A stretch of 64,000 bases of DNA from Candidatus Latescibacterota bacterium. GTDB lineage: Bacteria; JAAXHH01. Made by a program: the position numbers and the translations under genes. The notes beneath the pieces are model-generated. The model had not been told where the DNA came from. It made no database searches and was given only the letters and a program-made list of their open reading frames with translations. Shown in pieces: positions 1-64,000 of the stretch. The number at the start of each line of letters is the position of its first letter. Positions within the stretch are counted from its first letter, which is position 1. Where the stretch lies: the NCBI GenBank assembly GCA_022822725.1, contig JAJEAN010000002.1, positions 185,705 through 249,704 of the forward strand. Reading direction: 5' to 3'.

Positions 1-416
1 ATCTCGTTGCTCATGTGCTTGGTGATGAAGTAGTAGTCGGTGGAAGGCGCGTCAGGCGCGTCGACGGGGATATCGGTGTCGTGCACGTAGGCCAGGAGGG
101 TCTGGGCCGGGCCGGTGTGGATCACCTTCCTGATCCCGGCGTCGGCGGCCGCCTTCATCACGTTCCAGGCCCCGATGGTGTTGACCTGGAAGCTCAGCGT
201 GTCGTCGTGGCGCAGGACCGTGAAGTTCATGACCGCGTCCACGCCCTCCACGGCCTCGCGGACCTGGCCGTAGTCCCGCACGTCCACGTGGAGGACGGGC
301 TTTCCGTCCGGATGGTCCTTGATGTCGGCCAGCCGCAGGTCGTAGTCCTTCTCGAGCGCGGGGGTGATGTGCGGCGCGATGAGCCCGGACGCACCGAGCA
401 GCAGGACTTTCTTCAT
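1..416 (-). CDS. NAD-dependent epimerase/dehydratase (runs off the left edge)
   Basis: Manual translation MKKVLLLGASGLIAPHI...YYFITKHMSNE shows a Rossmann GxxGxxA and a YxxxK motif. Not in the ORF track. Confidence 0.85.
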   Translation of the reverse strand, partial: MKKVLLLGASGLIAPHITPALEKDYDLRLADIKDHPDGKPVLHVDVRDYGQVREAVEGVDAVMNFTVLRHDDTLSFQVNTIGAWNVMKAAADAGIRKVIHTGPAQTLLAYVHDTDIPVDAPDAPSTDYYFITKHMSNE

Positions 417-498
417 GGATGGCACCTCAATTCCGCCAGTTCGATTTCGCGGCGAGGTCCGTGGTTCGTGGCGATGCCGGGACTCATCATGTTTCTCC

Positions 499-1269
499 TC
501 AGTCCCGCCAGTTCGCGGCGAAGTTGTGGACCGGCGCGTAGCCGAGATTGCGGACCTGGTTAATGAGGTACTTGGGATTCTCCAGGTCGGCGCAGATATG
601 GTACATGGCATACCGGCTGGTCCACCAGACCTGGTCCGATGCGTCGCGCTCCAGGGCGAGGCGGAAGGCCTGGGCCGCGTCCCGGTAGTCCAGCCACAGC
701 AGGTCGGGCGCCTGGCCGGCCACTTCCTCTTCGCTGACGAGGGTGCCCAGCCGAAGTCCCGTGACCGTCACCATGTGATCCCTTGCGAATTCCCGCGCGG
801 TATGCTCGCCCAGGTAGCGGGACATCTCCGGCATGTCGGGCTCGGGCAGCGGCTTCCACAGTTCGCTGATGTACACGTCGTCCGGATAGGGCCGGAAGAG
901 GTCCAGGGTACCGCCGTAGACGAATCGCCTGACGCCCGCTTCCACACCGGCCTTGAAGAGCTGGTGGGTGCCGCGCGTGGCCAGTTCCAGGAGTTGCTTC
1001 TCGCGCTCCACCTCGGACGCCGGCAGGTCCTGCGGCGGCTCGCCCGTGTGGACGATGGCGTCCATGCCGCGGACCGCTCGCCAGGCGAAGTCCTGGTCCA
1101 GCAGGCTGCCCTGGGCGGCATCGCCGGGCGATTCGCCACGCGTTTCGGCCCCGGTCGCGGCCGGCGCCTCCACGGGCGATTCGTCCACGAGGCGGAGCCT
1201 GTGGTCCTTCAGGGCTTCGGCCACCGCCTGTCCCAGCCGGCTCGCGGCGCCGGTGATCAGGATGTTCAT
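499..1269 (-). CDS. NAD-dependent epimerase/dehydratase family protein
   Basis: MNILITGAASRLGQ Rossmann start, with AAGGAG RBS upstream of the ATG at 1269. Confidence 0.85.
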   Translation of the reverse strand: MNILITGAASRLGQAVAEALKDHRLRLVDESPVEAPAATGAETRGESPGDAAQGSLLDQDFAWRAVRGMDAIVHTGEPPQDLPASEVEREKQLLELATRGTHQLFKAGVEAGVRRFVYGGTLDLFRPYPDDVYISELWKPLPEPDMPEMSRYLGEHTAREFARDHMVTVTGLRLGTLVSEEEVAGQAPDLLWLDYRDAAQAFRLALERDASDQVWWTSRYAMYHICADLENPKYLINQVRNLGYAPVHNFAANWRD

Positions 1270-1392
1270 GGTTGCTCCTTTGTGATTCTTTTTTCTGCCG
1301 AGTTTTCCGAATTCGACTCCGACTAATCCATTATAGGGCCACGCGACCGGCAGGGTCACACGCCCGGTGGCGAACCAGGTGACGAAACCGTC

Positions 1393-2223
1393 TCAGGCCT
1401 GCGGGTCGTCAAAGGTCCACAGGTCCAGGGCCGTCCCACCCAGCACACGGGGCATGTCCTCCGGCGCGATGAACTTCATTTCGTCGCGGACGACCGTCAG
1501 GGTCTGGCCGTACGCGGCGTTGGCAAGGCAAACGGGCCAGTCGGTGCCCCACAGGATGCGGCTGCCCCCGAAGGCCTGGTAGACCGCCTTGACCATGGCG
1601 TGGGTATCCGACCAGGGATAGCCCTGATCCGAAATGGACCAGGTATGGCTGATCTTCACGTATACCCTGGGATACCGGGCCAGGTCGAGGACGGCCTGGA
1701 TTTCGTCCGGCCGGTCCGGCCGCGCGTCGGCCATGTGGTCCACGACGACGTCGAGATCGGGAAACCGTTCCAGCAGGCTGGCCAGGTCGGGCAACCGGCC
1801 GGGCCGCGTCAGCATGAGCAGCGGAACCTCGAGTTCCTCGGCACGCCGGAAGATCGGCGGCATCAGGGGACCGCGGAACCAGTCGCCCGCTGGTCCTTCG
1901 GCAGGGCTCAGCCGCACGCCCTGGAAACCGTGCTCCTCCACCCAGCGGGCGAGGTGGTCCGGCGCGGCAGGATCTTCGGGATTGACGCGGCAGACCCCGG
2001 CAAACCGGTCCGGATAGGTGCGCAGGACGTGAGCAACGTATGTATTGTCCCAACGGTAGCCGATGAACTGTACCAGGACGGTCTTTTCCACGCCGTGCCG
2101 GTCCATCAGGTCCAGAAGCATTTCGGCCGTCCGGTCCTCGGCGGGCGGGGCGTCGTTCTCCGCGGGCCAGGGGAAGGCGGGATCGTTAACCCAGACGTGG
2201 GTATGGGGGTCGATGATGCGCAT
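1393..2223 (-). CDS. Amidohydrolase_2 family (sugar-lactonase-like)
   Basis: IIDPHTHVW, VVVDHM and WGTDWP motifs. Confidence 0.9.
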   Translation of the reverse strand: MRIIDPHTHVWVNDPAFPWPAENDAPPAEDRTAEMLLDLMDRHGVEKTVLVQFIGYRWDNTYVAHVLRTYPDRFAGVCRVNPEDPAAPDHLARWVEEHGFQGVRLSPAEGPAGDWFRGPLMPPIFRRAEELEVPLLMLTRPGRLPDLASLLERFPDLDVVVDHMADARPDRPDEIQAVLDLARYPRVYVKISHTWSISDQGYPWSDTHAMVKAVYQAFGGSRILWGTDWPVCLANAAYGQTLTVVRDEMKFIAPEDMPRVLGGTALDLWTFDDPQA

Positions 2224-2312
2224 GGATCACATATCAGTGTATAGTTTAGAACGAATCGCTAATTTCGAGGCCTGAACAAATTAAATCAAGGAGAAAGTGA
2301 GGTGCATGCGCA

Positions 2313-2697
2313 ATGGCGAGACAGAACATGATACTGGGCCTGCAGGCGATCTCGGCGATCGGTATTTTCGCGCTTGGCCTGTTAACCTATTTCGGCCAGT
2401 CGAGCCGGGACCTTCGATTGGAGATGAGACGGGGATTCGAGTCACTCGGGGTGCAAATGAGGGAAGAAAACCGCACCTTCAGAACGGAGATGAAACGAGA
2501 ATTCGCCGCCTTCAGAGCAGAAATGCAAGCAGAATTCGCCGCCTTCAGAGCAGAAATGAAAGCAGACTTCGCCGCTTTCAGAATGGAATAAAGCTGAATT
2601 CGCCGATATCAGGAAGGAGCTGAGAAACGTCAACACACGCCTCTCACGCATTGAAGGACATCTCGGGATTCCGCCGGTACAAATCCCGGTTCCCTGA
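2313..2697 (+). pseudogene. Membrane-anchored coiled-coil protein with 11-aa repeats, frameshifted at about 2589
   Basis: N-terminal TM, then EFAAFRAEMxA repeats and TAA at 2589-2591. The shifted frame continues KAEFADIRKELRNVNTRLSRIEGHLGIPPVQIPVP* to 2697. Confidence 0.7.
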
Positions 2698-2717
2698 TTA
2701 CCGCTGGCCTATTGGAA

Positions 2718-2801
2718 TCAGCGCGTCCGTCAGGCTCAGCGCGTCCGCCAGGTTCAGCGCGTCCGCCAGGCTCAGCGCGTCCGTCAGGCTCAGCGCGTCC
2801 G
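2718..2801. repeat. 18-bp tandem array (about 4.7 units) copying the last codons and stop of the NHL gene
   Basis: tcagcgcgtccgYcaggY units start at 2718, 2736, 2754, 2772 and 2790. Confidence 0.95.
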
Positions 2802-3656
2802 TACGAACTTCTGCAAACGGGCGTCGGCCTGGACTTCGCCGACGTAGAGGTCGCCGCGGGAATCCATCCAGATGCCGTGGGGGCATCCGGCGAACTCTCC
2901 GGGCCGGTCGCTGCGCCGGCCGCCTCCCCAGCTGGAGACGAGGTCGCCGTCCAGGGTGTATATGCCCACCTGCTGGTCGAGTTCGGCCACGTAGACGATA
3001 TCCTCTTCCGGATCGAAGTAGGTGGTGTCGGGCTTGCCGGGAACTGCGCGTTCCTCGAGGTAGTTTCCTTCCAGGTCGAAAAGTTGGATGCGCTCGTTGG
3101 TGCGATCGCACGCCCAGATCCTGTCATAGCGGTCTATGCGGACGCAATGGCTGAGTTCGAACCGGCCCGGACCCGAGCCCCAGCTTCCCCAGGAGTGGAT
3201 GTGGCGGCCCTCGGCATCGTAACGGTGGATCCGGGCATTCTCGTAACCGTCGGACACGTAGATGTCACCATTCGGCGCGACGACGGCATCGGTGGGCTTC
3301 CGGAAGGGATCGCCGTCTTTCGCACCCGGAACGCCGGGCGTGCCGATCACCCTCACCTGGTTCCCGACACGGTCGAACTTGCGGACGCAGTGATCCAGCC
3401 AGTCGGTGAGGTACAGATTGTCCTCGCCGTCGATGTAGATACCGTGCGCATCCTTGAGTATGCCGTCTCCGATCGTCTTGATGAAACGGCCGTCACGGTC
3501 GAATACGACCAGGGGATGCTCGCTCCGCGAATACACGTACACCCGGTCCTGCGAATCGCAGGCCACGCCCGTAATCCAGCCGAAGGACCAACCCTCCGGC
3601 AGGCTGTACCAGTTCTCCTGCACCTCGTAGGTGTACGCGCCGCTGCCGAAACTCAT
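2790..3656 (-). CDS. NHL-repeat beta-propeller (peptidyl-alpha-hydroxyglycine lyase-like)
   Basis: Repeated blades such as HGIYID, IYVSDGYENARIH and PHGIWMDSRGDLYVGEV. Start could also be 3662. Confidence 0.9.
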   Translation of the reverse strand: MSFGSGAYTYEVQENWYSLPEGWSFGWITGVACDSQDRVYVYSRSEHPLVVFDRDGRFIKTIGDGILKDAHGIYIDGEDNLYLTDWLDHCVRKFDRVGNQVRVIGTPGVPGAKDGDPFRKPTDAVVAPNGDIYVSDGYENARIHRYDAEGRHIHSWGSWGSGPGRFELSHCVRIDRYDRIWACDRTNERIQLFDLEGNYLEERAVPGKPDTTYFDPEEDIVYVAELDQQVGIYTLDGDLVSSWGGGRRSDRPGEFAGCPHGIWMDSRGDLYVGEVQADARLQKFVRTR

Positions 3657-3761
3657 GTGCATGCCTCTTTCGGTTGTCTATTCGTATTAATATGGTTCGT
3701 ATTCAAACGATAATATGCAGTGATGGGAATTACCCGATCAAGACGCGTACGGCAACAATGC

Positions 3762-3800
3762 TCAATGCTGGCCTTGTTCAATGCTGGCCATGCTCATTGC
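3762..3800. repeat. 16-bp tandem array copying the stop region of the 3794-4006 gene
   Basis: tcaatgctggccttgt / tcaatgctggccatgc / tcattgc at 3762, 3778 and 3794. Confidence 0.8.
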
Positions 3801-4006
3801 GTGCCGCCCGGGCTCCGGTACGCCGCCTCGATGCCGGAATAGAGATGCACGATCCAGCCGTAACCCAACGTCCACAGCATGACCGCGCCGACGAAATGGA
3901 TGAGCGCCGCCGGACTGCGGCCCTGGTACAATTGCCCCAGTCCGGGGATGACCAGACTGAATATCATGGCGCCAAACCTGGTGCCAAAGGGCGTGCCTCA
4001 AAGCAT
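3794..4006 (-). CDS. Small membrane protein (SLxIPGLGQLYxG motif) with in-frame UGA at codon 3; candidate selenoprotein
   Basis: AGGAG-7nt-ATG CTT TGA GGC... translates as ML(U)GTPFGTRFGAMIFSLVIPGLGQLYQGRSPAALIHFVGAVMLWTLGYGWIVHLYSGIEAAYRSPGGTQ*. Confidence 0.7.
3967..3986 (-). promoter_or_regulatory. Putative bacterial SECIS hairpin
   Basis: TGGCACCA-GGTT-TGGCGCCA begins 11 nt after the UGA. The apical CAGGTTTG resembles CAGGTCTG of E. coli fdhF. Confidence 0.6.
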
Positions 4007-4062
4007 GATGCAACTCCTGGGTAGTTGCCACCCGGCCCGATGGTGCGGGTGCTCCGGGCTTC

Positions 4063-4956
4063 TCAGGGCGCCTGTGCAACCCTGTGGGCCTGCTTCGGAT
4101 TGCGGCGCTGTTCCTCGAGGGCCGCGACCCAGCTGTCCGCCCAGGCCTGGTGATCGGTCAGTACGCGCTCCGGGTTCGACCGGCTCCGCACGCAGAAGTC
4201 GGGAAAGAAGGGCCGGCCCGTCGGCGCGCCGTAGGCCACGTACCGCAGGTCCAGGCTCCACCGCACGTCCCATTCGGTCAGGTTCGGCGTGGACCGGTGG
4301 GGTGTATACTGGCTCAGGAAGACGACCCCGCCCTTGCGCACTTCGGCCGGTTCCGCCTCGGTCTCGGGCATGAGGTCCGGCTTGATGCGCGTCCCGGCGT
4401 CCGACACGTGGTCGAGATGGCCGGTGTGGATCACGTTCGGGATCACCTCCAGGCATCCCCGTTCCACCGTGGCGTCCACCAGGGGCAGCCAGCAGGTCAG
4501 CGCCAGGGTCCGGTCCGACTCCGCCCAACTCACCCCCGAGTCCTGGTGCCAGGGCACATTGTACGACGGGCTGGCGTCCAGCCGCGACGGCGGCTTGGCC
4601 CGGATGTGCTGGATGGGCGAGCAGGTGATTTCGGGCCCGACTAAGGACTCCACGGCGTCAAGCAGGTTGTCGTTCCGGAGGAAGTCGAAGACCGGTTTCG
4701 CCCGCAGGTCGTAGATGTCCATGCCGCTGCCGATCTCGGTACTCTGGTCGAATACCCGCGCGTAACGCGTCAGGAAGGGTTCGTCCTCGTACAGGTCGGT
4801 GATCTTGCCCTCGGCCTGAAGGTCCCGCGCCTTCCGGTCGACGAACTCGGTCATGGTGTCGATCACGGGATCCAGGTCCGCGTCGGTCAGCACGTCCTCG
4901 ACGACCACGAGTCCGTGGTCATGAAACTCCGCCAGTTGCGCTTCGGTGAGGGCCAT
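4063..4956 (-). CDS. Phytanoyl-CoA dioxygenase (PhyH) family Fe(II)/2OG oxygenase
   Basis: PWHQD and PHRSTPN motifs, RWSLDLRY; AGGAGG RBS. Confidence 0.92.
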   Translation of the reverse strand: MALTEAQLAEFHDHGLVVVEDVLTDADLDPVIDTMTEFVDRKARDLQAEGKITDLYEDEPFLTRYARVFDQSTEIGSGMDIYDLRAKPVFDFLRNDNLLDAVESLVGPEITCSPIQHIRAKPPSRLDASPSYNVPWHQDSGVSWAESDRTLALTCWLPLVDATVERGCLEVIPNVIHTGHLDHVSDAGTRIKPDLMPETEAEPAEVRKGGVVFLSQYTPHRSTPNLTEWDVRWSLDLRYVAYGAPTGRPFFPDFCVRSRSNPERVLTDHQAWADSWVAALEEQRRNPKQAHRVAQAP

Positions 4957-4975
4957 GGGGAATGCCTCCTGAACG

Positions 4976-5017
4976 GTCGATGGCCGGTGCGAATCTGTCG
5001 ATGGCCGGTGCGAATCT
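4976..5017. repeat. Perfect 21-bp direct duplication in the phyH 5' UTR
   Basis: gtcgatggccggtgcgaatct x2. Confidence 0.95.
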
Positions 5018-5029
5018 GTTGCTCACAAT

Positions 5030-5058
5030 AAGATACAAGTTAAACGGTGCATTGGCAA
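5030..5058 (-). promoter_or_regulatory. Sigma70-type promoter for phyH
   Basis: TTGCCA-17nt-TATCTT on the minus strand. Confidence 0.55.
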
Positions 5059-5114
5059 CACGGGAGGATCGGAAATAGCAGCTCCTGCCGGACCGGAACG
5101 ACGGGCAGGCGTAA

Positions 5115-5447
5115 TCAATCCTGGTGAAACACCTCTTCCATCTCCGCCCACCATTCGCCTTCCTTCCGCGTCGGCAGCGGCTCCTGCATCGGCATCATGA
5201 TGTCCCACCACTCCTGGGTCGTGGGATCGGCGGCCATCTTCGCCATGTCCGCCTTGAAGTCGTCGCCCACGTATTCGAAATAGGAAAAGAGGTAGCCGTC
5301 CTTCAGGTAGATGGAGTAGTTGGTGATGTTGCATTCCGTGATCATCTTGGCCACGCCCGGCCAGATCTCGACATGGTATTCCTTGTATTCCTCAATCCGG
5401 TCCGGCCGGACCTTGAGGACCATGCCGTAGCGTTGATGTGATGCCAT
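5115..5447 (-). CDS. rhaM: L-rhamnose mutarotase family
   Basis: EEYKEYHVEIWP, NYSIYL and MEEVFH motifs; AAGGAG RBS. Confidence 0.88.
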   Translation of the reverse strand: MASHQRYGMVLKVRPDRIEEYKEYHVEIWPGVAKMITECNITNYSIYLKDGYLFSYFEYVGDDFKADMAKMAADPTTQEWWDIMMPMQEPLPTRKEGEWWAEMEEVFHQD

Positions 5448-5507
5448 TTCAGGCTCCTTGTGATGGCTGATAGTAGGGTGGCGGCGCGTCATGCCCGCCG
5501 CGATTCC

Positions 5508-6494
5508 TCACGCCGGCGTCGGTGCGTCCTCGGGGATCAACGCTTCTTCCCGGAGTTCAGTCCAGAAATCCGCGGGAATCTCGACTTCAAACATCCGCAC
5601 GTTCTCGTCTACTTCCTCGGGCGACCGCGCGCCCGGAATGACGGCGGCCACCGCCGGATGGGCCAGGGGGAACTGCAGGGCCGCCGCTTTGAGGGGCGTG
5701 CCGTGGCGGTTGCAGACCGCTTCGACGCGCCGCACCTTGTCCACGATTTGCGCCGGCGCCTTGCGGTAGTCGAATCTGGCCCCGTCCACGGCGCCCTGCG
5801 CCAGGATGCCGCTGTTGTACGGTCCGCCTATGATGATACTGATGTTCCTTTCCTCGCACAGGGGCAGAAGCCGCTTGAGCGCCGTATGATCCACCAGAGT
5901 GTATCTACCAGCGCACAGAAAGCAGTCGAAATCGCCTTCGGTGGCGAAACGGGCAAGCATCTTCGCCTGGTTCATGCCGACCCCGACCGCGCGGATGACC
6001 CCTTCGTCGCGGAGCCGAACGAGTGCCCGATAGCTGCCCTTCATCGCTTCTTCGTAGTGATTGTCCGGATCGTGAATATGGAGGATTTCGACCCGGTCGA
6101 GTCCGAGGCGGGAGAGGCTTTCCTCCAGGGAGCGCAGCGTGCCGTCGTAACTGTAGTCGAAGACGGGACCGACGGGCGGAAGATCGTCGGACCAGACGTC
6201 CTGGTCGCGCTCCGGGTCGCGCACGAGGAGGCGGCCCACCTTGGTGGCGAGGACAAAGGATCGGCGGTCGCGGCTTGAAAGCACCGCCCCCAGGCGGGTC
6301 TCGCTCACGCCGCTGCCGTAGAGCGGCGCCGTATCGAAGAACCCCAGGCCGTGGTCGAGGTAGGTATCTACGACCCGGGCGGCGGCATCATCGGTAACGC
6401 CCTGGTACAGGCCGGCCAGGGGCGCACCGCCGAGTCCCAGGCGGTTGACCTTGAGCCCCGTGCGGCCGATCTCCGCCCGGTCATCCCTCTTCAT
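5508..6494 (-). CDS. Aldo/keto reductase (D-threo-aldose/L-fucose dehydrogenase-like)
   Basis: FFDTAPLYGSGVSE, ATKVGRLL, FDYSYDG and IHDPD motifs. Confidence 0.9.
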   Translation of the reverse strand: MKRDDRAEIGRTGLKVNRLGLGGAPLAGLYQGVTDDAAARVVDTYLDHGLGFFDTAPLYGSGVSETRLGAVLSSRDRRSFVLATKVGRLLVRDPERDQDVWSDDLPPVGPVFDYSYDGTLRSLEESLSRLGLDRVEILHIHDPDNHYEEAMKGSYRALVRLRDEGVIRAVGVGMNQAKMLARFATEGDFDCFLCAGRYTLVDHTALKRLLPLCEERNISIIIGGPYNSGILAQGAVDGARFDYRKAPAQIVDKVRRVEAVCNRHGTPLKAAALQFPLAHPAVAAVIPGARSPEEVDENVRMFEVEIPADFWTELREEALIPEDAPTPA

Positions 6495-7569
6495 CTGTTT
6501 CGCCCTGCGTCTCGCCCTGCATGGACTCCCCGCGCAGGAGGAAGGCCCGGATATCGTAGCGGCCGGGGCGCTCCACGGGCAGGTCGCCCGCCTCGATCAT
6601 CTCCTCGATGGGCGAACTGTGGGTGCGCACGGGCATCTGGACGACCTCGTGCAGGCGGGCGGACTCGTAGATACCCATGATGATCTCCACGGCGGCCCGG
6701 CCGTTGGACGCCTCGCCCCGGTGTTCGGACTTGCCCTCGATCCAGTCCGCCAGTTCCACGGCCTGGCCCACGCTCGGGTCCTCGCCGGTGGACGGCCGCT
6801 CTTCCCAGCCGCCGGTCTTCGAGTTGATGAGCAGGACGCGCTGTTCGTTCACGTCCATCATGCCGTCCGTGCCGTAGAGGTACCCGCCCTGCCGCCGTTC
6901 AGGGTGCATCTCCTGCAGGAGCTGCCCCACGGCGCCGTTGTCGAAGCCCACGATGCCCGCGCTGCGGTCCTCGATCCGGATGTCGCGCTCGTACCGGTCC
7001 GTCTTGCGTTCGATGTTGCCGAGTACCCATTCGGGCGCGGGATCGCTCATGACGTAGCGCATGAAATCGAACATGTGGGAGCAGTCGTTGAGCAGGCCCT
7101 GGCTGCCGCTGCAGTGGACGTGCCGCACGTCGCCGATGGCGCCTTCGGCGATGAGGTTCCGGGCGTCGGTCCACACCGGGTTGAACCGGCGCTGGTGGGC
7201 GATGGCCAGCTTGACGTCGTTCCGGCGGGCCGCGATCATCATCTCGTCGCATTCGCCCATATTGACGGCCATGGGTTTCTCGCAGAGAATCGCCTTGGGC
7301 CGGCGCGCGCAGGCGGCGATGGTCAGGGGGGCGTGGAGCTTGTGCCAGGTACAGATGCTGACGACGTCCAGCCCCTCCTCGTCCATCATCTCACGGGCGT
7401 CGGCGTAACGTTTACCTATATCGTACCGGTCGCCGAAATCCTGCCTGGCCTCCGCAACCGGGTCCGAAAGCGCGACGACCTCGAACCGCTCTTCTCCCAG
7501 GTATCCCTTCATGTGCAGGTGCGAGATGCTGCCGCACCCGATTATGCCGACACGATAGACCGTGGACAT
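6481..7569 (-). CDS. Gfo/Idh/MocA oxidoreductase
   Basis: VGIIGCGSIS and CEKPMA motifs. Confidence 0.92.
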   Translation of the reverse strand: MSTVYRVGIIGCGSISHLHMKGYLGEERFEVVALSDPVAEARQDFGDRYDIGKRYADAREMMDEEGLDVVSICTWHKLHAPLTIAACARRPKAILCEKPMAVNMGECDEMMIAARRNDVKLAIAHQRRFNPVWTDARNLIAEGAIGDVRHVHCSGSQGLLNDCSHMFDFMRYVMSDPAPEWVLGNIERKTDRYERDIRIEDRSAGIVGFDNGAVGQLLQEMHPERRQGGYLYGTDGMMDVNEQRVLLINSKTGGWEERPSTGEDPSVGQAVELADWIEGKSEHRGEASNGRAAVEIIMGIYESARLHEVVQMPVRTHSSPIEEMIEAGDLPVERPGRYDIRAFLLRGESMQGETQGETDEEG

Positions 7570-7597
7570 CTAAGACTCCTTCCAGGTCGGATTTTGA

Positions 7598-7708
7598 GTG
7601 TATACGTGTTGCGACGATGCGTGTATACGCGTTACCAGGATGTGTGTATACGCGTTGCGACGATACGGCGACGCGGTGTGACGATATGGCGACGCGCTGT
7701 GAAAATGC
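7598..7708. repeat. Degenerate 21-23-bp tandem array (5 units) in the 5' UTR
   Basis: Three degenerate gtgtatacgYgtt... units followed by ggcgacgcgStgtga x2. Confidence 0.8.
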
Positions 7709-7757
7709 CCGGCGACCGGCAACGTCGGACCTTAAGACGGCCTAAATCGAATATCGG

Positions 7758-7786
7758 AATATAGACGGCGGCATGGGCCGTGTCAA
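7758..7786 (-). promoter_or_regulatory. Sigma70 promoter for the Gfo-AKR-rhaM operon
   Basis: TTGACA-17nt-TATATT on the minus strand. Confidence 0.7.
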
Positions 7787-7835
7787 CGATCCCGAAGACC
7801 GCGCCGCGCACCGCATATCAACCCGGCGACATGAC

Positions 7836-7865
7836 TTGACACGGAACCAGGAAATAGCATAAGAT
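7836..7865 (+). promoter_or_regulatory. Sigma70-like promoter for the DUF2339 gene (near-leaderless mRNA)
   Basis: TTGACA-18nt-TAAGAT; the ATG is 8 nt downstream with no RBS. Confidence 0.45.
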
Positions 7866-7873
7866 TCAGTACG

Positions 7874-9838
7874 ATGGAACTGCTGATCATACTCAACGTA
7901 ATCCTGCTCCTCATCCTCATCGGGACCTACCTGTCTCTCTCGGGGCGCGTAAAACACCTCGAGGACACAGTCCGGCGCTATTTCAGGGATTCAAGAGACC
8001 CGGCTGCGGGGCCCACCCATCCGGCCGAGCGCGTTCCAGGCCAGGCGCGCACCGCACAACCTGTCGCGGATGTTACAGGCCAGGCGCGCACCGCACAACC
8101 TGTCGCGGATGTTACAGGCCGGGGGCGGGCCGGTGACGGGACCAGCCGGCTGTCCCACATGCTCCGTCCCCGCTCCCGCGAGGAATGGGAGACCCTGATC
8201 GGCGGCAAGCTGCTGAATCGCGTGGGCGCGCTCGCCCTCGTCATCGGCGTGGGGTTCTTCCTGAAATACGCCTTCGACAACGACTGGCTTAACGAGACGG
8301 CGCGCGTGGTCCTGGGCGGAGCGGCCGGCCTGCTGCTGCTCGCGGGCGGTCACCGGTTCCACCGCCGCGGCATGTCCGTATTCGCGCAGGGCGTGACCGG
8401 GGCGGGCGTGGGCATCCTCTACCTTTCGATTTACGCTGCCTACGATTTCTACCACCTGGTTCCGCAACCCGCCGCCTTTCTGCTGATGGCCGTGGTGACG
8501 GCCGCGGCCCTGCTGCTTTCCCTGCACTACGACGCGCGGGCCATTGCCCTGCTCGGATGGGCCGGTGGATTCCTGACGCCGTTCCTGCTCGTCACCGCCC
8601 AGTTGAACACCTGGGGCCTCTTCGTCTACATCACCCTGCTCGACGCGGGCCTGATCGCGGTCATGCTCAGCCGGCGCCACTGGAGAGTACTCGAACCACT
8701 GGGCATCGTCGCGACCTACGCCACGTACCTGGCCTGGTCGTTCCGGGCGGACCTGCCCGATGGTTTCGGAACGGCCCTGGCCTTCCTGGTACTGTGGTGG
8801 GGGCTGTTCGCCTGGCTTGGTCTCTACCGGTCCACGACCGGCGACACGGGAAAGCGCCGGTGGCTATGGATCGCGGTAACGCTCAACGCGGCTGGTTTCT
8901 ACGTGATGCTCATGCGCCTTTCGCGCCACACAGAAGGCATCTGGGACTTCATCGGAATCCAGACTGTAGACGCGCAGAACTACCTGGCCTATTCGGAAGG
9001 AATCGCCACAGTCATCCTGTCATTGGCCTACTTCGCACTGACTGCCCGGATCACACGCAATACAGGGAACAGGTCCGCGGCCAGCGGGCATGCGACCGCG
9101 GCCGGCATACGTGCGACCGCAACCAGCGTGCACGCGACCGTGGCCATATTGCTGGCGATCAGGGCCCCGCTGAGCTTTTTCACGCCTTTCGTGACGGTCA
9201 TCATCTGGGCCGTCGAAGCCCTGTTGCTTTTCGGGTTCGGCGCATATCGCGGAATCCGCGCCGTCCGACACGCCGGGACCGCCCTGCTGGCGCTTTCTTT
9301 CGTCGGGATCTTTCTCTTTGGCGGCACCTACGTATCTACCCTGGTTTCCGGATATATGCCGGTATTCTCGGCGCGCACCGCCGCGTACTGGGTCGTGGGC
9401 GGGTCGCTGCTTGCATGCGCCGGCATGCTGCGGGACCATACCGGATCGGTGAGCGACCGAAGGCATTACACGGTCTTCCACCTGGCCTGGACCTTCCTCC
9501 TCCTGGTCTGGGGCACGGTGGAAGTCCTCAACTACTTTCAATATCTGGCCGTCACGGCTGTAGGTGGCTCGCCGGAGCAGTTGCAGAACCTGCGGCAACT
9601 CGCCGTATCGGGCACATGGCTCTTCGGTGCGGCACTGGTCATGACGCTGGGGCGCTGGCAGGACATCCCCGCCCTGCGCGCGGCGGCCATCGTCTACCTC
9701 GGCTGCACCGTGGTGAAGGTATTCGTCTTCGACCTCATGTTCCTGGACACCCTCTACCGTATCGCCGCTTTCCTCGGCCTGAGCGCCATACTCATCGCCG
9801 TCTCCTACCTCTACTACCGGAACCGGCCGGCTTCCTGA
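7874..9838 (+). CDS. DUF2339 family multi-pass membrane protein
   Basis: WETLIGGKLLNRVGALALVIGVGFFLKYAFDN and KVFVFDL...YRIAAFLGL signatures. Confidence 0.88.
   Translation: MELLIILNVILLLILIGTYLSLSGRVKHLEDTVRRYFRDSRDPAAGPTHPAERVPGQARTAQPVADVTGQARTAQPVADVTGRGRAGDGTSRLSHMLRPRSREEWETLIGGKLLNRVGALALVIGVGFFLKYAFDNDWLNETARVVLGGAAGLLLLAGGHRFHRRGMSVFAQGVTGAGVGILYLSIYAAYDFYHLVPQPAAFLLMAVVTAAALLLSLHYDARAIALLGWAGGFLTPFLLVTAQLNTWGLFVYITLLDAGLIAVMLSRRHWRVLEPLGIVATYATYLAWSFRADLPDGFGTALAFLVLWWGLFAWLGLYRSTTGDTGKRRWLWIAVTLNAAGFYVMLMRLSRHTEGIWDFIGIQTVDAQNYLAYSEGIATVILSLAYFALTARITRNTGNRSAASGHATAAGIRATATSVHATVAILLAIRAPLSFFTPFVTVIIWAVEALLLFGFGAYRGIRAVRHAGTALLALSFVGIFLFGGTYVSTLVSGYMPVFSARTAAYWVVGGSLLACAGMLRDHTGSVSDRRHYTVFHLAWTFLLLVWGTVEVLNYFQYLAVTAVGGSPEQLQNLRQLAVSGTWLFGAALVMTLGRWQDIPALRAAAIVYLGCTVVKVFVFDLMFLDTLYRIAAFLGLSAILIAVSYLYYRNRPAS
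8037..8120. repeat. Perfect 39-bp in-frame duplication in the DUF2339 linker
   Basis: GQARTAQPVADVT x2. Confidence 0.95.
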
Positions 9839-9859
9839 CCGGTATGCCTTCCTGAATTG

Positions 9860-9924
9860 ATCGTCCCAGCCTGAATCGATCATCCCGGTTGATTCTATCG
9901 TCCCAGCCTGAATCGATCATCCCG
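9860..9924. repeat. Direct repeat (37-bp period) just downstream of the DUF2339 stop
   Basis: atcgtcccagcctgaatcgatcatcccg x2. Confidence 0.9.
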
Positions 9925-10031
9925 ATTAAAAAAACGTGCGAGAGGTTTCAAAAGACCTCCGACTATTTCAATAGACCCTATCGAATTAGTCCATTCACAT
10001 GCGCATCCATTTTTTTTCCGGGAGGTAAATC

Positions 10032-10925
10032 ATGGGAGACGACAAGGTAAAGGAATCGCCGGCTGAGGTGTTCACCACGGTGACGGAGGTGAACGCACTC
10101 TTCCATTCACTGGAGGACATGTTGGCAACTCGATTCGAGGCGATCGATGGCAAGTTTGGGGTCCTCGAGAAAAACCTGGCCGAAATGGACGCCAGGAACG
10201 AAAGACGATTCGAGGCGATCGATGGCAAGTTTGGGGTCCTCGAGAAAAACCTGGCCGAAATGGACGCCAGGAACGAAAGACGATTCGAGGCGATCGATGG
10301 CAGGTTTGGGGTCCTCGAGAAAAACCTGGCCGAAATGGACGCCAGGAACGAAAGACGATTCGAGGCGATTGATGGCAAGTTTGGGGTCCTCGAGAAAAAC
10401 CTGGCCGAAATGGACGCCAGGAACGAAAGACGATTCGAGGCGATCGATGGCAGGTTTGGGATCCTCGAGAAAAACCTGGCCGAAATGGACGCCAGGAACG
10501 AAAGACGATTCGAGGCGATCGATGGCAGGTTTGGGGTCCTCGAGAAAAACCTGGCCGAAATGGACGCCAGGAACGAAAGACGATTCGAGGCGATCGATGG
10601 CAAGTTTGGGGTCCTCGAAGAAAAGCTGGCCGAGATGGACGCCAGGAACGAAAGACGATTCGAGGCGATCGATGGCAGGTTTGGGGTCCTCGAAGAAAAG
10701 CTGGCCGAGACGGACGCCAGGAACAGGGTTCAGTTCGCAGCATTAGAGACAATGATTGTGGAGCTGGATACCAAAACCGAGGGGAGATTCGATCTGGTTG
10801 AGCAGAAATTCAAATCTCAGGAATTCAAGATCGAGCATTGCGTGACGTCATCGGCCAACAAACAGTTGATTATGATGCTCGTGATAGCCGGGTCGATCAT
10901 CGCCAGCCTGCTCTACGTCGGCTAG
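10032..10925 (+). CDS. Coiled-coil protein with eight 25-aa repeats and a C-terminal TM anchor (DUF1640/CCDC90-like architecture)
   Basis: GGAGG RBS; RFEAIDGKFGVLEKNLAEMDARNER x8; hydrophobic C-terminus. Confidence 0.85.
   Translation: MGDDKVKESPAEVFTTVTEVNALFHSLEDMLATRFEAIDGKFGVLEKNLAEMDARNERRFEAIDGKFGVLEKNLAEMDARNERRFEAIDGRFGVLEKNLAEMDARNERRFEAIDGKFGVLEKNLAEMDARNERRFEAIDGRFGILEKNLAEMDARNERRFEAIDGRFGVLEKNLAEMDARNERRFEAIDGKFGVLEEKLAEMDARNERRFEAIDGRFGVLEEKLAETDARNRVQFAALETMIVELDTKTEGRFDLVEQKFKSQEFKIEHCVTSSANKQLIMMLVIAGSIIASLLYVG
10131..10730. repeat. 75-bp coding tandem repeat x8
   Basis: Near-identical units differing by a few SNPs. Confidence 0.98.
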
Positions 10926-10962
10926 TCCTTGCCGATTGATCCATGGACGGCCTGGACGATGT

Positions 10963-12831
10963 CTATCCGGTCTCCTCGCGCGAGGTGGCCTGCAGGGCGA
11001 ACTCCGTAAGTTCAACCGTCATGGGATAACGGTTGAAGGGCGTGATCAGGTAGAGGCCGTTGAAGTGCGTCAGGACGGATTCGATGAGTTCCCGCGCGAT
11101 GGCGACGCCCTCTCGGCGGGCCTTGCGTCCACGGCCTGCACGGGCCATGCGCGCGCGTACGTCGTCGGGCACGACGAATCCCGGCACCTCGTTGTGAAGG
11201 AATTCGGTATTCCCTTCGCTGACCAGGGGCATGACGCCCGGGAATATGGGGACGCCGGCATCCCGCGTCGCCGCGTGGAGCGCACGGGCCTGGCACGGGT
11301 CGAACAGCGGCTGCGTCATGATCAGGTCGGCGCCGGCTTCGACCTTCCTTTCCAGCCTTCTGATCCTTCGGTCCAGGTTGGGTCCGTTGGGGTCGAAGGC
11401 CGCGGCCACGGTAAACGCCGTCCTTCCGTTCAGGGTGCGGCCCGAAAAACCCACGCCCTCGTTCATCTGCTTGATCAGCCGGATCAGTTCGAAGGACGAG
11501 ACGTCGTAGACATTACTCGCCCCCGGCTGATCGCCGAATTTCACGGGATCGCCCGTGACGGCGAGGACGTGGTCGATACCCAGGGCGTGCAGCCCCAGCA
11601 CCTGGGACTGCAGGCTGGCCAGGTTCCGGTCGCGGCAGGTGATGTGCAACAGCGGCCTGACGCCGGCCTCCTCCTTGACGATCTGCCCCACGGCCATGTT
11701 GCTGATCCGCGTGACGGCGAGGGAATTATCGGCCATGGTGAGGGCGTCGGTGCCCGCCTTCTTGAGGGCTTTGGCGCCGCGGACCATGGGACCGTGATCC
11801 AGGTCCCGGGGCGGATCGAGTTCGACGATGACGGTCACCCGCTTCCTGACCAGGTCCACGATCGACGGTTCTGCCGCCGGGGGAGCGGGAGCGGGACGGT
11901 CGGGCCGGGCAGGACGCGCCGGGACCCGGACTTCAATCGGAAGGACCTTCTTGCGCGTGACGATCGTTTGGCCTTCCAGCGCCCGGGACATGGCTTGCAC
12001 GTGCTCGGGCATGGTGCCGCAGCACCCGCCGATCAACCGCACGCCCTGTTCGCGCAGCCGGAGTGCGCTCGCCGCGAAGTATTCCGGCGTCGCCTCGTAG
12101 ATGAACCGGCCGTCCACGTAGACGGGGGAACCGGCATTCGGAAAGGCGGAAAGCACCAGACCCTCCGACAGGGGAACCGGCGCCAGGGCGTCCAGCAGGC
12201 CCTTGGGACCGCTGCGGCAGTTGACCCCCACCACGTCGGCGCCGGCCGCGCGCAACTGGTCGAAGGCCTCCACGACCTCGGCCCCGTCGTCCGTCTGTCC
12301 GTACTGGTCCACGGCGAGCTGGCAGATCGCAGGCAGGCTGCATACCTCCTTGCAGGCCGCCAGCGCCCTCTTCAGCTCATCGAGCCGGAGAAAGGTCTCC
12401 AGGATGATTGCGTCCGCGCCGCTGCCGGCAAGGGCGGCGATCTGTTCAGAATGCACCCGTACCTGGTCCGCTTCGGTGTATTCCTGGTGGGGCAGACCCC
12501 GGGCCGGGCCGACGGCGCCGGCCACGTAGGCCCGGTTGCCCACGGCCTGCCGCGCGACTTCGACACCCCGGGCGTTCAACGACTCGACCTGGTCTTCCAG
12601 GTTGTACTTCGACAGGGACAGGGCATTGGCCCCGAACGTATTGGTTTCGATCAACCGGGCCCCCGCGTCCACGTATTCCTCGTGGATCTGCCGGATCAGA
12701 TCGGGCCGGCTCAGATTGATTCCGTCGAAACAGACATCCATGGGCACGCCGCGGGCGTGCAGCATGGTTCCGAGCGCGCCGTCCGCCACCAGCAGGGAGG
12801 AACGGAGATGGTCGAGGAGGGATGTGTTCAT
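10963..12831 (-). CDS. yitJ: Bifunctional homocysteine S-methyltransferase / methylenetetrahydrofolate reductase
   Basis: DGALGT, TNTFGAN, GGCCGT, then VELDPP and HITCRDRN. Confidence 0.93.
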   Translation of the reverse strand: MNTSLLDHLRSSLLVADGALGTMLHARGVPMDVCFDGINLSRPDLIRQIHEEYVDAGARLIETNTFGANALSLSKYNLEDQVESLNARGVEVARQAVGNRAYVAGAVGPARGLPHQEYTEADQVRVHSEQIAALAGSGADAIILETFLRLDELKRALAACKEVCSLPAICQLAVDQYGQTDDGAEVVEAFDQLRAAGADVVGVNCRSGPKGLLDALAPVPLSEGLVLSAFPNAGSPVYVDGRFIYEATPEYFAASALRLREQGVRLIGGCCGTMPEHVQAMSRALEGQTIVTRKKVLPIEVRVPARPARPDRPAPAPPAAEPSIVDLVRKRVTVIVELDPPRDLDHGPMVRGAKALKKAGTDALTMADNSLAVTRISNMAVGQIVKEEAGVRPLLHITCRDRNLASLQSQVLGLHALGIDHVLAVTGDPVKFGDQPGASNVYDVSSFELIRLIKQMNEGVGFSGRTLNGRTAFTVAAAFDPNGPNLDRRIRRLERKVEAGADLIMTQPLFDPCQARALHAATRDAGVPIFPGVMPLVSEGNTEFLHNEVPGFVVPDDVRARMARAGRGRKARREGVAIARELIESVLTHFNGLYLITPFNRYPMTVELTEFALQATSREETG

Positions 12832-12892
12832 GGGTGGGAACCCGTTGGCGCTGCAAAGTGTCTGACGTTCGGCACGTATCCAGGCGCCTTGT

Positions 12893-13801
12893 TCAACGGC
12901 CGTTCTTCAACGCGTATCGACGAATCGCCCAGGCAAAGCCGTTCTCGTGGTTCGGCGGGGCGATGACCAGGCCCTGTGCCCGGCCCGCATCCTTGACCGC
13001 GTCCTGGGCGTTTTCCATGATCACGCCCAGCCCCGCGTTGAACAGCATGGGCAGATCGTTGTCGCCGTCCCCGACGGCCATCACGTGGTCCATGGATATC
13101 CCGTGCTCGCGTGCGACAAACTCCACGGCGACCTTCTTGTTGACGTCGGCGTGCATGGCTTCGATCCGGTCCGGATTCGTCTTGACGAGGTAGAGGCGGG
13201 ATGCGAAACGCGCCTTCAATTCCGCCAGGACCGCCTCTCGCCGGTCCAGACCGGGCAATATCAGCATCTTGGGCGGCGGCGGATAGTCGCCCTGTCTCAG
13301 CCTCGCCATGAGTGCGTCGTCCCGGTCGACGGCGGCGCGGCTCTGCTCCTCGATGGACGCGATGGATGCGGTGTATTCGTTGGTGATCACGCTGTCCAGG
13401 GGACCGTTCTCCGTCACGCGCAGCCAGCTGTATACGAAGTTGAAGCCGTTTTCTTCGATAAAATCGAGCAGGTCCAGGAAGACGTCCCGCTGAATGCGCT
13501 TTTCGAATAGCAAGGGCCTTTGCCCCTGCCGGACCGGACCGAGTATGATTCCGCCGTTGTTGGCAATGACGTAGAGCCGGTCGAACAGCGGACGCGCATC
13601 GGTGAAGGGCTCGCAGCTTCGGTCGATGTTGCGGCCGCTCACGGAGCTCACGACCAATCCCTGTTCGAGGGCGGCTTCGATGGCGCTCAGCCCCTCGGGC
13701 GAGGGCCTGCCGTCGGGCAACAGCGCCGTGTCGTCCTGGTCGAAGGCGATCAGCCTGATTTCAGCGGTCTTGTCGCCGGTTATCGGTACTTCGGCGTTCA
13801 T
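12893..13801 (-). CDS. Cof-type HAD-IIB hydrolase
   Basis: AFDQDDT, SGR and GDGDNDLPM motifs; start may be 13837. Confidence 0.88.
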   Translation of the reverse strand: MNAEVPITGDKTAEIRLIAFDQDDTALLPDGRPSPEGLSAIEAALEQGLVVSSVSGRNIDRSCEPFTDARPLFDRLYVIANNGGIILGPVRQGQRPLLFEKRIQRDVFLDLLDFIEENGFNFVYSWLRVTENGPLDSVITNEYTASIASIEEQSRAAVDRDDALMARLRQGDYPPPPKMLILPGLDRREAVLAELKARFASRLYLVKTNPDRIEAMHADVNKKVAVEFVAREHGISMDHVMAVGDGDNDLPMLFNAGLGVIMENAQDAVKDAGRAQGLVIAPPNHENGFAWAIRRYALKNGR

Positions 13802-13820
13802 GGCGTTCCTTTCCGAACCT

Positions 13821-15521
13821 TCAGGTTTCTGCTTCACAATCCTTCAGCCGCTTTCCAAGACGCCCGCCGGGATGATACCGGGCGAACTCTTCCCGGGTAA
13901 ATCCGCGGCCGGCCTTCAGGGCCATAGCGAGCCCGTCGGCCACGGCGAGCTGACAGGACGTGCTCGCCGTCGGCGCGAGTCCGAGGGGGCCGGCCTCTTC
14001 CGCCACGGGCACGTGCAGGACCGCCGCGCCGGACCGGGCAAGGCTGGATTCAGGGTCCCCCGTGACCGCGATGATCGTCGCGCCGTTCGCGGCGAGGGTC
14101 CGCACGGCGGCCATCAGTTCCTCCGTCTCCCCGCTGTGGGAAAGGGCGATGACCGCGTCCCCTTGCGCCACCTGGCCGCTGTCGCCGTGGTTGCAGTCGG
14201 CCGGATCGAGGAAATACGCCTTCGTGCCGGTACTCTGCAGCGTGGCCGCCAGCTTGCGGCCGATATGACGGGATTTCCCAACGCCGGTGACGTGTACGCG
14301 CCCGCCGGCGGCTTCCGACTTCCGGATGATTGCGATGGCTTCGTCGAAGTAGGCGCCGGACAAGCCTTCATGCAGCGTGGAAAGCGCTTCGGCGGTCCGC
14401 TGCACCGCCAATAATCCAGCCGCGCCGGGGGATGCAGCGCCGCCATCTGTCCCGGCGGACTCGGCCGTTTCGACGTGCACCGTTGCCGATTGCGAGGCCG
14501 CCACGGATTCGGGTGCGTTACGGGCAGGGATCCGAGCGCCTTCGTACAGTGCCATCACGTCGTCGCGGCTCGATCCGAGTTGCGGGAATGCCCCCGGGAT
14601 GCGGCAACACACGGCGCCGCAGGCATTGGCGAGCGATGCGGTATCCCGCAAAGAAAGCCCGTGGAAGACGCCCGCGATCAGTCCGCCCAGGAAAGCATCC
14701 CCGGCGCCGGTGGTGTCCCGGGCTTCCACGGGCTTCGCCGGCACGCGGATCGTCTGCTTCCCGTCGGTGACGACTGAGCCCTGCGCCCCTTCGGTGATGG
14801 CCACCAGACGGGCGCCGTACCGGCTGAAAATCCTGTCGGCCCGTTCTTCGGAAGTGTCGGCTGCCGTTATTTGCAGGGCGGCGGCCTTGGCGGGTTTCAA
14901 GATGTCGGCGAGTCGGAGGGCTTCCTCGAAATCTTCTGCGGATCCGAGTCCGGCCACCTCGATGGCGAAATCAGGCGGGACGTCCACGTCCAGCACGGTG
15001 GGTACGCCGGCCTCGCGGGCAATGCGCAGTACCGCGATGACGGCGTCCAGCGGGAGTTGGGATATCTCCGTCGTCACCATGGCGGCCGAACGGATATAGT
15101 CGGCGAAATGCGTCTCCACGTGCACAGCCGTGGTTTCCGCCGTCAGGGCGCGGGCCATGTAGATCGCCCGGTCCGCGTCTTCGGCCACGTTCACCACCGA
15201 AAAGCCCGAAGCGCGGCCCTCCACGACCCGAATCGCCGACCGGTCAATACCGTGGCGGTCCATCTCTTCCCGGATCATCGCGCCGTACCGGTCGTCTCCC
15301 TGGAATCCGAAGAGCCCGGCGGGGACCCCCATCCGGGCCGTCCAGGCCAGGTGGTTCAACGTCACCCCTCCCGCAATCTCGGTGACGACCGAGCCCGCAT
15401 CATCGGGCAGGATATAGGTTTTCTCCTCCGGTCCCGCGATCCGGTTCACCCGGTAGATCACGTCCACGACGTTGCTTCCGATGCCCACTACCCTGCGTGT
15501 GCGGTCGATATCCTGGATCAC
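13821..15521 (-). CDS. PfkB-family sugar kinase fused to a KpsF/GutQ (KdsD-like) SIS isomerase lacking CBS domains
   Basis: N-half DTTGAGDAF; C-half GVGKSRHIG, HGDSG, SHSGETEE, LAPTAST and FARYHPGG. Confidence 0.88.
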   Translation of the reverse strand: MIQDIDRTRRVVGIGSNVVDVIYRVNRIAGPEEKTYILPDDAGSVVTEIAGGVTLNHLAWTARMGVPAGLFGFQGDDRYGAMIREEMDRHGIDRSAIRVVEGRASGFSVVNVAEDADRAIYMARALTAETTAVHVETHFADYIRSAAMVTTEISQLPLDAVIAVLRIAREAGVPTVLDVDVPPDFAIEVAGLGSAEDFEEALRLADILKPAKAAALQITAADTSEERADRIFSRYGARLVAITEGAQGSVVTDGKQTIRVPAKPVEARDTTGAGDAFLGGLIAGVFHGLSLRDTASLANACGAVCCRIPGAFPQLGSSRDDVMALYEGARIPARNAPESVAASQSATVHVETAESAGTDGGAASPGAAGLLAVQRTAEALSTLHEGLSGAYFDEAIAIIRKSEAAGGRVHVTGVGKSRHIGRKLAATLQSTGTKAYFLDPADCNHGDSGQVAQGDAVIALSHSGETEELMAAVRTLAANGATIIAVTGDPESSLARSGAAVLHVPVAEEAGPLGLAPTASTSCQLAVADGLAMALKAGRGFTREEFARYHPGGRLGKRLKDCEAET

Positions 15522-15642
15522 GGATTACCACCTCCGGGGAAACCGTTCGAGCGGCCGGTACCTATTAACCCGCGGAAATGCAGTGTGTCAACATTGATCA
15601 AGGTAATAACCAGCATGTTCTTTCGTTTGGGACGTGCTTTCG

Positions 15643-16170
15643 TTATTTGTGGTCTGTAAAGTCGAGATACATTCGACTGGGTTGGATACCCTTGTTGTTT
15701 TGATACTTCCCACTGTCATAGGTTTCGAAATCGCCATCCAGCGTATGATAGTAAACCTGGCAGATTTCCACATTCGGATAGACCCTGATAGGCCGAACAC
15801 AAAACATCTCCAAAGTCCAATAGCCGGCAAATCCCACATCGCCGAAACCCGCGGTTACGTGTACAAAAAGCCCCAGTCTGCCCACTGAGGACCGTCCCTC
15901 GAGCATGGGTACGTAATTGGTCGTGCTCGTAAATTCCGCGGTCCTGCCAAGATAGAGCGTATGAGGTTGCAGCTCGAACCCGTCTTCCGGTATCTGAATG
16001 GACTGCGTGCGGTGCTTCTTCTTCATATCGAGTACGTCATCCTCGTATTTCAGGAGTTCATTGGCGAGTGAGAGATTATAACTGTTTGGATTAAGCCGGG
16101 CAGGATCGAATGGATCGATCACAATGTCTTTTCCAATGCGCTCGTGAATCTTTTTTCCCGATAGGATCAC
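15643..16170 (-). CDS. dcd: dCTP deaminase
   Basis: LNPNSYNLSL, EGRSSVGRLG, AGFGDVGF and KYQ motifs. Confidence 0.93.
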   Translation of the reverse strand: MILSGKKIHERIGKDIVIDPFDPARLNPNSYNLSLANELLKYEDDVLDMKKKHRTQSIQIPEDGFELQPHTLYLGRTAEFTSTTNYVPMLEGRSSVGRLGLFVHVTAGFGDVGFAGYWTLEMFCVRPIRVYPNVEICQVYYHTLDGDFETYDSGKYQNNKGIQPSRMYLDFTDHK

Positions 16171-16216
16171 TTGTAGTATTCCCTTTCCGGTTGAATCTGA
16201 TTGAGATTGACTGGCC

Positions 16217-17071
16217 TCAGCCGCTGTTCACCAGGACGACGGCGACCAGGGTCAGGCCGATGCCGACGAAGGCCGGTCCACGCACCTGTTCTTTCCAGTA
16301 CAATATAGCCACGAGCGTGGTGATGACAAGGCCGACCGCGCTGACGAAGGGAAAGACGACGGTACCGGGAAGATACGTGAGCGTGAGGACCAGAAGCCAG
16401 GTCCCGCCGACGTTGACCGCACCAAGCAGGACGCTCCAGCGCACTTCCGGCAGGCGCGCCTGGATCGGCTTGTACCGGAGGTAGCATAATCCCATGATCC
16501 CGGATACGGCGAAGAGAGAGAAGAGGTAGAGCGGCATCTGGCTTCCGGGCGCGAGTTCGCTGAAGACCTTCGGGGACAGGTGGCAGAATCCCGTGGTGAT
16601 GAAGAGGGCGCCGACAAGCCAGGCGACGCCGCGCAGGGACAGATCGGCCTGCCTGCCGACCCCGAGCGTCAGGAGCGGGAGGGCGATGCAGACCGTTATG
16701 ATGCCCGCGGTCTGCGTAAGGTTGGGGATCTCATGCCAGATGACGATGGAGCAGAGGATGGGGATCAGGACGGAAAGACGGACGATGGCCAGCGTCACGG
16801 CGACGCCGCCCTGCAGAAGGGCCTGGATCAGAAAGTAGAAAGCGACGAAGTAGAAGAACCCGCTGGCCGCGCCGATCAGCACGGTGGTCCAGTGCCAGGT
16901 CCAACCGGGATCGATGAGCAACAACAGGCCGGAGATTACGGCGCCTGCGCCATAATTGAGACTGCCCACCGCCAGGGCATTGCGCCCGTTCTGGTGGGCA
17001 GATTTCAGGATCAAGCCGAAGCACGACGTTACGACGGTCGCCGTGATCAGCAAAAAAAGTCCGAGCGCCGT
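16217..17071 (-). CDS. EamA/DMT family transporter
   Basis: Ten hydrophobic segments in two EamA halves. Start uncertain (ACG at 17071 or TTG at 17098). Confidence 0.85.
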   Translation of the reverse strand, partial: TALGLFLLITATVVTSCFGLILKSAHQNGRNALAVGSLNYGAGAVISGLLLLIDPGWTWHWTTVLIGAASGFFYFVAFYFLIQALLQGGVAVTLAIVRLSVLIPILCSIVIWHEIPNLTQTAGIITVCIALPLLTLGVGRQADLSLRGVAWLVGALFITTGFCHLSPKVFSELAPGSQMPLYLFSLFAVSGIMGLCYLRYKPIQARLPEVRWSVLLGAVNVGGTWLLVLTLTYLPGTVVFPFVSAVGLVITTLVAILYWKEQVRGPAFVGIGLTLVAVVLVNSG

Positions 17072-17095
17072 GGTCTGCTCTCCGTCCTTAGATAG

Positions 17096-17135
17096 CAAGA
17101 AGCCGGCGAACGGATACCGCCTCGCCGGCTTCTTG
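17096..17135. terminator. Intrinsic terminator-like hairpin after the DUF1326 gene
   Basis: 14-bp stem caagaagccggcga...tcgccggcttcttg. Confidence 0.75.
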
Positions 17136-17159
17136 ATTCATGATCGCCGAGGGTGCCGC

Positions 17160-17807
17160 TTACGGCGTGAAGGCGAAAGTACCCACGTAGGCGCTGCGCT
17201 TGTTCGGGATGCTCCAGGTCGCGATCAGGTCAGATCCGCTGTACGCGTGGGCGGCGGTCTGGACCAGCGCGGCCGACGCGTCCGTGGTAAAGGGATCGTA
17301 CCACACCATCCGGTCGCAGTTGGGCTCGTGGTCGGTCGCCAGCATGGTCCGGGTGGACACGCGCACCTGGCCGTCCACCGTCACGGCGTAGGCGTCCCCG
17401 CCGTCGTGTCGGAAGGAGATCTCCGTGGGCTTAACCGTTTTGACGGTACCGAACAGCTCGCCATACCGGGCGGTGAAAGCGCTCTTCAGGTCCTGGCGCT
17501 GGCCGGGCGTGGCCCGGCTGTCGATCAGCAGCACGGTCTCGCGTGCGTGATGCCCGAGTTGCAGGTTGCCCTTGCCGAGAATGACGGCGACGACGGACAG
17601 ATCGGCCAGCGCGCCTTCACGGATGTGCCAGGCTACCACGGCCTGGTTGGCGTCGCCTCCCGCTTCGGCGGAGTACGTACAGCCGCCACCCAGGATGTGG
17701 TTGGAGCGAACTTCCACGTAATCGCCGGCAATGGACGGTGAGCCGGCCATCGCCGGGGATGCCGCGAGGACGATCGCGGCCATGAGTGCGAAACCGGTCT
17801 TCAACAT
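17160..17807 (-). CDS. Secreted DUF1326-like protein
   Basis: Signal peptide, GDYVEVRS...C and AWHIREG motifs; GGGAGG RBS. Confidence 0.7.
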   Translation of the reverse strand: MLKTGFALMAAIVLAASPAMAGSPSIAGDYVEVRSNHILGGGCTYSAEAGGDANQAVVAWHIREGALADLSVVAVILGKGNLQLGHHARETVLLIDSRATPGQRQDLKSAFTARYGELFGTVKTVKPTEISFRHDGGDAYAVTVDGQVRVSTRTMLATDHEPNCDRMVWYDPFTTDASAALVQTAAHAYSGSDLIATWSIPNKRSAYVGTFAFTP

Positions 17808-17877
17808 AGTGCCTCCCTGTTTTGCGTTTGTGGCTTCTGGTCTGGGGGTCGACGCGACGCGCGTCCGGCCACACAGT

Positions 17878-17925
17878 TCGTGACGAGGATTACTCGTAAC
17901 GAGGACTACTCGCGACGAGAACTTC
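17878..17925. repeat. 16-bp tandem array x3 upstream of the DUF1326 gene
   Basis: tcgtgacgaggattac / tcgtaacgaggactac / tcgcgacgagaacttc. Confidence 0.8.
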
Positions 17926-18126
17926 GACTTTGCTGGCTCAAAACGGACCGCCGTTCCGAGCGGGTCAATATCGTTTGGGCGCGAAACTGTAACGCGGTAT
18001 ATTCTACCGTACCGGCAACATCGCAGTATATTCAATATATGTGCTCCCCGCCCTCAAAGTCAATCGCAAATCGAATCGATCAAAGGGCGGCCGGCCTCGA
18101 CGGATCTTCTCCCAAAGGAAACGAAC

Positions 18127-19068
18127 ATGGAATACAGAGCGCTCGGTGAATCGGGCCTGACGGTATCGGCCATCGGCATGGGCTGCTGGCCCATGGCCGG
18201 GGTAGGTTGGACCGGGATAGACGACAACGCGTCCCTGGCGGCGCTCGAGACGGCCATGGACGGCGGCATCACCCTCATCGACACCGCCTACATGTATGGG
18301 CGAAGCGGCGAATCGGAACGGCTGGTGGGACGGGCCATCGCGGGCAGGCGCGACCAGATCGTCCTTGCGACGAAATGCGGCCTGTACTGGGACGGCACGA
18401 CGCTGCTCCGCGACAGCTCGAGGAAGCGTGTCCTGGAACAGGTCGAGGAGAGCCTCCGCAGGCTGAACACCGACTACATCGACCTCTACCAGGTGCACGC
18501 GCCGGACGAGAACACGCCCTTCGAGGAGACGGCCGCCACGCTCGCCGACCTGAAGGAACAGGGCAAGATCCGCGCCATCGGCGTGAGCAATTACGACGTG
18601 GCGCAGATGAAGGCCTTCGCCCGCCACGCGCCTCTCCACTCGGACCAGCCGCCGTACAACCTGCTCAACCGGGACATCGAAGCGGAGATCCTGCCCTACT
18701 GCCGGGAGAACCGCATCGGCGTGATCTCCTACTGGCCGCTGTACAAGGGCCTGCTGACCGGGAAGTACGGACGGGGCCACCGGTTTCCCGAAGGCGACAG
18801 CCGCAACGAGGACGTCCGGTTCCAGGGGGAGGAGCTCGAGCGCACCCTCGACATGCTCGACAAGCTGAAGCCCATCGCAGACGAATACGGCAAATCCATC
18901 GCCCAGCTCGTGATCCACTGGACGGCCCGGCAGCCGGGGATCACGTCGGTCCTGTGCGGCGCGACGCGACCGGACCAGGTCGAACAGAACATCGAAGCGG
19001 TGGGCTGGGAACTGTCCGACGCGCACCGTGCGCAGGTCGACGAGATCGTCGCGGGCATGGGCGATTAG
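18127..19068 (+). CDS. Aldo/keto reductase
   Basis: IDTAYMYG, ATKCG, DYIDLYQVH and IGVSN motifs. Confidence 0.93.
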   Translation: MEYRALGESGLTVSAIGMGCWPMAGVGWTGIDDNASLAALETAMDGGITLIDTAYMYGRSGESERLVGRAIAGRRDQIVLATKCGLYWDGTTLLRDSSRKRVLEQVEESLRRLNTDYIDLYQVHAPDENTPFEETAATLADLKEQGKIRAIGVSNYDVAQMKAFARHAPLHSDQPPYNLLNRDIEAEILPYCRENRIGVISYWPLYKGLLTGKYGRGHRFPEGDSRNEDVRFQGEELERTLDMLDKLKPIADEYGKSIAQLVIHWTARQPGITSVLCGATRPDQVEQNIEAVGWELSDAHRAQVDEIVAGMGD

Positions 19069-19181
19069 GCGATGGAGTCGGGGTCGGGCGGTCGGCACAA
19101 TCGGGCGGCGCGCAAGGTACGGGCAAGCGGAAATACGAGGCAGACGGAGCGTCTCACACGGACGGACGACTGGCCGGTTAT

Positions 19182-19604
19182 CTAGTTGGCCAGCGCACCG
19201 CTGGCGATTGAGCGGATCTTCTTGACCATGGACCGGAAGCCGTTGCTCCGGCTCGGGCTGAGGTGGGACGCCAGGTCCAGCCGTTCGAAGATGTCCTCGA
19301 TGTCGGCGTCCAGGATCTGGCGCGGCGTCTTTCCGGAATAGACCATGAGCAGGATGGCCACGAGGCCGCGGACGATGTGGGCGTCGCTGTCGGCGTCGAA
19401 GCTGATGGTCGGCGGCAGGTTCTCGTCCACGTGGGGTACGAGCCAGACCTGGCTCACGCAACCCTTGACCTTGTACGCATCGGTCTTGTAGGCATCGTCC
19501 AGGGGCGGGAGTTTCCTTCCCAGGTCGATGATCTCCTGGTAGCGCTCTTCCCAGTCATCCAGGTATTCGAAGTCTTCCAGCACTTCTTCTATCGTCGTGT
19601 CCAT
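19182..19604 (-). CDS. sufE: SufE family Fe-S metabolism protein
   Basis: VKGCVSQVW, DSDAHIVRGL and LSPSRSNG motifs. Confidence 0.93.
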   Translation of the reverse strand: MDTTIEEVLEDFEYLDDWEERYQEIIDLGRKLPPLDDAYKTDAYKVKGCVSQVWLVPHVDENLPPTISFDADSDAHIVRGLVAILLMVYSGKTPRQILDADIEDIFERLDLASHLSPSRSNGFRSMVKKIRSIASGALAN

Positions 19605-19644
19605 CGTCACGATTGTGCGTCCTCCACTTCAATAAGTTCCCGCC

Positions 19645-19742
19645 GGCGGCCTGCTCGACCCGGCCGCGGCGGCCCGCCCGATCCGTTCGTGGCGGCCTGC
19701 ACGGCCTGTCCGCGGCGGTCCGCCCGACCCGGCCGTGGCGGC
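19645..19742. repeat. 23-bp degenerate tandem array (4+ units) between hupE and sufE
   Basis: ggcggY anchors at 19645, 19668, 19691, 19714 and 19737. Confidence 0.8.
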
Positions 19743-19749
19743 TTCCTGC

Positions 19750-20322
19750 TCAGTTCGCTCCGATCAACAGCATGGCCGAAACACCGGCGGCCGCACCCGA
19801 TACGAATAGGTTCCAGTGGCGGTGCGGCGTGCCCAGGAGCCGCAGGAACACCAGGGCCACGGCCGCGAAGATCGCCACGATCATCAACTGGCCCAGTTCC
19901 AGCCCGATGTTGAAGGACAGGAGCGGCACGACGATCGATTCTTCCATGCCGAGCAGCGCTCTCAGGTAGTTCGAGAATCCCAGGCCGTGAATCAGGCCGA
20001 AGAACAGGGCCAGTCCGTAGCTCGTCTTCCGGCCGAATTTCCCCTCGAAGGGCCGCCAGACGTTCATCAGGCAGGTCGCCAGGATCGTCACGGGGATGAG
20101 CGTCTCGACCAGGTCCGTCGGGACCAGAATGAGGCGGAGCGTAGCCAGCGCCAGGGTGATCGAGTGCCCGACCGTGAAGGCCGTAACCAGCAAGATCACC
20201 GAACGCCACCGGTTCAGCGGATAGGCGGCGCAGAGCGCGATGATGAAAACGATGTGGTCGTAGGCGTTCAGGTCCGAAATGTGATCGAAACCGAGTTGCA
20301 GATATACCTGGAATTCGGACAT
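19750..20322 (-). CDS. HupE/UreJ family membrane protein
   Basis: DHIVF, TAFTVGHSITL, FGLIHGLGF and FNIGLELGQ motifs. Confidence 0.92.
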   Translation of the reverse strand: MSEFQVYLQLGFDHISDLNAYDHIVFIIALCAAYPLNRWRSVILLVTAFTVGHSITLALATLRLILVPTDLVETLIPVTILATCLMNVWRPFEGKFGRKTSYGLALFFGLIHGLGFSNYLRALLGMEESIVVPLLSFNIGLELGQLMIVAIFAAVALVFLRLLGTPHRHWNLFVSGAAAGVSAMLLIGAN

Positions 20323-20388
20323 CTTCCGCCCAGTGTTCAGCCGGCGCCGAGGGCGAAACCGCGACCCCGACACGGTCGGAACCAGAAG

Positions 20389-20988
20389 TCATGGTCCGAA
20401 ACGGACCGTCCCGGTGACGGTTTTCTTGCTCAGATTGACGAATTTCTTCTCGCCACCGATTTCGAACCGCATCACGTTGGCCTGCGTGTCGAACATTTCG
20501 ATCAGGATCCGGTTCTCGACCTCGATCGTATCCACGCTTTCCACATCCGTAATCTGCACCAGGCAGGCCGTCGCGTCAAGCGCGTCCTCCATGCCGGCGT
20601 AGGTCAATTGCCGGTCGGCGCCGTTGATCCGAAAGGCCAGCCTGGAGGTCAGGTAATCGGACACGTAGCGGTCGCGGTCTGCATGGGCCTGGTCGGTCCA
20701 GAGCCTGAGCCGGGGTCCTCCCTCGGCCACGATGGCCTCTTCCAGGTCGTCCGTGAAGATTCGCACCGACACGTCGAGACGCGCGTCGTCCACGTTCCAC
20801 TTGACCCGTGCGATGCTCACGTAGAACACATGGGCGGGTGCCGCGGCCGGACCGGGGGCCGTACTCGGACCAGGGGCCGGACCGGAACCAGGGACAGCGG
20901 CCAGACCGGGTGTCGCGCCCGAAACCGGTTCGGCCGCGGAGAGGATCATCAGGCAGAGAAGGACCCCGAGCGGCTTCATCGCCTCCAT
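20389..20988 (-). CDS. DUF6702-like secreted protein
   Basis: Signal peptide, AHVFYVSI and RIFTDDLE motifs. Confidence 0.75.
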   Translation of the reverse strand: MEAMKPLGVLLCLMILSAAEPVSGATPGLAAVPGSGPAPGPSTAPGPAAAPAHVFYVSIARVKWNVDDARLDVSVRIFTDDLEEAIVAEGGPRLRLWTDQAHADRDRYVSDYLTSRLAFRINGADRQLTYAGMEDALDATACLVQITDVESVDTIEVENRILIEMFDTQANVMRFEIGGEKKFVNLSKKTVTGTVRFGP

Positions 20989-20989
20989 C

Positions 20990-22465
20990 CTACTGGGCCA
21001 TTGCGTCCCGCAGGCCGTACTTGTCGATCAGATAGATCAGCGTGGCGATGGATGCGCCGCCCAGTTCCAGTTCGCGGCGGTTGACCGCTTCGAAGTTGTC
21101 GGTGGGCGCGTGATGATAGTCGAACGCCCGCTGCGAATCGGGGTTGAAACCGATGGTCGGGGTACCCGTCTCCCTGCGGAGCGGTCCGATGTCTGCGCCG
21201 CCGCCGCCCACGTTGATGTAGGAGATCGTGGCCTGGGGAAACAGGGGCAGCCACGATCGGAAGCGTTCGATGACGTCATCGTCCGCGGAAACACCGAATC
21301 CCCGCGGGCTGAAGCCGCCCGCGTCGCTTTCGAGGGCGATCAGGTGCTGTTCGCCCGTTTCCTTTGCCACCTCGGCGTACTTAAGGCCGCCGCGGAGGCC
21401 GTTTTCCTCGTTCATGAACAGGACGGCCCGGATGGTGTGGCGGGGCCGGATGCCCAGTTTCTGGAAGGTCCGCAGCACGCCGATGGAGTGGACCACGCCC
21501 GCGCCGTCGTCATGGGCGCCTTCAGACACGTCCCATGAGTCGAGATGGCCGCCCACCAGGATGATCTCGTCCGGCCGTTCACTGCCACGGATCTCGCCGA
21601 TCACGTTGTGCGACAGGGCGTCGGGATGCCATTTCGAGGACAGGCGCATGTAGAGCTTTGCATCAGGCTGTCCCTCGAGCGCCTGCTCCAGGCGGTCGGC
21701 GGACTGATAGCCCAGGGCCGCGGCGGGGATGCGCTCCACGTCTTCGGCGTAGCGCAGTCCGCCGGTGTGAGGTGCATCGCCGAAGTCCGAACCGGCCGAC
21801 CGGATCACAACGCCCACGGCGCCGAACCTGGCCGCCTGGGACGGACCGGCGGTCCGCTGGTCCACCGCTCCGCCATATCCGGGGCCCGTGGCGATCACCG
21901 TCTGGTCGAAGCGCCGGTTGTAGAAGACGATCTTCCCTTCAACAGCCTCGCGGCCGATTTCTTCCACTTCTTCCAGGGAATGGACCACCACGACGGGCGC
22001 CGTAAGCCCCGTCGGCGCGGTCGGCACCGATCCCCCGATGGCCAGGGCAGTCAGCTCGATCATGCCTTCGTCGACGTTGACGATCCGCACCTGCTCCGGT
22101 TCGCCCCGTTCCCAGTGGGGCACCATGACTTCCTGCAGGTAGACCCGGTCGAATCCGTAGCCTTCCATCACCTCTTTCGCCCATGCCACGGCGCGCTCCG
22201 CGCCTTCCGAACCGCTGAGGCGCGGCCCGATGTTCTTGCTCAGGTCTTCGAGGAGGAAGTACATCTCTCCCGAAGCCAGCCGTTCGTTGAAGATTGCGGT
22301 TACGGTCTGCTCGTCTTCGGTCTGTCCGTGGACTTCGTGGGGGAAGGCCGTAGACAAGCCGAGCGAGAAGGCCAAGGCAAGGAGCGGGGCCATGCACAGG
22401 GGAAGGAAAGACGACAGGATCGTGCCTTTCGCAACCCCGGACAGGTTGGGATGCGTGGACTTCAT
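20990..22465 (-). CDS. M28 family Zn carboxypeptidase (carboxypeptidase Q-like)
   Basis: GPRLSGS, GGHLDSWD, GAHDDG, NEENGLRG and DYHH motifs. Confidence 0.93.
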   Translation of the reverse strand: MKSTHPNLSGVAKGTILSSFLPLCMAPLLALAFSLGLSTAFPHEVHGQTEDEQTVTAIFNERLASGEMYFLLEDLSKNIGPRLSGSEGAERAVAWAKEVMEGYGFDRVYLQEVMVPHWERGEPEQVRIVNVDEGMIELTALAIGGSVPTAPTGLTAPVVVVHSLEEVEEIGREAVEGKIVFYNRRFDQTVIATGPGYGGAVDQRTAGPSQAARFGAVGVVIRSAGSDFGDAPHTGGLRYAEDVERIPAAALGYQSADRLEQALEGQPDAKLYMRLSSKWHPDALSHNVIGEIRGSERPDEIILVGGHLDSWDVSEGAHDDGAGVVHSIGVLRTFQKLGIRPRHTIRAVLFMNEENGLRGGLKYAEVAKETGEQHLIALESDAGGFSPRGFGVSADDDVIERFRSWLPLFPQATISYINVGGGGADIGPLRRETGTPTIGFNPDSQRAFDYHHAPTDNFEAVNRRELELGGASIATLIYLIDKYGLRDAMAQ

Positions 22466-22584
22466 GAAGACCTCCGTGGTCAGAGATTAACTGCCGGACA
22501 TCATGGGACCGTATTGCGTAACGGGTTCGTTCAGAGACGGCGATGTGGTGCAGGTACGTTCGCGGATCAAGTCGCGTAACAGAC

Positions 22585-22674
22585 CAGTGCGCAGACCGAG
22601 ATTCTGCCGGGTCAGTGCGCAGACCGTGATTCCTGCCGGGCCAGTGTGCAGACCGAGCTTCCTACCGGGTCAGT
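22585..22674. repeat. 28-29-bp tandem array x3 overlapping the moaB stop
   Basis: cagtgYgcagaccg...ccgggY units at 22585, 22613 and 22642. Confidence 0.9.
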
Positions 22675-23177
22675 TCCCAGCCCATGTGGGAGATTTCCGT
22701 CGCGATCAGTTTTTCCCAGGCCAGCTCCACGGCGGCGGGGGAGCCGGGCGTGGAGATGACCACCGTATTGCGGTACACCCCCGCTGTGGCGCGGGACAAC
22801 ATGGCCGCGGAGCCGACCTGGTCGTAGCTGAGCATGCGGAAAAGCTCGCCGAACCCGGTCAGGTGCTTTTCCAGTTTGCGGTTCAGCACGTCGAAGGTCC
22901 GGTCCCTCTTCGAGATGCCGGTCCCCCCGTTGAAAATGACGATGTGGATGTTATCGCCGGTGCAGTCCTCCAGGGCGGCTTCGACCTGGTCCGGTTCGTC
23001 CCGGATCAGCAGATAGCCGGCGACCCGGTGGCCCGCTTCCTCAATGCGCGTCCTGAGGTAATTTCCGTTGACGTCCGTTTCCGGCGTCCGGGAATCGCTC
23101 ACCGTGACGACGGCGACATCCAACGGTCCGCCCTCGGCCGCAATGGTTCTGTGTTCTGAAGTGCTCTTGGAAGACAT
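22662..23177 (-). CDS. moaB: Molybdenum cofactor biosynthesis protein B
   Basis: [22 protein letters not shown] and PGSP motifs. Confidence 0.9.
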
Positions 23178-23188
23178 GAGGCCGGATC

Positions 23189-23428
23189 CTACAGCACGTC
23201 CTGCAACCGTAGCCCCTGCTTTTTCAGGAACGGCATCAACCCTATCTTCGTGACCGTCCGCAAGGCGCTGACGGACATCTTGATGCGCACCGTGCGGCCG
23301 AGTTCGGGCACGTAGATACGCTTCAGCTGGAGATTGGGGTACTGACGCCGCTTGGTCTTGTTATGAGCGTGGGATATGTTGAAACCGACCAGGGGACCTT
23401 TACCGGTCAACTTGCATTTTCTGGACAT
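23189..23428 (-). CDS. rpmB: 50S ribosomal protein L28
   Basis: [34 protein letters not shown]. Confidence 0.97.
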
Positions 23429-23451
23429 GAGGCAAACCTCCAGGAACGCGG

Positions 23452-23613
23452 CTACCGCGTCTCCCGGTACATGACGTGCCGCCGCAACGTCGGGTCGTAC
23501 TTCTTGATCTCGATACGGGCGGTCGTGTTACGCCGGTTCTTCTTCGTGTAGTAGCAGTGCGCGCTTTCCGTGCTCTTGAGTTTCACCAGTTCACGGTTCT
23601 TGCTCTTGGCCAT
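23452..23613 (-). CDS. rpmG: 50S ribosomal protein L33 (no CxxC)
   Basis: Manual translation [53 protein letters not shown]; GAGGAG RBS. Not in the ORF track. Confidence 0.96.
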
Positions 23614-23643
23614 GCTGTACTCCTCGACGAGCCAATATTCAAC

Positions 23644-23685
23644 ATGCCGGTGTGCCGGTTCTTGATGCCGGTGTGCCGGTTCTTG
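23644..23685. repeat. Perfect 21-bp duplication in the rpmG 5' UTR
   Basis: atgccggtgtgccggttcttg x2. Confidence 0.95.
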
Positions 23686-23700
23686 CCAACCAAGCGATGA

Positions 23701-23729
23701 AATCTAATAGGCGTGTGCGTGAAAATCAA
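23701..23729 (-). promoter_or_regulatory. Sigma70-like promoter for rpmG-rpmB
   Basis: TTGATT-17nt-TAGATT on the minus strand. Confidence 0.55.
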
Positions 23730-23932
23730 GGAAATAAAACAGGGTTCTGCAGTTATACGGAATGTACCCGGTATATGGCATGCTCCCGGGATGCTTTAAT
23801 CTGAAAAGAAGCCCGGCGTATCAAAAAACGAAAGCGTCTCAAAAAAGTCCCCGAATCGTCAAATTAAAAACGTAAGATGCTATGATCGACCCCTGTTCCA
23901 GGACCATCCGTTATTGCTATCGAGGAGCCGGC

Positions 23933-24895
23933 ATGAGTCAAGAAGTCCTGATGGTCATCGGGTTTGCCCTTGGCGCGTATTCGATCATCGGTAACGACGC
24001 CATTCAAACGCTGGGGACATTCCTCAGTTCAAACGCCCACCGGCCGTGGTGGGTATTGTGGCTCTTCGCCGGCGGTATCATTACGATGGTCCTGGTATAC
24101 GGATGGATGGCTCATGGCGGAGACGTCTCCTATGGCAGGCTGGAGGCCATCGCGGTGCCGGACCACTTCAGCTGGATCTACTGCGTCCCTCCCTTTGTCC
24201 TTCTCCTGCTGACCCGCTGGGGCATACCGGTCAGCACCACCTTCCTGACCCTGACGATCTTCGCGCCGTCGGTGCTGGGGGAGATGCTGATCAAGTCGCT
24301 GCTCGGATACGCGACGGCTTTCGTGGCCGCCATCGTCGTGTACAGGCTGGTCACCCGGGGCCTCGAGGCGCACTTCGCCAGGACGGAGGGACCGACGAGT
24401 TCCTGGTGGGTCGCGGCGCAGTGGTGCTCGACCGGCTTCCTCTGGAGCCAGTGGTTGATCCAGGACCTGGCCAACATCTACGTCTTCCTGCCGCGGGATC
24501 CGGCCAGCCGGACGCCCGATCTGGCGCTCGGATGGTTCATGCTCAGCGTCGTCGGCATACTGGCCCTGCTCGCCGTCATTTTCTACAACCACGGCGGCGC
24601 GATCCAGAAGGTGGTGTTGTCCAAGACCAACACGACCGACATCCGTTCGGCCACCTTCGTAGACCTGATCTATGGAATTGTGCTTTATATCTTCAAGGAA
24701 ATCAGCAAGGTCCCGATGAGCACGACCTGGGTATTCGTCGGTCTCCTGGCCGGACGGGAGATCGCCATCGCCTGGAACCGGCGGCACCGCAGTCGCCGGG
24801 GCGTTTCGCGGTTGGTGATCTCCGACTTCACGAAAGCCCTGGCGGGTCTCCTCGTGAGTGTCGCCCTCGCCCTGCTGCTACCCCGATTGACGTAG
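23933..24895 (+). CDS. Membrane protein distantly resembling PiT phosphate permeases
   Basis: GNDAIQTLGT, IPVSTT, QDLAN and PMSTT motifs; GAGGAG RBS. Confidence 0.7.
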   Translation: MSQEVLMVIGFALGAYSIIGNDAIQTLGTFLSSNAHRPWWVLWLFAGGIITMVLVYGWMAHGGDVSYGRLEAIAVPDHFSWIYCVPPFVLLLLTRWGIPVSTTFLTLTIFAPSVLGEMLIKSLLGYATAFVAAIVVYRLVTRGLEAHFARTEGPTSSWWVAAQWCSTGFLWSQWLIQDLANIYVFLPRDPASRTPDLALGWFMLSVVGILALLAVIFYNHGGAIQKVVLSKTNTTDIRSATFVDLIYGIVLYIFKEISKVPMSTTWVFVGLLAGREIAIAWNRRHRSRRGVSRLVISDFTKALAGLLVSVALALLLPRLT

Positions 24896-24994
24896 CGGTT
24901 TCGTAACCCGGCGTGACGGAGTAATAAGGCCTTGATCCGTCTCGTCAGCACCGCCGGGCAGTCCCGCCTCGTCCGGAAAGCTGGGAAAACCGGA

Positions 24995-25354
24995 TTACGC
25001 CCCGTCAGCCGCGCAGGCCTGCAGTTCGTCCAGCGTTACGAACTCCAGGGCCATGATGTGGGTGGCGCTCAGCACGACCGGCGGCGCCGCACCCGCGTCG
25101 TAGGCCTCTTTCCAGCGGTTCACGCACACGCACCAGCGGTCGCCGGGTTTCAGTCCCTCGAAGCCGAAGGCGGGGACGGGGGTGCTGAGGTCGTTTCCCG
25201 CCGCTTTGGAGAAGACCAGGAACTCCTCGGTCATCACCGCGCAGACGGCGTGGACACCCGCGTCGCCGGAGCCGGTGTTGCATGCGCCGTCGCGGTAGAA
25301 TCCGGTCAGCGGATCCATCGAACAGCCGGTCAGTGGTTCGCCGAGTACGTTCAT
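24995..25354 (-). CDS. DUF2237 family protein
   Basis: NVLGEPL..CS.DPLTGFYRDG.C and GDRWCVC motifs. Confidence 0.93.
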   Translation of the reverse strand: MNVLGEPLTGCSMDPLTGFYRDGACNTGSGDAGVHAVCAVMTEEFLVFSKAAGNDLSTPVPAFGFEGLKPGDRWCVCVNRWKEAYDAGAAPPVVLSATHIMALEFVTLDELQACAADGA

Positions 25355-25360
25355 GATCTC

Positions 25361-27700
25361 CTAAAGATCGAACAGGTAGGCCAGCTTGACGATCAGCGTA
25401 CGGTCGAGCGGTTCACCGAGCAAGGCATCCGAGGTGACTCCGTTATCCCTGTTCTCGTTGTATACGACGTAGATATTGCTGCCCGGACTGATGATGTAGT
25501 TGAACCGGAAATTCGAAACGAACCGGTCCCGATTCGTATCCCACTGCACCAGCGCGTTGAGGGATACGTCGGGGGAGAACGAATAACTGGTCCGGATGCC
25601 GAAGAGGTGGGCGGTGACATCGCGCTCCATGTTGCCCGCATCGGTGAGCGACACGTCGTTCAACTCGTAACGGGGCCCGAAGGTGAACTTCGAACCGGTC
25701 CGCACGCCGCCCTCGAGATTCAGTGAACGCCGGTTTCCGTTGATGTACTGGCCCACGATGAGCTGGAAATCGGCGAACAGAGGTTTGCTCAGGTTCGTCG
25801 TGTAGTGCATGCGCGAGGCCGCGTCCGTGTAGTTGCCCGGGGCGAGCTTGACGCCCAGGATGGGCCGGGTGTCTGCGGTGACGCGCGTGTAGTTCCGGTC
25901 CAGCGTGATCCCGGCCCGTTCACCCCCGGTGAGGAAAAACTCGAAATGATAGTGCTCCATCCGGGTCAGCTGCGTACCGTCGTCCCCGAACGTGGCACCC
26001 ACTACGGCATGGGGGAACCACCGGCGGACGACACTGTTATCAGGTTCGGGCGTGTAGAACACGCGGCCTGAAACCTCGTGAAACCCGCCGAAATTACGCG
26101 CGAGGCTCCGCCGGCTGAAGAACCCCATGCCGGGATCGAAAAACTCGGAAACGCCCATGTAGAGGCCCTCTAGCTGCCAGAGCGGGCCGTTCCACCGCGA
26201 CCATAACCGTCCCGCGAAGCCCGATTCACTGCTTTCATCCTGCTTGAAGGTGGTCCCGGCCAGGAAACCGCTGACGGCCAGCTTCGGACCTATGGCCAGG
26301 TTGAAGTCGGCGCCGGCCGCCCGGTTGTAGTCGCCGCCTCCGACCCGCTGGTTTGTCAGGATGAAACCGATATTGGATTTCTCGCCCACGTCCTGGCTGA
26401 CACGCGCCACTGCGTAGATGTTGTCCTCGAGCCTGGTGTCGCCGAACCGCTCGTCACCCGTGCGCATGAGCAGCAGGCCGAGGTTGGTCCGCCCGGCCTT
26501 GCCCGTCATGCGCCCTCCGCCTGTAATCGGCACCTGCCTCAACGCACCGGAACCATCACGTGCCAGGCCGATGTTCCGGCTGTAAAAGAGCTCGGTCTCC
26601 CGGGCTACGCCGAACCGGAACAGCCCGGCGTTTTCAAGGAAGAAGGTGCGTTTTTCCGGGAAGAACAGGTTGAATTGCGTGAGGTTGACCTGCGCGTCGT
26701 CCACCTCCACCTGGGAGAAGTCCGTGTTGTAGGTCATGTCCAGCGACAGGTTGTTCGTCAGGCCGTACTTGACGTCCAGTCCGCCGTCGAAGTCGTCGTC
26801 CCGCCGGGTTTCAGTGGGGTCGTAGGTCCACGTGGCGCCGCCCAGGGAATAAGGCGTGACCTGCAGGTACCGTTGGTCGTGCCGGGTGAGGTTAAGGCCC
26901 GCCAGGGTCCCGGCCACCGACACCTGGGATATGTTGAACGGGCGGATGACGGGCGCCCAGAAGGCCTGCTCGTTTCGGCGGCGGATCTGGCGCTCCAGGT
27001 TGATGCCGAAATCCACATCGTCCCCGGTCTCGAAGCGCAGCGTGCTCCAGGGAATGGACATCTCGGCGTACCAACCTTCTTCGTTCCGGGAGGTGTATAC
27101 ATCCCACACCCCGTTCCAGTCCGTCAGGATGTTGGTGTTGAAACGGCCCTCCGACCGGCCCTCGTTGCGCACCTGGGCGTCATAACGGGCGCCGTCGGGG
27201 TTGGTGGCGAAGAGAATGCCGTTCTGCCGGTCCATGAACGTATCCAGGATGATCTGGAAGTAATCGTCGTCGGCCAGGTCGCCGTCCCGGGCCATCTGCG
27301 TGGCGATGATCCGGGAGGGGTCCGAGTCGTAGGCCCAGACGCCGATGTACAGCGTCTGCTCATCGTAGAGCACCCGCACCTCGGTCCGCTCGGTCGCCGG
27401 CTGGCCCTCGTCGGGGCGTTGCTGGGTGAAGCCGCTGGCCGCCAGGGCGTTCTGCCATACGCCCTCGTCAAGGACGCCGTCCATGTGCAGCGCTTCCAGG
27501 ATGCGCAGCGGGACGATCTCCCGCTCCTGCGCCGACGCGGGGCCGGCGGTCTGAAGCATGAGCGCTGCGGCCATACAGAGTGCCATGGCCATTCGCCGGA
27601 AGGCTGTCGCGCACGGTAAGGCCGACGCGCGCTGGACAGCCGCCGCCTGCCCGGACCAGGTCGCGGCCAGTGCACGATTACAGGCGCGGTACCAGTGCAT
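25361..27700 (-). CDS. CBM9-like/DUF5916 outer-membrane protein
   Basis: DGVLDE..W, NTDFSQVEVD and FPEKRTFFLEN motifs; C-terminal KLAYLFDL. The start may be internal. Confidence 0.85.
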   Translation of the reverse strand: MHWYRACNRALAATWSGQAAAVQRASALPCATAFRRMAMALCMAAALMLQTAGPASAQEREIVPLRILEALHMDGVLDEGVWQNALAASGFTQQRPDEGQPATERTEVRVLYDEQTLYIGVWAYDSDPSRIIATQMARDGDLADDDYFQIILDTFMDRQNGILFATNPDGARYDAQVRNEGRSEGRFNTNILTDWNGVWDVYTSRNEEGWYAEMSIPWSTLRFETGDDVDFGINLERQIRRRNEQAFWAPVIRPFNISQVSVAGTLAGLNLTRHDQRYLQVTPYSLGGATWTYDPTETRRDDDFDGGLDVKYGLTNNLSLDMTYNTDFSQVEVDDAQVNLTQFNLFFPEKRTFFLENAGLFRFGVARETELFYSRNIGLARDGSGALRQVPITGGGRMTGKAGRTNLGLLLMRTGDERFGDTRLEDNIYAVARVSQDVGEKSNIGFILTNQRVGGGDYNRAAGADFNLAIGPKLAVSGFLAGTTFKQDESSESGFAGRLWSRWNGPLWQLEGLYMGVSEFFDPGMGFFSRRSLARNFGGFHEVSGRVFYTPEPDNSVVRRWFPHAVVGATFGDDGTQLTRMEHYHFEFFLTGGERAGITLDRNYTRVTADTRPILGVKLAPGNYTDAASRMHYTTNLSKPLFADFQLIVGQYINGNRRSLNLEGGVRTGSKFTFGPRYELNDVSLTDAGNMERDVTAHLFGIRTSYSFSPDVSLNALVQWDTNRDRFVSNFRFNYIISPGSNIYVVYNENRDNGVTSDALLGEPLDRTLIVKLAYLFDL

Positions 27701-27702
27701 TT

Positions 27703-30051
27703 CTACTCCTCCATGGGCTGTCCAAACGGTATGGACAGGCCGAAAGTAACATTGCGGCCGGGGTTGTCGATGAAGTACCTGTACCGGCTCAGGTAGTCCC
27801 GGTACCGCTGGTTGAACAGGTTGCGAATACCGAATTGCACGCGCACGGGCTGGTCGGCCACGGCGATTTCAGCGCGCAGGCCGAGGTCGAAGATCTCGTA
27901 ACCGGCCGGCGGGTCCGCGTAGTCGATACCTTCGGGAAAGTCGTCCTGTCGCAGGACGAAACGGCCTTCGAGTCCGATGTCGGCGTCCAGGAGCCGTCCG
28001 CCGGTGGGCAGATGGAAACTCAGACCGGCGATGATCCGGGTGGACGGCATCTGGTACAGGGGCTGTCGTTCCTCCGTGTTTCGCCCCCGGACGAAGGAGG
28101 CGGACAGATGAGTGTCGATGTCCGGCGTCAGTTCGTATTCCAGGTACCCGTCGAATCCCTGGATCACCGCGTCGGACTGGACATAGGTGAATTTAGGAAA
28201 CGCGCCCCGTATCGTCAAGACAAGGTCGTCTGCCGGCAGCAGCGTGATGTAGTTTTTGTAATGGGAACGGAAGAGCCCCAGTTCGCCGCGGCCCCGGTCC
28301 CCCTGGTACCGCAAGGTCAGGTCCGTGTTCAGGCTGGATTCCGTGTCTAGCTTCTTGTCCCCGATCTCGAACTGCGCGGTGCCGTGGTGGACGCCGTAGC
28401 TGTATAGTTCGTTTACCCCGGGTGGCCGCCAGGCCCGGCCGACGTTGGCGGCGACGGCCGTGTTCGGGGTCAATTCGTGGATCAGGCCGAGTACACCGGT
28501 CGTGTTGCTGTAGGTGAAAACGCCGCCCTCGACGATCTCGGTGGCACGGCGGCCCGAGTTCGAGTAGATCTCCATCCATCGGTAGTCGTAGCGCAGGCCC
28601 GTCTCCACCGTCGTCTTTCCGCTGGTCCAGGACTCCAGGGCGAACACGCCGGCACTGTAGGCCAGGAAGTCGGGAATCAGGAATCCGGTGCTGAAGCGCC
28701 TGTTTTCCTGGCGTATGCCGCTGACGCCGACTTTTCCGTACCAGTTGCCGAAGTTGCGGTGCTGGAAGATCACGTCGCCGCTGTGCGTCTGCAGTCCCTG
28801 GGAGAACCCGGGCCTTACGATCACACCGCTCCTGGCGTGGGAATCCCACTCCTCCCGACGGTTGTACTGCTGTCCGTACCGAAGTTCGAGATTGCCGCCG
28901 CCGCCCAATCTGATCCGGGAGCGGACAGACAGCAGGTCGTGGTCCACCCGTTGACGCGGATTGTCGATTTCGTAGGTGAAGGATCCCACGATGGAAGGAT
29001 CGCCCTGCTCGATCAACCGCTTCAGGTCGGTGGTGTTGCCGATGTGAGCGCCTTTGAAAATCCCGATCCAGGTACCGAAATGGCTGAAATAGGCCTCCGT
29101 GTCCATCCAGTCCCTTGTCAGGCCCAGCGCCACAGAGTAATCCCGCTCATCGAACCCGGAATTCCGTATGACGTGTTCCGGCGCCCGGGCGTCGCCCGCC
29201 CGGCGCAGGCTGCCCTGGACGCGCCACTTGAGTCCACCCAGCCGCCGCAAAGCGCCCTGCAGGAGCAGAGAACCCGCGCCCTGCCTGTTGTTTGTAAACA
29301 GATTGGTGTTGAGCCGTCCGCCCACGCCAGGGTCTACGGGCAGTGCCGGCGGTTCGATGCGGATTACGCCGCCAATGGCCCCGGCACCGTACTGCACTCC
29401 CGCGGCGCCCTTGAGCACCTCGATGCGGGCCGGCGCAAAGGGGTCGATCTCCGGGGCGTGGTCCCCGCCCCACTGCTGTCCTTCCTGGGTGATGCCGGCA
29501 TTGAGCACCAGCACCCGTGCGCTGTGGACTCCGCGCAGCACGGGCTTCGAAATGGCCGGTCCCATGGTCATCGAGGATACGCCCGGAAGGGATTCCAGCG
29601 TCTCGCCCAGGGTCTGGCCCCGCCGTTCTTCCAGGGCGGAAGGAGGCAGGACCAGGACGGACTGGCTGGACCCGGTGAGTTCGCCCGCCAGGTCCCTTTC
29701 GCCGGTTACGGTGACCTCCTCGCCGAGAAGCGCCTCCCGCTGCATGCTTACTTCAAGCGCATTCAGCTCGGTTTGGGAGACGACCACCTCGCTACGGATC
29801 GTCCTGTAACCGACGAACCGGAACTCGATCGTGTGCCTGCCGTCCGGCACGTTCTCCAGGCGAAAACGGCCTTCCTCGTCGGAGAACGTACCGAGCTCGA
29901 GATCGGGCAGGATAACGGTCACCGCCGGCAATGGCTCCCCGGCCTCGTTCAGCACCTTGCCGCTCACCGTGGCGGCATGCGCCAAGGCCGGCAGGACCAG
30001 GCAGGACACGGCTATCGCCAGCAGGACGCTCAGGGTTTTCGTTGTATTCAC
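27703..30051 (-). CDS. TonB-dependent receptor (ZnuD-like metal uptake class)
   Basis: Signal peptide, CarboxypepD-like domain, KPVLRG, QQWGGDHAPEID, YGVHHGT and PGRN motifs. Confidence 0.9.
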   Translation of the reverse strand: MNTTKTLSVLLAIAVSCLVLPALAHAATVSGKVLNEAGEPLPAVTVILPDLELGTFSDEEGRFRLENVPDGRHTIEFRFVGYRTIRSEVVVSQTELNALEVSMQREALLGEEVTVTGERDLAGELTGSSQSVLVLPPSALEERRGQTLGETLESLPGVSSMTMGPAISKPVLRGVHSARVLVLNAGITQEGQQWGGDHAPEIDPFAPARIEVLKGAAGVQYGAGAIGGVIRIEPPALPVDPGVGGRLNTNLFTNNRQGAGSLLLQGALRRLGGLKWRVQGSLRRAGDARAPEHVIRNSGFDERDYSVALGLTRDWMDTEAYFSHFGTWIGIFKGAHIGNTTDLKRLIEQGDPSIVGSFTYEIDNPRQRVDHDLLSVRSRIRLGGGGNLELRYGQQYNRREEWDSHARSGVIVRPGFSQGLQTHSGDVIFQHRNFGNWYGKVGVSGIRQENRRFSTGFLIPDFLAYSAGVFALESWTSGKTTVETGLRYDYRWMEIYSNSGRRATEIVEGGVFTYSNTTGVLGLIHELTPNTAVAANVGRAWRPPGVNELYSYGVHHGTAQFEIGDKKLDTESSLNTDLTLRYQGDRGRGELGLFRSHYKNYITLLPADDLVLTIRGAFPKFTYVQSDAVIQGFDGYLEYELTPDIDTHLSASFVRGRNTEERQPLYQMPSTRIIAGLSFHLPTGGRLLDADIGLEGRFVLRQDDFPEGIDYADPPAGYEIFDLGLRAEIAVADQPVRVQFGIRNLFNQRYRDYLSRYRYFIDNPGRNVTFGLSIPFGQPMEE

Positions 30052-30078
30052 GGGAAAACCTCAGGCGCGCGATTCCGC

Positions 30079-30128
30079 TTAACGCATTAACGCACCAGGA
30101 CTTCGAATTAACGCACGAGGACTTCGAA
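30079..30128. repeat. 21-bp duplication of the last 6 codons and stop of the His-rich lipoprotein gene
   Basis: ttaacgcaccaggacttcgaa at 30087 and ttaacgcacgaggacttcgaa at 30108, with a partial copy at 30079. Confidence 0.9.
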
Positions 30129-30770
30129 GGTCACGTCAATGTCTGTCTCGTCGCTTCGGGTCACGCCGTCCTTGGGCGCTTCGTCGAAGTGACTCAGTAT
30201 GACTCGTAACTCGCCGTTCTGCGCACTGCCCACAGAAAGCGTAAACGAGAGGCCAACGGGATGATCCGCTCCCGAATTCGTCACATAATCGGATTCCTTG
30301 TCCGCGTATTCTACGGTGGCCATCGAGAATCCCCCGAGGGTTTCAAAGAAGAACTGGTGTGCCTCGGCTTCCTCCTCCACCTCCTCGGTGATGTTCTCCG
30401 GCGGGGTTTCGGACTCGTTCAAAACCTGGATCGTACCGTTGTAATCCGTTTGGGCAGTTACAGCCAGCACATCCACGACCGGTTCGTTGCCGCCTTCGCC
30501 GTCCAGGTCGCGGAACCGTACGGTGATCGGCGATCCCCCGCCACTGGGCGTAAGGGTCACCGCAAGCGTCGTGATGAGTTCTGCTTCACCCGGTCCATGA
30601 TCATGGTCATGGTCGTCGTCATGGTCATCGTCATGATCATCCTCTTCATGTTCGTCATGGTCGTCAGGACCGACCGGATTATCATCATCGGCGCAGGCGA
30701 ACGTCAACGCGGCGGAGACGAATACCGCGGCAGTCAGAATGGAAAGTACGTTCCAGTGATGCCTGAACAT
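30108..30770 (-). CDS. His/Asp-rich lipoprotein, putative metal scavenger
   Basis: Lipobox-like TFAC, DDHDEHEEDDHDDDHDDDHDHDH tract, ELITT, DLDGEGG and EAEAHQFFF; GAGGAG RBS. Confidence 0.85.
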   Translation of the reverse strand: MFRHHWNVLSILTAAVFVSAALTFACADDDNPVGPDDHDEHEEDDHDDDHDDDHDHDHGPGEAELITTLAVTLTPSGGGSPITVRFRDLDGEGGNEPVVDVLAVTAQTDYNGTIQVLNESETPPENITEEVEEEAEAHQFFFETLGGFSMATVEYADKESDYVTNSGADHPVGLSFTLSVGSAQNGELRVILSHFDEAPKDGVTRSDETDIDVTFEVLVR

Positions 30771-30880
30771 ATCGGGCTTCTCCTCAATAGTGTTGAGTGT
30801 TGAATTACTTAGGTTGAAACGATGCTGCTGTAAGCATCGAAGGGCTTCTGTGAATATGCCCGTGTCGACGTTCACGATCT

Positions 30881-30960
30881 GGGCTTGCGCGGCCTCGACC
30901 GGATCGGCGCGACCTCGACCGGACTTGCGCGGCCTCAACCGGGCTTGCACGGCCTCGACC
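30881..30960. repeat. 20-bp tandem array x4 between the leader ORF and the lipoprotein gene
   Basis: gggcttgcgcggcctcgacc-like units at 30881, 30901, 30921 and 30941. Confidence 0.9.
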
Positions 30961-31145
30961 GGCATTGCCGGCTTCAGGACAGGCGCGGCCGACGTCAGGA
31001 CCGGTGCAACCGGTGTCGGTACCTGCGTCAGACCCCACGTCACAGCCGGTATCCGATCTGGACGATATGAATCGGTTCATCTAAAATGGTTCGCGGGCGA
31101 TGCCCAGTGGGTCAGGCGATCGGCCGGAGCCCGCGGAGTGTCGGG

Positions 31146-31415
31146 TCAGGAAAGGGGCGGTGCGCGGTTCTGGTGCTGTGTGTTTCGTGTCTGGGGGTAC
31201 CCGGTTTCAGGCGCGGCGGCCTCGAACCAGACAAGCGCATGGACCGGGAGAGAAGAAAGCGACGCTACGAGCACCGCGTTGGATGCGACGCTGAAAAGGC
31301 AGCCCTGGCACTCGTCAGCATGGGCGACGTCGGGTTCCGGTCCATGGCAGTGATGCGGCGGACTGGTGAAAAACAAGGCAAATACGACGGCGCAGGAAAG
31401 CGTGAGGAGTTTCAT
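31146..31415 (-). CDS. DUF2946-like leader peptide (signal/TM, HHCH, CxxC, C-terminal RAPP)
   Basis: MKLLTLSCAVVFALFF...PHHCHG...ECQGC...QNRAPPLS*. Confidence 0.8.
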   Translation of the reverse strand: MKLLTLSCAVVFALFFTSPPHHCHGPEPDVAHADECQGCLFSVASNAVLVASLSSLPVHALVWFEAAAPETGYPQTRNTQHQNRAPPLS

Positions 31416-31542
31416 GAGAGACCCGTCACCAGATGGCTTGACCTATCAAAGAAATGATACAGCTTCTGCAAAATGCCAGTCATGAAACATGAACGGCGAG
31501 CGCTGTATTGTCAAGCGAATTCTACACCGCCGCAATCCGGAC

Positions 31543-31571
31543 TTGACACGGACATGACCCCTTGTTATTAT
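31543..31571 (+). promoter_or_regulatory. Sigma70 promoter for the ABC (Gld-like) operon
   Basis: TTGACA-17nt-TATTAT with an extended -10 TG. Confidence 0.75.
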
Positions 31572-31663
31572 CCGACGCCGCGAACAAAAGAACGCTAAAA
31601 GTACGCGGACATCTGCTTTTAAACGCAAGAAAAGGAGCGAGAACAGGGGTGTCCGGGAAAACC

Positions 31664-32473
31664 ATGATCGAGGCGAAGGGCCTCAGCAAATACTACGGTT
31701 CCTTCGTTGCCGTACAAGACATCTCCTTTACCATACCCGAGGGCCAGATCGTGGCCTTCCTCGGACCGAACGGCGCGGGCAAGTCCACGACGATGAAGAT
31801 CCTCAGCGGCTACCTGGGCGCCAGCGCGGGCACCGCCGCCGTCGCCGGACTCGACGTCAGGCGGGACCGGTTGGCCATGTCGCGCCGCCTGGGCTACCTG
31901 CCCGAGAACGGTCCGCTGTACCAGAACATGACGCCGCTGGAACTCCTGCGTTTCTTCGGCGAGGCACGGGGGTTGGAAGCCGGTACGCTGACGTCCCGCC
32001 TGGACTACGTCATCGACCGGTGCAGCCTGCGCGAAGCGCTCGAAAAGCCCATAGACAAGCTTTCCCGGGGCAACAAGCAGCGGGTCGGCCTGGCACAGGC
32101 GCTGCTCCACGACCCCGACGTCCTCATCATGGACGAGCCGACCGCCGGGCTCGATCCGAACCAGATTCGTGACTTCCGCCAGGATATCCGTCTGCTCGGC
32201 CAGACCAGGACCATCCTGCTCTCCACCCACATCCTGCAGGAAGTGGACGTCATCGCCGACCGCGTGCTGTTGATCCACGAGGGCCGGCTGGTCTTCGACG
32301 GCATGCCGGAGGAACTGCGCCGGGAGGGCACGCTGGAGGAGTCCTTCTACGCGTTGACCGGGAACGGCCAGACGGCGGCGGATGAAACGGCGCCGGCAGG
32401 GTCGGCCGGCGGCGAACCGGCCGGCAGGAACTCCGCGGATGGGGACACGACGCGCGGGGAGGCCGGAGAATGA
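31664..32473 (+). CDS. ABC transporter ATP-binding protein (GldA-like)
   Basis: GPNGAGKST, LSRGNKQR and DEPTAGLDPNQ motifs. Confidence 0.93.
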   Translation: MIEAKGLSKYYGSFVAVQDISFTIPEGQIVAFLGPNGAGKSTTMKILSGYLGASAGTAAVAGLDVRRDRLAMSRRLGYLPENGPLYQNMTPLELLRFFGEARGLEAGTLTSRLDYVIDRCSLREALEKPIDKLSRGNKQRVGLAQALLHDPDVLIMDEPTAGLDPNQIRDFRQDIRLLGQTRTILLSTHILQEVDVIADRVLLIHEGRLVFDGMPEELRREGTLEESFYALTGNGQTAADETAPAGSAGGEPAGRNSADGDTTRGEAGE

Positions 32474-35232
32474 ACCTCGGCCTGGCAATCCGGATCAACG
32501 CCCAGGTGGTGGGGGCCATCGTACGCAGGGACCTGCGCCTGGCCTTCAGCAACCCCACGGGATACGTCTTCGTTACGCTTTTCATATTCCTGAGCGCGGC
32601 CGCCGCGTTCTGGCAGGTCCCGTTCTTCCTGAACAACCTGGCGAACCTCGACCAGTTGAACGCCGTTTTCCCATACCTGCTGCTCTTCTTCATCCCCGCG
32701 CTGACCATGGGCGTCTGGGCCGAGGAGACCCGGCAGGGAACGGATGAACTGCTGTTTACGCTTCCGGCGACGGACCTGGAGATCGTCCTGGGAAAATTCC
32801 TCGCGGTGCTGGGTGTATACACGGCCGCGCTGGCGCTGTCGCTGACCCACGTGCTGGTCCTGATGTTCCTCGGCAGTCCCGACCTCGGCCTGATGGTGGG
32901 GAACTACCTGGGTTACTGGCTCGCCGGCGCGGCACTCATCGCCGTCGGCATGCTGGCGTCCCTGCTGACGTCGCACGTGACCATCGCCTTCATCCTCGGC
33001 GCGCTGTTCTGCGCCGCCTTCGTACTCGTCGGACCCATCGCCGGCGGGATCAGCGACGGGCTGCGGGACCTCCTTTCGCCCCTGGGCCTGTTTACCGCCT
33101 TCGACGACTTCGCGCGCGGCGTCGTCAGTTTCTCCGGGCTGCTCCATTTCGTCTCCGTCGCCGGTCTGATGCTGTATCTCAACGTGGTGCTGATCGGCCG
33201 TCGCCACTGGCCCGTGCAGGCAGGCGGATACCGGATGGGGATCCACCACGGCGCGAGGGCGGCGGCGCTCGTCGTGGCGGTAATCGGGCTGAACGTCATC
33301 CTCGGCCGGACGGGCGTCCGCCTGGATGTAACCGCCGAAGGGCTTCATTCGCTTTCCGACGAGACCGTGCAGATGTTGTCGGACTTGGACCCGGAGCGTC
33401 CCGTGTTCATCCAGGCCTTCGTGAGTCCGGAGGTGCCCGAGTCCTACGTACAGACCCGTTCGAGCCTGATCGACGTGCTCAAGGAGCTGGACGCCGTGGG
33501 CGGCAGCCGGGTCCAGGTGCGGATCCAGGCCACGGAGATGTACACGCCCGAGGCCCGGGAGGCCCGGGAGCGGTTCGGAATAACCCCCCGCGAACTGCCG
33601 GACCTGCGCAGCGCCCGGTCGGGGTTCACGAACGTCTTCGCCGGGATCGCCGTCACCTGCGGACCCGAGGAAGAGGTGATCGGGTTCCTGGACACGGGAC
33701 TCCCCGTCGAATACGAACTGGTGCGCAGCCTGCGCGTGGCCGCCCGGGCGGACCGGGCGAAACTCGGCATCCTCGCCACGGACGTGCGGCTCTTCGGGGG
33801 ATTCGATTTCAACACCATGCAGAGCCGTCAGCCCTGGGCCATGACCGAAGAGTTGCGCAAGCAGTACGACGTGGTGCAGGTCCAGCCCCAGGAGGATTAT
33901 CCCGATGACCTGGACGCGCTCCTGGTCGCCCTGCCCAACACCCTTACCCAGCCCGAGATGGACCGGCTGTCGGACTACATCGCCTCCGGGAATCCCACGC
34001 TGCTTCTGACGGACCCGCTGCCCTCCTTCAACCTGACCCTATCGCCCTCTGAGCAGAAGGGTGCCAGCGCCAATCCCTTCGCCGGCAACCAGCAACCCGC
34101 TCCCGTGCCGAAGGGCGATATCCAGGGCCTGCTGCGCCGGTTCGGCGTGGAATGGACCACCGGCCTGATCGTATGGGACCGGTACAACCCCCACCCCGCC
34201 ATGGCCCACCTGCCTCCGGAAGTGGTCTTCGCGTCCCCGGGCAACGAGAACCCGGACACCTTCAACCGGGAAGCCGTCAGCACCGCGTCGCTGCAGGAAC
34301 TCGTCTTCATCTTCCCGGGCCGGCTGCAGGATACCGGTTCGGCGGACTTCACGTTCACCCCCCTGGTACAAAGCGGTACCATGTCGGGGCTGACCGCGTA
34401 CTCCCAGCTCGTTCAGCGCAACTTCTTCGGCGGTTCGCAGCTGGTCCTCTCCAATGTCCCGCGGCGCGCAAGCCAGAACGCCTACACGGTGGCAGCCCAC
34501 GTAACGGGCAACGCCGCTGGCCCGGTGGGCGGGGCCGGTAATGAATCCACCGCGGAATCCGCGGCCGGAGCGGTGGACGCTGCCGGAGCGGATGGCGCGG
34601 CCGGAACCGGAGAGAACGTGCCGGTCAACCTGGCCGTCGTGGCCGACGTGGATTTCGCTTCGCAGCAGTTCTTCGACATCCGCCGCATGGGCGCCGCCGG
34701 ACTGCGCTTCGACAACGTCACCTTCTTTCTGAACCTCATGGACGTACTGGTCGGGGACGAGTCCTTCATCGCGCTGCGCAGCAAGCGGGTGCGATACCGC
34801 ACGCTCGAGACCGTCGAAAGGCAGACCCTGGCCTACACGGAGCAGCGGGTCAGGGACGAAGACGCCGCCGAGGAGGAGGCCCAGGCGGCGCTGGACCAGG
34901 CCCGTCGCCGGCTCACGGCCCGCGTGGACGAGGTCCGCCAGCGAACCGACCTGGACGAACAGACCCGGCGGATCATGGTACGAAACCTGGAGGAAGTGGA
35001 GAACCGGCGGTTCGAGACGCTGCAGACCAATATCGAGGCCGAAAAAGAAGCCCGGATACAGGAAAGCAAAGAGATGATGGAAAGCCAGATCAGGCTGATC
35101 CAGAACACCATCAAGAACCTGGCGGCCTTGCTTCCACCCGTGCCGGTCTTCCTCCTGGGCGTATTCATCTTCCTCCGGCGCAGGCGGCGCGAGAACGAAG
35201 CGGCCGCCGCCGCGCGGCGGCTGAGGAGCTGA
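32470..35232 (+). CDS. Fused GldF-like ABC-2 permease and GldG-like domain
   Basis: PALTMGVWAEE..GTDELL, RLDVT..LHSLS and EYEL motifs; C-terminal coiled coil and TM. Confidence 0.88.
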   Translation: MNLGLAIRINAQVVGAIVRRDLRLAFSNPTGYVFVTLFIFLSAAAAFWQVPFFLNNLANLDQLNAVFPYLLLFFIPALTMGVWAEETRQGTDELLFTLPATDLEIVLGKFLAVLGVYTAALALSLTHVLVLMFLGSPDLGLMVGNYLGYWLAGAALIAVGMLASLLTSHVTIAFILGALFCAAFVLVGPIAGGISDGLRDLLSPLGLFTAFDDFARGVVSFSGLLHFVSVAGLMLYLNVVLIGRRHWPVQAGGYRMGIHHGARAAALVVAVIGLNVILGRTGVRLDVTAEGLHSLSDETVQMLSDLDPERPVFIQAFVSPEVPESYVQTRSSLIDVLKELDAVGGSRVQVRIQATEMYTPEAREARERFGITPRELPDLRSARSGFTNVFAGIAVTCGPEEEVIGFLDTGLPVEYELVRSLRVAARADRAKLGILATDVRLFGGFDFNTMQSRQPWAMTEELRKQYDVVQVQPQEDYPDDLDALLVALPNTLTQPEMDRLSDYIASGNPTLLLTDPLPSFNLTLSPSEQKGASANPFAGNQQPAPVPKGDIQGLLRRFGVEWTTGLIVWDRYNPHPAMAHLPPEVVFASPGNENPDTFNREAVSTASLQELVFIFPGRLQDTGSADFTFTPLVQSGTMSGLTAYSQLVQRNFFGGSQLVLSNVPRRASQNAYTVAAHVTGNAAGPVGGAGNESTAESAAGAVDAAGADGAAGTGENVPVNLAVVADVDFASQQFFDIRRMGAAGLRFDNVTFFLNLMDVLVGDESFIALRSKRVRYRTLETVERQTLAYTEQRVRDEDAAEEEAQAALDQARRRLTARVDEVRQRTDLDEQTRRIMVRNLEEVENRRFETLQTNIEAEKEARIQESKEMMESQIRLIQNTIKNLAALLPPVPVFLLGVFIFLRRRRRENEAAAAARRLRS

Positions 35233-35234
35233 TC

Positions 35235-36719
35235 ATGGATGAAACACGCAAGACCCTGGCCTTCGTCGCCGCGGCGGCCGTGGTGACCGCCGCCGCCTTC
35301 CTGGCTGCTCCGGCCGACCCGACGCCGGAAGCGTTCTCGGACCGCGGCGAGGCTTTCTTTCCAGATTTCGTCGATCCGAACGAGGCGGTCTCCCTCGAGG
35401 TAATCGACTTCGACGAAACGACCGGTCGCATCAACGCCTTCAGCGTGGTGTTCAAAGGCACGCGCTGGCGCATCCCCTCCCATCACAACTATCCCGCCGA
35501 CGACAAGGACCGCCTGGCCCGAACGGCCGCAGGGCTCATCGAGGTCCGCAAGGACGACGTGGTCGCCGAGATCGCCGCGGACCACGAAGCGCTGGGCGTG
35601 GTGGACCCGCTGGACGAGTCGGTCGCCTCCCTGTCCGGACGCGGCAAGCGCGTAACGATCAAGGACGGGAACGACAACCTGCTCGCCGATCTCATCGTCG
35701 GCAGGAACGTACCGGGGCGTGAAGGCCAATACCGCTACCTCCGGGTGCCCGGACAGAAGCGGACCTACGCGGCACGGTTCGACGTGGACGTCTCTTCCCG
35801 GTTCGGCGACTGGATCGAAAAAGACCTGCTGGAAGTGGACCAGGCGCGTATCGACCAGGTGATTCTGAAAGACTACTCCATAGACGAAGGCACCCGCCTG
35901 CTGGACCAGCGCGACACGATCGTGCTGTCGCGAGGGGACCCCGACTGGACGGCCAACCGCTTGCGGACCGGGCAGAAGGTGGACGGGGTGAAGATGGAAG
36001 ACCTGCTCAAGGCCCTGGACGAGCTGACCATCGTGGGCGTCCGGCCCAAGCCCGCCGGCCTTTCCAGGAGCCTGGAAGACAACGACGAAGGCATCAGCAT
36101 CACCCGCGGCGATATGGCCTCGCTGCAGCAGAAGGGCTACTACTTCACGGGGGACGGCCAGCTGGTCTCCAACGAAGGCGAGACCGAGGTCCGCACGGAG
36201 GACGGGGTCATCTACACGCTGCGTTTCGGGGAGATCGTGTACGGTGCCGGAGACGAGGTCACGGCCGGCATGACCAACTCGGACGGGACTGGTTCGGGAG
36301 CGGCCGGTTCGGGTGCTGCCGGATTGGGCGGGAACGCCGGCTCGGGCGCTGCCGGCTCGGGCGCGACCGGCGGTTTCGGCAGTTTCGGTGCCGGCGGCTT
36401 CGATGCCGGAGGCCCCGCGGGACCGGGCGAGAACAGGTATCTGTTCATCACGACCGGGTTCGACGCCAGCCTCTTGCCGGAACCGGCCCGGCCCGCCGAC
36501 CTGGGGTTCCAGGCCCGGGCGGACTCCCTCTGGACCGATGCCGACCGGACCAATGCCGATCTCCACGAAAAACACGAGACCTGGCGGCAGCGCGTCGATA
36601 CGGGACGCCGGATTTCCGCCGACCTGAACACCCGTTTCGCCCAGTGGTACTACGTGATATCCGCGGAGAGCTTCGACCGGATACGCCTGAGGCGCGCAGA
36701 CCTGGTAACCTCCGAGTAG
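35235..36719 (+). CDS. DUF4340 domain protein
   Basis: N-terminal TM, WRIPSHHNYPAD and WYYVIS; position after the GldG-like gene; Gly/Ser/Ala-rich insert. Confidence 0.8.
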   Translation: MDETRKTLAFVAAAAVVTAAAFLAAPADPTPEAFSDRGEAFFPDFVDPNEAVSLEVIDFDETTGRINAFSVVFKGTRWRIPSHHNYPADDKDRLARTAAGLIEVRKDDVVAEIAADHEALGVVDPLDESVASLSGRGKRVTIKDGNDNLLADLIVGRNVPGREGQYRYLRVPGQKRTYAARFDVDVSSRFGDWIEKDLLEVDQARIDQVILKDYSIDEGTRLLDQRDTIVLSRGDPDWTANRLRTGQKVDGVKMEDLLKALDELTIVGVRPKPAGLSRSLEDNDEGISITRGDMASLQQKGYYFTGDGQLVSNEGETEVRTEDGVIYTLRFGEIVYGAGDEVTAGMTNSDGTGSGAAGSGAAGLGGNAGSGAAGSGATGGFGSFGAGGFDAGGPAGPGENRYLFITTGFDASLLPEPARPADLGFQARADSLWTDADRTNADLHEKHETWRQRVDTGRRISADLNTRFAQWYYVISAESFDRIRLRRADLVTSE

Positions 36720-36722
36720 AAG

Positions 36723-38387
36723 GTGGCCGGTTTGACCCGAAATGACACCTGCGCGGAGGTCATCGCGCGGACCCTTCACAAAGCCGGCGTCCGTTTCGCT
36801 TTCGGGCATCCCGGCGGTGAAGTGCTCGAGCTCATCGACGCACTGGAACGGACGGGGATCCGGTTCGTCCTGACCGGGCACGAGTCCACGGCGGCCTTCA
36901 TGGCGGCGGCCGTGGGACGTCTGACCGGTATCCCGGGGGTCTGCGTAGCGACCCTGGGACCCGGCGCGTGCAACCTGGTGCTCGGTGTGGGAACCGCCTG
37001 CCTGGACCGCGACCCCGTCGTGGCCATCACCGCGCGGACGTCGACGGAACGGCACCACCGGAGCAACAAGCAGAACCTGCCCCTGATCGACCTGTTCACC
37101 CCCATCACCCGGTGGTCCGTCGACCTCGAAGGTGCGGACGTCGAAGACACCGTGAAAACCGCGCTCTCCGTCGCGGCGGGGCCGCCGCGGGGCCCGGTAT
37201 ATCTCGCCCTGCCGTCGGACGTGGCGGGAAAGCCGGCCGCCGGCCACGGAACCGCGGATGGTACGGCCAGCCCGGACAGCGATGTCGGCCATCGAACCGC
37301 GCATGCTCCGCCTCCAGTCCCCGCGGACGAAGCGGATCTTCCCCGCATCCTGTCCACGTTGAACGGCGCCGAAAGCCCCGTCGCCGTCGTCGGCATCGCA
37401 ATGGACGCGGACAGGGACGCGCCGGCTGTGCGGCGTTTCCTGCGCGATACCGGCCTGCCCTATGCAACGACCGTGCAGGCGAAGGGGATCGCCGATGAGC
37501 TCGGAGACCGATTCCTGGGCACGATCGCGCCGGCCGCCGGTGAAGACCGGATCATCGAATGGCTGCAGCAAAGCGACTGCGTCCTGGGCATCGGGTTCGA
37601 TCCGGTGGAGGTCTCCCGGCTCTGGCATTTCGACGCGCCGCTGCAGATCGTCGCCAACGCCCCCGTGGGTTTCGGCACCTTTACGCCGCCGGCGGCCTGC
37701 ATAGGCGACGTGTCCGCACTCCTGGGCCGCATCGCGGAAGGATACCACGGGCGATGCCTGTGGACGACCGACGATATCGGTTACCTGAAGGCGCGGGTCG
37801 ACGCCGTCTACCACCCGCCGTCCGCGGAGGGACCGGCCGGCATGTCGCCCTACCACCTGGTGGGCGCGCTTCGGGAAGCGCTCCCGGAAGACGCCGTCGT
37901 CTCCTCGGACGTGGGCGCGCACAAGAATGTAATGGGTCAGCGATGGCGGGCGCCGGAACCGGGCACCTTCCTCATGTCCAACGGCCTTTCATCCATGGGT
38001 TACGGGGTAGGCGCGGCCATGGGCGCGGCCATGATTCTGCCCGATCGTCCGGTGGCGGCGATTACGGGAGACGGCGCCTTCGCCATGATGGTCCAGGAAC
38101 TCGAGACGATCCGGCGTACCGGCATCGCGCCGTTGATCGTCGTCCTGTACGACGCTTCGCTGGCGGTCATCAAGATCGCCCAGCAGGCCAGGAACCTCCC
38201 CGTGACCGGGGTCGACTTCGCGCCGGTGGACTGGGTGAAAGTCGCCGAGGGATTCGGCATCGCCGCGGAGAACGTAAGCACCCCGGACGAAACCCGCGAC
38301 GCCGTTTCGCGGTGGATGCGCCGACGGGAGGCGCGGGTCCTGGTCGCCCGCGTGGACGAGCGGCTCTACACCGGGTTGAAGTACTGA
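36723..38387 (+). CDS. Thiamine-pyrophosphate enzyme (acetolactate synthase-like)
   Basis: HESTAAFMA, TLGPGACN, SNGLSSMG and GDGAF motifs. Confidence 0.9.
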   Translation: MAGLTRNDTCAEVIARTLHKAGVRFAFGHPGGEVLELIDALERTGIRFVLTGHESTAAFMAAAVGRLTGIPGVCVATLGPGACNLVLGVGTACLDRDPVVAITARTSTERHHRSNKQNLPLIDLFTPITRWSVDLEGADVEDTVKTALSVAAGPPRGPVYLALPSDVAGKPAAGHGTADGTASPDSDVGHRTAHAPPPVPADEADLPRILSTLNGAESPVAVVGIAMDADRDAPAVRRFLRDTGLPYATTVQAKGIADELGDRFLGTIAPAAGEDRIIEWLQQSDCVLGIGFDPVEVSRLWHFDAPLQIVANAPVGFGTFTPPAACIGDVSALLGRIAEGYHGRCLWTTDDIGYLKARVDAVYHPPSAEGPAGMSPYHLVGALREALPEDAVVSSDVGAHKNVMGQRWRAPEPGTFLMSNGLSSMGYGVGAAMGAAMILPDRPVAAITGDGAFAMMVQELETIRRTGIAPLIVVLYDASLAVIKIAQQARNLPVTGVDFAPVDWVKVAEGFGIAAENVSTPDETRDAVSRWMRRREARVLVARVDERLYTGLKY

Positions 38388-38588
38388 TTACCCCCGGAAT
38401 TCTAGACGTTCCGTTTTAAGGTGCTGCGGTACGGGAAACTATCCGCGGTACAGCAAAAAATCGGTGGCGGTGAAGCGCCCTGTCGGTATATTGAACCCAC
38501 CATTATCAGATCCGGTGAGACGGCGGTCCGACACCGGTCCGGACCGCCGTCTCACCACCCATTTGACACCGGGAGAGTAACTGGATCC

Positions 38589-39851
38589 ATGGGGAGCGAC
38601 TTTACCCTGTATCTGGCCGTGGCGCTCGGGCTGTACATGGCCTTCTCCATCGGCGCGAACGACGTGGCCAACGCCATGGGAACCTCGGTGGGTTCCAAAG
38701 CGCTGACGATCAAACAGGCCATCCTGATCGCCGGTGTGCTCGAGTTCCTCGGGGCCTACCTGGTGGGAGGGCAGGTCACCAAAACCGTTCGGGGCGGCAT
38801 ACTGGATCCGGAGATTTCGGCGACCGCGCCGGAACTCATCGTGTACGGCATGCTCGCGGCGCTCATGGCCGCGGGTACCTGGCTCGTGGTCGCTTCCCGG
38901 CTGGGCTGGCCCGTGTCGACCACCCATTCGATCGTGGGCGCCATCGCGGGATTCGGCATCGTCGCCTTCGGTTTCAACGTCGTACAGTGGGAACAGCTGA
39001 CCCAGATCGTCGCATCCTGGGTCGTCTCGCCCCTGCTGTGCGGCATCCTCGCCTACCTGATCTTCAGCGCGATCAAATGGACGATCCTCCGCTACCCGGA
39101 CCCCGTGCGCCGGACCCGGAAATGGGCGCCGCTCTATATCTTCAGCGTCGTCGTCGTGATTTCGCTGGTCACCCTGTTCAAGGGATTGCAGAACGTCGAC
39201 CTGGATCTCACGCTCGCCGAATCGCTCCTCTGGTCCGGCATCCTGGGCATCTTCGCGGTGATCGCCGGCCACTTCCTGCTCGGGATGATCGGTAACCGGT
39301 CGAACGCCGAGTCCGCGGAGGCATCGTCCGGCGACGGCCAGATGGCCATCGTCGAGAAGATGTTCGGCGTGCTCCAGATCATGAGCGCCTGCGCCGTGGC
39401 CTTCGCCCACGGGTCCAATGACGTGGCGAACGCCATCGGACCGCTGGCGGCGGTGGTGAATATCAGCCAGTCCGGCATGGTCAACCCCGAGTCTCCGGTG
39501 CCCGGCTGGCTACTCCTGGTCGGCGGCATCGGCATCGTCATCGGCCTTGCGACCATGGGATACCGCGTCATGGCGACCATCGGCACCAAAATCACGGAAC
39601 TGACGCCCACCCGGGGGTACTCAGCCGAATTCGCCGCGGCCATTACCATCGTCCTGGCCAGCCGCCTCGGACTGCCCATCTCGACGACCCAGACCCTGGT
39701 CGGCGGAGTCATGGGCGTGGGTCTCGCCCAGGGTGTCAAGGCGCTGGACCTGGGCATCCTTGGCCGGATCGCCGCGTCCTGGATCGTCACCGTACCCATC
39801 GGCGCCCTGCTGGCGATTTTCTTCTTCTACGTTTTCCGGGCCATACTTTAA
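38589..39851 (+). CDS. PiT-family inorganic phosphate transporter
   Basis: GANDVANAMGT, PVSTTHS, HGSNDVANA and PISTT motifs. Confidence 0.95.
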   Translation: MGSDFTLYLAVALGLYMAFSIGANDVANAMGTSVGSKALTIKQAILIAGVLEFLGAYLVGGQVTKTVRGGILDPEISATAPELIVYGMLAALMAAGTWLVVASRLGWPVSTTHSIVGAIAGFGIVAFGFNVVQWEQLTQIVASWVVSPLLCGILAYLIFSAIKWTILRYPDPVRRTRKWAPLYIFSVVVVISLVTLFKGLQNVDLDLTLAESLLWSGILGIFAVIAGHFLLGMIGNRSNAESAEASSGDGQMAIVEKMFGVLQIMSACAVAFAHGSNDVANAIGPLAAVVNISQSGMVNPESPVPGWLLLVGGIGIVIGLATMGYRVMATIGTKITELTPTRGYSAEFAAAITIVLASRLGLPISTTQTLVGGVMGVGLAQGVKALDLGILGRIAASWIVTVPIGALLAIFFFYVFRAIL

Positions 39852-39971
39852 ACCTGCGGACGGCCCGTCGACCTGGACCGGACCGGGTTCGCCAGGTCGG
39901 ACCGAACTGATTCCTCCTGGGCGGCCGGCACGTTGGACCCTTCCAGGCCCTCGAATCGCCAGGAATCCCGC

Positions 39972-40733
39972 ATGACCGAACCCCTTCCGGACGCCGTCGA
40001 GCCCGAAGAGGTCCAACCGCCGCCGCGAATCGGGTTCACGGTCGTTTCCACCGCGCTGGTGCTGGGTGCTTACCTGGTGTTGCAGGTCACCGCGACGGTC
40101 GTCCTGGTGGCCGTGCTGGACCTGGATCCAACCGAACGCATGGGCGACCTGATCGCCCTGGGCGTTCTCCTCTCCGCCATACCCTGTACGTTCCTTCTGC
40201 TGCTCATCCTGGACCGTGGCGGCCGCGCACGGGGCATGGACCCGCGAACCTGGCTTGCGCTCCTGCCGGTCCGGAGCTCGACCGTGCTCGGCTGGGCGAT
40301 ATTCGCCTTCGTGCTGCTTCAGCTGGCCGACCTGGTCACCGTGGAGCTCGGACGGTCGCCGATACCGCCGGTCATGGAGACGATCATCGAAACGACCCGG
40401 TACACGACGCTGCTCTGGTTCGCGCTCGTGATCGCCGCGCCGGTCTTCGAAGAAGCGCTGTTCAGGGGATTTCTCTACGAGGGGCTGCGGCGGACGAAGC
40501 TGGGCGCCGGGGGAACGATCGTCGTCACCACGATGCTCTGGACGCTGCTGCACGCCGCCCAGTACGAACCGTTCTTCCTGGCGCTGATCGCCCTTATCGG
40601 CCTCCTGCTGGGGATCGCGCGCGAACGTACCGGTTCGCTCTATGTCCCCCTCGCCATCCACGGGCTGAACAATCTCCTCAGCACGCTTCAGATAATGGAA
40701 GAAAGGGACGCGCTCGTCAACGCGTTGTTTTAG
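39972..40733 (+). CDS. CPBP (CAAX/Abi) intramembrane metalloprotease
   Basis: APVFEEALFRG, LLH and HGLNN motifs. Confidence 0.92.
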   Translation: MTEPLPDAVEPEEVQPPPRIGFTVVSTALVLGAYLVLQVTATVVLVAVLDLDPTERMGDLIALGVLLSAIPCTFLLLLILDRGGRARGMDPRTWLALLPVRSSTVLGWAIFAFVLLQLADLVTVELGRSPIPPVMETIIETTRYTTLLWFALVIAAPVFEEALFRGFLYEGLRRTKLGAGGTIVVTTMLWTLLHAAQYEPFFLALIALIGLLLGIARERTGSLYVPLAIHGLNNLLSTLQIMEERDALVNALF

Positions 40734-40748
40734 CGGAATGGTCCTGCT

Positions 40749-40925
40749 TCAGACGCCGAGGGCTTTCTTGTTCTCGGGGGTCAGCCTGGTCAGCGTGCGC
40801 TTGAACTTGTAGTGACCCTCTTCGGACTTGACAGGTTTGACCAGCAATACGGTCTGAACCTCGTCCTCCTGATTCTTATCGCTTCCCTTGGCCATCTTGG
40901 CTGCAAAACTTCGGTCCTTAGCCAT
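40749..40925 (-). CDS. Small basic protein, DUF4295/bL38-like
   Basis: MAKDRSFAAKMAKGSDKNQEDEVQTVLLVKPVKSEEGHYKFKRTLTRLTPENKKALGV* (58 aa); GGGAGG RBS and its own promoter. Not in the ORF track. Confidence 0.7.
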   Translation of the reverse strand: MAKDRSFAAKMAKGSDKNQEDEVQTVLLVKPVKSEEGHYKFKRTLTRLTPENKKALGV

Positions 40926-40946
40926 TTCCGTTTCCTCCCAAACCTG

Positions 40947-40994
40947 GCATTTCAGCCTTATCGCATTTCAGCTTTATCGCATTTCAGCCCTATC
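40947..40994. repeat. 16-bp tandem array x3 in the 5' UTR of the small protein gene
   Basis: gcatttcagcYYtatc x3. Confidence 0.92.
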
Positions 40995-41036
40995 GTCCCT
41001 GTTACCTTAAGGTTTGTTCAACGTCCAGCAACGTCC

Positions 41037-41065
41037 AATTTAACGACTCTGTCCTTCAAAAGCAA
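41037..41065 (-). promoter_or_regulatory. Sigma70-like promoter
   Basis: TTGCTT-17nt-TAAATT on the minus strand. Confidence 0.55.
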
Positions 41066-41295
41066 CTTGAACCGGTTCATCCCTGCCCGATGCTGGCGAA
41101 TTAATAAATGCAATACTCATAGATTTCTCACAGAAACATCATGCATTTAGTATATTTAATGGTTATATTTAAATAACACTTGTCGATTTTACATCAACCT
41201 CAGGTTCCGAATCCGTCCTTCGCCGGCAAAGGTGCACGCATACTTCAAGCATCACAGGCATGCAACCGGCAACTTCAACCAAAGGGAGAAAACAG

Positions 41296-43944
41296 ATGCA
41301 GTGTATTTTCGGCAACAAAACAGCGACGCGCGTGCTACGCTTTGTCGCGGTGTTCTGCTTCATGGCGGTATTCCTTGCGGCTACCGCTCAGCGGGCACTG
41401 GCGCAAGAGGGCTCCGAAGAAACGGCAGCCAGTGAAGACCAGTCGGCTTCGGCCGATCAGCAGTTACCCGAACTGCCCATCGTGCTGGACGAGGAACTGG
41501 AAAGCATTACGGTGGTCGGAGCGCGGACGCAGCCCCGGACCATCACTCAGTCCACCGTACCCATCGACGTGATCCAGGTGGAGGAATTCATCCAGCAGGG
41601 CGGTTCGGACCTGGCCGACCTGATGCGGAACGTCGTTCCTTCCTACAACGTCAATACCCAGCCGATCAGCGACGCGGGCACGATCATCCGGCCCGCCAAT
41701 CTGCGCAACCTGGCGCCCGACCAGGTGCTGGTCCTCGTCAACGGCAAGCGCCGGCACCGCGGCGCCGTGATCAACTGGTATGCAAACGCCGTGGCTGAAG
41801 GCGCGCAGGGTCCCGACCTGGCGGCGATTCCTTCCATTGCGCTCGAAAGAGTGGAAGTCCTGCGCGACGGCGCATCGGCGCAGTACGGTTCCGATGCCAT
41901 CGCGGGCGTACTGAACTTCCAGCTCAAAGACAACTACGACGGATTCAACCTGGAGACCAAGGCAGGCAGCTTCCAGGACGGTTCAGGCAGGTTTCTCGGC
42001 GACGGGGAACTTTTCATGATTGCGGGTAATGTCGGCGTGGGCCACGAAGACGCATGGCTCAGTCTCAGCGTGGAATACGGCAATTCCAGCGAAACGGTCC
42101 GTGCGGTGCAGACCGCTTCCGGCAGGGCCCTGATCGCGGCCGGTAATCTCGACATCGCCAATCCCGAGACGTTCTGGGGCCAGCCCTTTGTACGGGACGA
42201 CCTGAAGATCTTCGCCAACTACGGCGCGGCAATCGCCGATAACCTCGAGTTCTTCGGCCACGCCAACTATGCCAGCAAGGAAGTCGACGGCGGGTTCTAC
42301 TTCCGCAATCCGCACACCCGCGGCGGCGTGTACGAGGGTCCCACGGTGGAAATAGACGGCGTGATGCGGCCCACGCTGCTGGTCGGCGACCTGGACGGCA
42401 TTGGCCAGGGTGGCGAATGCGCACCGGTGCCCATCATCAACGACCGCCCGGACCAGGAAGCCTGGCTTCGTGTTCGCGACGATCCCAACTGCTTCTCGTT
42501 CCTGAAGATGTTTCCCGGAGGGTTCACGCCCCGGTTCGGCGCCTTCGCGTCGGACGAGTCCGTGATTCTTGGCATCAGAGGACGGGCGGCGAACTTGATG
42601 CGCTGGGAACTGAGCGCGGCGTACGGACGCAACGAGGCCGACTTCTTCATCTATAATACGGTCAACGCCTCCATGGGTCCCGACACCCCGACCTATTTCG
42701 ACCCGGGCTCCTATGTCCAGTCCGAAGTCAACCTGAACTTCGACGTGACCTATCCAGTCGGTAACAACCTGGTCCTGGCTGCCGGCCTCGAACGGCGGAC
42801 CGAGACCTTCGAGCTCGTCGAAGGCCAGGTCGAGTCCTACCTGATCGGCCAGCCCCTCGCCAGCCAGGGATTCGCGCCGGCTACCAATGGTTTCGCGGGA
42901 TTCAGCAAGGTCGCCGCTGGAGAGTGGAGCCGTTCCAACAATGCGATCTACCTGGAAGGCGGACTCACGCCCACGGACCGATGGCTGCTCGACCTGGCCG
43001 TGCGTGCTGAAGATTTCGAAGATTTCGGTACGACCACCAACTACAAGGTGGCCACGAACTTCAGCTTGTCCGACGAAGTGAAACTGCGCGGCAGCGCCAG
43101 CACGGGTTTCAGGGCGCCGACCCCCGGCCAGCAGAACGCGTTCAACATCACGACGGAGTTCGACTCGGATTTGAACGACCTGGTGAACAACGGGACGGTG
43201 CCCTCCAACAGCCGTGCGGCCGAGTTGAAGGGCGGCAAGCCGCTCGACGCGGAGAAATCTGTGAATATCTCCGCGGGCCTCGTTTTTGATCTGGGCGCCG
43301 TGAGCGCCACGATCGATTACTTCGATATCCGGGTGCGCGACCGGCTGACGGTCTCCCAGAATTTCGAGCTCAGCGACGCGGAGAGAGCCCAGTTGATCGT
43401 CGAAGGCATCACCAGCGCGGCGGGGCTGCAGGGATTTCAGTTCTTCACCAACGACTTCGACTCCGCCAACCGTGGGATCGATGTCGTGATTTCGGCGCCG
43501 GTAGGGACGGGCACGATGAGCCTGGCCTACAATTACACGAGCGCCGAAGTCACCGACCACAATCCGGAGATCCTGGACGCCACGCAGATCAAGGCGCTGG
43601 AGGAGGGACTGCCCAGGCAACGCGGCAATCTGACCCTGACCCAGTCCCTGGCCGATAATCTGAACGCCCTGGGACGGGCCAGCTACTACGGTTCCTTTTT
43701 CGATTTTCGCGATGGCGAGACCTATGGCAGCAAGGTCCTGCTGGATCTCGAGAGTACCATCACCTTCAACGACGACCGGTCAAGGATAACCATCGGCGCG
43801 CAGAACATCCTGAACACCTATCCGGACGAGAATCCGCATGCCGCCGGAGGCCCCTTGGGAGGACCCGGCAACAAGTACAGCCAGTACAGTCCGTTCGGCT
43901 TCAGCGGCGCATTCTGGTACGTCAAGTATGGCTTCTCGCTCTAG
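41296..43944 (+). CDS. TonB-dependent receptor
   Basis: Signal peptide, plug VLVNGKRRH, DGASAQYGSDAIAGV, C-terminal YVKYGFSL. Confidence 0.93.
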   Translation: MQCIFGNKTATRVLRFVAVFCFMAVFLAATAQRALAQEGSEETAASEDQSASADQQLPELPIVLDEELESITVVGARTQPRTITQSTVPIDVIQVEEFIQQGGSDLADLMRNVVPSYNVNTQPISDAGTIIRPANLRNLAPDQVLVLVNGKRRHRGAVINWYANAVAEGAQGPDLAAIPSIALERVEVLRDGASAQYGSDAIAGVLNFQLKDNYDGFNLETKAGSFQDGSGRFLGDGELFMIAGNVGVGHEDAWLSLSVEYGNSSETVRAVQTASGRALIAAGNLDIANPETFWGQPFVRDDLKIFANYGAAIADNLEFFGHANYASKEVDGGFYFRNPHTRGGVYEGPTVEIDGVMRPTLLVGDLDGIGQGGECAPVPIINDRPDQEAWLRVRDDPNCFSFLKMFPGGFTPRFGAFASDESVILGIRGRAANLMRWELSAAYGRNEADFFIYNTVNASMGPDTPTYFDPGSYVQSEVNLNFDVTYPVGNNLVLAAGLERRTETFELVEGQVESYLIGQPLASQGFAPATNGFAGFSKVAAGEWSRSNNAIYLEGGLTPTDRWLLDLAVRAEDFEDFGTTTNYKVATNFSLSDEVKLRGSASTGFRAPTPGQQNAFNITTEFDSDLNDLVNNGTVPSNSRAAELKGGKPLDAEKSVNISAGLVFDLGAVSATIDYFDIRVRDRLTVSQNFELSDAERAQLIVEGITSAAGLQGFQFFTNDFDSANRGIDVVISAPVGTGTMSLAYNYTSAEVTDHNPEILDATQIKALEEGLPRQRGNLTLTQSLADNLNALGRASYYGSFFDFRDGETYGSKVLLDLESTITFNDDRSRITIGAQNILNTYPDENPHAAGGPLGGPGNKYSQYSPFGFSGAFWYVKYGFSL

Positions 43945-44016
43945 GTTCGGTTTGTCGCGCTGAATTCCGCAACCGATGCGGCCGCTTTACCAGACTGAAT
44001 GCAGGCACAGTCGACT

Positions 44017-44055
44017 ACGCCCCGGAACGCTTGAAGTTCCGGGGCGTTACGTTTT
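44017..44055 (+). terminator. Intrinsic terminator after the TonB receptor
   Basis: acgccccggaac-7nt-gttccggggcgt followed by tacgtttt. Confidence 0.75.
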
Positions 44056-44060
44056 ATACC

Positions 44061-44172
44061 GGGCGGCCAGGGATTCGGGCGGCCCGGGATGCGGGCGGCC
44101 AGGGATTCGGGTGGCCAGGGATGCGGGCGGCCAGGGATGCGGGTAGACCGGGATTCGCGCGACCCGGGATTA
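44061..44172. repeat. 16-bp tandem array x7 just after the terminator
   Basis: gggcggccagggatKc units that degenerate towards the right. Confidence 0.92.
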
Positions 44173-44243
44173 CTATTCAATAGACATCGCGCTCCTCCCG
44201 CCGTATCTTGGTCCGGCTTACACGTATTAACCGGAGCGGCCGC

Positions 44244-45401
44244 ATGACTGCGCAAAAGACACGTGATAAAGTTAAAAACCGGGCCGATAGGAAGCGCGAA
44301 GGCGTGAAGCCCGAAGGCGTGAAGCGCAAAGGCGTGAAGCCCGAAGGCGTGAAGCCCGAACTCAGAGGCCTTACGCTGCCCGAGATCTCGCGTATCGTCG
44401 CCGAGATGGACGAACCGGCGTACCGGGCCGGACAGATCGCTTCGTGGGTGTACGAGAAGGCCGCGGGTTCTTTCGACGAAATGACCAACCTGTCCAAGTC
44501 GTTGCGGACCGAACTGGCCGGCCGCACCTGTCTGAACCCCCTGACTCCCGTCCAGCAGTCTGAATCCCGTCACGGACCGACCACGAAGTACCTGTTCGAA
44601 CTCCGGGACGGCCAGAAGGTGGAAACGGTGCTGATCGGCGGGTCGCGGCGCAATACGCTCTGCATTTCCACGCAGGTGGGATGCGCCATCGGCTGCCGGT
44701 TCTGTGCGAGTGGGCTCGAGGGTCTCGTGCGAAACATGACTTCGGCCGAAATCGTCGACCAGGTCGTGCAGGTCAGGAAGCAGGTCATGCTGGCCGGTGA
44801 TGCACGCCCCATCAACAACATCGTCGTCATGGGCATGGGGGAACCGCTGGCGAATTACCGCCAGGTGCTCCGGGCCGTACGGATCATCAACGCCGATTGG
44901 GGACTCGGAATCGGCGCCCGCAAGATCACGCTGTCCACCAGCGGACTGGTTCCGAAGATCTACCAACTGGCCGAAGAGAAGATCCAGTTCGAACTGTCCG
45001 TTTCGCTCCATGCCGCCGACGACCGGACACGAACCTCCATCGTCCCGATCAACCGGCGCTATCCGCTCAAGCAACTCATGAAGGCCTGCCGCCATTACAC
45101 CGGGGCCACCGACCGCATCATTACCTACGAATATGTCCTGCTCAAGGGCGTGAACGACCGGTTCCAGGACGCGGAAAACCTCGTAAAGCTCTTGAAAAAG
45201 GACAAGTGCAAGCTTAACCTCATTCCCTATAACCCGGTACAGGGCCTGCCCTATGAAACGCCCGATGAACACCGGCGTTCGGCATTCGCGGATGCACTGC
45301 GGGCGGGCGGTCTCCAGTTGACCATTCGCCGGGAACGCGGCCGGGACATCGACGCGGCATGCGGTCAACTGCGTCTTGCCGAGTCCCGCAGATCCGGTTG
45401 A
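44244..45401 (+). CDS. rlmN: 23S rRNA (A2503-C2) methyltransferase
   Basis: CISTQVGCAIGCRFC, MGMGEP, SLHA and DIDAACGQL motifs; N-terminal xGVK(P/R) repeats. Confidence 0.96.
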   Translation: MTAQKTRDKVKNRADRKREGVKPEGVKRKGVKPEGVKPELRGLTLPEISRIVAEMDEPAYRAGQIASWVYEKAAGSFDEMTNLSKSLRTELAGRTCLNPLTPVQQSESRHGPTTKYLFELRDGQKVETVLIGGSRRNTLCISTQVGCAIGCRFCASGLEGLVRNMTSAEIVDQVVQVRKQVMLAGDARPINNIVVMGMGEPLANYRQVLRAVRIINADWGLGIGARKITLSTSGLVPKIYQLAEEKIQFELSVSLHAADDRTRTSIVPINRRYPLKQLMKACRHYTGATDRIITYEYVLLKGVNDRFQDAENLVKLLKKDKCKLNLIPYNPVQGLPYETPDEHRRSAFADALRAGGLQLTIRRERGRDIDAACGQLRLAESRRSG

Positions 45402-45527
45402 CCGCCGCCAGGCGGACGAGCGGAGGACCACGCGGACGTGCCAGGCCGGCGGAACGAAAGCGTGGCGGCTGGTGTACCGCGCGAACGGGCGGAGGACCGC
45501 GCGGACGTGGCGGCGCGGAGAAACATC

Positions 45528-46562
45528 ATGGATCATGAATCGTCACCCCGGATCCTCGTGGTACGGCCCGACCGGATCGGGGACGTGGTACTCTCCCTGC
45601 CGGTGCTGGACGCCCTTCGCCATCGCTGGCCGAAGGCCTACCTGGCCATGCTGGCACATACCTACACCCGCGACCTGCTCGAACGAAATCCCTGTCTGGA
45701 CGCCGTATTCGAAGACGACCCGGAGGTTGTTCACCGTGGACCCGCGGGCTTTTACCACCAGGTGCGGCGGCTGCGTGCCCAGGCCTTTGACACCGCCCTG
45801 GTACTCATGCCGACCATGCGCCACGTGTGGATGATATTCCTGGCGGGCATCCCCCGGCGCATCAGCGTGGGACGGAAGGTCTACCACGCGCTCACCGGCA
45901 CCCGGTCCCTCAGCCGCCACCGCTATATACCGCTCCGCCACGAATCGGATTTCTGCCTGGACCTGGCCCGGGTCATCGACGCCCGGGAACCCGGGGACCG
46001 GCCGTTGATCGAATTGACGGAGGAGGAGCGTCGGGATGCCCGCGCGGTCCTGGACCGGACGCGGGGACAGCCGGTCATTGGCATCCATCCCGGCAACGGA
46101 CGCAACGCCCCGAACTGGACGGTCGAGCGTTACGCACGGCTCGCGCGGGCCCTGCAGGACCGCCATGGCGCGAAGATCGTCGTAACCGGGAGCGCGGAGG
46201 AAGGGCATCTGGCCGAAGCGATTTTATCCGGGCTGGAAGGTCCCGCCCTCTCGTTGGCGGGGCGGCTTACACTGGGCGAGCTGATCGCGGTGATCGGCGA
46301 ACTGGACCTCCTGGTAAGCAGCAGCACGGGGCCCATGCACCTGGCCGGGGCGCTGGGCGTTCCGACGGTGTCCGTCTTCTGTCCCCTGCCCGCCAGGTCG
46401 CCCGAACGGTGGCGTCCCCTTGGCGGCCGGGACCGCAACCTGCTTCCGCCGGAAGGACAGTGTCCGACCTGCGACCGCGGACCTTTCTGCGACCTGTCCG
46501 GCATCACCGTGGACATGGCCGGGGAGGCGGTCGGCGAGCAGTTGGCCCGCACGTCGGGATAG
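45528..46562 (+). CDS. Glycosyltransferase family 9 (heptosyltransferase)
   Basis: RPDRIGDVVL and SSTGPMHLAGALG motifs. Confidence 0.92.
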   Translation: MDHESSPRILVVRPDRIGDVVLSLPVLDALRHRWPKAYLAMLAHTYTRDLLERNPCLDAVFEDDPEVVHRGPAGFYHQVRRLRAQAFDTALVLMPTMRHVWMIFLAGIPRRISVGRKVYHALTGTRSLSRHRYIPLRHESDFCLDLARVIDAREPGDRPLIELTEEERRDARAVLDRTRGQPVIGIHPGNGRNAPNWTVERYARLARALQDRHGAKIVVTGSAEEGHLAEAILSGLEGPALSLAGRLTLGELIAVIGELDLLVSSSTGPMHLAGALGVPTVSVFCPLPARSPERWRPLGGRDRNLLPPEGQCPTCDRGPFCDLSGITVDMAGEAVGEQLARTSG

Positions 46563-46611
46563 CATGCAGGCGAGCAGTCGGCCCGTACGTCGGGATAGCA
46601 TGCAGGCGAGC
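46533..46611. repeat. 36-bp duplication spanning the GT9 stop codon
   Basis: ggcgagcagtYggcccgYacgtcgggatagcatgca x2 plus a partial copy. Confidence 0.95.
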
Positions 46612-46658
46612 CCGTCACCGCGCCGGCCAACGTACCTTTAACCTCGATGTACGCAACG

Positions 46659-47894
46659 ATGACCGTCTCTGAAACGCCATCCCGCATCCTCGTCATCCGG
46701 TTCAGCTCGATGGGCGACATCGTGCTGACGTCGCCGTTGACCCGGCAACTGGGCCGGATCTGCCCCGGTGCGGAGGTCGAGTTTCTTACCCGCACAGCAT
46801 ACGCGCCACTGGCCCGTGCGCTGCCCGGGGTCGTCGCCGTGCAGTCCTTCGAACCCGGCACCAGTCTCGTGAGACTCGTCTCCCGCCTGCGCGAAAGACA
46901 CTACGATCTGGCACTCGACCTGCATGGGAACCTGCGCAGCCGGCTCGTTGCCGTGGCGGGGATCGCGGGACGGGTGCTCCGGTACGACAAACGCCGGTTT
47001 GCCCGGATGGCCATCGTCAGAAGGCGCAGGCGATCCAGGTCCGTCCCCCATACGATCGACCGGTACCTGGAAGTTCTCGGCAGGCTTGACCCGGCCGCGA
47101 CGCCCGGATTGCAAGGCGCGCAGGACGCGGCACCTGGACTGGAAGGAGCACAGGCCGCGGACGCCGCACCTGGACAGGAAGTTCTCGGCAGGCTTGACCC
47201 GGCCGCGACGTCCGGACTGGAAGGCGCGCAGGACACGGCATCTGGACTGGGAAGGGCGTCGGACGCGGACGCCGCACCTGGACTGGAAGGCGCTGATAAC
47301 GCCGCGGAGTTGAGGCAACCGCATCTGAACGTCGAAGGCGCGGCGATAGCCATGGTGGAGGAACGACTGGCCGGGGCCGGCATCGGGCCTGATGTCCGGG
47401 TACTCGGCGTTGCACCGGGCGCCTCACATGGTCCGAAGCGCTGGCCGCCGGAGCGGTTCGCCCGTGTTGCGGACCACATGGCGGAGTCCCGTGATATGAA
47501 GATCCTGCTGCTGGGCAGCGAGGCGGACCGGCCGGTCACGGGCGATGTGGCGCGCGCCATGAAGCATCCCGCCGTGGACTGGACCGGGGCGACCGATCTG
47601 GCGATACTGCCCGCGGCCGTTCAGCGGTGCGCACTCGTGGTCAGCAACGATTCCGGTCCCATGCACATGGCAACGGCCGTGGGCACACCAGTAATCGGCG
47701 TCTTCGGCGCCACCCATCCCCACCTGGGGTTCGCGCCGGTCGGACCGGCGGACGCAGCCGTAACGCTAGACCTGCCGTGCAGCCCCTGCAGTCTGCACGG
47801 GAACCGGGCCTGCCGGTTCCGCACCCATGCATGCATGGAGGAACTCGATCCCCGGCGCGTTATTGCCGAGGCGGAGCGCCGGGTACCGATTTAA
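46659..47894 (+). CDS. Glycosyltransferase family 9 (WaaF-like) with an internal repeat insertion
   Basis: RFSSMGDIVL, KRWPPERF and SNDSGPMHMA motifs; 108-bp-period duplication at 47070-47292. Confidence 0.9.
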   Translation: MTVSETPSRILVIRFSSMGDIVLTSPLTRQLGRICPGAEVEFLTRTAYAPLARALPGVVAVQSFEPGTSLVRLVSRLRERHYDLALDLHGNLRSRLVAVAGIAGRVLRYDKRRFARMAIVRRRRRSRSVPHTIDRYLEVLGRLDPAATPGLQGAQDAAPGLEGAQAADAAPGQEVLGRLDPAATSGLEGAQDTASGLGRASDADAAPGLEGADNAAELRQPHLNVEGAAIAMVEERLAGAGIGPDVRVLGVAPGASHGPKRWPPERFARVADHMAESRDMKILLLGSEADRPVTGDVARAMKHPAVDWTGATDLAILPAAVQRCALVVSNDSGPMHMATAVGTPVIGVFGATHPHLGFAPVGPADAAVTLDLPCSPCSLHGNRACRFRTHACMEELDPRRVIAEAERRVPI

Positions 47895-47934
47895 TCGTAC
47901 GCATGAACGAAGGTTGAGGCGCTGAGGTGGGATT

Positions 47935-48462
47935 TTACTCGTCGGCGCCGTATTCGAGGAGCGAGAAGACCGGACGATCGCCCAGTCGCTTCCGGCCGTC
48001 CAGGAAGGACAGTTCGATCAGGAACCCCAGGCCGGCCACGACGCCACCCGCTTCCTCGACGAGTCTGCAGGCTGCCGCCGCGGTCCCCCCCGTGGCCAGC
48101 AGGTCGTCCACGATGAGAATGCGGTCCCCGGGTCTCACGGCGTCCAGGTGCATTTCCAGTGCGTCCGTGCCGTACTCCAGTTCGAATTCGATCCGCCGCG
48201 TCTGGGCCGGGAGCTTGCCGGGTTTGCGCATGGGAACGATGCCTTTGCCCATGTGGTAGGCCAGTACCGGGGCGAGGATGAACCCCCGGGCCTCGATGCC
48301 GGCGACGAGATCGATGGCGCGGTCCGTGTACTCGGTTACGAAACGGTCCACGGCCGTGCGGAAGGCGGCGGGGTCCTTGAAGAGCGTGGTCACGTCCTTG
48401 AAGTTGATACCGGGAATGGGAAAATTCGGCACGTTGCGGATCTTTTGTTTCAGTTCGTCCAA
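47935..48462 (-). CDS. apt: Adenine phosphoribosyltransferase
   Basis: FKDVTTL, EARGF, RKPGKLP and VDDLLATGGT motifs. Confidence 0.97.
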   Translation of the reverse strand: MDELKQKIRNVPNFPIPGINFKDVTTLFKDPAAFRTAVDRFVTEYTDRAIDLVAGIEARGFILAPVLAYHMGKGIVPMRKPGKLPAQTRRIEFELEYGTDALEMHLDAVRPGDRILIVDDLLATGGTAAAACRLVEEAGGVVAGLGFLIELSFLDGRKRLGDRPVFSLLEYGADE

Positions 48463-48521
48463 GTCACACCTCGATATTTATGAATACTACGGACTGTAGC
48501 AGCGCTGGGCCATGCTGGTCA

Positions 48522-51353
48522 CTATTCGAATTCACCCGTCCAGTTCTGCACGATGGTGAGTGACGGACGGGCTTCTTCCGTGTTGGCCGCGATAATGAAC
48601 GACTCCTCGCTCCCGTACGCCTCGAATCCGGGGAAACGCAGGTCATCGGCGCCCACCTGGACACCTTCGAAGAGCGCTTCGGGACGCCCGTAACTGAAAC
48701 CCGGTCCCTCCACCACGGGAACGGCCATCAGCCTGTTGCCCTCAACGTAATACAGGATATCGCCCGAAGGACTCCAGCGGGGGGTCCAGCCGCTGTTCGA
48801 CGAGACCTGCCATCGCCCCGTCCCGGTGGGAAACCGGGTCACGAAAACCTGCCAGCCGGTGCCCTGGTTCGATACGTAGGCCAGGTATTTGTTGTCCGGC
48901 GACAGGGCCGCCTGGACCACGCGTCCCTGGTCGGCAACGAGTACCTGGGGTTCGGCGTCCTCCTCCATTGAAACTGATCCAACCTGCCCCTGGTTGAGAT
49001 AGACGAGATACCGGCCGTCCCTGGAGAGCATGGGGCCCCAGCCTCTCAGCGAATCGGCGGAGAAAACCGACATTTCGTCCAGTAAGCCGAGATCCAGCCG
49101 CATGAACAGGGCATTACCGCGTGAACGTCCGGGATTTACGGCCGGGGAAGCCGTGAATACGATGGAACCGCCGTCCGGCGTAAAACTCGGCCTGCTGTAG
49201 TTCATGTCCGCGAAGGTCAGCCGGGTTGCGATTCCGCTATCGAGCTCGTACATCCACAGTGCGGTCTGTCCGCCTTCCTCGACTTCCACCAGGATCTGCT
49301 TTCCGTTGGGGGAAAGGACCAGTTCCGTGATCCTCTCCCTGGGCTCGCCGATGGTCCGGTCTACCCGTCCGCGACGATCTACCAGGGCCAGTTGCTGGGG
49401 TGACTGGTAAGTTTTCCGGTAGACCATGACCCCGTCGTCGGACACACTCAGCGTATGGACGTGCCGGGCAACCAGGAAGGCATCGCCCGCCAGTTCACCC
49501 GATCCCGGTGAAAAGGGTACGGCCCAGAGATCGTTCTCGGGATGGTTCGTGTTCTCCCGGTAGTACAGGAGATGGCCAGACGCATACCCCGCGACGAGGA
49601 GAAAGTCCCCCTCCAGGGACAGCATGCGGCGACCGTTCCGCGGGGATTCAACGGCAATGCGGGACCCGGTGATCCGGCCCATGGAGATCCGCATGCTCAG
49701 GTTTCCGTTTCCGCGGTACTTTTCGCTCAGGTCTGCGATCAACTCCGGATCGTCGGAGGACTGGACCACCGCGTACAGGCGCAGGTCGTATTCGGACAGG
49801 ATCAGGGGGGAAACCAACGCCCTTTCACCCATCTCCCTGTCCGGTTCCAGCACCAGGGACGGATCGCCCCCGTTTTCGGACACGGCGAATAGCCCGCCGC
49901 CGGATCTCGCGCCGCCCGTGCTAAAGAGTATCTGGCCGTCGCCTCCCCAGGAGATGCCCATCTGACCCTGTTCCGGCAGGTCGCAGAGACGCACCTGGCC
50001 GCCCCCGTCCGCCGAGACTTTCCAGAGCGACCGACCGGCAAGGTATCCGATCTGGCGACTGTCGGGTGACCAGAAGATCTCTTCGATATCCTCCGTTCCG
50101 GGGATCGCCCGGCCCTCGTCCTGGGCGAGATAACGCACCCAGAGGCGGTTTTCGTGGACATAGGCGAGCAGCGAACCGTCCGGTGAGATGGCGGCGTTGT
50201 CCCGGCCCAAATTGTCCAGACCCATCTGGAATTTCCGCAGCGGCGCGGCGGGTTCCGCGCCAAGCGCACCCATCAGCGCCGCGACGATCAGTGCTCCGGC
50301 GGCCAGGCAGGCGGCACAGGCGCCGAGTACGACCGGATTCCACAGGTGGGTTACGGCCGACCCCGACCGCGATGCACCGCCGGTCATATCGGCCGCCTCT
50401 CCCGTCTCGTACGCTTCACGGCTGTCGGACAGGTCGTGGCCCACGTCGAGCACGGACTGGTATCGGGACCTTGGATCCTTGCCCATGCAGCGGCGGACAA
50501 CCCGGTTCAGCAGGGGAGGGACTTCATTGTTCGCTGCGCTCACCGGCTCAGGGTCATCCTTCAGGGTACTGCTGATGACGGATACGTAGTTGTCGCCCGT
50601 GAAGGGCCGGACGCCCGTCAGCGCCTCGTACATCATCACGCCCAGGCTGAATATGTCGCTCCGGTGATCGCCCCGGTCGCCGGTGGCCTGCTCCGGCGAC
50701 ATGTACGCCGGCGTGCCAAGGACCGTGCCGGCCTGCGTGAGACTCATCGTGGGTCCGGCGCCATCGCTTTCGTCGGTATGCCCGGCGACCACCCGGGCCA
50801 GGCCAAAGTCCAGGACCTTAGGCACGCCGTTGTCAGAAATCATGACGTTCGCGGGCTTCAGGTCCCGGTGCACGACGCCCCGCTCGTGGGCGTGGTCCAG
50901 GGCGTCCGCAATGGGCAAGAACCAGCCGTAGAAGGATTCCAGCGGCAGGGGCGTGCCGGGCAGGTGCTCGTTGAGCGGCCGGCCGGACACGTATTCCATG
51001 GTGATGAAGTACATGGTGCCAGGAGCGTCCGGGCCGCCGGGGCCGTCCGGTCCGCCGGGGCCGCCGGGTCCGCCCGGTTCGCCGGGTCCGCCGGGTCCGC
51101 CGGGTCCGTCCGTCCGCGCTTCCTCGATGGCGTACACCTGGGCGATATTCGGGTGGTTCAACTTGGCGGCCGCTTCCGCCTCGATGCGGAATCGCTGGAG
51201 CAGCGCGGGGTCGCGGGCCAGGTCCTCCGGCAGCACCTTCAAGGCGACCTGTCGCTTCAGACGGGTGTCCTCGGCGAGGTAGACTTCGCCCATGCCTCCC
51301 CGTCCGAGGATGCGTTCGATGCGGTAGTGGAGGACGGCATCGCCCTGCTGCAT
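48522..51353 (-). CDS. Hanks-type Ser/Thr kinase with TM and TolB/PD40 beta-propeller
   Basis: GRGGMGEV, HRDLKPAN, DFGLA and GTPAYMSPEQ motifs; (W/I)SPD repeats; GPG insert at 51023-51108. Confidence 0.93.
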   Translation of the reverse strand: MQQGDAVLHYRIERILGRGGMGEVYLAEDTRLKRQVALKVLPEDLARDPALLQRFRIEAEAAAKLNHPNIAQVYAIEEARTDGPGGPGGPGEPGGPGGPGGPDGPGGPDAPGTMYFITMEYVSGRPLNEHLPGTPLPLESFYGWFLPIADALDHAHERGVVHRDLKPANVMISDNGVPKVLDFGLARVVAGHTDESDGAGPTMSLTQAGTVLGTPAYMSPEQATGDRGDHRSDIFSLGVMMYEALTGVRPFTGDNYVSVISSTLKDDPEPVSAANNEVPPLLNRVVRRCMGKDPRSRYQSVLDVGHDLSDSREAYETGEAADMTGGASRSGSAVTHLWNPVVLGACAACLAAGALIVAALMGALGAEPAAPLRKFQMGLDNLGRDNAAISPDGSLLAYVHENRLWVRYLAQDEGRAIPGTEDIEEIFWSPDSRQIGYLAGRSLWKVSADGGGQVRLCDLPEQGQMGISWGGDGQILFSTGGARSGGGLFAVSENGGDPSLVLEPDREMGERALVSPLILSEYDLRLYAVVQSSDDPELIADLSEKYRGNGNLSMRISMGRITGSRIAVESPRNGRRMLSLEGDFLLVAGYASGHLLYYRENTNHPENDLWAVPFSPGSGELAGDAFLVARHVHTLSVSDDGVMVYRKTYQSPQQLALVDRRGRVDRTIGEPRERITELVLSPNGKQILVEVEEGGQTALWMYELDSGIATRLTFADMNYSRPSFTPDGGSIVFTASPAVNPGRSRGNALFMRLDLGLLDEMSVFSADSLRGWGPMLSRDGRYLVYLNQGQVGSVSMEEDAEPQVLVADQGRVVQAALSPDNKYLAYVSNQGTGWQVFVTRFPTGTGRWQVSSNSGWTPRWSPSGDILYYVEGNRLMAVPVVEGPGFSYGRPEALFEGVQVGADDLRFPGFEAYGSEESFIIAANTEEARPSLTIVQNWTGEFE

Positions 51354-51393
51354 TCGCTTGCTCCATGTCAACTGTTGGTCCAGCCGTCGATTG

Positions 51394-52464
51394 CTAGTTC
51401 GGCTCGTCCAGGCGCACGGGCCGTCCTTCCGACGCGGACCGGTCTGCCGCGAACACGACGCGGTGGGATTCGAAGGCCGTGACCAAGTCCGTATGGGGCA
51501 TGGGGACGCCGTCCCGGATGCTGTCCGCGAAGGCCTGGAACTGGGGCTCGTAGGGGTGATCCTGGACATCACCCGAATCGATCAGCGAGGTCTCGAGGGT
51601 GCTCCACCTGCTTCGGTCCATCCCCCGGATTTTCTCGGAATAAAACCGGTTGTCCAGCAGGCTGCCTTCGCTGCCCACCAGGTGCGCGTGGAAGTAATAG
51701 GGTTGCAGGCAGTCGATGCAGGAGGTCACCTTGGCGATCCGGTTTCCGCCCTCGAACTTCAGGATGGATACACTGGTCGTGTCATACTCGTACGGTGCGA
51801 AGTGGGGGCTGGAAGACTTCGTGTTATAGCTTGAGACTTCCTCCACCTTGCCGTCCATGAAGAAAAGCAGCGCGTCCAGCGCGTGGCAGCCGGCGGTCAA
51901 CAGGCTGGTCCCGCCCATGGCCTTCTTCACGTTCCAGTCGTACTGTCCGTACCACGGGCCGATGCCGTGGTAGTAGTCGACCTCGGCGTAGTGCAGGTCG
52001 CCAAGCAGCCCCTGGTCGATGACGGACCGGATCATCGTGAAGTGGGCGCTGTAACGGCATTCGAAACAGACGCAGACCGATACGCCGGTCCGGTCCACGG
52101 CGGACTGGATGCGCACCGCGTCCCCGGGCGTAAGGGCGATGGGCTTCTCGATGATGAGGTGCTTGCCGGCTTCCGCGGCGGCCACGGCCTGGTCGGCGTG
52201 AAAGGGATGGGGCGTGCAGATGTCGACGACATGTATATCCGGATCGGAAAGCAGGTCGCCGTAATCGACACAGGATTTCAGCGGCGTGCCGAACCGGGCC
52301 GACAGGGCCGTGTCGTCATGGGTCCTGCGCGAACAGACGGCGGTGACGTCCGCCCCGTTCACGGCCTTGAAAGCGTCGATATGCGCCCCGGCCACCCAGC
52401 CCAGGCCGACGATCCCTACATTGAGTTGGTCCACGGTCTGTTGGTCCACGGTCTGTTGGCCCAT
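51394..52464 (-). CDS. Gfo/Idh/MocA oxidoreductase
   Basis: [10 protein letters not shown] and IEKPIA motifs; GGAGG RBS; N-terminal QQTVD repeat. Confidence 0.92.
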
Positions 52465-52466
52465 GG

Positions 52467-53078
52467 TCAGCCTCCGAAGCGCTGCAAGTCGTTCAACATG
52501 GTTATCCACCGGCCGTGGTCGGATTCCAGCGTGTCGAGGGAAGTCCGCTCGAAAACAAAGGGATAGCCGGCGATCGCCGCCGCATGTCGGGCCGGATCGT
52601 CGGCGCAGCAGTCCTCGACGACCGCGGCAAGGAACCCGCGCTGCACCGCGGAAGCCGCGGTCAACAGCACACAGACGGAAGTTTCCAGTCCCGCAACCAG
52701 TATAAAGGATTTTCGCGCGCGATGTAAATGGGTTAATAGGTCCGGCTGCAGGAAGGCATCGAAGGTCTGCTTGCGCAGGACCGTTTCTCCGGACCGTTCC
52801 GCGGCGCAGGGCAGCACCCCGGCGCCGGAAGTACCCCGGACACAGGGCGTTTTACCCTTGACCCGGTAAGGTGACATCCAGTCCGTTCCGTCCGGATCGA
52901 ACTCCGCGCGCACATGCACGATATCGAGGCCGGTCGCGCGTCCATATTCCAGCAGCCTTGCGACATTCGACGGGAATGCCGGAAAGGCCTTCGCGGTTTC
53001 TTCCGGCCAGAAATCCCGTTGGACATCGATGAGTAACAGCACAAACCGGCGCCAGTCTGTCTGATCGGTCATGGACAT
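52467..53078 (-). CDS. Isochorismatase/cysteine hydrolase
   Basis: [15 protein letters not shown] and GLETSVCV motifs. Confidence 0.92.
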
Positions 53079-53155
53079 GCTTTCGAATGAAGGTGATTTC
53101 CACTGAAGGTGAAACGTTTTCGTTCCACTTTGACACGTTGAAACGCGTTATCTTT

Positions 53156-53197
53156 CGCACTCATTCTTGTATCGAGCGCGCTCATTCTTGTATCGAG
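53156..53197. repeat. 21-bp duplication in the divergent intergenic region
   Basis: cgcRctcattcttgtatcgag x2. Confidence 0.92.
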
Positions 53198-53313
53198 GCC
53201 GGCTTCGGGCAAGGCGATTTGCTCAGTCTGTTCAGTAGTTGCCGACGGATTTTAGAACGGTCAAACAAACTTTTGTTCATTGCGGATGTTTCTGTCTGCA
53301 CGCCCACCTTCCC

Positions 53314-53341
53314 TTGACATTCCCATGGGCCGGTGTAGATT
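53314..53341 (+). promoter_or_regulatory. Sigma70-like promoter for the phyH-enolase operon
   Basis: TTGACA-16nt-TAGATT. Confidence 0.5.
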
Positions 53342-53407
53342 GAACCGTAATCCTGTTACACGGCGCGGGCATCGTCCCGCGTCGCATCGTTTTATGGTAA
53401 TCCTTAC

Positions 53408-54601
53408 ATGCATTTCGATCCACGGAAACTGTTCGAAGACGGTTTCATCGTGCTTCGTGGGGTGGTTCCCCCTGACTGGCTCGGTCCCCTGAGGGACAGC
53501 TTCGAGCGCATGGTGGACCGCCAGCGGGAGATCTGGGCCAGGGAAAGAAAACCGGACGATCCACCCGGAGGCCAGTGGGAAACCGGCCATCAACCCAGGC
53601 TGAATTTCGAGCGCCTCGTGGACGGGGACACGGCCAATACGATGGCCTTCTGCCTGCACGAGCACACCATGGGCGTCAGCCGGCGCCTCATGGACGCGGA
53701 AGCCGCGGGCAATACGGGGTTCATGTTCATGTGCAACCCGGTGACCGACCGCGGACCGGCGGCTTGGCACCGGGACATACACCCCATCGACCAGGCGCCG
53801 TTGCGGGGCCTCCAGGACGACCTGCTGCACAACGCGCCCGGTTATCTCCAGTGGAATATCCCTCTTTACGACGACAACGTGCTCTGGGTCGTTCCGAAGA
53901 GTCACCGCAGAGGGAATACCGCCGACGAAAACCGGTGTCTGGGAAAGAACCCCCGCGAACCATTGCCCGGCGGCGTCCAGGTCGAACTGAACGCCGGCGA
54001 CGGCGTGGTCTACACCAACACGATCCTGCACTGGGGAAGCGATTACAGCGCCAGGACCCGGCGCACCATCCACCTGGGATACCGTTCCTACGGCGGGCCG
54101 GTTTTCCCCTACGTCAACCGGACCTTCCGCGACCTCGGCTTCATCGAATGCCTGCCCGACGAACTGCAGGCGGTATTCAGGGACATCCGGCGCAGGTATG
54201 ACGAGGAGTCCGACCGGATCGAATCCGTTTTTCGCGCCGCCATCGACGGCGACGGGGACGCTTTCCTGGAAGGCGTCCCCGTGCTGCATCCCGGTGAAAA
54301 AGGGCGGATCGTATGTGCCGTGCTGCTGTCCAAGATCGCCTACAAAATGAGGTTCGCCACCCATCCGGTCCGAACGCACTATGGCAGCGACATCTCGCAC
54401 GACGAAGACCTGAAGCCACGGTTCACCGACGTCGAGCTGGACACGCTCTGGAGGCGCTTCGAACCGCTGGACGAGCAGATTCAGTCCGATGAAATCCAGT
54501 ACGTGCCGGGGTTCCAGTCGGATCCCATGCATTACTTTTTCGAGGAAATGCCTTCCGGCCTGAGCATGGAATCCTTCATAGCGGGATGGCGGAAAAACTG
54601 A
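53408..54601 (+). CDS. PhyH-family dioxygenase with C-terminal extension
   Basis: EDGFIVLRGV, WHRD, VVPKSH, ILHWG and RRTIH motifs. Confidence 0.85.
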   Translation: MHFDPRKLFEDGFIVLRGVVPPDWLGPLRDSFERMVDRQREIWARERKPDDPPGGQWETGHQPRLNFERLVDGDTANTMAFCLHEHTMGVSRRLMDAEAAGNTGFMFMCNPVTDRGPAAWHRDIHPIDQAPLRGLQDDLLHNAPGYLQWNIPLYDDNVLWVVPKSHRRGNTADENRCLGKNPREPLPGGVQVELNAGDGVVYTNTILHWGSDYSARTRRTIHLGYRSYGGPVFPYVNRTFRDLGFIECLPDELQAVFRDIRRRYDEESDRIESVFRAAIDGDGDAFLEGVPVLHPGEKGRIVCAVLLSKIAYKMRFATHPVRTHYGSDISHDEDLKPRFTDVELDTLWRRFEPLDEQIQSDEIQYVPGFQSDPMHYFFEEMPSGLSMESFIAGWRKN

Positions 54602-54635
54602 CGAGCCGCTTCCACGCCTTCCTGGAGAGACCACG

Positions 54636-55754
54636 ATGAAGATCACCGCAGTTTCCGTATGGACCGTCGTCGTACCTACCATACCCGGCCGGGTGCACAG
54701 TCCGGAATACGCGGAAAAGACCGGGTGGGACGAAGTGCCCAAGCACATCATCCGCGTCGATACCGACACCGAGTATTCCGGGATCGGGGAAACCGGCCGG
54801 GGCCGTCCCATCGAACAGGTCCGGGAAGGGGCAACGCTGCTCATCGGCCGCGATCCCGAGGACATCACCCCTCAGGACATCTTCGGACGCCGCGCCGGTC
54901 GGGCGTCGGACGACATCACGGTGGGAAACGGACCGGCCTACGACGCCTTCGAGATGGCCGTGCTCGACCTGGTGGGACGGATCCGGGGGCTGCCCGTCCA
55001 CACCCTGCTGGGCGGTGCGGTCCGTGACCGGGTACGGGCCGATTACTGGATGGGCCACCAGACGCCGGAGGACGGCGCCAGGGCCGTGGAAAGGGGGCTG
55101 CGCCTCGGGTTTACGGGCGTCAAGATCAAGTGCCGTCTCGAAGAACCCATGTACGAACGCCTGAAGGCCATGCGCGATGTCGCGGGACCCGAATTCAAGG
55201 TGACGGTCGATCCCAACGAACGGTTCTATACCGCCGCCCAGGCCATCGAGCTGGCCGGGCGCCTGGAACCCCTGGGCAACGTGGAGGTCTTCGAGGATCC
55301 CATACCCAAGTCGGACATCGCGGGCTACGAGGAAATCCACCGGGCCATCCCCTTCCCCCTGGCCATGCACCTGGGGAACGGGGAGGGTGTCGTGCGCGCC
55401 CTGCAGGCGGACGGGGGCCGGGGCGTGGTGGACTGCGTGAACCTGGGCGGCAGCATGTTCGGATTCCAGCGCAACGCCGCCACGGCGGCGGCCGCGGGGT
55501 TGCCTTGCTGGCATGGATCGGGCAATGACCTGGGCATCTCGGACACATCCTTCGTCCATGCCGCGGCTGCGGCGCCGAACTGCACCATGGCCTCCGATTT
55601 CGTCGGCGGCTGGACCCGGGAGGACGACCTGATCCTCGAACCCATACGCTTCGTCGACGGCCACGTGCCCACGCCGATGAAACCGGGACTCGGCTGCGAC
55701 CTGGACTACGACGCGCTGCAGCGTTACACGCAGGGTTACGAGGAGCTGAACTGA
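54636..55754 (+). CDS. Mandelate racemase/muconate lactonizing enzyme family
   Basis: GIGE, DLVGR...PVHTLLGG, KIK, DPN and EDP motifs. Confidence 0.92.
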   Translation: MKITAVSVWTVVVPTIPGRVHSPEYAEKTGWDEVPKHIIRVDTDTEYSGIGETGRGRPIEQVREGATLLIGRDPEDITPQDIFGRRAGRASDDITVGNGPAYDAFEMAVLDLVGRIRGLPVHTLLGGAVRDRVRADYWMGHQTPEDGARAVERGLRLGFTGVKIKCRLEEPMYERLKAMRDVAGPEFKVTVDPNERFYTAAQAIELAGRLEPLGNVEVFEDPIPKSDIAGYEEIHRAIPFPLAMHLGNGEGVVRALQADGGRGVVDCVNLGGSMFGFQRNAATAAAAGLPCWHGSGNDLGISDTSFVHAAAAAPNCTMASDFVGGWTREDDLILEPIRFVDGHVPTPMKPGLGCDLDYDALQRYTQGYEELN

Positions 55755-55785
55755 TGCGCCATACGGAACCGGGAAAGGAGCGTCC

Positions 55786-56397
55786 ATGCGGCTGATCGCC
55801 GTGGGCTGCGAATACGCCGGGGTCTCTACGCTGATCGACGGCCTCTACGCCTGGGGAAACGAACGGGGCGTCCACCACCATCTCGACGATCACTTCACCA
55901 TTCCGGACGCGTACCACCTGGGCGAAGAGGAGCAGCAGGGATTCATCGACATGCTGCCGGCCATCAAGGAGCGTTTCCAGCGGTTCCAGATCGTGTACCA
56001 CGTCCGGTTGATGCACAAGTTCGATCACATCCTCCTGGGCGGGTTTCACATCGAGGAGATGGTCTACGGACCCCGGTACTATTACCCGGGCATCAACATC
56101 GCGGTGCGCGAGTACGAGCCGGACATGCCGGACGACGCGATCCTCGTCCATCTCCACGCCCGTCCGGAGGTCATCCGGCGGCGCATGGAGACGGACCCCC
56201 ATCCCCGGCAGTTGGTCCCGGCGGAGGACGTCGAAGCCGTCCTGGAAAGGTTCGCCGAAGAGGTCGCACAGTCGTGGATCCACCGGAAGTTCGCCATAGA
56301 CACGTCCGATCTGACGCCCGGCGCACTGCTGGAGACCTTCCTGGAACGATCGGTTCCCTACCTCAACACCCGGGATGCGTTGACCAGGATACAATGA
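55786..56397 (+). CDS. NMP-kinase-fold protein with degenerate P-loop
   Basis: GCEYAGVST, LVHLHARPEVIRRR and IDTS; AAAGGAG RBS. Confidence 0.7.
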   Translation: MRLIAVGCEYAGVSTLIDGLYAWGNERGVHHHLDDHFTIPDAYHLGEEEQQGFIDMLPAIKERFQRFQIVYHVRLMHKFDHILLGGFHIEEMVYGPRYYYPGINIAVREYEPDMPDDAILVHLHARPEVIRRRMETDPHPRQLVPAEDVEAVLERFAEEVAQSWIHRKFAIDTSDLTPGALLETFLERSVPYLNTRDALTRIQ

Positions 56398-56409
56398 CCG
56401 GAAAGAAAT

Positions 56410-56479
56410 GAGCACGATGCGTTGACCTGGTTGCGTCGAGCACGATACCTTGAGCACGATGCCTTGAGCACGTTGCCTC
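56410..56479. repeat. 14-bp tandem array x5 after the stop, echoing the gene end
   Basis: gagcacgatgcctt-like units; gatgcgttgacc is shared with 56374-56385. Confidence 0.85.
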
Positions 56480-56522
56480 AGTCCCAGTCTGCCGGACGGG
56501 GAGTTCTGAACGGGGAGTACCC

Positions 56523-57647
56523 ATGAAAATAACGCACGTGGGGGCCGTGCTGCTCCAGCCTATGCCCTGGGTGCTGGTCAAGGTGAAGACCGACGAGGGA
56601 CTGGTCGGTATCGGCGAGGCCTATCACGGTGCCGGGGTCCACCAGATCGCCACCGATCCCAGGCTGGTCGACCGGGCGCTCCTCGGCCAGGACCCGCGGA
56701 ACGTGGACCGGCTTTTTCACGACATGATGGGGTCCATGTCCGCCTCCGGCTTCTACCAGGGCGCGGTCATGAGCGCCATCAGCGGGATCGAAATGGCCCT
56801 CTGGGACATCACGGGACAGGCCTGCGGCGTGCCCATCTGGCAACTGCTCGGTGGCAAGTTCAGGGACCGCATCCGCGTATACAACGACTGTCACGCGGGA
56901 GACGAAGAAACGCCGGAGGCCTACGCGGAGAAGGCCAAAGCCGTGGAAGCCCGGGGCTTCGACGCCATCAAGTTCGACATCGATCCCCAGCCTTCCCGGC
57001 GCGACCGGTACAACCGGACCATCAGCAACCACGACGTGGCTTACTTCGTCGATGTCATCACGGCCTTGCGGGAGGCCCTGGACCCCAACACCGACCTGCT
57101 CATCGACGCCCACTGGAACTACGCGCCGGTGGATATACTCAAGGTGGCCTACGCCATCGAGGGCCTCGACCTGATGTGGCTGGAGGACCCCGTGCCGCCG
57201 GAGAACATCGAGGCCATGGCGAAGGTGACCCAGGCCACGCGCGTCCCCATCTGCACCGGGGAGAATTTCTATACGCGCCACGGCTTCCGGGAGCTCATCG
57301 AGGCGCAGGCCGCGGACATCATCTCTCCCGACCACGCCAAGGCGGGAGGCCTGCTGGAGGGCCGGAAGATCGCCGACCTTGCCGACATGTACTACATGCC
57401 CATTTCGCCACACAACATCTGCGGCCCCATCGGGACGATCGCCGTCTGCCATCTGTGCGCGGCGGTGCCCAATTTCCAGGTGCTCGAATTCCACCATCTG
57501 GACGACGAGGTGTGGAACACGCTGACGGTTGAACGTGACCTGATCCGGGACGGGCACATCGACCTGCCCATGTCGCCGGGCCTGGGTGTCACACTGGACG
57601 AGGAAGCGGCGCGGCGCGCGACCCGGGAGGACCGGGGCTTCTTCTGA
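56523..57647 (+). CDS. Enolase-superfamily acid-sugar dehydratase (DgoD-like)
   Basis: AISGIEMALWDI, KFD, DAH, EDP, TGE and PHN motifs. Confidence 0.92.
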   Translation: MKITHVGAVLLQPMPWVLVKVKTDEGLVGIGEAYHGAGVHQIATDPRLVDRALLGQDPRNVDRLFHDMMGSMSASGFYQGAVMSAISGIEMALWDITGQACGVPIWQLLGGKFRDRIRVYNDCHAGDEETPEAYAEKAKAVEARGFDAIKFDIDPQPSRRDRYNRTISNHDVAYFVDVITALREALDPNTDLLIDAHWNYAPVDILKVAYAIEGLDLMWLEDPVPPENIEAMAKVTQATRVPICTGENFYTRHGFRELIEAQAADIISPDHAKAGGLLEGRKIADLADMYYMPISPHNICGPIGTIAVCHLCAAVPNFQVLEFHHLDDEVWNTLTVERDLIRDGHIDLPMSPGLGVTLDEEAARRATREDRGFF

Positions 57648-57673
57648 CCAGGCGTGATGAGCAGGAACGAATC

Positions 57674-58687
57674 ATGAGCGAAACAGTATTCGGTGGCGCC
57701 ACCGAGCGCGACGCCCCCCTGATGGACATCCAACGGGCCGAACTGCCTGTGCGCATCGGCATCTCGTCCTGCCTGCTCGGTGAGCGGGTCCGCTACGACG
57801 GGGGGCACAAGCGCGACGACTACCTCGTGGACGTGGTCGGCCGTTACGTGGAGTGGATCCCGGTCTGTCCGGAAGTGGAAGCGGGCATGGGTACGCCGCG
57901 GGAGACCGTGCAGTTGACCCGGCTGGACGGCGATATCCGGATGCTGACGAAGAACGGCGTCGATCACACCGACAAGGTGGACTGGTTCGCCCGGCAACGC
58001 GTGCAGACCCTGGAGCAGGCCAGGCTCAGCGGATACATCCTGAAGAGCCGGTCACCTTCCTGCGGCATGGGAAAAGTACCCGTGGTCCAGCCCGAGGGCG
58101 CCGCGCTGCGAAACGGGCGCGGGGTTTTTGCCCGGCGGCTGATGGATACCCTGCCCCATCTGCCCGTGGAAGAAGAGCAGCGGTTGCATAATCCTCGGGG
58201 CCGGGAGAACTTCATCAGCCGGGTCTTTGCCTGCTACCGCTGGCTGCAACTCGCCGATTCGGGCCTGACCCGGCAATCGCTGATGAGCTATCACCGGGCC
58301 TACAAGTACCTTCTCATGGCCCACAGCCAGGAGGGCACGCGCCGTCTCGGACGGCTGCTGGCGAAACCGGAGCGCTACGCCACCACCGGCGAACTGGCGG
58401 ACGCCTACCTGGACGAATTCAATCGGGTCATGAAACGAACGCCGTCCCGGCGGAACCATACCAACGTGCTGCAGCATATGGCGGGCTATGTCTCCGACCG
58501 GCTCGACGCACGCACGCGCCGTGAACTGACGCGGATGATCCAGAAGTACCACGAGGAGCTCCTGCCCCTGATCGTGCCCGTGGTCATGCTGCGGCACTAC
58601 GTGCGGGAGTTCGGCATCACCTACCTGCAGGACCAGACCTACCTCCATCCTTTCCCCGGCGAACTGATGCTGCTCAACCAGTTGTAG
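57674..58687 (+). CDS. DUF523 + DUF1722 protein (YbbK/YbgA, 2-thiouracil desulfurase-like)
   Basis: GISSCLLGERVRYDGGH, CPEV, SPSCG and KYLLMAH motifs. Confidence 0.93.
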   Translation: MSETVFGGATERDAPLMDIQRAELPVRIGISSCLLGERVRYDGGHKRDDYLVDVVGRYVEWIPVCPEVEAGMGTPRETVQLTRLDGDIRMLTKNGVDHTDKVDWFARQRVQTLEQARLSGYILKSRSPSCGMGKVPVVQPEGAALRNGRGVFARRLMDTLPHLPVEEEQRLHNPRGRENFISRVFACYRWLQLADSGLTRQSLMSYHRAYKYLLMAHSQEGTRRLGRLLAKPERYATTGELADAYLDEFNRVMKRTPSRRNHTNVLQHMAGYVSDRLDARTRRELTRMIQKYHEELLPLIVPVVMLRHYVREFGITYLQDQTYLHPFPGELMLLNQL

Positions 58688-58851
58688 CGCCCCCGAATCG
58701 CGGCGGCGTGCAGCGGGTTCGCAGGGCTCAGGACATACTCCTTGACCGGACATTTCGGGGCCGTTTTCTTAGGTTGATTGTCTTCCGGCGCGAATCTGCG
58801 CCGCGTACCGTGTCCTTTACCATAAACTGTTGCCTGCGAGGACGGCGGAAT

Positions 58852-59628
58852 ATGACGCGGAAAGCCCTGTCCATCCAGCTCAACGACGCGCAGGTCGCCC
58901 GGTTCCACGACGAAGGCTATCTCGTCGTCCCGGACCTGCTGACGGCGGATGAGGTCGACGCCTTCGTCCGGCACCAGGCCGATCCGGAAGCCGAATCCCT
59001 GCGGCAGGGACTTCGTACCCACCTGTCCGACCCCTACTGGCGCGAACTGGCCCACCATCCCAACGTTGCCGGCGTCGCCCGACAGATCCTGGGCGGGCGG
59101 CCCCGTATCGTACAGACCATGTACATGGCCAAGGAACCGGCCGGACCGGACCAGGAACTGGGCGGTGCCGGCATCTCGCTGCACCAGGACTCCCATTACC
59201 TGCCCAACGAACCCGATACGCTGATGGCCTGCTGGATCGCCATGAGCGATACCGATCCGGAGAACGGCGGCCTGTGCGTGGCCCCGGGCAGCCACAAGGA
59301 CACCTTGCGCGAGACGACCCTGAATACCAATCCGGAACATACGAGCTGGGAAAGCGACTACGGCATGCGGTCGCCCGACGGACGCGAGTGGACCGAGAAG
59401 CTCTACTCCTTCGACGTGGTGGGTATCGAAGAAGACGACCTCGTCCGGCTGACCGTGCCGCGCGGCAGCGGTGTGTTCTTCACCAGCAGGACGGTGCACG
59501 GTTCCTACGCCAACCGGTCGCGCACCCGGCCGCGCCTGGCCTTCACCGTCCACTACGTGAAGGAAGGCACCTGGGTGTTCCGGACCGACGTGCAGGATAC
59601 GACCCCGGTGGACCTGCCGGAAACCTGA
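58852..59628 (+). CDS. PhyH-family dioxygenase
   Basis: LHQD, ENGGLCVAPGSH and VHGSYANRS motifs. Confidence 0.92.
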   Translation: MTRKALSIQLNDAQVARFHDEGYLVVPDLLTADEVDAFVRHQADPEAESLRQGLRTHLSDPYWRELAHHPNVAGVARQILGGRPRIVQTMYMAKEPAGPDQELGGAGISLHQDSHYLPNEPDTLMACWIAMSDTDPENGGLCVAPGSHKDTLRETTLNTNPEHTSWESDYGMRSPDGREWTEKLYSFDVVGIEEDDLVRLTVPRGSGVFFTSRTVHGSYANRSRTRPRLAFTVHYVKEGTWVFRTDVQDTTPVDLPET

Positions 59629-59651
59629 CCTGCGCATTTCCTGGAGAATCC

Positions 59652-60623
59652 ATGGAACGCCTGAACGTCCTGCTGCTTCCCGTACGCCCTATTTACAGCC
59701 CGTGGTGCGTGGACATCCGGGATGCCATCGGCGACCGCCACGAATTGCGGGAACTCGACGATGACAGGCCCCTGGCGCCCCAGTTCGCCGGCGTGGACGT
59801 GGTGATCGACCAGGGCGGCAGCCGGGGCACGCGGGAAATGATGGACGCCGCGGCCGACTGCCGGCTGTGGCAGATCGTGGGCACGGGATTCGACCACTTC
59901 GACCTGGCCTACATCAAGACGAAGGGCATCCCCACGGCAAACACGCCCGGACTTTTCAGCGACGTCGCACTGGCCGAGACCGCCATGATGTTCATCATTA
60001 TGGTCTCGCGGCGTTACCAGGAAGCGGCGGACAACTTCGCCGGCGGACGATTCTACGATCCGCTCGGATACGAGTTGGAGCACCAGACGCTGGGCATCGT
60101 GGGATTCGGTGCGAGCGGCCAGGCACTGGCCCGCCGGGCCAAGCCCTTCGGCATGCGGATCCTGGGCATCGACGTCCGGGAGATCGAACCCGAGGTCCTC
60201 GACGACATTCAACCGGACTTCATCGGCGGCCCGGACGATCTGGACCGGGTCGCGGCCGAAAGCGACTTCCTCTCCCTGCACCTGCATCTGAACGACGAGA
60301 CCCGCCACATCATCGACGGCCGGCGGCTGGGACTCATGAAACCGACGGCCAGCGTCATCAACGTGGCCCGCGGCGCCCTCGTGGACGAAGCGGCCCTCTA
60401 CGACGCCCTCGTCGATGGGAAGATCGGAGGGGCCGGGCTCGACGTCTTCGCCAAGGAACCGCCCGATCCCTCCCTTCCCGTCTACCAGTTGCCCAACGTG
60501 GTCGTCACGCCACATATCGCCGGGGTGACGGACGGCACCTCCCGCCGGCGGGCCGCCGTGGCCGCGGAGAATACGGACCGGGTCGCCCGGGGCCTGGAAC
60601 CCCTTTACCGGATCGACCTGTGA
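59652..60623 (+). CDS. D-isomer-specific 2-hydroxyacid dehydrogenase
   Basis: GIVGFGASG, INVARG, DVFAKEP and TPHIAG motifs. Confidence 0.93.
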   Translation: MERLNVLLLPVRPIYSPWCVDIRDAIGDRHELRELDDDRPLAPQFAGVDVVIDQGGSRGTREMMDAAADCRLWQIVGTGFDHFDLAYIKTKGIPTANTPGLFSDVALAETAMMFIIMVSRRYQEAADNFAGGRFYDPLGYELEHQTLGIVGFGASGQALARRAKPFGMRILGIDVREIEPEVLDDIQPDFIGGPDDLDRVAAESDFLSLHLHLNDETRHIIDGRRLGLMKPTASVINVARGALVDEAALYDALVDGKIGGAGLDVFAKEPPDPSLPVYQLPNVVVTPHIAGVTDGTSRRRAAVAAENTDRVARGLEPLYRIDL

Positions 60624-60657
60624 CCGTCCAGTCAACTTTCCCGGAAACCTGCCCTCC

Positions 60658-62316
60658 ATGCCGCAGATGACCACTGCCGAAGCCATCGTCCGGACGCTGA
60701 TCTCCCACGGTATCGATACCGTCTTCGGACTGCCGGGTGTGCAGAACGACGCCCTCTACAATGCGTTCTTCGACCATCGAGACGAAATACGCGTCGTCCA
60801 CACCCGCCACGAGCAGGGCGCGGCGTACATGGCCCTCGGATACGCCCTCTCGACGGACCGGGCCGGGGTCTACAACGTGGTCCCGGGACCGGGGTTTCTC
60901 AACGGAACCGCCGCCCTGTCCACGGCCTATGCCACCAACGCGAAGGTGCTCTGCCTGACGGGCGAGATCCCGACGAAGTACCTCGGGCGCCACACGGGCC
61001 AGCTGCACGAGATCAACGGCCAGCTCGACGTGCTGCGGTCCCTGACCAAGTGGGCCGCCCGGATCGACAGCACCGCCGGTGCGCCTTCCAGGACGGCCGA
61101 GGCCATCCGGCAGCTGAACTCAGGCCGGCCGCGCCCCGTGGGCCTGGAATGCCCCTGGGACGTGCTCGCGTCCGAGGGCGAAGCGCCGCGCATTCCGGGA
61201 CCGTTAGCCGTATCCAATCCCCCGGTGGACGCCGGGATGGTCGACGCCGCCGCGCGGAAACTGGGCCGGGCCGAAAACCCCATGATCTTCGTCGGCCGCG
61301 GCGCCATGAACGTTTCCGGAGAGATCACACGGCTCGCTGAAATGCTCCAGGCACCGGTCATCGGGTACCGGACGGGCCGCGGCGTACTCGACAGCCGCCA
61401 CTACCTGAGCCACCCCAACCCCGCGGCCCACAAGCTCTGGGCGAAGGTGGACGTCGTCCTCGCCGTGGGGTCCAGGCTCGCTATCCCCCAACTCTACTGG
61501 GGTGTGGACGAGAACCTGACGACCATACGGATCGAAGTGGACGCCCGGGCCCAGGACCGCATCGCCCGGCCGGATATCGCCATCACCGCACGGTCCGAAG
61601 ACGCCATGCCCCTGCTGGTCGAAGCGGTGGAAAGACACAACCGCGCCCGCGCGTCCCGGGAAGCCGAAATGCGCGCGCTGAAGGCGGAGACCGAGGAGAT
61701 GTTCGCGTTCCTGGAACCCCAGACCTCATTTCTGCGGGTGATCCGGGAAGAACTGGGCGAGGACGGCCTCTTCGTGGAAGAACTGACCCAGGTGGGTTAC
61801 GCCGCCCGGCAGATCATGCCCGTGTACAAACCCTACACCTTCATCTCCACGGGTTACCAGGGCACCCTGGGCTGGGGCTTCCCCACGGCCCTGGGCGTGA
61901 AGGTCGCCCACCCGGACCGGCCCGTCATCTCCGTAACGGGCGACGGCGGGTTCATGTTCGGCGTGCAGGAACTGGCCACGGCCGTCCAGCACCGCATCGG
62001 CCTGGTGACGCTCCTTTTCAACGACAACGCCTACGGCAACGTAAAGCGGATGCAGCAGAAACTGTACGGCAACCGGGTGATCGCCTCCGACCTGCACAAC
62101 CCCGATTTCGTCCGGATGGCCGAGTCCTTCGGCGCCCGGGGCATCCGGGCAGAGACCCCGGAGGAGCTGCGCCGGGTCATCCGCGCGGGGTTCGCCGAAG
62201 ACGGTCCCACCCTGGTGGAGATTCCGGTAGGCGAGATGCCGGACGTGGACCGCTTCAAGCGGGGGGCCCGTGTGCGGGGCACGGCCGAACGTTCCGAACA
62301 CGCCCTGCAGTGGTAG
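60658..62316 (+). CDS. Thiamine-pyrophosphate-dependent enzyme
   Basis: RHEQGAAYMA, GYQGTLG and GDGGFMF..N motifs. Confidence 0.93.
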   Translation: MPQMTTAEAIVRTLISHGIDTVFGLPGVQNDALYNAFFDHRDEIRVVHTRHEQGAAYMALGYALSTDRAGVYNVVPGPGFLNGTAALSTAYATNAKVLCLTGEIPTKYLGRHTGQLHEINGQLDVLRSLTKWAARIDSTAGAPSRTAEAIRQLNSGRPRPVGLECPWDVLASEGEAPRIPGPLAVSNPPVDAGMVDAAARKLGRAENPMIFVGRGAMNVSGEITRLAEMLQAPVIGYRTGRGVLDSRHYLSHPNPAAHKLWAKVDVVLAVGSRLAIPQLYWGVDENLTTIRIEVDARAQDRIARPDIAITARSEDAMPLLVEAVERHNRARASREAEMRALKAETEEMFAFLEPQTSFLRVIREELGEDGLFVEELTQVGYAARQIMPVYKPYTFISTGYQGTLGWGFPTALGVKVAHPDRPVISVTGDGGFMFGVQELATAVQHRIGLVTLLFNDNAYGNVKRMQQKLYGNRVIASDLHNPDFVRMAESFGARGIRAETPEELRRVIRAGFAEDGPTLVEIPVGEMPDVDRFKRGARVRGTAERSEHALQW

Positions 62317-62324
62317 GACCCGGG

Positions 62325-62387
62325 GCCGCGCATCAGGAAGCCAGGGCCGCATATCCGGATGCCAGCCGCACATCAGGAAGCCAGCCG
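62325..62387. repeat. 19-21-bp tandem array x3 after the TPP gene stop
   Basis: gccgcRYatcMggaWgcca units. Confidence 0.85.
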
Positions 62388-62414
62388 GGCAGTCGTGCAC
62401 GGACTCGCACAGAT

Positions 62415-63287
62415 ATGTTCTTGATTCCCGAAGACAGCGGGCTTTACCGGACCCTTCAGCACCTGGCGGACACCCGGAAGATGGTGTTCCTCGCCGGACT
62501 GCCGGGCACCGGGAAGAGCCTCCTGTTGCAACAGTTGGCCATCATAGCCCACGGCCACGGGCGCACACCCCACCTGCTCCAGTGGGACGTCTGCCGGCTG
62601 CCGTTCTTGACAAACGACCGCGTGAAGGAACATTATCACGAGAAGGACGGGATCACCCACGCCGGCGTACGCAAGGCGGTGGGCTTATGGGCCAGGCGCG
62701 CCGTCGGACACTGGGCCCATATGCACCGGGCCGACCGGGATATCCTCATCGGCGAGGTCCCGGTCATCGGCAACCGGCTGGTCGAACTCGTCCGCAGGGA
62801 ACAGGACCCCGTCGAATCCCTGCTCTCGGACGGGGCATCCGCCTACTTCGCCATACCGACGCCCTCCCGGCAGGTCAGGCGGGTCATCGAGGCACAGCGC
62901 AAGGAACGGAGCGTCAGCCCGCTGCACGAGCGGGAGAAGGGGGACGCGCAGCCCGACATCATGTACGCGCTGTGGGAAGACCTGCGCGCGGTGGCGTTGC
63001 GATTGGGCCTGCTCGATGAAAAGGAGGAGGCATGCGGGACGGGCGCGTACGACCCGGACCTGTATTGCGACACCTACTCCGCCCTGCTCAAGCGCCGGCC
63101 CTCGGGACGGATCGACCTGGACATGCTCCTGTCCACGGAAGGCCGGTCGGTCTACGACCTGTCCGCCGGACAGCGGGACCTCGTCCCGTCGGCGCGTGAA
63201 GTCGAAGCCGCCGTCCGGGAGATGGAAAACCGGTATCCCGGTCCCGAAGCACTGGAGCAAGCCGTGGAACAGTGGTACGAGGTGTAA
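62415..63287 (+). CDS. Hypothetical P-loop NTPase
   Basis: Walker A GLPGTGKS and a Walker-B-like ILIGE. Confidence 0.75.
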   Translation: MFLIPEDSGLYRTLQHLADTRKMVFLAGLPGTGKSLLLQQLAIIAHGHGRTPHLLQWDVCRLPFLTNDRVKEHYHEKDGITHAGVRKAVGLWARRAVGHWAHMHRADRDILIGEVPVIGNRLVELVRREQDPVESLLSDGASAYFAIPTPSRQVRRVIEAQRKERSVSPLHEREKGDAQPDIMYALWEDLRAVALRLGLLDEKEEACGTGAYDPDLYCDTYSALLKRRPSGRIDLDMLLSTEGRSVYDLSAGQRDLVPSAREVEAAVREMENRYPGPEALEQAVEQWYEV

Positions 63288-63309
63288 TCGTGTATAACGG
63301 AGATCAAGT

Positions 63310-64000
63310 ATGAAAACAGCGCGCTTCGCCTGCAACGGCCAGGTCCTCGAGGCCGTCTTCGAGAACGGACAACTCATGGTGGGCACGGTCGCCTACGATC
63401 CGGAGGACGTCATGTTCCTGCCGCCGGTGGACCATACGAGCAAGGCCATCGGCGTCGCGCTGGGGTACACCGAGCACGCGAAGGAGCTGAACCTGGACCT
63501 GCCCGAGGAACCCATCCTTTTCAACAAGATGCCCCAGACCTTCATCGGCCACCGGGCGAAGATCGTGGTTCCCCCGGAATTCGACTACCTGCACTACGAA
63601 TGCGAACTCGTCGCCGTGATCGGCCGACCGGCCCGGAAGGTGAAGGCCGATCGCGCCCTGGACTACGTGGGGGGCTATACCATCGGCAACGACCTGACGA
63701 TCCGGGATTTCGTGAGCAATTACTTCAGGCCGCCGATCAAGGCCAAGGGTTTCGACACCTTCGGCCCGCTCGGTCCCTTCCTCACCACCGCGGACGAAAT
63801 AGATCCCGCCGACGTGCGCCTGCGCACCTACGTCAACGGGGAACTCCGCCAGGAAGGCTGGACCGGCGACCTGCGCCACGGCGTCTGCGAACTCATCGAG
63901 TACATCACCGCCTACATGACCCTGAACCCCGGGGACATGATATGGACGGGCACGCCGGAAGGCATATCCCACATCCATGCGGGCGACAGTCTCCGGCTGG
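63310..64000 (+). CDS. Fumarylacetoacetate hydrolase family (HpaG-like), runs off the right edge
   Basis: Manual translation gives HYECEL, GNDLTIRD, KAKGFDTFGPLGP and TGTP. Not in the ORF track. Confidence 0.92.
   Translation, partial: MKTARFACNGQVLEAVFENGQLMVGTVAYDPEDVMFLPPVDHTSKAIGVALGYTEHAKELNLDLPEEPILFNKMPQTFIGHRAKIVVPPEFDYLHYECELVAVIGRPARKVKADRALDYVGGYTIGNDLTIRDFVSNYFRPPIKAKGFDTFGPLGPFLTTADEIDPADVRLRTYVNGELRQEGWTGDLRHGVCELIEYITAYMTLNPGDMIWTGTPEGISHIHAGDSLRL

Follow-up and report, generated by a model that had tools for sequence, protein, structure and literature searches.

In an uncultured bacterium associated with sponges or corals, a 70-residue membrane protein with two helices, related to DUF6677, very probably starts at the ATG at position 4006 and carries selenocysteine (Sec) at codon 3, which is a UGA. 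The comparison of orthologous sequences described below makes it equally probable that the protein represents a new selenoprotein family. All positions are those of the window, the whole 64,000-nt stretch of DNA that was analysed; the genome is termed G000.

Gene layout and genomic neighbourhood

The gene is encoded on the minus strand. An AGGAG Shine-Dalgarno site (4014-4018), read directly from the sequence, is followed by a 7-nt spacer (ttgcatc), the start codon ATG (4004-4006), the Leu codon CTT (4001-4003) and the in-frame TGA (3998-4000), which we propose to be a Sec codon. Another 67 open codons lead up to a TGA stop (3794-3796), and the complete coding sequence of 70 residues, stop included, spans 3794-4006, as supported by homology and dN/dS; the predicted product begins with M-L-U-G. 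A hairpin (3967-3986) starts 11 nt past the UGA. These elements had all been described in an earlier note on this DNA, and each of them is found at the coordinates given there, on the minus strand. The note had also placed the gene between a PhyH oxygenase and an NHL protein, which is borne out by Pfam matches on both sides. The upstream neighbour (4063-4956, minus strand) encodes a PhyH-family dioxygenase of 297 aa (Pfam PhyH, E 5e-19), whose stop is separated from the ATG of the small gene by 56 nt, and the downstream neighbour (2790-3662, minus strand) encodes an NHL-repeat beta-propeller protein of 290 aa (Pfam NHL, E 1.6e-17).

Both neighbours were found at all seven divergent loci tested. 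G012, a genome of the genus that is 99% complete, lacks the small gene, and PhyH and NHL overlap there in ATGA. Moreover, metatranscriptome contigs from relatives cover the small gene, and one of them, of 1085 nt, spans NHL, the small gene and PhyH; since DNA can occur in RNA libraries, such contigs are a weak hint, from which the expression level is not readable. Gene callers had been expected to truncate or miss the gene, and in the 18 close public matches that were inspected (P0002-P0019) the annotated starts are indeed scattered downstream. None of these 18 proteins has an M-L-U or M-L-C N-terminus.

TGA is conserved at codon 3 and many loci have no workable downstream start

In our ortholog set 27 genomes of the genus are represented by 27 loci, and these are complemented by four Sec-type contigs among the eight metagenome loci found. 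A Shine-Dalgarno site followed by ATG-CTY-TGA is present at all 27 genus loci and in all four contigs. At the genus loci a GAG-containing purine block is placed exactly like the AGGAG of the window, the ATG is invariant, and codon 2 is CTT in 25 cases and CTC in two. TGC, TGT or TGG at codon 3 occurs in none of the 31 sequences. The adjacent codons 4-7 vary freely (dN/dS 0.74), and because the TGA never changes while they do, the alignment indicates that TGA at this position is selected for. Over codons 17-45 dN/dS is 0.30, which corresponds to purifying selection on the protein. The earlier note had considered that homologs might carry Trp or Arg at this site, pointing to a nonsense mutation, or else Cys or a conserved TGA; it is the conserved TGA that was found (27/27 genus loci, 4/4 Sec-type contigs), and Cys homologs were not found in the collections searched.

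An alternative ATG at 3967 (codon 14) sits at the base of the hairpin, whose last base is its A, and had been disregarded as a start for want of a ribosome-binding site. In agreement with this, start candidates at codon 14 show no Shine-Dalgarno-like match across the 27 loci, and only 12 of the 27 have ATG at this codon. Other start-like codons are scattered over positions 5, 7, 13, 14 and 15, and a Shine-Dalgarno-like match is missing from them as well, except for a TTG at codon 7 in two loci. At 10 of the 27 loci there is no ATG, GTG or TTG in codons 4-16, that is, before the conserved motif. Residues 17-25 show little or no variation and recur in relatives from other phyla, and therefore they must be translated. 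As ten loci have no canonical start before this membrane motif, the UGA must be read through. The possibility that homologs start at the downstream Met, which had been raised as an objection to recoding, is at odds with these counts.

The hairpin downstream of the UGA

The hairpin, UGGCACCA-GGUU-UGGCGCCA (3986-3967, minus strand), is formed in the RNA by codons 8-13 of the small gene. It has a core stem (3968-3985), an apical loop GGUU (3975-3978) and an A.C mismatch (3982/3971). The bacterial SECIS consensus, as given in PMC13188914, consists of a small apical loop that starts with G and then G or U and lies 16-37 nt from the UGA. The hairpin conforms to it, having the loop GGUU, or AGGUUY with the A-U pair open, and its apical loop begins about 21-23 nt from the U of the UGA. 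Pairing of the UGA itself within a lower stem is only weakly predicted.

Taken alone, the hairpin of the window is not above chance. The 91-nt fold has a z of -0.01 and 94 of 200 shuffles fold equally well; for the 46-nt fold z is -0.20 and the corresponding number is 75 of 200. The hairpin is also rejected by a loose SECIS-like filter, its stem being broken by the A.C mismatch, and it is missed by a strict one. In the same genome the loose filter accepts 183 of 1521 ordinary TGA stops (12%) and, among random TGA triplets, 1564 of 13343. An Rfam search returned chance-level matches only. Finally, a scan of G000 for the loop motif (CCAGGTTYGG-like) gave 421 loose matches, among which only the one at this locus has both the exact loop and, 19 nt before it, a TGA; the scan yielded no additional genes.

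What raises the hairpin is its conservation throughout the genus. The reading put forward in the earlier note depended on this conservation, and the hairpin is indeed kept at the 27 loci and in the four contigs. Its spacing from the UGA is identical, with zero indels across the 31 sequences, and the G and U of the loop (G55, T56) are invariant across loci. Helix cells are paired in 90% of cases, versus 33-49% in controls with slid partners. Most of the genus has a continuous stem of 6-7 bp, where the window copy has A.C instead. Pair 50-61 is GC in 18, AU in five, GU in one and A.C in six of the 30 distinct rows, and changes from G-C to A-U are seen at pair 47-64. Of the covariation that had been anticipated, compensatory changes were detected at two of the seven pairs and not at the other pairs; the signal is modest, and the slid control at -3 scores higher for covariation. 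Synonymous sites are conserved gene-wide (R31 is AGG in 24/24 and V39 is GTC in 21/21 cases). An argument based on codon choice in the hairpin (the rare AGG and TTT, and GGC) was dropped, because synonymous conservation spans the whole gene and is not diagnostic.

The genus encodes the Sec machinery and a Prx-like selenoprotein

The earlier note had suggested checking the genome for the Sec machinery, and G000 proved to encode all of it: selB (345 bits) with an adjoining tRNA-Sec (70.6 bits), selA (487 bits) and selD (263 bits), each exceeding the curated cut-off. ARAGORN calls the tRNA as tRNA-SeC with the anticodon tca (UCA). Within the genus, selB is above the cut-off in 27 of 28 genomes, and 27 of 28 likewise have the tRNA-Sec. 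The genetic code is unchanged, since TGA otherwise serves as a stop more often than any other codon does (1221 of 2270 long ORFs).

G000 also has a gene for a Prx-like UxxC selenoprotein with a WUPLC motif (G000:C9:1873484-1874215, minus strand), which belongs to a family, the Prx-like thiol:disulfide oxidoreductases (UxxC), listed in Table 1 of PMC13188914. Its TGA is kept at 28 of 28 loci and 35 of the following 36 nt are invariant. Judged by this conservation, the gene is a positive control, showing that the genus decodes Sec. The sole substitution in the 36 nt is that of L100. The two proteins share the genome and the genus-wide conservation of TGA; the Prx-like protein is a soluble or secreted enzyme with a thioredoxin fold, WUPLC as a classical redox motif and many Cys homologs, whereas the small membrane protein has neither this fold nor a Cys homolog. 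A screen of G000 for in-frame TGA codons flanked by coding sequence was noisy (42 and 25 candidates), with only the Prx-like WUPLC gene convincing, and, as it requires 30-40 codons on either side, it is blind to an N-terminal Sec. With a single query, four molybdopterin oxidoreductases were matched, all without an internal stop, and none of these four is a formate dehydrogenase of the Sec type.

Protein family, structure and the C-terminal Cys

Two membrane helices are predicted (3818-3976, minus strand), at residues ~11-27 (SLxIPGLGQ) and ~31-63, with a short GRR-type loop between them. In an AlphaFold2 model of the L049 ortholog (alignment A3, mean pLDDT 73.9) helices cover residues 7-19, 23-27, 31-47 and 51-63; the tails have low confidence (pLDDT < 50 for residues 1-3 and 68-70), which makes the model uninformative on a contact between Sec3 and Cys. 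In the membrane topology suggested by these predictions both tails, the N-terminal and the C-terminal one, would face the same side.

Against DUF6677 (PF20382) the window protein scores 21.8 bits, compared to a Pfam gathering cut-off of 24.3, and the L049 ortholog 27.0; 24 of the 31 aligned members match the family at E <= 0.01. Pfam TM2 (PF05154) was matched neither by the window protein at E <= 0.1 nor by the 31 members at E <= 0.01. The protein resembles the DUF6677/DUF5683 small membrane proteins in its length (~67-72 aa) and in the motifs SLxIPGLGQLxQGR, HFVLA..LW and GWIVHLxS. One source labels these relatives 'TM2 domain-containing membrane protein YozV'. The N-terminus of the wider DUF6677 family reads M-S/A/P-G-Q-G-S-G-G-N-V, without Sec or Cys, and a C-terminal Cys is lacking. 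The Sec form, unlike this wider family, has M-L-U-G...G-A-R-F-G-A, GYGW and a G-E-S-C tail. In 12 aligned proteins and eight loci of the wider family the Sec column is occupied by Ser, Pro, Ala, Asn, Thr or Glu, and no Cys was found at this column among them or in the collections searched. Nearly all known selenoprotein families are described as having Cys homologs (PMC12013277).

The clade in which the C-terminal Cys arose is also that of Sec3. This Cys is present at 25 of the 27 loci and missing from the window copy and from L037. Three tandem 16-nt units (3759-3806) cover the final codons of the window copy, its stop and the following spacer, and its TGA stop takes up the alignment column in which the 25 orthologs have Cys. 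Duplications related to the 16-nt repeat occur in L028 and L037, and P0016, a 93%-identical protein from another data set, likewise has no C-terminal Cys. In most species Sec3 and this Cys would presumably form a selenylsulfide or a metal- or chalcogen-binding pair. Since the window copy lacks the Cys, Sec3 must also be able to act alone.

The earlier note had known of no selenoprotein of this type, and our searches agree. The models of NCBIfam (release 20) gave noise only (E 0.12 and 0.29), and no report of such a protein was found in the literature searched on bacterial selenoproteins and SECIS. A DUF6677, YozV or small membrane type is also absent from the 119 families and subfamilies in Table 1 of a 2026 review (PMC13188914).

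Alternative explanations

Sec might be inserted and regulation nevertheless be the main point, in that the UGA and the SelB hairpin tie synthesis to the selenium supply and the selenol is non-catalytic; the NHL and amidohydrolase genes downstream may then be influenced as well, through coupling or polarity. In the E. coli selAB leader a SECIS-like element is reported to control translation via SelB, which counts in favour of such a role. So do the missing Cys homologs, with Ser, Pro or Ala at the Sec position in the wider family, the loss of the C-terminal Cys partner from the window copy and L037, the location between PhyH and NHL, which couple directly by the ATGA overlap in the gene-less G012, and the strong exposure of a UGA adjoining the start codon to RF2, as described in vitro (PMC4513850). 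A device for regulation alone, on the other hand, needs no conserved downstream protein, yet dN/dS is 0.30, and the C-terminal Cys, which belongs to the same clade as Sec3, is kept at 25 of 27 loci. We regard regulation as the main role as unlikely. It is very unlikely that ATG-CTT-TGA is a two-codon upstream ORF (Met-Leu-stop) with a regulatory hairpin, and that the protein starts at Met14, elsewhere or at a non-canonical codon. Between the TGA and the conserved motif the 31 sequences have neither an in-frame stop nor an indel, the sole conserved Shine-Dalgarno site belongs to the ATG of codon 1, and the potential starts described above are too patchy: ATG at codon 14 in 12 loci only, none of ATG, GTG or TTG in codons 4-16 in ten, and a Shine-Dalgarno-like match only for the codon-7 TTG of two loci. 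These observations outweigh, in our view, the public gene calls that begin downstream (P0002-P0019), the ATG at codon 14 of the window copy and the efficient termination by RF2 at a start-proximal UGA that is described in vitro (PMC4513850).

Readthrough of the UGA by a near-cognate Trp or Cys tRNA, with a hairpin that merely stimulates it, would fit a hairpin that is short and, in the window, imperfect, and the inserted residue is not revealed by sequence. This reading is highly improbable, given a GGU loop at the fdhF-like 11-nt spacing, which is a SelB-type signature, the maintenance of selA, selB, selD and tRNA-Sec by the genus, and the fact that TGG or TGC, either of them one mutation away, occurs in none of the 31 sequences. 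Finally, the frame in the window could be a decaying, non-functional remnant, with a mismatched hairpin and a C-terminal Cys lost through repeat expansion. The A.C mismatch in the stem, the stop at the former Cys column within the threefold 16-nt repeat and the clean loss of the gene in G012 could be read in this way. Every invariant residue and signal is intact in the window copy, though; the A.C state is common to 6 of 27 species and hence persistent, the Cys-less protein P0016 recurs at 93% identity in another data set, and the gene of relatives is, as a weak indication, covered by RNA-library contigs. That the gene is a remnant is scarcely credible.

Comparison with known Sec systems and a possible mechanism

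Recoding of the UGA to Sec, which yields M-L-U-G-T-P-F as the earlier note had proposed, thus remains the reading that we prefer, as supported by the conserved TGA, the hairpin, the machinery and the lack of alternative starts at many loci. Like E. coli fdhF (Sec140), the small gene has an 11-nt spacer and a short, A-U-closed stem-loop with a GGU-containing tetraloop. For fdhF the earlier note had given an apical CAGGUCUG and an 11-nt spacing, and the K-12 gene does have the UGA, 11 nt and then GGUUGCAGGUCUGCACC. The apical sequence is CAGGUCUG in fdhF and CAGGUUUG at this locus, and the tetraloop is GGUC in K-12 fdhF and GGUU here; its G begins 22-23 nt from the U of the UGA in either case. 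Unlike fdhF, the hairpin has no bulged U and carries an A.C mismatch at the fourth pair, which in the genus is mostly G-C; moreover, the UGA is the third codon, whereas in fdhF it is codon 140, and the host proteins are unrelated. SELENOK and SELENOS are eukaryotic single-pass membrane proteins with Sec near the C-terminus and a SECIS in the 3'-UTR. The small protein would be like them in being short and membrane-anchored and in having one Sec only, located in a flexible tail at one terminus; no sequence relationship is expected.

By analogy with the E. coli model, SelB together with Sec-tRNA(Sec) would bind the hairpin of codons 8-13. The hairpin begins about 22 nt past the A of the ATG, probably just beyond the stretch of mRNA that is covered by an initiating ribosome, and SelB could therefore be already placed when the UGA reaches the A site after one translocation. 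In this way selenium would be inserted at codon 3. In a purified E. coli system an AUG-UGA-SECIS mRNA is described to give fMet-Sec on ~40% of ribosomes, and the addition of RF2 to lower Sec insertion from ~40% to 6% in vitro (Kotini et al. 2015, PMC4513850). Like this mRNA, as it is described there, the small gene has its Sec codon right past the initiation region and its SECIS at the ribosome entrance; unlike in the artificial construct, AUG and UGA are separated in the natural gene by one sense codon (CUU). Because RF2 cut insertion to 6%, Sec decoding so near a start codon may be inefficient by analogy.

We tentatively suggest, while holding it to be somewhat doubtful, that the gene encodes a lineage-specific selenoprotein of Cys-less ancestry with a natural AUG-N-UGA-SECIS 'selenium-gated start', in which SelB is parked at the edge of the initiation site. 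The Sec codon may then be derived from a codon of the Ser type that specified residue 2 or 3 in a small membrane protein of wide distribution, and its product would possibly be the Sec residue nearest a start codon in any natural gene.

Significance

If true, our main conclusion adds a selenoprotein family that is invisible to pipelines built on Sec/Cys pairs and on a scorable ORF length, because it lacks a Cys form and its UGA comes after just two codons. It would correct the annotation of this gene throughout a genus whose members are associated with sponges and corals, and for which public calls use several wrong start codons. Moreover, the gene would provide a natural test case for the limit that start-codon proximity sets to SelB-dependent recoding, for which there has hitherto been only the artificial AUG-UGA-SECIS mRNA. 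For the unstudied small membrane proteins of the DUF6677 type, Sec would be the first chemically distinctive residue. Should the 'selenium-gated start' hold as well, these bacteria would display a lone selenol at the surface of the membrane, carried by a short tail and paired in most species with the C-terminal Cys.

A small gene with an in-frame TGA at codon 3

On the minus strand of the window, a PhyH-family gene (4063-4956) is followed, after a 56-nt spacer, by the ATG (4006-4004) of a small gene at 3794-4006, with an NHL-repeat gene (2790-3662) on its 3' side; Pfam confirms both neighbours named in the earlier note. The coordinates of that note are likewise all correct. An AGGAG Shine-Dalgarno sequence (4018-4014) stands 7 nt ahead of the ATG, which is followed by CTT and an in-frame TGA at codon 3 (4000-3998), the proposed Sec codon, and 67 open codons separate this TGA from the stop TGA (3796-3794). 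The hairpin UGGCACCA-GGUU-UGGCGCCA (3986-3967) begins 11 nt after the UGA, and its last base is the A (3967) of an in-frame downstream ATG at codon 14. With TGA read as U, the translation is MLUGTPFGTRFGAMIFSLVIPGLGQLYQGRSPAALIHFVGAVMLWTLGYGWIVHLYSGIEAAYRSPGGTQ.

All seven divergent loci tested with Pfam keep this gene order, as does the most divergent genome, G023. One genus member with a 99% complete genome (G012) has no small gene, and there the PhyH stop and the NHL start share an ATGA overlap (G012:C1:15633-17386, locus L125, 2300-2460), which suggests that the small gene is either dispensable for its neighbours or was inserted after G012 split off. Public records of relatives are labelled Latescibacterota or Gemmatimonadetes MAGs, and the stretch is present in sequencing runs whose labels read sponge, coral or marine metagenome.

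In the window, the small gene lies among many co-oriented enzyme-like ORFs in a minus-strand run (499-7569) that, by its arrangement, looks like one catabolic operon. PhyH and NHL are labelled by Pfam and the remainder by reading translations only (epimerase-, amidohydrolase-, rhamnose-mutarotase-, aldo/keto-reductase- and Gfo/Idh/MocA-like). At 2313-2800, the plus strand holds a 92-aa ORF with a repeated FAAFRAEM-type motif; beside it, between the NHL gene and the next gene, short tandem peptide repeats occur in several frames (SARP.G / GRAEP).

Sec decoding in the genome and the genus

The window's own genome (G000; 3.8 Mb, 9 contigs, 62% GC) contains the Sec machinery whose presence the earlier note had wanted checked: selA (487 bits), selB (345 bits over the frame), selD (263 bits) and, directly downstream of selB, a tRNA-Sec (70.6 bits; ARAGORN tRNA-SeC, anticodon tca). 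Across the genus, 27 of 28 genomes have a selB scoring above its cut-off, and 27 of 28 a tRNA-Sec; the exception is G024 (87% complete) both times. TGA is the commonest ordinary stop in G000 (1221/2270 long ORFs) and the genetic code is therefore standard.

Screening G000 for TGA codons flanked in frame by coding sequence was noisy but recovered one classical case, a 244-aa Prx-like thiol:disulfide oxidoreductase selenoprotein with the motif W-U-P-L-C, encoded outside the window (G000:C9:1873484-1874215, minus strand). Its TGA is kept in 28/28 loci from 27 genomes, and in the 36 nt that follow, 35 positions are identical in all loci, with a single substitution in locus L100. Sec is therefore indeed decoded in this genus. 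The Prx-like selenoprotein was not found in the G023-lineage genome at E <= 1e-20, and no Sec-type formate dehydrogenase was seen in G000 with a molybdopterin query. The MFE fold of the Prx-like mRNA has a long stem capped by a UAC loop, with the UGA in the stem's base; a 5-bp stem carrying a UGGGGCA loop is the alternative. Besides the true selD and selA, G000 has a second, divergent pair on contig C6 (G000:C6:55753-59093), in which a selD-like gene (103 bits) is the immediate neighbour of a selA-like gene (155 bits), both below the cut-off. The true selD match (G000:C9:294246-295187) lies within an 816-aa open frame without internal stop, and SelD, which seems to be fused to another domain, has no Sec of its own.

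Conservation of the TGA codon

In a six-frame search across 61 genomes, the ortholog turned up in G000 and in 26 of 27 other genus genomes; the distant genomes gave weak matches only, to other PGLGQ-motif proteins. All 27 loci have a purine-rich Shine-Dalgarno block followed by ATG-CTY-TGA (codon 2 is CTT in 25, CTC in 2), and they show no indels up to codon 45; in each, the TGA is in frame with the conserved protein. A metagenome scan added eight loci, four of a non-Sec form and four of the Sec type (one duplicating L041), and the latter all have ATG-CTY-TGA and the hairpin. Thus, the TGA whose conservation in homologs the earlier note wanted checked is present in 27/27 genus and 4/4 Sec-type metagenome loci.

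Initiation downstream of the TGA would remove the need for recoding, and a gene caller would be expected to start the window copy at the codon-14 ATG. This codon is ATG in only 12/27 loci and otherwise TTC, TTA, CTT, CTC, TTT, TTG or ACA. In 10/27 loci, codons 4-16 contain no ATG, GTG or TTG; where alternative starts exist, they are at positions 5, 7, 13, 14 or 15, and none has a Shine-Dalgarno-like match save a codon-7 TTG in two loci, in agreement with the earlier remark that the downstream ATG has no ribosome-binding site. Residues 17-25 (S-L-x-I-P-G-L-G-Q) vary little or not at all and are common to relatives in other phyla; they must be translated, and the sole conserved route to them runs through the TGA. 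As predicted, public gene calls shorten the protein: 18 close proteins (P0002-P0019), drawn from 35 sequences inspected among 120 matches listed of 1250 found, begin at several differing downstream codons, and none starts with M-L-U or M-L-C.

The dN/dS ratio is 0.30 in codons 17-45 and 0.29 in hairpin codons 8-13, and it is 0.74 in codons 4-7 and 0.80 in codons 14-16. The TGA adjoins freely varying codons but is never TGC, TGT or TGG in the 31 sequences; the TGA itself is thus under selection.

The hairpin alone and across species

The likeness to E. coli fdhF that the earlier note drew is borne out by the K-12 sequence, in which 11 nt separate the UGA from GGUUGCAGGUCUGCACC; the 11-nt spacer, the A-U closing pair and the GGU(C/U) loop are common to both. 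On its own, the window hairpin shows no excess stability over shuffled sequences (z -0.01, 94/200 equally good; in a second fold of the region, z -0.20, 75/200). Because its stem has an A.C mismatch, it also fails a loose SECIS-like filter (at least five consecutive pairs, at least three of them G-C; a loop of 3-8 nt beginning G then G/U; 16-37 nt from the UGA), which in G000 is passed by 183/1521 ordinary TGA stops of long ORFs and 1564/13343 random TGA triplets. The single-sequence signal is not above chance, and the case therefore depends on cross-genome comparison.

Among 31 sequences (30 distinct), 90% of the cells of a 7-pair helix are paired, compared to 33-49% in controls with the 3' partner shifted 1-3 columns. 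Pairs 51-60 and 52-59 are invariant, 48-63 is G-C or G-U, 50-61 is G-C in 18 rows, A-U in 5, G-U in 1 and A.C in 6, and 47-64 shows two G-C to A-U changes in a low-GC lineage. In the loop, the G of column 55 and the U of column 56 do not vary, and RNAalifold, run independently, recovered a 5-bp core with an AGGUUY loop. The genus hairpin fits the bacterial SECIS consensus as worded in a 2026 review, in which the loop lies 16-37 nt from the UGA and opens with G then G/U (PMC13188914). The covariation is limited to both-sided changes in 2/7 pairs, and the control shifted by -3 has a covariation score above that of the true helix. Synonymous sites are conserved along the entire gene (pS 0.25 in hairpin codons vs 0.31 in the body), so that the hairpin's codon usage carries no weight as evidence. 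The G023-lineage hairpins carry compensatory changes (AGUACCA-AGUU-UGGUGCU and AGUGCCA-GGUU-UGGUGCU), and the genome has selB and tRNA-Sec. This 2.5-Mb, low-GC genus member keeps the Sec gene (loci L053, L077 and L120).

Protein family and C-terminal Cys

The window protein is weakly DUF6677-like (21.8 bits vs a cut-off of 24.3; the L049 ortholog scores 27.0), and 24/31 aligned members match at E <= 0.01. The wider family, labelled 'TM2 domain-containing membrane protein YozV' in one source, occurs in MAGs labelled Marinimicrobia, Xanthomonadales, Pirellulaceae, Nitrospirales, Cytophagia and Gemmatimonadota. It has the same length, but its N-terminus is M-S/A/P-G-Q-G-S-G-G-N-V, with Ser, Pro, Ala, Asn, Thr or Glu at the Sec column. 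Cys never occurs there among the wider-family proteins and loci aligned; of the homologs sought, with either Cys or a conserved TGA at position 3, only the latter were found. Selenoprotein families usually have a Cys homolog and its absence is unusual, as described in PMC12013277; its lack here is the main formal gap in the case, and homology-based pipelines would therefore miss the small gene (PMC12013277).

An AlphaFold2 model of the L049 ortholog (alignment A3, mean pLDDT 73.9) is a helical hairpin (helices 7-19, 23-27, 31-47 and 51-63) with low confidence in both tails. Unlike the wider family, 25/27 orthologs have a C-terminal Cys 1-5, usually 3-4, residues from the end (...G-E-S-C-x-x). 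Two membrane helices would put both tails on the same side, from which we reasonably infer a putative Sec3-Cys selenylsulfide or shared ligand site. The Cys is missing in the window copy and L037. In the window, the stop TGA occupies the very column of the Cys and is part of three tandem 16-nt units (3759-3806) that run from the final codons across the stop into the 3' spacer; one unit is missing from one metatranscriptome contig. Related duplications (repeated ...TGT TGA / CGT TGA units) are present in L028 and L037, and a deletion has given L032-L036 a tail that comes from the NHL ribosome-binding region.

Start-proximal decoding and novelty

In a purified E. coli system, an AUG-UGA-SECIS mRNA gave fMet-Sec on about 40% of ribosomes; adding RF2 lowered Sec insertion to 6%, and a construct with 12 residues ahead of Sec was RF2-insensitive, as reported in PMC4513850. 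Decoding at codon 3 is therefore possible, but may be inefficient or tunable. This leaves room for a less likely regulatory reading, in which selenium would gate synthesis of the small protein.

Recoding of the UGA to give M-L-U-G-T-P-F is supported by every comparative test that the earlier note proposed. In keeping with that note, no selenoprotein of this small IPGLGQ membrane type was found listed: NCBIfam release 20 has no model for the protein, and Table 1 of the 2026 review, with 119 selenoprotein families/subfamilies, lists no DUF6677, YozV or small-membrane type (PMC13188914). The BSepDB main text mentions neither membrane proteins nor the phyla concerned here, and we found no literature report of such a protein, although Haft & Tolstoy 2025 or supplements could hold an equivalent entry. 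We are fairly confident that the small gene encodes a real, previously unlisted selenoprotein. Recoding of bacterial UGA to Sec by an in-frame SECIS is already well known; what would be new is the family, the placement of Sec as the third residue and the lack of any Cys form.
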